Part shown: positions 1-32,000 of the stretch, piece after piece
How the letters are laid out: each line of letters starts with the position of its first letter
How positions within the stretch are numbered: the first letter of the stretch is position 1
Assembly (NCBI RefSeq): GCF_004363045.1
Contig: NZ_SNYJ01000026.1
Coordinates: 4,846-36,845 of the forward strand
From: Aureibacillus halotolerans
Lineage (GTDB): Bacteria; Bacillota; Bacilli; Bacillales; DSM-28697
DNA: 32,000 nucleotides
Direction of reading: 5' to 3'
Position numbers and translations under genes: made by a program
Notes under the pieces: generated by a model
The model's input: only the letters and a program-made list of their open reading frames with translations
Database searches by the model: none
What the model was told of the DNA's origin: nothing

Positions 1-441
1 GCTTTAAAGCTTGCAGAAGCCTTGCCATTGGTCGGCACACTCGCTGTGGAGATGTTCCTCACACAGGACGACGAGTTGTATGTCAATGAGCTTGCTCCAC
101 GTCCGCATAATTCTGGACACTATACAATTGAAGGCTGTGAAACGTCGCAGTTTGAGCAGCATGTGCGTGCAGTATGTGGCTGGCCTTTAGGCGCAACGAC
201 CCTGAGGCAACCAAGTGTGATGGTGAATATTCTTGGGGAGCACCTCCCAGCCGTATTGAATCAGGTCGACTCCTTTGGCCCGCATACCCATCTTCATCTT
301 TACGGAAAGAAAGAAGCTCGTCCTTTAAGAAAAATGGGGCATCTTACGGTGACCGCTCCAAGCGTGCAAGAGGCAGAAGCAGAAGCGTCAGAGCTTGACG
401 CATTACTTTATGGAAAAGACAATAGGGGGATTCATTCATGA
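1..441 (+). CDS. purK: N5-carboxyaminoimidazole ribonucleotide synthase PurK, C-terminal part (5' end outside window)
   Basis: Frame 1 is open from base 1. The translation ...[35 protein letters not shown]... reads as the conserved PurK ATP-grasp C-terminus. Stop TGA 439-441 overlaps the purB ATG (ATGA). Confidence 0.85.
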
Positions 442-1733
442 TAGAACGTTACAGCCGTCCTGAAATGGCAGCGATTTGGACAGAAGAAAACAAATTCAAT
501 GCGTGGCTAGAAGTAGAGATCCTAGCTTGTGAAGCATGGTCTGAGCTTGGTCATATCCCTGTTGCCGATGTAAAGCTACTGAGAGAAAATGCGTCGTTTG
601 ATATGGAACGTATTTACGCCATCGAGGAAGAGACACGCCACGATGTCGTAGCATTCACAAGAGCCGTGTCGGAAACACTTGGCGAAGAGAAGAAATGGGT
701 GCATTACGGGTTAACGAGCACAGACGTTGTCGATACGGCGTTGTCTTCTTTGCTCAGACAAGCAAACAATATTTTGCGCAAGGACCTCCGCACTTTTGTT
801 GACGTCATTGGTGAAAAAGCAAAAGAACATAAACATACCGTAATGATGGGACGGACACATGGTGTTCATGCGGAGCCAACAACGTTCGGTTTAAAGCTTG
901 CTCTCTGGTATGAGGAAATGAAGCGTAACCTGGATCGTTTTGAACGTGCGGCGGATGGCGTGCAATTTGGAAAGCTTTCCGGAGCTGTTGGGACGTATGC
1001 GAACATCGATCCGTTCGTTGAACAGTACGTCTGTGAGAAACTTGGTCTTTCTCCAGCGCCTGTATCGACACAAACACTCCAGCGTGACCGTCACGCCGAT
1101 TACATGGCGACGCTTGCACTTATTGCAACGTCGATAGAAAAGTTTGCGGTTGAAGTGCGTAGCTTGCAAAAAACGGAAACGCGTGAGGTTGAAGAGTTTT
1201 TCGCTAAAGGACAAAAGGGTTCATCAGCGATGCCGCACAAGCGCAACCCGATTGGCTCTGAAAACATGACAGGGATGGCACGGGTGATTCGCGGCTACAT
1301 GATGACGGCCTATGAAAATGTTCCACTTTGGCATGAACGCGACATCTCTCATTCATCTGCGGAGCGTGTCATCTTGCCAGATGCAACGATTGCGTTGAAC
1401 TACATGCTTCACCGTTTCACAAATATCGTCAAAAACTTGACTGTGTTCCCTGAAAATATGAAAACGAATATGGAAAAAACCTTTGGCCTTATTTTCTCTC
1501 AGCGCGTGCTTTTAACGTTAATCAACAAAGGCATGGTTCGAGAAGAAGCCTATGATTTGGTTCAGCCGAAAGCGATGGAATCATGGGAAACAAAGGTGCC
1601 TTTCCGTCAACTGGTTGAAAACGATCCAGCAATTGCCGACAAGCTAACAGAAGAAGAGCTTGAAGAATGCTTTGATTATACATTCCACCTGAAAAACGTC
1701 GACACGATTTTCGAACGTGTGGGGCTAGCGTAA
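438..1733 (+). CDS. purB: Adenylosuccinate lyase
   Basis: 431 aa starting [20 protein letters not shown], with the fumarate-lyase signature [21 protein letters not shown] lies 7 nt upstream. Position after purK matches the Bacillus pur operon. Confidence 0.97.
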
Positions 1734-1771
1734 CATCACAGGAAATTAACCGAAGCGAGGGGATTGGAACG

Positions 1772-2509
1772 ATGGCAGAGGGACAATTGTTATATGAAGG
1801 CAAAGCGAAACGAATCTATGAAACAACAACTTCAGGTGTCTTGCTTGTGGAGTACAAGGATGAAGCAACTGCCTTTAATGGCAAGAAAAAAGAAACGATC
1901 GCTGGCAAAGGTGTCTTAAACAATGACATTTCAGCGATGATTTTTCAGGCGCTTTCACTGGCTGGTGTGGAAAGTCATTTCGTTGAAAAGGTGTCTGAGC
2001 GGTCTCAAAAGGTGAAGCATGTCGAGATTGTTCCTCTTGAGGTTGTCGTTCGGAATGTGACAGCAGGAAGCTTAGCCAAACGTCTTGGCTTAAACGAAGG
2101 CGAGCCAATCGAACCAGCTATCGTTGAATTTTATTATAAGGATGACGAGCTTGATGACCCGCTCATCACTGAAGAACATGTCCGTCTCTTGCGGATTGCA
2201 AGACCTGACGAGCTGAAAACGATGAAGGAAGCCGCTCTAAAGGTGAATGAGGAGCTTACGTCATTGTTTGCAGACTGTGGCATTCGTCTTATCGATTTTA
2301 AGCTTGAATTTGGCCGTACAGCGGATGGGTCCATCTTGCTTGCAGACGAGGTTTCCCCAGATACATGTAGACTATGGGACAAGGATACAAATGAACGCTT
2401 GGACAAGGATGTTTTTCGCAGAGATTTAGGAGCACTTACAACAGCTTATGAAGAAATTGCAACACGTCTTCGCCAAAAATTGACAGCCTCCGGAGGGGAA
2501 CTGAGCTAA
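1772..2509 (+). CDS. purC: Phosphoribosylaminoimidazole-succinocarboxamide (SAICAR) synthase
   Basis: 245 aa with LLYEGKAKRIYETT... and LADEVSPDTCRLWD, both typical PurC motifs. A 38-nt gap after purB carries a GAGGGG RBS. Confidence 0.97.
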   Translation: MAEGQLLYEGKAKRIYETTTSGVLLVEYKDEATAFNGKKKETIAGKGVLNNDISAMIFQALSLAGVESHFVEKVSERSQKVKHVEIVPLEVVVRNVTAGSLAKRLGLNEGEPIEPAIVEFYYKDDELDDPLITEEHVRLLRIARPDELKTMKEAALKVNEELTSLFADCGIRLIDFKLEFGRTADGSILLADEVSPDTCRLWDKDTNERLDKDVFRRDLGALTTAYEEIATRLRQKLTASGGELS

Positions 2510-2754
2510 TGACGAAAGCAAAAATTTACGTAACGTTGAAGGAAAGTGTTTTGGATCCACAAGGGCAAGCGGTGCAAAACGCATTGCACAGCATGAGCTA
2601 CACATCTGTTCAAGAGGTTCGCGTTGGGAAGTACATGGAGGTCACCCTCGATGAACAGGGAGACGCTGCGCATGAGAAGATTAAACAAATGTGCGACAAA
2701 CTTCTCGCCAATCCGGTCATTGAGAACTATGAATATGAACTTGAGGAGGCGTGA
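2509..2754 (+). CDS. purS: FGAM synthase subunit PurS
   Basis: 81 aa, [31 protein letters not shown]..., near-identical in pattern to B. subtilis PurS. The ATG overlaps the purC stop (TAATG). Confidence 0.95.
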
Positions 2755-2759
2755 GCGCT

Positions 2760-3443
2760 GTGAAATTTGCGGTGATCGTTTTTCCTGGTTCGAACTGTGA
2801 TGTTGATATGTTTTCTGCGGTGAAGGATGAGCTTGGTGAAGATGCAGTCTATGTTCAGCATACTGATACCAGTCTAGATGGCTTTGATGCGGTGCTTTTG
2901 CCAGGTGGCTTCTCTTACGGGGATTATCTCCGTTCAGGCGCCATTGCGCGTTTTTCTCCAATTATGCCCGCTGTCGTCAAGGCAGCGAATGCAGGAAAAC
3001 CAGTGTTAGGTGTATGTAATGGGTTTCAAGTATTGCTTGAAGCGGGGTTGCTTCCCGGGGCGATGCGTCGAAATGAACGCTTAAAGTTCATTTGCAAGCC
3101 AGTCACTCTTCAGGTGAACAATGCTGAAACAATGTTTACCTCTGGTTATGCACAAAATCAGGAAATCACCATTCCTGTGGCACATGGAGAAGGAAACTAT
3201 TTTTGTGATGAAGACACGTTGCAAGAGCTACAAAGCGAAAATCGGATTGTGTTTACTTATAGTGACAACCCGAACGGATCGTTGGAGAACATTGCTGGCA
3301 TTACAAACAAAGCAGGCAACGTGCTCGGAATGATGCCTCACCCTGAAAGAGCCGTACACACCCTATTAGGTAGTGAAGACGGACTCGTTATGTTTCAATC
3401 CATTCTAAACTATTGGAGGAAACACCATGCGCTTACAACTTGA
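2760..3443 (+). CDS. purQ: FGAM synthase glutaminase subunit PurQ
   Basis: Class I amidotransferase with GVCNGFQ (catalytic Cys) and MPHPER. I prefer GTG 2760, which gives [14 protein letters not shown] as in B. subtilis PurQ (227 aa) and places GAGGAGG 9 nt upstream. The track start GTG 2751 has no spacer to that RBS. Confidence 0.93.
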
Positions 3444-5649
3444 ACCTTCTGCGGAGACGATTTCTGAAGAGCGAATTTATAAAGAGATGGGCTTGACGGA
3501 CGAAGAATTTTCATCCGTTTGTGAACTTCTCGGCCGCCAACCAAACTATACCGAAACCGGCTTGTTTTCAGTCATGTGGTCTGAGCATTGCAGTTATAAA
3601 AATTCCAAGCCTATCCTGAAAAAATTCCCTGTTGATGGTCCACACGTGCTTCAAGGACCAGGCGAAGGTGCTGGAATTATCGATATCGGTGATGAGCAGG
3701 CCGTTGTGTTTAAAATCGAAAGCCATAATCACCCCTCAGCTATTGAGCCGTACCAAGGCGCTGCGACTGGTGTTGGCGGTATTATCCGTGACGTGTTTTC
3801 CATGGGTGCTCGCCCTGTAGCGATCTTAAACTCGCTTCGTTTTGGGGAACTATCCAATAACCCCCGTGTGCAATACCTTTTTGAAGAAGTGGTTGCTGGC
3901 ATCGCGGGTTATGGCAACTGTATCGGCATTCCGACCGTTGGTGGGGAAATCCAGTTTGACCCGTGTTACGAAGGGAATCCTCTTGTGAATGCGATGTGTG
4001 TAGGTCTCATTGATCATAAGGATATTCAAAAGGGCAGAGCGAGTGGCATCGGCAATACAGTCATGTACGTAGGTGCTGCGACAGGACGCGATGGCATCCA
4101 CGGAGCAACATTCGCATCAGAAGAGCTAACAGAAGCCTCGGATGAAAAACGCCCAGCCGTTCAGGTAGGCGACCCGTTTATGGAAAAGCTATTGCTAGAG
4201 GCGTGCTTGGAAGTTGTTCATTCAGATGCGCTCGTTGGTATTCAGGACATGGGAGCAGCGGGTCTTACGTCGTCTGCGAGTGAAATGGCGAGCAAGGCAG
4301 GCACAGGGATTGAGATGAACCTTGACCTCGTGCCCCAACGTGAAACCCATATGACGGCTTATGAAATGATGCTTTCTGAATCACAAGAGCGTATGTTGCT
4401 CGTCGTTACAAAGGGTCGAGAGCAAGAAATCGCTGATTTGTTCGCTAAATATGATTTGCATGCCGTTTCAGTAGGTACCGTCATTGAAGAACCACGGTTT
4501 CGCTTGATTCATCAGAACCAAGTCGTTGCTGATGTACCAGTGGATGCCCTTGCAGAGGACGCTCCTGTCTATCACAAGCCTTCTCGTGAGCCGGAAAGCT
4601 ATCAGCACAATCAGGCATTGCCAGTTTGGACGCCGGAAATTACAGATGTGAAAGAAACGCTCACGGCTCTTCTTTCGCAGCCAACAATTGCGAGCAAAGA
4701 GTGGGTGTATGAGCAATACGATTATATGGTGCGGACAAACACAGTTGTTGCCCCAGGCTCTGATGCTGCCGTCATTCGCGTGCGCGGTACGGACAAGGCG
4801 CTGGCGATGACAACGGACTGCAATTCACGTTATTTGCATTTAGACCCGAAAGTAGGCGGACAAATTGCTGTCGCAGAAGCGGCACGTAACATTGTTTGCT
4901 CTGGCGGTCAGCCGTTAGGAATCACAGATTGCTTAAACTTCGGAAACCCTGAAAAGCCGGAGATCTTCTGGCAAATCGAACAAGCCGCAGACGGCATGAC
5001 GGACAGCTGTAATGTACTTGGTACACCGGTCATTGGCGGAAATGTTTCCTTGTACAACGAAACGAGTGGCGGTGCCGTGTATCCGACCCCTGTTGTCGGT
5101 ATGGTGGGCCTAATCGAGCATACAGACCATATTACGACGCAAACGTTTAAACAGGCGGGTGACAGCATTTACGTCATTGGAGAAACCACGAATGAATTTG
5201 GTGGCAGTGAGATTCAGAAGTTACTTGAAGGCACGATTTCAGGTAAATCACCTGCGCTTGATTTGACTGTCGAAAAAGAACGCCAGCAGCAGCTTCTTCG
5301 TGCGATCCAGTCTGGTTTGATTGCCTCTGCGCATGACGTTGCAGAAGGTGGATTAGGCGTTGCTCTTGCAGAGTCCCTGTTCGGTACAGAACTTGGAGCA
5401 AACATCGCCATTGACCTTCCAGAAGCATTGCTTTTCTCTGAAACACAATCTCGCTTTCTCGTCTCTGTTCCACAAGCACACAAGGCGGCTTTTGAAGCGG
5501 CTGTGACGGATGTTGTGCATCTTGGCGAAACGATTCCGCAGCCTGAACTTCGCATTAAGTTGCCTGAAGTGAACGTTGCTATGCCTGTTGCCGAACTAGA
5601 AGACGCTTGGAAAGGAGCGATTCCATGCTTGGTGAAATCAAAGGCTTAA
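3427..5649 (+). CDS. purL: FGAM synthase large subunit PurL
   Basis: 740 aa, ...[19 protein letters not shown]... [19 protein letters not shown]..., characteristic of PurL. RBS TGGAGGA is present. Overlaps the purQ 3' end by 17 nt. Confidence 0.97.
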
Positions 5650-7034
5650 ACGAAGAATGTGGCATTTTTGGTGTTTGGGGACATCCAGACGCTGCGCAAA
5701 TGACGTATTACGGCTTGCACAGCTTGCAACACCGTGGCCAAGAGGGCGCTGGCATCGTTGTCACAGACGGTGAAGAATTAAAACATTCCAAAGGGCTTGG
5801 TCTCGTGACGGAAGTGTTTCAGCAAGATGAGCTTGATCGTCTAAAAGGCCATGGCGCTGTTGGTCATTGTCGTTATTCGACAGCAGGAGGCGGCGGGTAC
5901 GAAAACGTGCAGCCCCTTTTGTTCCGTTCCCAAAGAGGCGGTCTTGCTCTAGCGCATAACGGCAATCTTGTGAACGCAAACGCGCTTAAGCATCAGCTTG
6001 AAGCACAGGGTAGCATTTTTCAAACGACCTCTGATACAGAGGTGCTGGCCCATTTGATTCGCCGCGGCGGTCATCTTGAGTTGGCAGATCAGGTGAAAAA
6101 TGCGCTCACAATGCTTAAGGGAGCCTACGCGTTTATTATTATGACTGAGAATAAAATGCTTGTGGCCCTTGATCCAAACGGACTGCGCCCGTTGGCGATT
6201 GGTCGTTTTGAAGATGCTTATGTCATCGCGTCTGAAACATGTGCCTTTGACGTGGTCGGCGCTGAATATGAGCGCGACGTGCAACCAGGTGAGCTTTTGA
6301 TCATTGATGATACTGGCATTGAAGTCCAACGTTTTGCCTCTGCACAACGTTCGATTTGCTCGATGGAATACATTTATTTCTCACGTCCTGACAGCAACAT
6401 TGATGGCATTAACGTGCACTCTGCCAGAAAGCGTCTTGGAAAAGAGCTAGCGATGGAAGCCCCAGTAGAGGCGGATGTCGTTACAGGTGTGCCAGATTCA
6501 AGTATTTCCGCTGCGATTGGTTACGCAGAACGAGCGGAGTTGCCTTACGAGCTTGGATTAATCAAAAATCGCTACGTTGGGAGAACCTTTATCCAGCCGT
6601 CACAGGAGCTCCGTGAACGGGGCGTTAAAATGAAACTTTCGCCAGTACGGGGCATCGTTAACGGCAAGCGTGTCATCATGGTCGACGATTCCATCGTTCG
6701 CGGAACAACAAGTCGACGCATCGTGAACATGCTGCGCGAAGCAGGGGCGACAGAGGTGCATGTTCGCATTTCATCACCACCGATTCAGAACCCTTGCTTT
6801 TATGGCATTGACACGTCCACAAGATCGGAGTTGATCGCGGCGACGCATACCATTGAAGAAATTCGCAAGGAAATCGGAGCGGATACGCTGTCTTTCTTGT
6901 CACCTGAAGGTTTGGTCAAGGCGTTGGATCGCCCATTTTCAGGAGAGAAGCGCGGGCAATGCCTCGCCTGCTTCACGGGCGAGTACCCAACCGAAATCTA
7001 TGCAGATACGTTGCATCCGCACGAAAAAATATAG
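5625..7034 (+). CDS. purF: Amidophosphoribosyltransferase (glutamine PRPP amidotransferase)
   Basis: ATG 5625 has GAAAGGAG 7 nt upstream and gives [12 protein letters not shown]..., the 11-residue propeptide plus N-terminal Cys known for B. subtilis PurF. Candidate Fe-S ligand cysteines are present ([21 protein letters not shown]). The track start 5607 is a TTG extension without an RBS. Overlaps purL by 25 nt. Confidence 0.95.
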
Positions 7035-7046
7035 GGGGGCGTTTCG

Positions 7047-8081
7047 ATGAGCAATGCATACAAATCAGCCGGTGTTGATGTGGAGGCAGGCTACGAATCA
7101 GTAGAGCGAATTAAGCAGCACGCCGCAAAAACGATGCGTCCAGAAGTCCTTGCAGGTCTTGGTGGCTTCGGCGGTTTATTCGATCTTAGCCAAAGCTCTT
7201 ACAAAGAGCCTGTTCTTGTTTCAGGAACAGATGGTGTAGGCACGAAACTCAAGCTGGCGTTTGATCTTGATCGTCACGATACGATTGGGATTGATGCTGT
7301 CGCAATGTGTGTGAATGACATCGTTGCTCAAGGCGCAGAGCCGCTCTTTTTCCTCGATTACATTGCTTGTGGAAAACAAGAGCCTGTGCGGATTGAAGCC
7401 ATCGTCAAAGGTGTTGCCGACGGCTGTCAGATGTCGGGCTGTGCGCTCATTGGTGGGGAAACAGCAGAAATGCCTGGAATGTACGATCCTGCGGAATATG
7501 ACATTGCTGGATTTGCTGTGGGCATTGCTGAAAAAAGCAAGCTAGTGACCGGAAACAGCATTCAGCCTGGACAGAAACTGATTGGCTTAGCGTCCTCAGG
7601 GGTGCATAGCAATGGATTTTCGCTCGTACGCAAACTGCTTACCGACAATGGCATTGGGTTATCCGACAAGATGGGCGATGCAGATTCAACCGTTGGCGAA
7701 ACGCTATTAACACCGACGAAGATCTATGCAAAGTCTGTCCTTGAGGTGTTGAAGCAAGTAAACGTGCACGGGATGGCCCATGTAACCGGCGGAGGTTTTT
7801 ATGAAAACCTTCCTCGAATGATGCCAGAAGGTGCCCAGGCTGTGATTCAGCATGGAAGCTGGGAAGTCCCACCTGTCTTTTCATGGCTTCAGCAAACAGG
7901 TGGCCTTAGCCAAGAGGACATGTTTGGCACATTCAATATGGGCATTGGGTTTGTTCTCGCTGTAGATGAAGAAGATGTCGCAGCGACGCTTGTTAAGCTT
8001 GAGGATGCAGGGGAAAAAGCGTACGTGATTGGTGACGTTGCAGCTGGGACAGGCATTTCCTTCCGAGGAGCAACATCATGA
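7047..8081 (+). CDS. purM: Phosphoribosylformylglycinamidine cyclo-ligase (AIR synthase)
   Basis: 344 aa with [12 protein letters not shown] and DYIACGK, both PurM motifs. RBS AGGGGGG is 7 nt upstream. 12-nt gap after purF. Confidence 0.97.
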
Positions 8082-8653
8082 GTCGGATCGCCATCTTTGC
8101 CTCTGGTACAGGCTCAAATTTTGACGCCATTAAAGCGGCCATTGACAGAAATGAGCTACAGGCAGAGATCGCACTTATTGTTTGCGACAAACCTGGTGCT
8201 AAAGTCGTTGAAAAGGCGGAAAATGCAGGCATCGACGTGTTTCAATTCACGCCAAAGACGTATGCTTCCAAGCAAGCCTTTGAAACAGAGATTGTGAAGG
8301 AGCTTCATGCGAAAGGCGTCAACCTTGTCGTGCTTGCCGGCTATATGCGTTTAGTAGGGGACACATTGCTTGCAGCTTACGGGGGCAAAATCGTCAATAT
8401 CCATCCGTCACTCCTTCCCGCGTTTCCGGGCAAGGACGCGATTGGTCAGGCCATTGAAGCAGGTGTAAAAGTAAGCGGTGTGACGATTCATTATGTCGAT
8501 GAAGGCATGGACACTGGTCCAATTATTGCTCAGGAAAGCATGAAGCTGTCGACGGATGACAGCTATGAAGAGGTACAACAGCGTATCCAGGCAATCGAGC
8601 ATTCATTGTATCCGAAAGTAATTGCAAACGTATTAAAGGAGGCAACAGCATGA
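8078..8653 (+). CDS. purN: Phosphoribosylglycinamide formyltransferase
   Basis: 191 aa with [24 protein letters not shown] and [13 protein letters not shown], all GART motifs. ATGA overlap with purM. Confidence 0.96.
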
Positions 8654-10188
8654 CGTACAAGCGTGCACTCATTAGTGTATCGGATAAAACCGGCATCGAG
8701 GATTTGGCAAAAGGGTTAACGCAGGCTGGCATTGAGATTATTTCGACAGGTGGCACGAAAACAGCCATTGAAAACGCGGGTATAGACGTGATCGGTATCT
8801 CTGACGTAACAAACTTTCCCGAAATGCTGGACGGTCGTGTGAAAACGCTGCACCCTGCCATTCACGGTGGGCTTTTGCATGTGCGAGCGAACGAGGACCA
8901 CCGGAAACAGATTAAGGAGCAGGGCATTGAGCCGATTGATCTCGTTATTGTAAACCTTTATCCGTTTAAAGAAACGATTCAAAAAGAAGGGGTTCAGTTC
9001 CAAGACGCGATTGAAAACATCGACATTGGCGGCCCTTCAATGATTCGTTCGGCTGCCAAAAACCATAACGATGTGGCGGTTGTTGTCGATCCAGCTGACT
9101 ACGAAGCGGTGATCACTGAGCTGAACAAGGATCAAGTTGTGAGCGAGGCGACGCGCCGAAAACTTGCGGCTAAAGCATTTCGACATACTGCCCAATACGA
9201 TACCATCATTTCAAGCTACCTAACTGCGCAGGTCGGTGAGGAGTACCCAGAAAGCATTTCGGTGACGTATGAGAAAAAGCAGTCGCTCCGTTACGGGGAA
9301 AACCCTCATCAAACTGCTGCTTTTTATGAAAGTGCGTTGCCTGTTTCAGACAGCATTGCTCAGGCGAAGCAATTAAACGGCAAGGAGCTTTCCTACAATA
9401 ATATTAACGATGCGAATGCCGCTCTCCAGCTGGCAAAGGAATTTGATGGACCTGCTGTGGTGGCTGTGAAGCATATGAATCCATGCGGCGTTGGTCTTGG
9501 AAAATCGGTTGATGAAGCGTATCAGAAAGCCTATGAAGCCGATCCAGTGTCCATTTTCGGAGGCATCATTGCTTTAAACGCCGAGGTTGGCAAAGAGACC
9601 GCATTGAAAATGAAAGAACTGTTTTTAGAAATGATTATTGCGCCAGGGTACACCGATGAAGCTCTCGAGGTTCTTACGCAAAAGAAAAACCTTCGCGTTC
9701 TGACGGTTCCATTCCATGGCCATTCGACGAGTGAAAAACGTGTGACCTCTGTTCATGGGGGCATGCTCATTCAAGAAGAGGACAGCAAGCAGGTAGTTCA
9801 GGATGACATGAAGGTCGTCACAAAGCGTGCACCAAACGAGCAGGAATGGCATGATCTGCAGCTCGTATGGAAGGTCGTCAAACATGTGAAATCCAACGCC
9901 ATCGTGCTCGTGAAGGACAACGCGACGGTTGGTGTCGGTGCGGGGCAAATGAATCGTGTAGGTGCCGCTAAAATTGCGATTGAACAGGCTGGTGAAAATG
10001 CGGTTGGATCAGCTCTAGGTTCTGACGCCTTTTTCCCAATGAAGGATACGGTTGAGGAAGCTGCGAAAGCGGGTATCACAGCCATTATTCAGCCAGGTGG
10101 ATCTATTCGTGATGAAGAATCGATCGAGGAAGCAGACAAGCACGGCATCGCCATGGTCTTCACTGGCGTTCGTCATTTTAAACACTAA
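8650..10188 (+). CDS. purH: Bifunctional AICAR transformylase / IMP cyclohydrolase
   Basis: 512 aa with [21 protein letters not shown] and a C-terminal [13 protein letters not shown] overlap with purN and RBS AAAGGAGG. Confidence 0.97.
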
Positions 10189-10204
10189 GATGGAGGGAAA
10201 GCCA

Positions 10205-11494
10205 ATGAATGTGCTCGTCATCGGTCGAGGCGGAAGAGAGCATGCGATCTGTTACGCCTTTTCAAAAAGCCCGAGGGTGCAAACGGTGTTTGCAGCCCCT
10301 GGGAACGCTGGAATTGCCGCTCATGCTGAACTTGTGAGCATTGATGAATCGGATCAGGAAAAGCTGATTTCATTTGCGAAGGACAACGAGATTGAGTGGG
10401 TGTTTGTTGGTCCAGAGGTGCCCCTAATGGCGGGCATTGTGGATCGTTTTCAAGAAGCGGGCATCAAAGCGTTTGGTCCAGTAGAGAAGGCTGCCATTAT
10501 CGAAGGCAGCAAAGACTTTGCCAAGCAGCTGATGGCCTCCTATGGCATTCCAACGGCAGCCTCAAAAACGTTTACAGACTATGAAGAAGCGCAGACTTTT
10601 GTGAAGGCTCAGGGAGCACCAATCGTTTTGAAGGCAGATGGACTTGCCGCAGGGAAAGGCGTCATCGTTGCCATGACCGATTCGGAAGCAGAAGAGGGCT
10701 TGAAGGCGTTGATGCTTGACGGTCACGTTGGCACTGCCGGCACACAAGTCGTTGTCGAGGAATTTTTAGAGGGAGAAGAGTTCTCGCTCATGTCCTTTGT
10801 GAATGGCGACTACATCTTGCCAATGCCTATATCACAAGACCACAAGCGCGCTTTTGATGGCGATAAAGGACCAAACACAGGGGGCATGGGTGCTTATACA
10901 CCTGTTCCTCAAATCGCTGACGCCGAGGTGGAGAAAGCGATTGAAACGATAGTGAAGCCGGCAGCAAAGGCTATGCAAAAGGAAGGCCGCTCCTTTACCG
11001 GCATTTTATACGCTGGGTTGATCTTAACGAAGGAAGGTCCAAAGGTAATTGAATTCAATGCCCGTTTCGGTGACCCAGAAACACAAGTCATCTTGCCGCT
11101 GCTTGAAACGGACCTTGTGGATGTGCTTGAGCATGTGACTGCTCAGAAGCCACTGACCCTCTCATGGAAGAATGAAGCGGTTGTAGGTGTCGTGGTGGCT
11201 TCAGAAGGCTATCCAGGCACTTATGACAAAGGCGCATCGCTTCCTGGATTGGATAAAGTATCAGAGAACGCCCTCGTTTTCCACGCAGGGACGAAAGCCG
11301 AGGACGGAGAAATCGTCACCGATGGAGGGCGTGTCCTTCTTGCCGCCCAAACAGGCAATACCTTGCAGGAAGCAAAGGATAAAGCGTATAGCGCTCTGCG
11401 TCACTTAAAAAGCAACGATGTATTTTATCGTACGGACATCGGGGACAAGGCAATTACTGCCGCCGGCGTTTCTTCACATACACGAACGCAATAG
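10205..11494 (+). CDS. purD: Phosphoribosylamine-glycine ligase
   Basis: ATG 10205 gives MNVLVIGRGGREHAI..., the canonical PurD N-terminus, with GGAGGG 7 nt upstream. The track ORF start 10052 lies inside purH and is an in-frame artefact. ATP-grasp motifs are present (KADGLAAGKGV, EFNARFGDPE). Confidence 0.95.
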   Translation: MNVLVIGRGGREHAICYAFSKSPRVQTVFAAPGNAGIAAHAELVSIDESDQEKLISFAKDNEIEWVFVGPEVPLMAGIVDRFQEAGIKAFGPVEKAAIIEGSKDFAKQLMASYGIPTAASKTFTDYEEAQTFVKAQGAPIVLKADGLAAGKGVIVAMTDSEAEEGLKALMLDGHVGTAGTQVVVEEFLEGEEFSLMSFVNGDYILPMPISQDHKRAFDGDKGPNTGGMGAYTPVPQIADAEVEKAIETIVKPAAKAMQKEGRSFTGILYAGLILTKEGPKVIEFNARFGDPETQVILPLLETDLVDVLEHVTAQKPLTLSWKNEAVVGVVVASEGYPGTYDKGASLPGLDKVSENALVFHAGTKAEDGEIVTDGGRVLLAAQTGNTLQEAKDKAYSALRHLKSNDVFYRTDIGDKAITAAGVSSHTRTQ

Positions 11495-11561
11495 CAACGA
11501 GTGACCCGATAATGACCGCATACACAAAGATCATATCCGTGAAATGTTCCATAATATTCAT
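11454..11561 (-). CDS. Candidate 35-aa single-pass small membrane protein (MNIMEHFTDMIFVYAVIIGSLVAIAFVYVKKRRRQ), convergent with and overlapping the purD 3' end
   Basis: Found by hand because it is below the ORF-track size cutoff. ATG at 11561-11559 is preceded by AGGAGG (11575-11570) with an 8-nt spacer. It has a hydrophobic core followed by a KKRRRQ tail. A TTGTAT-18-TACATT sigmaA-like promoter lies upstream on the - strand (~11610-11640). Stop TAA at 11456-11454. Confidence 0.4.
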   Translation of the reverse strand: MNIMEHFTDMIFVYAVIIGSLVAIAFVYVKKRRRQ

Positions 11562-11654
11562 ACCATGTGCCTCCTTTCGTGTCCCTTAGGTTTGGGAGAT
11601 AAACCTGCAATGTATTGTTTGGGTTGCTTTTTATACAAGCTGCCATACGCTCGC

Positions 11655-11697
11655 TTTCACCCTAAAGGGCATAAGGGCAACATCGATTCGAAAGGAC
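11655..11697. repeat. Dispersed intergenic repeat, copy A (TTTCACCCTAAAGGGCATAAGGGCAACATCGA...)
   Basis: Aligns with 12157-12195 at about 28 of 32 positions with one indel. Both copies keep a small CCCT/AGGG hairpin. Confidence 0.55.
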
Positions 11698-12042
11698 CTC
11701 ATCGTGTTTTCTTTGCCAACTATCTTTAGAAAACAATGGATCGTCAACATTGACATTTTTATATTTATTGAATACAGCAGGCGTTGTTTTGAAGTGGTCA
11801 ATCGATCTTTCTAACCTTGCTTCTACTCAGGCACAGCTAGCGTTGAAGTTGATTTCGCACTGCGAAAGTTAGCTAAACATAAGTCCACCATTGCATCAAT
11901 ACTGTGCTAGGGAGTTTAATGAAACGATGCACTTACTTGCCGTGTTTGGAAAGCAGCACATCTTAACACGCTTTCTTACTCAATATACGAGACCAATAAA
12001 AATAATTTACGCAGAAACAAACCTCAGCGCAGGCAAAATACG

Positions 12043-12130
12043 TAGACTCCAGCGGGAACAGCGCGAGCTGAAGATCCCGCAGGAAAGCAAGATTCCGAGG
12101 AAGCTGAAGCCGTGCCCGCGGAAAGCGAAG
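12043..12130 (+). repeat. Structured intergenic element: long hairpin capped by a GNRA tetraloop, ending in GCGGAAAGCGAAG
   Basis: 12048-12057 (TCCAGCGGGA) pairs with 12075-12084 (TCCCGCAGGA) in 9 of 10 positions. The apical stem CAGC/GCTG (12059-62 / 12067-70) closes a GCGA loop. The 3' motif GGAAAGCGA resembles the core of the tandem array at 27377-27687. It resembles, from memory, a Bacillaceae intergenic repeat that is often mis-translated as a hypothetical protein. Confidence 0.4.
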
Positions 12131-12156
12131 TATTTTGACGCAGCGGCCATGATTTC

Positions 12157-12195
12157 TTTTCACCCTAAGGGTACAAGTGCAACATCGAAAGAGGG
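12157..12195. repeat. Dispersed intergenic repeat, copy B (TTTCACCCTAAGGGTACAAGTGCAACATCGA...)
   Basis: Second copy of the 11655-11697 motif, lying immediately 5' of the 12193-12234 hairpin. Confidence 0.55.
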
Positions 12196-12234
12196 CTGTT
12201 CCGAAAGTCATGGTTGTGACTTATGGAACAGCCC
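12193..12234 (-). terminator. Long stem-loop downstream of the DUF2892 gene (possible terminator, possibly bidirectional)
   Basis: GGGCTGTTCC (12193-12202) pairs perfectly with GGAACAGCCC (12225-12234). An inner stem AGTCA/TGACT (12206-10 / 12217-21) extends it. Flanks are only moderately T-rich on either strand. It lies 13 nt past the stop of the - strand gene. Confidence 0.5.
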
Positions 12235-12246
12235 CTTCTGTTTGCC

Positions 12247-12552
12247 TCAGTCTACTCGCACCGCTTGCTTGATGGCAGCTTCAATTTCAGCGTCATCAGC
12301 TGTTGGTTGTGACATTGAATGAGAGGTGGTCTTCTCTTTTTCCTTCTTCATCTCAGGCAGCTTTTCTGAAAGGGCTGTTAGCGGACAGTATCGCAATATC
12401 CCTTCAGCCACCTTTAAACCTCCAAGCAAGGCATACCAATGGTACATTTGACGATACGGGTTTCTTGCTAGCCGCGCTGTGGCACATGCCAAAATGGCAA
12501 ATCCACATGCTATACGGATCATTGCGTTGATCGTGCCGATATTTTTTGTCAA
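12247..12552 (-). CDS. DUF2892 / YgaP-like transmembrane-domain small membrane protein
   Basis: 101 aa, MTKNIGTINAMIRIACGFAIL...GILRYCPLTAL. This fits the NxG..D/N..R..G ... CPL pattern of the YgaP-like TM domain, followed by a charged tail. TTG start with AAAGGAGGTG 7 nt upstream. Confidence 0.75.
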   Translation of the reverse strand: MTKNIGTINAMIRIACGFAILACATARLARNPYRQMYHWYALLGGLKVAEGILRYCPLTALSEKLPEMKKEKEKTTSHSMSQPTADDAEIEAAIKQAVRVD

Positions 12553-12569
12553 AGAAAATTCACCTCCTT

Positions 12570-12600
12570 TTGTGCAATCTAAAAATGCTTATGATACAAT
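12570..12600 (+). promoter_or_regulatory. Candidate extended -10 sigmaA promoter for yerA
   Basis: TGATACAAT (12592-12600) fits TGnTAtAAT. TTGTGC at 12570-12575 would give a long 19-nt spacer. The reverse complement of the same bases gives TATCAT for the divergent DUF2892 gene. Confidence 0.3.
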
Positions 12601-12632
12601 AATGAAAAGGCTTACATGAATAGGTGATGAAT

Positions 12633-14378
12633 ATGCCTCAACAACGATATCGTTGGAGAAATAGACAAATTAGACAGCATATTGCCGCGGTTTCTGGCAA
12701 AAAAGCACCGTCGATTGTGCTTCAAAATGCAACCTACTTAAACTTTGGGTTACGTCAATGGTTGACGGCAAACATATGGATCTTGCATGACCGTATCGTT
12801 TATGTTGGCCCTGATATGCCAGAAAAAACGAACGATCAAACAGAAATTGTTGACTGCAAGGGACAGTATGTTGTCCCTGGGTATATAGAACCCCATGTGC
12901 ACCCGTTTCATGTGTATAATCCCCATTCGTTTGCGTATTATGCATGTCGGAAGGGGACGTCAGTGCTGGTCGCGGATAATTTGTTTTTTGCTTTGAGATT
13001 ACGTGATCAACAGGCGTTTCAGATGCTTTCCGACCTTGCAGATGGACCAGCCAGTCTCTTTTGGTGGTGCCGTTTTGATTCGCAAACAGAGGTGCATCAT
13101 GAGGAGGAAATTTTCTCAAACGCCATGGTCAAAAATTGGCTCGAAAACGAAAATGTATTGCTCGGAGGAGAACTAACCTCATGGCCACAAATCCTTGAAG
13201 GCGATGACATGGCGCTTCATTGGATTCAAGAATGCAGACGCTTGCACAAGCAAGTGGAAGGTCATTTTCCAGGTGCTTCTGAAAAAACGTTAACGAAAAT
13301 GGCCCTCTTAGGTGTAAAAAGCGATCACGAAGCCATTACAGGTAAGGATGTCTACAATCGCCTAAAAGCCGGATACCATGTCACGTTAAGGTATTCTTCA
13401 ATACGGCCTGACTTGCCTCACCTACTTGATGAGATGCATGAGCTCGGTGTTCATTACTATGAAAACCTTTCGTTCACTACCGACGGGTCACCTCCAGCTT
13501 TTTATGAGCACGGCATGATCGATCGCTTAATCAAAATTGCGATTGAAAAAGGTGTTCCGGTCATTGATGCATACGCCATGGGAACATACAACCCTGCACG
13601 GCATTTCCGCATTGAGGATCGACACGGAGCAATTGCTCCTGGTCAGGTGGCGAACATCAATATCTTGACGAGTCCAGAAGAGCCTGCGCCGATCTCTGTC
13701 ATCACAAAAGGGAAATGGTTCCGTCGTGACGATAAAGTGATCGCAGAATGGACGGAATTCAATTGGTCACAGTACGGATTATCCTCAGCTGATATTGATT
13801 GGGAATTGACGTCGGATGACTTGCAGTTTTCTATGCCTCTAGGCCTTGAAATGAAGAATTCTGTCATAATGCACCCCTATTCGGTTACTACAGAAGTGTC
13901 TGTGGAGCAGCTTCCAGAAGGATCAGATGAATGCTTTTTAATTCTCATTGATCGGCATGGGAAATGGCGAGTCAATACTGTACTAAAAGGCTTTGCCAAT
14001 TCACTTGGCGGTTTTGCGAGCACCTTTTCATCAACGGGGGACCTTTTTATCATCGGTCAGAACAAAAAGGACATGAAAGCTGCATTTGATGTCGTGAAGG
14101 AAATGAAAGGTGGCTTAGCGCTTGTAGAGAATGGAAACATTACCTTCAAGATGGAGCTCGAGCTCGAGGGCATTATGTCAAATAAACGCTTAAAGGTATT
14201 AGGGCAGGAAGAGCAGAAACTGACAAATCTGTTGAAGGATCGTGGTTATGCGTTTGATCACCCCCTTGATTCCTTGTTGTTTTTCTCAGCCACACATCTG
14301 CCTTATATACGCGTCACGCCACAAGGGATTTTTGATGTCATGAAGAAAACGGTACTCTTTCCTTCGATTATGCGTTAA
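12633..14378 (+). CDS. yerA: Adenine deaminase family (amidohydrolase) protein, YerA-type paralog
   Basis: About 581 aa with the metal-binding HxH in GYIEPHVHPFH. Length and position (after the pur operon, before yerB) match B. subtilis YerA. ATG 12633 has AGGTG 6 nt upstream. GTG 12624 (track) and ATG 12627 are alternative starts. Confidence 0.85.
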   Translation: MPQQRYRWRNRQIRQHIAAVSGKKAPSIVLQNATYLNFGLRQWLTANIWILHDRIVYVGPDMPEKTNDQTEIVDCKGQYVVPGYIEPHVHPFHVYNPHSFAYYACRKGTSVLVADNLFFALRLRDQQAFQMLSDLADGPASLFWWCRFDSQTEVHHEEEIFSNAMVKNWLENENVLLGGELTSWPQILEGDDMALHWIQECRRLHKQVEGHFPGASEKTLTKMALLGVKSDHEAITGKDVYNRLKAGYHVTLRYSSIRPDLPHLLDEMHELGVHYYENLSFTTDGSPPAFYEHGMIDRLIKIAIEKGVPVIDAYAMGTYNPARHFRIEDRHGAIAPGQVANINILTSPEEPAPISVITKGKWFRRDDKVIAEWTEFNWSQYGLSSADIDWELTSDDLQFSMPLGLEMKNSVIMHPYSVTTEVSVEQLPEGSDECFLILIDRHGKWRVNTVLKGFANSLGGFASTFSSTGDLFIIGQNKKDMKAAFDVVKEMKGGLALVENGNITFKMELELEGIMSNKRLKVLGQEEQKLTNLLKDRGYAFDHPLDSLLFFSATHLPYIRVTPQGIFDVMKKTVLFPSIMR

Positions 14379-14389
14379 AATGGTAAAGT

Positions 14390-14418
14390 AAGGGACAACA
14401 GTTGTTTGTTGTCCCTTT
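14390..14418 (+). terminator. Stem-loop after yerA (weak-tail intrinsic terminator candidate)
   Basis: AAGGGACAACA / TGTTGTCCCTT forms an 11-bp stem with a 6-nt loop, starting 12 nt after the stop. The following T-tract is short (TT). Confidence 0.5.
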
Positions 14419-14534
14419 CAGAATGTACACAAGGCCAAGGAAAAGATCGCATTCAAAAATCAGTTTGAATGAAAATGTTTGTTTTTAAAGCAAAAATTGT
14501 CGTCCCCTTTATTCTTGATGAAGGAGTCTACTGT

Positions 14535-15587
14535 ATGAAGAATTTAAAAAGCCATCTGATGTGGTTTTTAACTCTCTTTCTCCTTCTATGTGTGGGATGT
14601 ACGGAACAAACGGAGCGGGAGGAACATCAGCGTAAAGTGGCCGAATTATCTCGTGCCGGGGGTGTCCAACCGAAGGAACAAAAGGGGAACACGGATGTGT
14701 ATCCACTGACGGGTGAGCCAGCTACAGTGGTGCAGTTGCAGCCAGCGATCGCATTAATGGTCAACAATCACCCTGATGCAAGACCTCAAACCGGCTTACA
14801 GGAAGCCGATATAGTCTATGAGGTGTTGGCTGAAGGATCGATTACGCGGTTTTTAGCGATCTTCCAAAGTCATTATCCTGAAGTCGTTGGTCCCATTCGA
14901 AGTGCAAGGGATTATTTCATTACGCTCAGCCAAGGGTACAATGCTCTTTATGTAAGCTACGGCCATAGTCCAGACGCGATGAGCATACTTGCTTCAGGCG
15001 CTGTTCCGCATTTGAATGGAATGGGCTATGTTTATTCACATGCATACGACGGCTCTCTTTTTTGGCGAGAATCATACGCGTATGCGCCACACAATGTGTA
15101 TACCGGAGTCGAGAAGCTGAAACAAGGGTTGGCACACTATCAATACAATCTTCAGGCTCCAGAACCACTCCTATTTGGCAAGAGCCAGCATCAACAGCAG
15201 GCGTCCAAAGTTGAAATTAATTATTCAACACGGTATAACAATAAAGTAACGTATCAGTTTGACAAAATCAGCCAGAAATATACACGCTACGTAAATGATG
15301 ACGTCGCTGTAGACCGAGATACAGAGCAACCATTACAAATGAGCAATGTATTTGTCGTTGCCGTGCCACATCAAGTGATTGACAGTCAAGGAAGACGGTC
15401 TCTAAACCTGCTTCAAGGAGGTGAGGGTTGGTTGTTTTCTGACGGTGGTGTTGTAAAAGTCCTTTGGGAAAATCGCAACAACCGCCTGCTGCCTTTTAAG
15501 GATGGACAACCTGTTCCTTTTGCTCCCGGGAATACGTGGATTAACATTATTCCTGCGCACGAATCAGATCAAATGCTGTCATTTTAA
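14535..15587 (+). CDS. yerB: DUF3048-family lipoprotein YerB
   Basis: ATG 14535 has AAGGAG 8 nt upstream and gives MKNLKSHLMWFLTLFLLLCVGC..., a signal peptide with a lipobox-like VGC. The track start 14469 adds 22 residues without an RBS. Position between yerA and yerC matches B. subtilis. Confidence 0.85.
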   Translation: MKNLKSHLMWFLTLFLLLCVGCTEQTEREEHQRKVAELSRAGGVQPKEQKGNTDVYPLTGEPATVVQLQPAIALMVNNHPDARPQTGLQEADIVYEVLAEGSITRFLAIFQSHYPEVVGPIRSARDYFITLSQGYNALYVSYGHSPDAMSILASGAVPHLNGMGYVYSHAYDGSLFWRESYAYAPHNVYTGVEKLKQGLAHYQYNLQAPEPLLFGKSQHQQQASKVEINYSTRYNNKVTYQFDKISQKYTRYVNDDVAVDRDTEQPLQMSNVFVVAVPHQVIDSQGRRSLNLLQGGEGWLFSDGGVVKVLWENRNNRLLPFKDGQPVPFAPGNTWINIIPAHESDQMLSF

Positions 15588-15609
15588 ATATTAATTGGAG
15601 TGAATGCTT

Positions 15610-15918
15610 GTGCAAATTGACAAATTACGTGGAAAAGAACTGGACCAGCTATTTAATGCGGTGTTGTCGCTAAAAAACCTCGAGGAATGCTATCAGTTTT
15701 TTGATGACCTGTGTACAATTAATGAGATTCAATCTTTGTCACAACGTTTGGAAGTGGCCAGATTATTGCGCCTCGGTGCAACGTATCATAAGATCGAAAC
15801 GGAGACAGGGGCAAGCACAGCTACCATTTCACGAGTGAAGCGATGCTTAAATTATGGAAATGACGCCTACGTTCTTACGCTTGAGCGCGTGCACGATTCT
15901 TCACCATCAGAGAAATAA
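15610..15918 (+). CDS. yerC: TrpR-related YerC/YecD family protein
   Basis: The run QIDKLRGKELDQLFNAVLSLKNLEECYQFF...TGASTATISRVKRCLNYGND is very close to B. subtilis YerC. GTG 15610 sits 9 nt after GGAG and reproduces the MQIDKL N-terminus. The track ATG 15604 is only 3 nt from the RBS. Confidence 0.9.
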   Translation: MQIDKLRGKELDQLFNAVLSLKNLEECYQFFDDLCTINEIQSLSQRLEVARLLRLGATYHKIETETGASTATISRVKRCLNYGNDAYVLTLERVHDSSPSEK

Positions 15919-15940
15919 AATGTAAATAATACGCATATAC

Positions 15941-15972
15941 AAAAACATGGCAGACATTTGCTGTGTTTTTTT
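15941..15972 (+). terminator. AT-rich stem-loop plus T-run after yerC (weak terminator candidate)
   Basis: AAAAACA-(TGG bulge)-CAG / CTG-TGTTTTT followed by TT. The stem is GC-poor, so confidence is modest. Confidence 0.35.
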
Positions 15973-16249
15973 GTGTTTATGATAAGTCGTTAACGTGGGC
16001 AACAAGAGAAGGAATGCACTAGTTGGATAATGTATTCAGCTGTGAATATGTTCTTTCTGTACTAAATAATCGACTGCATTGTATTAGACAGTAGAGCTGC
16101 ACGTCATCAGCCTCATTATCATCCGTTTTTAAGTTACCCTCTTAAGAGTCTTATAGGCAGAGAGTTCTATGAAAACTATTCATTTTGTTTCAAAAAAGAG
16201 ACAAACTGCATGTTTTTACAGTTTAGTCTGGTTCTACAGTACTATTTTG

Positions 16250-16258
16250 TGGTATCAT
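16250..16258 (+). promoter_or_regulatory. Candidate extended -10 element upstream of membrane paralog 1
   Basis: TGGTATCAT fits TGnTATaAT. No good -35 is present. It lies about 90 nt upstream of ATG 16350. Confidence 0.3.
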
Positions 16259-16349
16259 GCCCAACAAAAGGAATGAAAGGAGGATGTATGGTTTTCAACA
16301 ATGATCATCGTTTGTACAAACTAAACTTTATTTAAAAAGGAGAGAAACA

Positions 16350-16880
16350 ATGATTTTACAATCTTTATTTACTGATCCTACAACTTCCGCAGATGCGTCA
16401 ATCGTAGCAATTTTACTGGGGCTTGGCATCCTTTTGATTTTCTTAATTCCAATTTTCATTGCCTTATATTTACTGACGGCATTTGGACAGTTCACGATGT
16501 CAAAACGAAGCAATAACCCTGAGCTTGTCAAGTATGCTTGGTTTGCGTTTGTTCCTTTTTTACAAGCGTATAATTTAGGTGCACTTGTCGAAGATGTTGT
16601 TCATCGACCGTTATCCGGTTATATGAAGTGGGTGCTCTTAGGAGGGTCTGTTGCAAATTTATTGTTGGGTACATTGTTGCCTTTTCTACCGTACATTTTC
16701 GTCGCATTTAGTTTGTATGCCCTCTTTTTCCTTTTCAAAAAATACTCCCCAAGTGCCATTATGTTGTTTATTGTGAGCTTCATTACATTTGGTATAGGTG
16801 CAGCAATTGCAATCTTTGTTCTAAGAAAACGTGACCCTCGACCAGAAGCAATTGTGAATGATACAACGGTTCAAGCCTAA
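16350..16880 (+). CDS. Hypothetical polytopic membrane protein, tandem paralog 1 (176 aa)
   Basis: RBS AAAGGAGAG is upstream of the ATG. Four to five hydrophobic segments. It shares collinear motifs with the next gene: YAWFAFVPFL (res 62-71), KWVLL, and KKY after TM4. I do not recognise a named family. Confidence 0.75.
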   Translation: MILQSLFTDPTTSADASIVAILLGLGILLIFLIPIFIALYLLTAFGQFTMSKRSNNPELVKYAWFAFVPFLQAYNLGALVEDVVHRPLSGYMKWVLLGGSVANLLLGTLLPFLPYIFVAFSLYALFFLFKKYSPSAIMLFIVSFITFGIGAAIAIFVLRKRDPRPEAIVNDTTVQA

Positions 16881-16889
16881 CATCAAGGA

Positions 16890-16920
16890 TTGAAAATTCA
16901 AACAATAAACATAGTATAAT
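16890..16920 (+). promoter_or_regulatory. Candidate sigmaA promoter for membrane paralog 2
   Basis: TTGAAA (16890-16895), a 19-nt spacer, then a perfect TATAAT (16915-16920). This would give a ~245-nt leader before GTG 17171. Confidence 0.35.
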
Positions 16921-17105
16921 AAATTCACACATACCAAAATTTGTGCAGAGTTAATTTAGAACAGATTCATCAACATTATGATGAATGAAAACGCTATCCG
17001 TAAGGCTTAGGGAGGCGCACAGTTGCCACACAGGGCAATGAGTACCGATCAAAGCGAAACAAAAAAACGAGCGTTTGTCATTATCCGAACGAGCTTCTCC
17101 TGCGC

Positions 17106-17133
17106 TACCGGCTTATATCATGCCGGTAGTTTT
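17106..17133 (+). terminator. Terminator-like hairpin inside the leader of paralog 2 (possible attenuator)
   Basis: TACCGGC (17106-12) and GCCGGTA (17122-28) form a 7-bp stem with a 9-nt loop, followed by GTTTT. It sits about 20 nt upstream of the AAAGGAGGT RBS. Confidence 0.4.
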
Positions 17134-17170
17134 AGGAGATTCACATGAATTAAAAAGGAGGTAAATACAA

Positions 17171-17707
17171 GTGAACCTCTTAAGTGTTTTCGCTCCAATA
17201 GTCAATTCTGATCAGCTACTCTTATTTTTGCCAAAATTAATCGTGTTTCTTTTATACTTCGTCATTCCATTGGTCTTCGTATGCTACATTCTGTACGCTT
17301 TAGGTTTGTATAAAATGGCGAGACGAAGTGCAGATAAAGAAACGAGACGTTATGCTTGGTTTGCCTTCATTCCCTTTCTGTGCTGTTACTTGCTCGGTGA
17401 TCTAATTAAAGATGATTTGCCGGAGCCATTCACTAGAAAGGCAAAATGGATTTTGCTTGTGGCCCCAATCGTGGGCTTGATTCTTGTCTATCTTCTTCCT
17501 AACATAGGTGCGTTGACTATCGTCCCTTTTTATATGGCCTATTACTATTTGTATAAAAAGTACGCAGAACGACACATCCTGCTGCTTGTCTGGACGACTG
17601 TTTCCGGTGGACTTTTAGCTCCATTTTTTATTTTTGGACTTAGAAATCGAACCGTTCGAACTGAAGCCTATATGGACGAGTCGTCTGAAGCATTACCTAA
17701 AGCATAA
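17171..17707 (+). CDS. Hypothetical polytopic membrane protein, tandem paralog 2 (178 aa)
   Basis: GTG start with AAAGGAGGT 8 nt upstream. It carries YAWFAFIPFL (res 61-70), KWILL and KKY collinear with paralog 1, at roughly one third identity by eye. Confidence 0.75.
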   Translation: MNLLSVFAPIVNSDQLLLFLPKLIVFLLYFVIPLVFVCYILYALGLYKMARRSADKETRRYAWFAFIPFLCCYLLGDLIKDDLPEPFTRKAKWILLVAPIVGLILVYLLPNIGALTIVPFYMAYYYLYKKYAERHILLLVWTTVSGGLLAPFFIFGLRNRTVRTEAYMDESSEALPKA

Positions 17708-17721
17708 AAATAAGTCAACCT

Positions 17722-17757
17722 AAAAAGAGCTTCCAATAGCGGAAAGCTCTTTTTTTC
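17722..17757 (+). terminator. Rho-independent terminator after paralog 2
   Basis: AAAAAGAGCTTCC / GGAAAGCTCTTTTT stem with one bulge and loop AATAGC, followed by a T7 run. Confidence 0.8.
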
Positions 17758-17848
17758 TGTTTGTCTAGTGGAACGAGCGTTTCCCTCTCTGCTATAATAA
17801 TGGAATGGATCTTGGAAGAGAGAGGACGGAAAACTATTGCTGAAGCAG

Positions 17849-18535
17849 ATGTATCGAACGTGGCAGCATGCCTTTAAAATAGACCCGGACAAGGACGTCT
17901 CCGATGAGGCGCTTGAAGCATTATGTGAATCGGGGACAGATGCGATTATTGTAGGAGGCTCTCAAGGAGTCACACTTGATGGTGTGATTGATCTGCTTTC
18001 AAGAGTGCGACGGTATACGGTTCCTTGTGTGCTTGAGATTTCCACTGTGGACTCCATTACTCCGGGGTTCGACGGCTATTTAATTCCAAGCGTGTTGAAT
18101 AGTGAGAAACGGGAATGGATTATTGGACTTCATCATAAGGCGATCGAGGCCTATGGTCATTTGATTGACGATGAGGAGATTCTCCTTGAAGGCTACTGTG
18201 TGCTGAACAAGGACGCGGCGGTGGCAGAGCTGACAGCGGCTAAAACGGCTCTGACGTCAGACGAAGTGGCCGCTTACGCACAGCTTGCAGGCAGGCTGTG
18301 GGAGATGCCTGTGTTTTATGTCGAATACAGTGGCACTTTTGGCGATATGGACGTTCTCAAACAAGCAAAAGACGCCTTAGGCGATAAAACGCGGTTGTTT
18401 TACGGAGGCGGGATCGATAGTGCTGAGCGAGCAAAGCAAGCATCTGCCTATGCAGACACTATTATTGTAGGAAATATCCTTTATGACGATCTGAAAGCAG
18501 CCTTAGCGACTGTAAAAGCAGTAAAAACGCTCTAG
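17849..18535 (+). CDS. pcrB: Heptaprenylglyceryl phosphate synthase PcrB
   Basis: The run MYRTWQHAFKIDPDKDVSDEALEALCESGTDAIIVGGS...FYGGGI... aligns end to end with B. subtilis PcrB. ATG 17849 matches that N-terminus. TTG 17837 (track) is an alternative start. Neither has a strong RBS. Confidence 0.9.
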   Translation: MYRTWQHAFKIDPDKDVSDEALEALCESGTDAIIVGGSQGVTLDGVIDLLSRVRRYTVPCVLEISTVDSITPGFDGYLIPSVLNSEKREWIIGLHHKAIEAYGHLIDDEEILLEGYCVLNKDAAVAELTAAKTALTSDEVAAYAQLAGRLWEMPVFYVEYSGTFGDMDVLKQAKDALGDKTRLFYGGGIDSAERAKQASAYADTIIVGNILYDDLKAALATVKAVKTL

Positions 18536-18550
18536 AAAGGAGAACGACCG

Positions 18551-20752
18551 ATGTACATAACGGACAAGCTACTCCAAGGACTAAATGACAAACAACGCGA
18601 GGCTGTGCTGTATACGGATGGTCCGCTCTTAATAATGGCAGGAGCGGGGAGCGGAAAAACCCGTGTGCTGACACACCGAATGGCCTATTTGATGAGTGAA
18701 AAAAAGGTGGCGCCGTGGAACATCCTCGCTATTACATTTACAAACAAGGCTGCTCGCGAGATGAAAGATCGTGTGCAACAAATTACCGGTCTTGGTGAGG
18801 ATTTATGGATTTCGACGTTTCACTCCATGTGTGTTCGCATCTTGCGCAGGGACATTGAACGAGTCGGCTACAATCGGAGTTTTTCAATTCTCGATTCCAG
18901 TGATCAGCTTTCTGTCATAAAACAGATTTGCAAAGAGCTTAATATGGATACGAAACGGTTTGAACCTAGAGCGTTGCTCGGTGCGATTTCATCGGCCAAA
19001 AACGAGCTGAAAAATGCGGCCGCTTTTGAAGCGCTCGTCGGTGGGTACTATGAAAAAATGGTGGCCGATGTGTACACACAATATGAACGGCGACTAAAGA
19101 AAAACCAGTCGCTTGATTTTGATGACTTGATTATGGTGACGATTCGTCTATTCCGGGAAGTGCCTGAAGTGCTCGAGTTTTATCAAAAGAAATTTCGTTA
19201 TATTCATGTCGATGAGTATCAGGATACAAACCATGCGCAATATACACTTGTGAACCTGCTTGCCGCAGCAAGCCGCCAGCTTTGCGTCGTTGGGGACTCT
19301 GACCAATCGATATACAAATGGCGTGGAGCAGACATTGCAAACATTCTCTCCTTTGAGAAGGACTATCCTGAAGCATCTGTCATTATGCTTGAACAAAACT
19401 ATCGTTCGACGGAAAGCATCTTGAATGCAGCCAACGGAGTGATTACCCAAAATTCAAACCGTAAGCCGAAGGAACTCTGGACGGACAACAAAGGCGGGGC
19501 GCCGATCACGTATTATCGAGCGGATACGGAACGTGATGAGGCGCAGTATGTCATCGGGAAGATGAAGGAATTTGTTCAATCTGGAAAGTGGTCGTATCGT
19601 GACATGGCGGTGCTGTACCGTACAAATGCACAGTCACGAACGATGGAGGAAACGCTCGTCAAGTCAAACGTCAATTACGCGATGGTCGGCGGCACAAAGT
19701 TCTACGATCGCAAAGAAATTAAGGATTTGCTCGCTTATTTAAGGCTGATTGCCAATCCTGACGATGACATTAGTCTGGCGCGAATCGTTAATGTTCCTAA
19801 ACGAGGCATAGGCGCGACGACGATGGACAAAGTAGCTGCATATGGTCTTCATCATGACCTATCTCTGTTTCAAGCATTAAAAGAAGTGGAAGAGGTCGGC
19901 TTGTCGGCACGTTTTACGAAAACACTGCAAAACTTCTCCAAACTGATGAGCCAATGGACACAGCAGCAAGAATTCTTGAGTGTCACGGAAATCATTGAGG
20001 AAGTGTTGGACAAAACGGGCTACCGGGAAATGCTAAAAAATGAAAACACGATTGAGTCGCAAAGCCGCTTGGAAAACATCGAGGAGTTTTTAACGGTCAG
20101 CAAGCAGTTTGAGCAGCGTAGTGAAGACAAAACATTGCTTGCCTTTCTGACAGACTTGGCCCTCGTCGCAGACATTAATCAGCTCGAGGAGGACGACGAT
20201 GGCAAGCCGCAAGATGCGGTCACCCTTATGACATTGCATTCAGCAAAAGGGCTCGAATTTCCGATCGTCTTTTTAATCGGTTTGGAGGAAGGCGTGTTCC
20301 CGCACAGCCGCTCCCTTATGGAAGAGGATGAAATGGAAGAGGAGCGCCGGCTTTGCTATGTCGGTATTACACGTGCGGAGAAGAATCTATTTATGACAAA
20401 CGCAAAAATGCGGACATTGTTTGGACGAACAAACACGAACCCTCCCTCTCGGTTTATGAAGGAAATTCCAGATGAGCTAATTGAGGAAGAAGGCGGGGAC
20501 AGCTTCGGCTCGATCTCCACACCACCTCCGTTTTCTCCATCCTCTGGTCCAAAACGTCATGTGTCCATTCCACAAGCAAAGAAGGTCGGCTCGTGGCAAG
20601 TAGGCGACAAGGCGGCGCATAAAAAATGGGGTACGGGAACAGTAGTCAGCGTTCGTGGCGAGAGCGACGACACGGAGCTTGATATTGCGTTTCCGAAGCC
20701 GATTGGCGTCAAACGTTTGTTGGCAAGCTTTGCCCCAATTGAAAAAGAATAG
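18551..20752 (+). CDS. pcrA: ATP-dependent DNA helicase PcrA (UvrD family, SF1)
   Basis: 733 aa with Walker [28 protein letters not shown] and the [15 protein letters not shown] motifs. A C-terminal Tudor-like segment is present ([20 protein letters not shown]). RBS AAAGGAG is 8 nt upstream. Confidence 0.97.
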
Positions 20753-22795
<2,043 letters not shown>

Positions 22796-22811
22796 AATGT
22801 GGTGAAGAACG

Positions 22812-23957
22812 TTGATCTATAAACGCAGTTTTAGTCTTTTGCTGGCAGCGGTCGTGCTCGCAGGCTGTAACCCTGTGCTCAACAACAATGAGGACGATGA
22901 GGTCATTCAGCGTGAGGATGAGGAACAGCAGCAAACAACACCATCGATTATCCCAACGGTTCAGATTTCTGAGCAATTTTATCGGACCGTCCTGCCGTTT
23001 AAGCCAGGTGCGGCACGAGGGTTAATTGTGAACAATATCTCAAATCGACTCGACATCAATGTCTTTGAAACAGGCCTTCTGCGCCTATCTCAACAACCGT
23101 TCCCAACAGATGATTACTTCTATCAAGAAGGACAATACATCACGGCAGAGGACATTAACACGTGGACACAGCGTCAAAATGATGAGGGTAAAGGGCTAAA
23201 CCCACCATTAAGTGGGGAGGGCAACTTGGAGCAGCAGAACAATCAAAATCCTGAGTACCTGTCACACATCCTCGAGCAAAACTTTTTAACGAAAAACGAA
23301 AATGACGAGTATCAACTCGGTGGCATTTCGATTGGTTTGTCGTTGAACTCTGTCCATTACTTTAATCAAGAAGATGGGTTCCCACGCCAAACGGATATTC
23401 CAAGGGAAACGGTACTGGCCAAAGGGAAGGAAATGGCAAATACAATTCTTCAAGAGCTGCGAACGAGAGAAGGCTTAGCTGAAGTGCCCATTCTCATCGG
23501 CATCTTTGAAGAATCGCCAAGGAATACGGTGCAACCTGGGACCTTTATTTCAAGTGGTATCGCAGAAAGCGGAGAGGCGAGCATTGGAGACTGGTCCGGC
23601 GTGAATTCGCAATACGTCGTTTTCCCATCGAATGAAGCGACCGAAAACCATTACAGTGATGCCGACAAAATGACGATGTTTCAAGAGGATATCGCGATGT
23701 ATTTTCCAAACTATGTAGGTGTTATTGGACGCGGTTTGTATCGTGGAGACGAGCTGCAAAAAATGATGATTGATATTCCAATCACGTTTTATGGAAAAGC
23801 GGAAACGATCGGTTTTACCCAATATGTTGCTGGACTTGTTGAGGAATATTTTCCGAAATACGTTGAGGTGGAAGTCAATATCACAACATTGGACAAGCCG
23901 CAAAGTTTAATCGTACGGGAGAGCAAAGAAGAGCCGTTTGTGTATATTTATGAGTAA
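22812..23957 (+). CDS. yerH: CamS-family lipoprotein (YerH)
   Basis: TTG start. MIYKRSFSLLLAAVVLAGC has the lipobox LAGC. FYRTVLPFKPGAARG matches the CamS-family N-terminal signature. Position after ligA matches the B. subtilis pcrB-pcrA-ligA-yerH operon. Confidence 0.85.
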   Translation: MIYKRSFSLLLAAVVLAGCNPVLNNNEDDEVIQREDEEQQQTTPSIIPTVQISEQFYRTVLPFKPGAARGLIVNNISNRLDINVFETGLLRLSQQPFPTDDYFYQEGQYITAEDINTWTQRQNDEGKGLNPPLSGEGNLEQQNNQNPEYLSHILEQNFLTKNENDEYQLGGISIGLSLNSVHYFNQEDGFPRQTDIPRETVLAKGKEMANTILQELRTREGLAEVPILIGIFEESPRNTVQPGTFISSGIAESGEASIGDWSGVNSQYVVFPSNEATENHYSDADKMTMFQEDIAMYFPNYVGVIGRGLYRGDELQKMMIDIPITFYGKAETIGFTQYVAGLVEEYFPKYVEVEVNITTLDKPQSLIVRESKEEPFVYIYE

Positions 23958-24058
23958 GGCACTGTCTTATTACTGACAGGACTCGCAAACCGTGGTTGGT
24001 TTTGGTAATATGAATAGTATTGTGAGTGTTCGACAGATTTTTCTCGGAGGTGGATGAA

Positions 24059-24349
24059 TTGTCAAGAATTACAAAGGACGAAGTCAAACATGTGGCTCAT
24101 TTAGCGCGCTTGGCCGTCACAGATGAAGAAGCGACGCACTTTGCATCCCAGCTTGATGACATTATTTCATTTGTGGAGCAGCTGAGCGAGCTTGATACGG
24201 ATAATGTCAAACCGACAGCGCATGTCATTGAAATGAAAAACGAACTGCGCGAAGACACGGCAGCACCTTGGTTGTCGAATGAAGAAGCACTAAAAAATGC
24301 ACCGGATGATGAGGATGGCCAAGTGCGCGTCCCATCGATTTTGGAATAG
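24059..24349 (+). CDS. gatC: Asp/Glu-tRNA(Asn/Gln) amidotransferase subunit C
   Basis: TTG 24059 sits 8 nt after GGAGG and gives (M)[23 protein letters not shown]..., 96 aa as in B. subtilis GatC. The track start 24026 is an upstream extension. Confidence 0.95.
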
Positions 24350-24362
24350 GGGGCGAGCAACC

Positions 24363-25826
24363 GTGGCATTATTTGACCATTCCATGAAAGACCTACAAGC
24401 GAAGCTACATAAAAAAGAGCTGTCTGTCACTGACTTGGTAGACGCCTCATACACACGCATTCATGACGTGGATGATCGGATTAACGCGTTTCTTACCTTA
24501 AATGAAGAAGCAGCCCGAACACGTGCAAAGCAACTAGACGAGTCTGGTACTGGCGGCTTGCTTTACGGCATGCCAATCGGTGTAAAGGACAATATCGTCA
24601 CTAAGGATTTACGTACGACTTGTGCAAGTAAGATTCTTGAAGGCTTCACACCATTGCATGACGCGACCGTTGTGCAAAAACTGAATGATCAAGGTTCTGT
24701 AACCATCGGAAAAATCAATATGGATGAGTTTGCGATGGGGTCTTCGAATGAAAACTCAGCCTATGCGACGGTTCGTAACCCGTGGAACACCGATCATGTC
24801 CCAGGGGGCTCAAGTGGTGGTTCCGCTGCTGCTGTAGCTGCTGGTGAAGTATTGTTTGCACTTGGCTCGGATACAGGTGGTTCAATTCGCCAACCGGCAG
24901 CCTATTGTGGTGTCGTTGGACTTAAGCCTACTTACGGACGTGTGTCCCGTTTCGGTCTCGTGGCATTCGCCTCATCCCTTGACCAAATTGGTCCTTTGAC
25001 ACGCAATGTCGAGGACAATGCTTACTTGCTACAAACGATTGCCGGACATGACAGCTACGACGCGACATCAGCCAACCTCGACGTTCCTGAGTATACAGCT
25101 GCGTTGACAGGTGACGTAAAAGGCCTAAAGATCGCTGTGCCTAAGGAATACCTTGCTGAAGGGGTCGACCCTGCGGTGAAGGAAAAAGTGCTTGCTGCGT
25201 TAAAAGAACTTGAACGTCTTGGGGCTACTTGGGATGAAGTGTCTTTGCCTCACTCCAAATATGCGTTAGCGACGTATTATTTGTTGTCTTCTTCAGAAGC
25301 CTCTGCCAACCTAGCTCGTTTTGATGGGGTTCGTTATGGCTTGCGGACGGACAATGCGGACAATTTAATCGACATGTACAAGCAAACGCGCAGCGAAGGC
25401 TTTGGCGATGAAGTCAAGCGACGCATTATGCTAGGTACATTTGCCCTTAGCTCTGGGTATTATGATGCGTACTACAAAAAGGCGCAAAAGGCACGTACAC
25501 TGATCAAGAAGGATTTTGAAGACATCTTTGAAAACTACGATGTCGTCATTGGTCCAACAACGCCAACAACAGCTTTCAAAGTAGGCGAAAATACGAAGGA
25601 CCCATTGACGATGTATGCCAACGACATTTTAACAATTCCGGTCAACCTCGCAGGCGTGCCAGGCATCTCTGTTCCATGTGGCACTATTGATGGGTTGCCA
25701 GTCGGCTTGCAAATTATCGGGAAACATTTTGATGAAGCGACGGTATATCGTGTGGCGCATGCCTTCGAACAGGCGACAGACCACCATAAACAAAAACCGT
25801 CTCTAGGAGAGGGGGAAGCGCGATGA
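24363..25826 (+). CDS. gatA: Asp/Glu-tRNA(Asn/Gln) amidotransferase subunit A
   Basis: GTG 24363 sits 9 nt after AGGGGG and gives (M)[19 protein letters not shown], matching the GatA N-terminus. The amidase signature [14 protein letters not shown]...[12 protein letters not shown] is present. The track start 24297 lies inside gatC. Confidence 0.96.
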
Positions 25827-27253
25827 ATTTAGAAACCATTATCGGGCTTGAAGTGCACGTTGAACTAAAAACAAACACGAAAATTTTCTGTAATTGCTCG
25901 ACGGCCTTTGGCGCTCCTCCAAACACAAACGTTTGCCCGATTTGCCTTGGCCATCCTGGTGTGTTGCCTGTGCTGAACAAACGTGCCGTTGATTTTGCAA
26001 TGCGCGCCAGCATGGCTCTCAATTGTGAGGTTGCAACGGATACAAAATTCGACCGTAAAAACTATTTCTACCCAGACAATCCAAAGGCGTATCAGATCTC
26101 TCAGTTTGATAAGCCAATTGGTGAGAACGGTTGGATTGAGATTGAAGTGGAAGGCAAAAAGAAGCGCATCGGCGTAACACGTGTGCACCTTGAAGAGGAT
26201 GCCGGCAAGCTAACGCATGCAAGTGGCGGCGCTTCTCTCGTAGACTTTAACCGTCAAGGGACACCGTTGATTGAAATTGTGTCTGAGCCGGATATGAGAA
26301 CGCCAGAAGAGGCGTATGCCTATCTTGAGAAGCTAAAATCCATTATTCAATACACAGGTGTATCGGATTGCAAAATGGAAGAAGGCTCGTTGCGTTGTGA
26401 TGCCAATATTTCGCTCCGTCCTTATGGGCAGGAGAAATTCGGTACAAAGACCGAATTGAAAAACCTCAATTCCTTTACGTATGTGCAAAAGGGTCTTGAG
26501 TTCGAAGAAAAACGTCAAGCGAAGGAATTGCTCGGTGGGAATGTCATCCTCCAAGAAACACGCCGCTACGACGAATCGACAAAAAAGACGCTTCTCATGC
26601 GTATCAAGGAAGGCTCGGACGACTATCGTTACTTCCCAGAGCCCGACTTGCAAGAGCTTTACATTGACGATGCTTGGAAGGAACGCGTCAGCAAAGAGAT
26701 TCCTGAACTGCCAGACGCAAGGAAAGCACGCTATGTGAACGAACTGGGCTTGCCTAGCTACGATGCGATGGTGCTGACCTTAACGAAAGAAATGTCGGAT
26801 TTCTTTGAAGCAACGATTGCTGAAGGCGCCGATGCGAAGCAAACGTCAAACTGGTTAATGGGCGAAGTATCCGCTCACTTGAATGCCAATGGTCAAGAGC
26901 TCGCGGATGTTGAGATGACACCAACAGGACTTGCGAAAATGATCGGTTTAATTGAAAAAGGCACGATTTCCTCGAAAATCGCCAAAAAGGTATTTAAAGA
27001 GCTGATTGAAAACGGCGGCGATCCAGAGAAGATTGTCGAAGAAAAAGGCCTTGTGCAAATTTCCGATCCAAGCCAGCTTGTAGGTGTTGTCGAAGAAGTC
27101 GTCACGAACAATCCGCAGTCGATTGAAGACTTTAAAAACGGGAAAGATCGCGCCCTTGGCTTCCTCGTCGGTCAGATCATGAAGGCGACAAAAGGGAAAG
27201 CAAACCCACAAATGGTCAACCAATTAATTAAAGAAGAACTCGAAAAGCGTTAA
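25823..27253 (+). CDS. gatB: Asp/Glu-tRNA(Asn/Gln) amidotransferase subunit B
   Basis: 476 aa with [17 protein letters not shown] and [19 protein letters not shown] overlap with gatA. Confidence 0.97.
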
Positions 27254-27266
27254 TGATGCGAATGTC

Positions 27267-27291
27267 GAAAGCACCCAGTATGGGTGCTTTC
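27267..27291 (+). terminator. Stem-loop after gatB
   Basis: GAAAGCACCCA / TGGGTGCTTTC is a perfect 11-bp stem with a 3-nt loop, 13 nt after the stop. There is no long T-run beyond the stem. Confidence 0.55.
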
Positions 27292-27376
27292 AATGTTGAC
27301 AAAGCTAATTGAGAGATGACGTTTTGGAAGTGTGTAAGGGCCTAAGGAAAGCAGTGAAGTGACGTTCAGCCGGAAA

Positions 27377-27687
27377 AGCGAGCCGTTACGCAAGGGAAGC
27401 GAGCCCAAAAAGGGAAAAAGCGAGCCGCAAAAGAGGGAAAGCGAGCCCGAAATGAGGTAGAGCGAGCCGAACAAGAGAAAGCGAGCCTGAATTGATCGGA
27501 AGCGAGCCTGAAAAAGGGAAAAGCGAGCCGTAAAATAGGGAAAGCGAGCCCGAAATGAAGTAGAGCGAGCCGAACAAGAGAAAGCGAGCCTGAATGGATT
27601 GGGAGCGAGCCCAAAAAGGGGAAAAGCGAGCCGCAAAAGAGGGAAAGCGAGCCCAAAACATGATCAAGCGAGCCCAAATCGGTGCGA
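27377..27687 (+). repeat. Tandem array: 15 units of ~21 bp (two of 19 bp) with invariant core AGCGAGCC, forming ~2.8 copies of a 103-bp five-unit higher-order repeat
   Basis: Core starts are at 27377, 27398, 27419, 27440, 27461, 27480, 27501, 27522, 27543, 27564, 27583, 27604, 27625, 27646 and 27667. Units 2-6, 7-11 and 12-15 are collinear; units 5 and 10 are identical, as are units 3 and 13. The + strand is strongly purine-rich. Confidence 0.9.
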
Positions 27688-27734
27688 AGACATAAAAGAT
27701 CCATGCAGCACCTCTCGATGGAAAAGAACGCCAA

Positions 27735-27764
27735 TTTCTTTCTCGCATGCACTAGTGGTATACT
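27735..27764 (+). promoter_or_regulatory. Candidate extended -10 promoter for dgkB
   Basis: TGGTATACT (27756-27764) fits TGnTATAaT. A weak -35 TTCTTT lies 17 nt upstream. It is about 40 nt upstream of ATG 27803. Confidence 0.3.
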
Positions 27765-27802
27765 TAAGAAACGAGTTTACATTGAAGAATGGATGATGTG
27801 AC

Positions 27803-28717
27803 ATGAAGCGTGCGCGTCTCATTTACAACCCGACATCGGGGCGCGAATTAATTAAGCGCGAGCTTCCTGATATTCTTGCACGTCTTGAAGCCCTAGGGTA
27901 TGAAGCCTCATCGCATGCCACTTCTGGGGAAGGCGACGCAATCGAAGCCGCAAAAATAGCTGTCGAACGTCGGTATGACCTTGTCATCGCTGGTGGCGGT
28001 GACGGGACGATTAATGAAGTGATTAATGGGATTGCCGAGCAAGATTGGCGTCCGAAAATCGGCTTAATTCCAATGGGAACAACCAACGATTTTGCCCGTG
28101 CCCTCCGCATTCCGCGTTCTGTGGACAAAGCGCTTCAAATTATTGAAGCCGGACATACCATTCCGCTGGATATTGGCAAGGTGAACGGCATTTATTTCGT
28201 CAATATTGCCGGTGGCGGAAAGCTGACAGAGCTAACTTATGAAGTGCCGAGCAAGTTGAAAACCATGCTTGGCCAACTTGCCTATTATTTAAAAGGCATG
28301 GAGATGCTGCCTTCTATTAAACCGACCGATGTTCGAATTGAGTATGATGGTCGTTTGTTTGAAGGCGAAGTGATGCTGTTTCTCGTGTCCCTCACAAATT
28401 CCGTAGGCGGGTTTGAGAAGCTTGCGCCAGACGCCTTGCTGAACGACGGGATGTTTGAATTAATTATCTTAAAGAAAACCAATCTTGCTGAATTCATCAG
28501 AATTGCCACACTTGCTCTCCGTGGCGAGCACATTAAAGATCGGCATGTCATTTACGCCAAGGCGAGTCGCATTAAAGTAAGCACAAGCGAGCCGATGCAA
28601 CTGAATCTTGATGGAGAATATGGTGGCGATTTGCCCGGTGAATTTGTAAACCTGTACCGGCATATCGAGATGATCGTGCCCGCTGAGCCAAACAAAGCAT
28701 TTCCAAAGGACGACTAA
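27803..28717 (+). CDS. dgkB: Diacylglycerol kinase (DgkB / DagK, YerQ)
   Basis: 304 aa with MKRARLIYNPTSGRE..., GGDGTINEV and PMGTTNDFARAL, the DAGK catalytic-domain motifs. Size matches B. subtilis DagK. Confidence 0.93.
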   Translation: MKRARLIYNPTSGRELIKRELPDILARLEALGYEASSHATSGEGDAIEAAKIAVERRYDLVIAGGGDGTINEVINGIAEQDWRPKIGLIPMGTTNDFARALRIPRSVDKALQIIEAGHTIPLDIGKVNGIYFVNIAGGGKLTELTYEVPSKLKTMLGQLAYYLKGMEMLPSIKPTDVRIEYDGRLFEGEVMLFLVSLTNSVGGFEKLAPDALLNDGMFELIILKKTNLAEFIRIATLALRGEHIKDRHVIYAKASRIKVSTSEPMQLNLDGEYGGDLPGEFVNLYRHIEMIVPAEPNKAFPKDD

Positions 28718-28753
28718 AGCTGCATGGCCACCTCCGGCTATAGCAGCTTTTTT
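28717..28753 (+). terminator. Intrinsic terminator after dgkB
   Basis: AAGCTGC / GCAGCTT stem around a large loop with inner GCC/GGC pairing, followed by a T6 run. Confidence 0.6.
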
Positions 28754-28787
28754 GAATGGTCAACGCAAATCATTTATGAGGATAGGC

Positions 28788-28815
28788 ACCATATGACGCT
28801 AGCAGACATAGCCTA
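28788..28815 (+). promoter_or_regulatory. SigmaK-type (mother-cell) promoter-like match upstream of the Pro/Gly-rich gene
   Basis: AC (28788-89), a 17-nt spacer, then CATAgccTA (28807-15) fits the AC-17-CATAnnnTA consensus as I recall it. The motif is short, so a chance match is quite possible. Confidence 0.25.
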
Positions 28816-28844
28816 CAGTATCTTGAGAAAAAGAGGTGTCTGCA

Positions 28845-29231
28845 TTGTTCCCACAGTTCCCAGGTTTCCCAGGCTTTCCAGGTGGAGGCGGTCCTGGTGG
28901 CCCACCACCAGGCGGAGGAGGTCCTCCCGGAGGTGGCGGCCCGCCCGGACAAGGCGGTCCACCACAAGGCCCACCACCATCCGCGATTCCACAAAGCTTT
29001 AGCGGTGGCGGCGGAGGAGGGCAAAGCGTTGCATTTGTTGCTCCACAATCCTTACAAAATTGCCTATTTCGTTACACGTACATCCAACTAAACAACGGTC
29101 AGGCCTTTTGGTTCTATCCGACACGGATTCGCCGCCAAAGCCACACCGTCACAGGCTATCGCTGGTTAGGCTTCTTTTGGGCTTTTTCCGGCATTGACAC
29201 GCGCCAAATCGTTACCTTCGCCTGTGTGTAA
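28845..29231 (+). CDS. Small Pro/Gly-rich protein with a conserved-looking Cys-bracketed C-terminal domain (about 128 aa)
   Basis: TTG 28845 sits 6 nt after AAGAGGTG; the track GTG 28836 overlaps that RBS. The N-terminus is FPQFPGFPGFPGGGGPGGPPPGGGGPPGGGGPPGQGGPPQGPPPS. The C-terminus is CLFRYTYIQLNNGQAFWFYPTRIRRQSHTVTGYRWLGFFWAFSGIDTRQIVTFAC. A strong terminator follows. Confidence 0.65.
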   Translation: MFPQFPGFPGFPGGGGPGGPPPGGGGPPGGGGPPGQGGPPQGPPPSAIPQSFSGGGGGGQSVAFVAPQSLQNCLFRYTYIQLNNGQAFWFYPTRIRRQSHTVTGYRWLGFFWAFSGIDTRQIVTFACV

Positions 29232-29261
29232 ACTACAGGCCCCTTGCCGAAAATCAATTAG

Positions 29262-29296
29262 AGAAGCCCCGTACGAAGTGGAGGCTTCTTTTTTAT
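29262..29296 (+). terminator. Rho-independent terminator after the Pro/Gly-rich gene
   Basis: AGAAGCC / GGCTTCT stem with extra partial pairs, followed by TTTTTTAT. Confidence 0.8.
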
Positions 29297-29459
29297 GTGG
29301 CGAGGGAAGTGATTGTTTGCTCGGTTAAACACATCAAAGAAAATGTACAACGTCTTAAAAGGAATTAATTTTCATAAACTATTTGAAAAATGCAGGAACT
29401 CTCCAATGAATCGCTAAGTGTTACAGTAGCTCGAATTTTGTTGTCGAAGGGATGGTTAC

Positions 29460-31019
29460 ATGGAGACGATACACGTGGACGTATACATTGCAGGTGGTGG
29501 CGTAGGTGGCGTAGCAGCGGCTTTGGCAGCTGCCAAGCAAGGCCTACAGGTGGCGATGACGGAGGAAACCGATTGGATTGGCGGGCAGTTCACCTCACAG
29601 GCCGTTCCGCCAGACGAGCATTTATGGATTGAATCGTTTGGCTGTACCGCAAGCTATCGCGAGTTTAGAGACCGCGTACGTGGCTATTACAAAACGCAAT
29701 TTCCGGTGACACCCGAAGCTCGGGCAGATAAGCTGCTGAACCCTGGCAGTGCGATTGTGTCACGACTGGCTCATGAACCAAAGGTGTCGTTGCACGTTCT
29801 TGAAGACATGCTAGCTCCGTATGTTCATTCAGGTCGCGTTCGCGTGTTTACGATGCACAAGCCGATCGCTGCGGAAAAAAGCGGGCACGAGGTCACTTCT
29901 GTAACCGTTGAGCATGTGAAGACAAAGCAGCCTATCCGTTTTACAGCCCCGTACATACTAGATGCCACGGAGCTAGGGGAACTGCTGCCAATAACAAATA
30001 CAGCCTATGTCACAGGGGCAGAATCGAAGCAAGACACTGGGGAGCCTCACGCACTGGACGGTCCCGCCGATCCTTTGGATATGCAAGCCATCACGCAAAT
30101 TCTTGCCATGGACATCGCGCCAGGAGAGGACAATGTGATTGAACGCCCTGAAGAATACGGGTTTTGGAAAAAACATCATTCTGATTTTTGGCCGGGCCCA
30201 CAGCTGAGCTGGACAGCGATTCAGCCGCCAACTTTGAAGCATATTGAGTATGGTCTCTATCAAGGAGAAGGCACTTTCCCGCTCTGGCCGTATCGACGAA
30301 TTATCGACCCAACTCACTTTCGTGGAGAGCTATACAGAGGGGACATTTCTTTAATGAATTGGCCGCAAACCGATTATTGGTTAGGCCCTGTGCTAGAGGT
30401 ATCGGAAGAAAGTAGTGCCCATCATCTGTATATGGCGAAGCAGTTGTCGCTGTCCTTTTTGTATTGGATGCAAACGGAGGCGCCAAACTATTCTGGCGGC
30501 AAGGGCTATCCTGAGTTGCGTCTTCGTAAGGATGTCGTTGGCACATCCGATGGCATTGCCAAATACGCATATATTCGTGAATCCCGGCGAATCAAAGCGA
30601 AATTCACTGTCGTCGAACAGCACATCACTGGCGACACACGGCCAGAAGGGTTCACAGACACCGTAGGCATTGGCGCCTATCATATTGATTTGCATCCATC
30701 GACAGGGCAGCGCAACTACATTGACTTTAAAGCATGGCCGTTTCAAATTCCGCTCGGTAGTTTGATCCCTGAGGAGACCGAAAACCTTCTCCCAGCCTGC
30801 AAAAACATTGGCACGACCCATATTACGAACGGCAGCTACCGCCTCCATCCCGTAGAATGGAATATTGGCGAATCAGCAGGGCTGCTAGCCGCCTTCTGTA
30901 TCCGTGAGAATAAGCGCCCAGCGGAGGTGTATGAAAACAAGGATTTGCTGACTAGTTTTCAAGATCAGCTGAAGGCAGAAGGCGTTGAATTGGAGTGGCC
31001 GGAGATTCGTCAAATCTAA
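29460..31019 (+). CDS. FAD-dependent oxidoreductase (GxGxxG Rossmann N-terminus), function unknown
   Basis: 519 aa. VDVYIAGGGVGGVAAALAAAKQGLQVAMTEETDWIGGQ is a classical dinucleotide-binding fold. The overall look is of the stand-alone FAD_oxidored family. RBS AAGGGA is 7 nt upstream. Confidence 0.85.
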   Translation: METIHVDVYIAGGGVGGVAAALAAAKQGLQVAMTEETDWIGGQFTSQAVPPDEHLWIESFGCTASYREFRDRVRGYYKTQFPVTPEARADKLLNPGSAIVSRLAHEPKVSLHVLEDMLAPYVHSGRVRVFTMHKPIAAEKSGHEVTSVTVEHVKTKQPIRFTAPYILDATELGELLPITNTAYVTGAESKQDTGEPHALDGPADPLDMQAITQILAMDIAPGEDNVIERPEEYGFWKKHHSDFWPGPQLSWTAIQPPTLKHIEYGLYQGEGTFPLWPYRRIIDPTHFRGELYRGDISLMNWPQTDYWLGPVLEVSEESSAHHLYMAKQLSLSFLYWMQTEAPNYSGGKGYPELRLRKDVVGTSDGIAKYAYIRESRRIKAKFTVVEQHITGDTRPEGFTDTVGIGAYHIDLHPSTGQRNYIDFKAWPFQIPLGSLIPEETENLLPACKNIGTTHITNGSYRLHPVEWNIGESAGLLAAFCIRENKRPAEVYENKDLLTSFQDQLKAEGVELEWPEIRQI

Positions 31020-31029
31020 GAATCTATCA

Positions 31030-31071
31030 TTCCCCTGGAAATGTCGAACGAGGCCATATATTTCCGGGGAA
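31030..31071 (+). other. Long stem-loop after the oxidoreductase gene (terminator-like, no U-tract)
   Basis: TTCCCC(T)GGAAAT (31030-42) pairs with ATTTCCGGGGAA (31060-71), 12 bp with one bulge and a 17-nt loop. Confidence 0.35.
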
Positions 31072-31084
31072 ATATGACAGCAAC

Positions 31085-31115
31085 TTTCGATATCGCCAGC
31101 ATTGTGTGGTACAAT
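31085..31115 (+). promoter_or_regulatory. Candidate extended -10 promoter for rlmCD
   Basis: TGGTACAAT (31107-31115) with a TTCGAT-like -35 about 18 nt upstream. It lies 46 nt before ATG 31161. Confidence 0.35.
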
Positions 31116-31160
31116 GTGAGCAGTTTTGAATGAGCGGAGAGCGCGAAAGGACGTTGCAAC

Positions 31161-32000
31161 ATGGCGATACCAGTAGAAAAAAATAAGTTTTACACAGCAG
31201 AGGTTCATGATTTGACACATGATGGCGCAGGTGTGGCGAAAGTGGAAGGTTTTCCGATCTTTGTGCCTAATGCCTTGCCAGGCGAAACCGTGTCCCTGAA
31301 GATCATAAAGACAAAGAAGAATTATGCATTTGGACGCTTAATGGAGATTGTGGAGCAGAGTCCCGATCGCGTGGACGCGCCATGCCCTGTGTTTGGCGAA
31401 TGCGGAGGCTGTCAGCTTCAGCATTTGTCGTATGAAGGACAATTGCGCTACAAGCAAAGTCAGGTGAAGGAGGCGCTAAGCCGCATCGGTGGATTGAATG
31501 ATATCACCGTTCAGCCAACGCTAGGGATGGAGGATCCATGGGCTTACCGGAACAAAGCGCAAGTGCCTGTCGGAGAACGGAACGGTAGTCTGATCGCTGG
31601 ATTTTACAAGCAGCGCAGTCACGACCTGATTGACTTGGATGTGTGCATGATTCAGGATCAAAGCAATGATGCACTTGTCCAAGGTGTCAGAGGCATTGCG
31701 GAGGCTTACGGCATCCGGGCGTATGATGAAGCGACACATAAAGGCACGCTGCGTCACATTCTTGTACGGAATGGACGACAGAGCAGCGAGCAAATGGTCG
31801 TACTCGTCACGAAAAGTCGAACACTGCCAAACAAAGCTAACATCATTCGAGACATTCAGGAGCAATTCCCACAAGTCGTGTCGATTGTCCAGAACGTTAA
31901 CCCGAAGCGGACCAACGTCATTCTCGGGTCACACACTGAAGTGATTTGGGGCAAAGAAACCATTCGCGACAGCATTGACGATGTAGACTTCGATATTTCT
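31161..32000 (+). CDS. rlmCD: 23S rRNA (uracil-C5)-methyltransferase RlmCD (YefA), N-terminal 280 codons; 3' end outside window
   Basis: Not in the ORF track because no stop is reached. The hand translation is MAIPVEKNKFYTAEVHDLTHDGAGVAKVEGFPIFVPNALPGE... (TRAM domain), then CPVFGECGGCQLQH (Fe-S cysteines), then MEDPWAYRNKAQVPVGE. This tracks B. subtilis RlmCD closely. RBS GAAAGGA is 9 nt upstream. Confidence 0.9.
   Translation, partial: MAIPVEKNKFYTAEVHDLTHDGAGVAKVEGFPIFVPNALPGETVSLKIIKTKKNYAFGRLMEIVEQSPDRVDAPCPVFGECGGCQLQHLSYEGQLRYKQSQVKEALSRIGGLNDITVQPTLGMEDPWAYRNKAQVPVGERNGSLIAGFYKQRSHDLIDLDVCMIQDQSNDALVQGVRGIAEAYGIRAYDEATHKGTLRHILVRNGRQSSEQMVVLVTKSRTLPNKANIIRDIQEQFPQVVSIVQNVNPKRTNVILGSHTEVIWGKETIRDSIDDVDFDIS

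Follow-up and report, generated by a model that had tools for sequence, protein, structure and literature searches.

The closest described counterparts of the locus analysed here are bacterial minisatellite or VNTR loci, known from MLVA typing and exemplified by vrr of Bacillus anthracis and by the mycobacterial MIRUs, which consist of intergenic units of 10-100 bp arranged head to tail. Such loci are lineage-specific and non-coding, short-read assemblies break at them, and their hallmark is a length that varies from strain to strain. In eukaryotic higher-order satellite DNA and Jeffreys-type minisatellites, diverged monomers are amplified as multi-monomer blocks, and a short core is shared among the units. 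Direct repeats with a conserved core also characterize Rep-binding iterons and parC/tubC-type centromeres, and in plasmid iterons and type II/III centromeres (R6K, RK2, R1 parC, pBtoxis tubC) these repeats lie approximately two helical turns apart. Repetitive, purine-rich sequences of about 300 nt are found, in addition, in the GGA-rich sponge RNAs of the CsrB/RsmZ type.

The tandem array detected between gatB and dgkB in Aureibacillus halotolerans shares features with all of these systems. It occupies 311 bp at a single locus of the window, a term used here for the whole 32-kb stretch of DNA that was analysed. Like VNTR loci, it is intergenic, non-coding and composed of head-to-tail units; it differs from described bacterial VNTRs in combining an invariant 8-bp core with a freely varying remainder, and in a five-unit higher-order repeat that is not typical of such loci. 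The amplification of a block of diverged monomers around a short core recalls the eukaryotic satellites, from which the array differs in being bacterial, tiny and confined to a single locus, with no sign of a dispersed family. The features of the locus, in window coordinates, are as follows.

25823-27253, + strand: gatB, the upstream flanking gene (NCBIfam GatB equivalog, E=3.5e-256)
27267-27291, + strand: terminator-like hairpin of gatB, with arms GAAAGCACCCA and TGGGTGCTTTC, a 3-nt loop and a weak T tail
27377-27687, + strand: tandem array of 15 units, each consisting of AGCGAGCC followed by 13 nt (11 nt in units 5 and 10)
27398-27500, + strand: higher-order repeat copy 1, units 2-6 (21+21+21+19+21 = 103 bp), defined by TRF period 103 and copy alignment
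27501-27603, + strand: higher-order repeat copy 2, units 7-11
27604-27687, + strand: partial higher-order repeat copy 3, units 12-15
27756-27764, + strand: putative extended -10 element of the dgkB promoter, TGgTATACT, assigned from consensus and conservation
27803-28717, + strand: dgkB, the downstream flanking gene (NCBIfam diacylglycerol kinase, E=4.7e-158)

An exact search for the core AGCGAGCC returned 16 occurrences in the 32-kb window, compared to 0.9 expected and to a maximum of three in 100 shuffles, and 15 of them map to the + strand of the array (27377-27674). Core-to-core spacing is 21 bp in twelve instances and 19 bp in two (units 5 and 10), as an initial sequence-only reading of the locus had described. 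TRF reported a period of 21 bp (13.6 copies, 64% match) and a period of 103 bp (2.6 copies, 90% match), the latter corresponding to a five-unit higher-order repeat present in about 2.6-2.8 copies. The same reading had proposed three collinear copies of this 103-bp unit; the period and the correspondence between units 2-6 and 7-11 uphold the proposal, and the third copy holds well only in units 12-13, which match copy 1, with units 14-15 presenting diverged spacers and intact cores. The non-core 13-nt segments are mutually homologous, with consensus NNAAAANRGGGAA, and the units share an extended conserved block of the form R-A-AGCGAGCC-N-N-A-A. The + strand, anticipated to be purine-rich, contains 73% purines. 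The unit and the extended motif AAGCGAGCCNNAA were not detected in the remainder of the 32-kb window.

The species is represented in this analysis by one A. halotolerans genome and one re-assembly of the SRR8552829 reads. In this Logan re-assembly, the contig covering the left flank ends at position 27445 and the one covering the right flank starts at position 27625, both inside the array. The two contigs match the window exactly, and they constitute the sole other public occurrences of the two flanking proteins. Since both break within the array, its edges are confirmed, and the internal copy number derives solely from the reference assembly.

The array had been placed between a gatB stem-loop and the dgkB promoter, of which the stem-loop was confirmed and the promoter is putative. 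The arms of the hairpin (27267-27277 and 27281-27291) are 11 nt long and perfectly complementary, and the structure is preserved in the homologous locus of Litoribacterium kuwaitense; a strict terminator scan missed it because its T run is short. The promoter block is likewise conserved with Litoribacterium, and the array ends some 49 bp upstream of the putative -35 position. The DgkB protein is 100% identical to an A. halotolerans protein, and its next best match (86%) is from strain SIJ1. This strain belongs to Litoribacterium kuwaitense (PMC8289215). The wider neighborhood comprises pcrA, ligA, a 381-aa ORF and gatA upstream, and a FAD oxidoreductase gene downstream. The 381-aa ORF has no NCBIfam match, and its counterpart in the Litoribacterium locus contains a CamS domain.

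Several additional features were observed in the vicinity of the array. Directly behind the gatB hairpin, a perfect TTGACA hexamer (27295-27300) lacks an acceptable -10 partner 16-18 bp away and has no conserved equivalent in Litoribacterium. An upstream ORF of five codons, ATGGATGATGTGACATGA (MDDVT*, 27789-27806), overlaps the dgkB start codon at position 27803, an arrangement that could reflect translational coupling or a leader peptide. The 18 nt preceding the dgkB ATG are 100% conserved in Litoribacterium, and no alignment is obtained for the remainder of the spacer. Downstream of dgkB, a small ORF with no Pfam family (28836-29231) carries TTCCCAGGT as a tandem repeat of 9 bp (28857-28883). 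In Litoribacterium, its counterpart by position (5669-6133 of locus L122) harbors 9- and 24-bp repeats with consensus units AGGAGGTCC and AGGCCCAGGAGGTCCAGGTGGCCC, which look Gly/Pro-rich if translated. Finally, GAAGCGG, the Chi site of Staphylococcus aureus, presents a Chi-like orientation skew in the whole window outside 27340-27700, with seven instances on the + strand and none on the minus strand.

The gene order of the region (gatC, gatA, gatB, dgkB, small ORF, FAD oxidoreductase, rlmCD) is identical in Litoribacterium, and the 435-bp spacer between gatB and dgkB in this organism contains neither a tandem repeat nor a gene. Alignable sequence between both spacers is limited to the terminator hairpin and the promoter/RBS block. 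The array presents no significant similarity to the Litoribacterium spacer; a search there for traces of an in-situ origin gave one marginal 16-nt match, a level that 6 of 200 shuffles also attained. Where gatB precedes dgkB in three other Bacillaceae, the spacers measure 320, 1518 and 1568 bp and hold differing small ORFs or inserted genes (DUF3784, 45-77-aa ORFs), and in a fourth Bacillaceae locus gatB is absent upstream of dgkB. No tandem array was detected upstream of dgkB in any of these four additional loci. The gatB-dgkB junction is plastic among the Bacillaceae and the array is lineage-specific. In a general sense, this bears out the earlier suggestion that the array marks a synteny break, given that the junction varies in length and content. 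The search for conservation of the array among relatives, which the same reading had put forward, came back empty both in Litoribacterium and in the three other Bacillaceae with gatB upstream of dgkB.

The most salient property of the array is the invariance of its core. At least 28 state changes were counted across the 15 units, all of them in the 13 non-core columns and none in the eight core columns. Under uniform rates this distribution has a probability of about 1.5e-6, or about 3e-5 if any block of eight columns is allowed. Likewise, copies 1 and 2 of the higher-order repeat differ in 10 columns (roughly eight events), with no difference in the 40 core columns (P = 0.005-0.016), and units 1, 14 and 15 retain perfect cores next to strongly diverged spacers. 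Conservation extends beyond the core to an A at position -1 and to AA at positions +3 and +4 after it. Judging from the aligned units, this pattern is indicative of constraint acting on A-AGCGAGCC-NN-AA, which would not be expected of a purely neutral repeat. The invariance could stem from repair and re-registration centred on the GC-rich cores as the repeats turn over, or from (weak) selection for a phased recognition site.

The mean period of the array is 20.6 bp and its AA dinucleotides are in phase at 10.3 bp, in agreement with the proposal that successive cores lie about two helical turns apart. The vector sum for AA phasing reached 37 of 61, compared to a maximum of 20 in 500 shuffles and of 19 elsewhere in the window. 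In a wedge model the ratio of end-to-end distance to contour length was 0.62, against 0.89 +/- 0.08 for the window, and none of 200 composition shuffles yielded a value as low, a ratio to be read as indicative only. The AA phasing predicts DNA curvature that sets in about 50 bp upstream of the putative -35 region of dgkB. Phasing and curvature arise by construction in any 21-bp repeat whose unit is asymmetric, so the predicted curvature does not constitute evidence of selection. With a mean period equivalent to two helical turns, the phased, intrinsically curved, purine-rich DNA upstream of the dgkB promoter can be understood as a by-product of the repeat.

Sequences carrying the same core were sought beyond this locus. 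When 185,579 species genomes were scanned for three AGCGAGCC cores separated by 11-13-nt gaps, at least 120 loci distributed over many phyla were returned, and a stricter pattern applied to metagenomes returned 17. The inspected loci were mostly short, near-perfect repeats with periods of 19-21 bp and unrelated remainders, several of which spell coding-type heptads in frame. In a control on viral contigs, the real core yielded eight loci and three permuted cores of the same composition yielded 6, 16 and 41. Since the real core is not enriched over permuted ones, the cross-phylum matches represent background, and a cross-phylum family of AGCGAGCC arrays was discarded. A literature search retrieved no paper containing the core sequence and nothing relevant on 21-bp repeats. 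One of the matches lies in a 669-aa ORF of a 163-kb IMG/VR contig (L125, 6856-8865, minus strand), confirmed to be coding, in which the heptad EQEKERA is repeated seven times. The DNA unit encoding this heptad, AGCGAGCCGAACAAGAGAAGG (21 bp), contains the 19-bp unit of the array, AGCGAGCCGAACAAGAGAA, exactly. Having been found after selecting on the core, this match is most likely a low-complexity coincidence.

Among the core matches, those in other Bacillales, in Lederbergia citrisecunda and three Sporosarcina species, are genuine minisatellites of comparable architecture, at the following positions of their loci.

L014, 441-621: 21-bp intergenic minisatellite
L023, 6387-6742: 21-bp intergenic minisatellite
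L089, 6445-7315: 21-bp intergenic minisatellite
L099, 2117-2361: 21-bp intergenic minisatellite

The number of units in these arrays ranges from 9 to about 41, and their higher-order repeats measure 42, 63 and 105 bp. The units (GGCTCGCTTTGGACGCGGRGC) of Lederbergia and of one Sporosarcina species are distinguished by only 1 nt in 21. Their neighbors are unrelated housekeeping genes (YtxH/NUDIX, thioredoxin/PepF, cardiolipin synthase/VanY and ADH), and they may constitute an undescribed cross-genus repeat family. Like the A. halotolerans array, they are intergenic, have a 21-bp period and form higher-order repeats, and their units contain GGCTCGCTT, the reverse complement of AAGCGAGCC. In contrast to it, the other 12-13 nt of the unit are unrelated and the invariant part is CGCGTCCAAAGC, with the 8-mer itself varying. 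The 8-mer that both groups have in common reflects ascertainment, because the search required the core.

Other known classes of repeat or recognition sequence were considered and rejected as explanations for the array. The 8-bp constant part and the homologous 13-nt segments do not conform to a CRISPR array, with repeats of about 23-47 bp and unrelated, unique spacers. Insertion of a mobile element was discarded on the absence of terminal inverted repeats other than the terminator hairpin and one weak 13-nt pair. Sub-words of the core are neither enriched nor strand-skewed outside the array, contrary to what a Chi-like recombination word would show, and the SpoIIIE SRS or KOPS-like word GAGAAGGG is absent.

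Taken together, these observations lead us to regard the array, with moderate confidence, as a young, lineage-specific, non-coding and essentially non-functional intergenic minisatellite of A. halotolerans. Among the roles that the sequence-only reading had listed without choosing between them, this is the one that the analysis favours, given the absence of the array in relatives, of a second copy in the window and of plasmid or phage similarity. The array probably has no dedicated cellular role. Under this interpretation, a 21-bp unit would have multiplied head to tail, and five diverged units, one of them cut to 19 bp, would then have given rise to the 103-bp higher-order unit, whose duplication would have brought it to about 2.8 copies. 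Such steps usually proceed by unequal recombination or slipped-strand mispairing, in which the identical GC-rich 8-bp cores would be the likely points of misalignment. The spacer in which they would have taken place, flanked by the gatB terminator and the dgkB promoter, is free to vary among the Bacillaceae. The anatomy of the array, its lack of coding capacity, its absence from the relatives examined and the want of related arrays are directly demonstrated. We infer the slippage mechanism from the structure of the array, as we do the neutrality of the repeat and the reason for the invariance of its core.

Among the alternatives, the one that draws most directly on core invariance envisages a phased module acting at the DNA level, in which the cores would bind a sequence-specific protein on one helical face, or the curved DNA itself would act, to modulate the dgkB promoter or local nucleoid structure. 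The invariance of R-A-AGCGAGCC-NN-AA amid variable positions, the 20.6-bp mean period, the AA phasing, the low wedge-model ratio and the location of the array just upstream of the putative -35 element are all in its favor. Nonetheless, the neighborhood encodes no candidate binding protein, the promoter is retained in the nearest relative, where the array is missing, single copies of the extended motif are lacking elsewhere in the window and the curvature is what an asymmetric 21-bp repeat generates by construction; we therefore deem this alternative unlikely. A bolder version of it, in which the A-AGCGAGCC-NN-AA blocks would be some 15 candidate phased protein sites in a curved chromosomal nucleoprotein array tuning dgkB or the nucleoid, and perhaps part of a broader, as yet undescribed group of 21-bp satellites centred on GGCTCGCTT in the Bacillales, is decidedly doubtful. 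If bound by a protein, the array would also operate much like the iterons and centromeres of plasmids, and the early proposal of an iteron- or centromere-like binding array fared unevenly: the core is indeed invariant beyond chance and helically phased, but the accompanying elements of such systems are missing. By analogy, repeats that run head to tail at about 21 bp and present a conserved core on the same face of the helix would be compatible with the iteron or centromere of a plasmid or phage replicon, either integrated or former. Against this origin, the flanks are core chromosomal housekeeping genes in conserved order, no rep or par-like gene is present among the seven annotated ORFs on either side of the array (18551-31019), and the spacer lacks both an AT-rich unwinding element and, with one mismatch allowed, any DnaA-box-like site; the 40-mer of lowest GC content (27.5%) falls inside gatB. 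In addition, the array had no BLASTN match among 72,556 plasmids and 50,697 phage records. A replicon origin is thus largely refuted, and we consider it very improbable.

Readings that place the function of the array in its RNA or protein product were also evaluated. The array could be transcribed on the + strand, by read-through of the gatB terminator, into a purine-rich repeat RNA serving as a protein or sRNA sponge or as a long dgkB leader. The short T tail of the gatB hairpin makes such read-through conceivable, and every unit provides G-runs, A-runs and a constant 8-nt word, a typical length for an sRNA seed. On the other hand, consensus scans identified no promoter or terminator bracketing the array, which folds no better than shuffled sequences on the + strand (z = -0.6) and worse than them on the minus strand (z = +2.1), and Rfam returned no match to it, either at the gathering threshold or at E = 10. 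The array had been described as full of GGA motifs, yet GGA occurs 10 times against the 13.9 +/- 2.7 expected from composition in shuffles, which is no enrichment. Unlike CsrB/RsmZ-type RNAs, the array does not present such motifs in hairpins. The complementary word GGCTCGCT is absent from the window, and the array from Litoribacterium. These results add nothing in favor of the sponge role that had been advanced, and we consider a repeat RNA improbable. A further reading takes the array for a remnant or copy of a coding heptad repeat, K/E-R-A-x-x-x-x (or S-E-P-x-x-x-x), whose frame was lost before the 103-bp amplification. A unit of 21 nt amounts to seven codons, purine richness is typical of sense strands encoding E/K/R-rich proteins, units 1-5 read KRAVTQG KRAQKGK KRAAKEG KRARNEV ERAEQEK in one frame, and the 19-bp unit is embedded in the seven EQEKERA heptads of the unrelated viral ORF, a match to be discounted as a core-selected coincidence. 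Conversely, no + frame is open across the array, as each 103-bp copy introduces stop codons (TAG, TGA) and shifts the frame by -2. The stops that had been anticipated were found in all three + frames. The minus frames had been described as open throughout: ORFs of 128, 128 and 120 aa do cross most of the array, and two of the three frames have a stop near its edge. Their translation had no homologue among 5.8 billion proteins, and homology of these spurious ORFs, tried as a route to sister arrays, yielded no match. Column variability lacks a 3-base periodicity, three positions that would be third in their codons fall within the invariant block, and the spacer of the relative holds no gene. A coding ancestry hence appears markedly improbable.

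If the core were a binding site, the locus would represent a rare bacterial chromosomal iteron-like array, recently born from a tandem repeat, and would show regulatory or architectural DNA arising by satellite expansion upstream of a lipid-metabolism gene. As a species-specific minisatellite, the reading that we favor, the array would serve as a warning on assembly errors, illustrated by its breakage in the short-read re-assembly, and as a typing marker for A. halotolerans.
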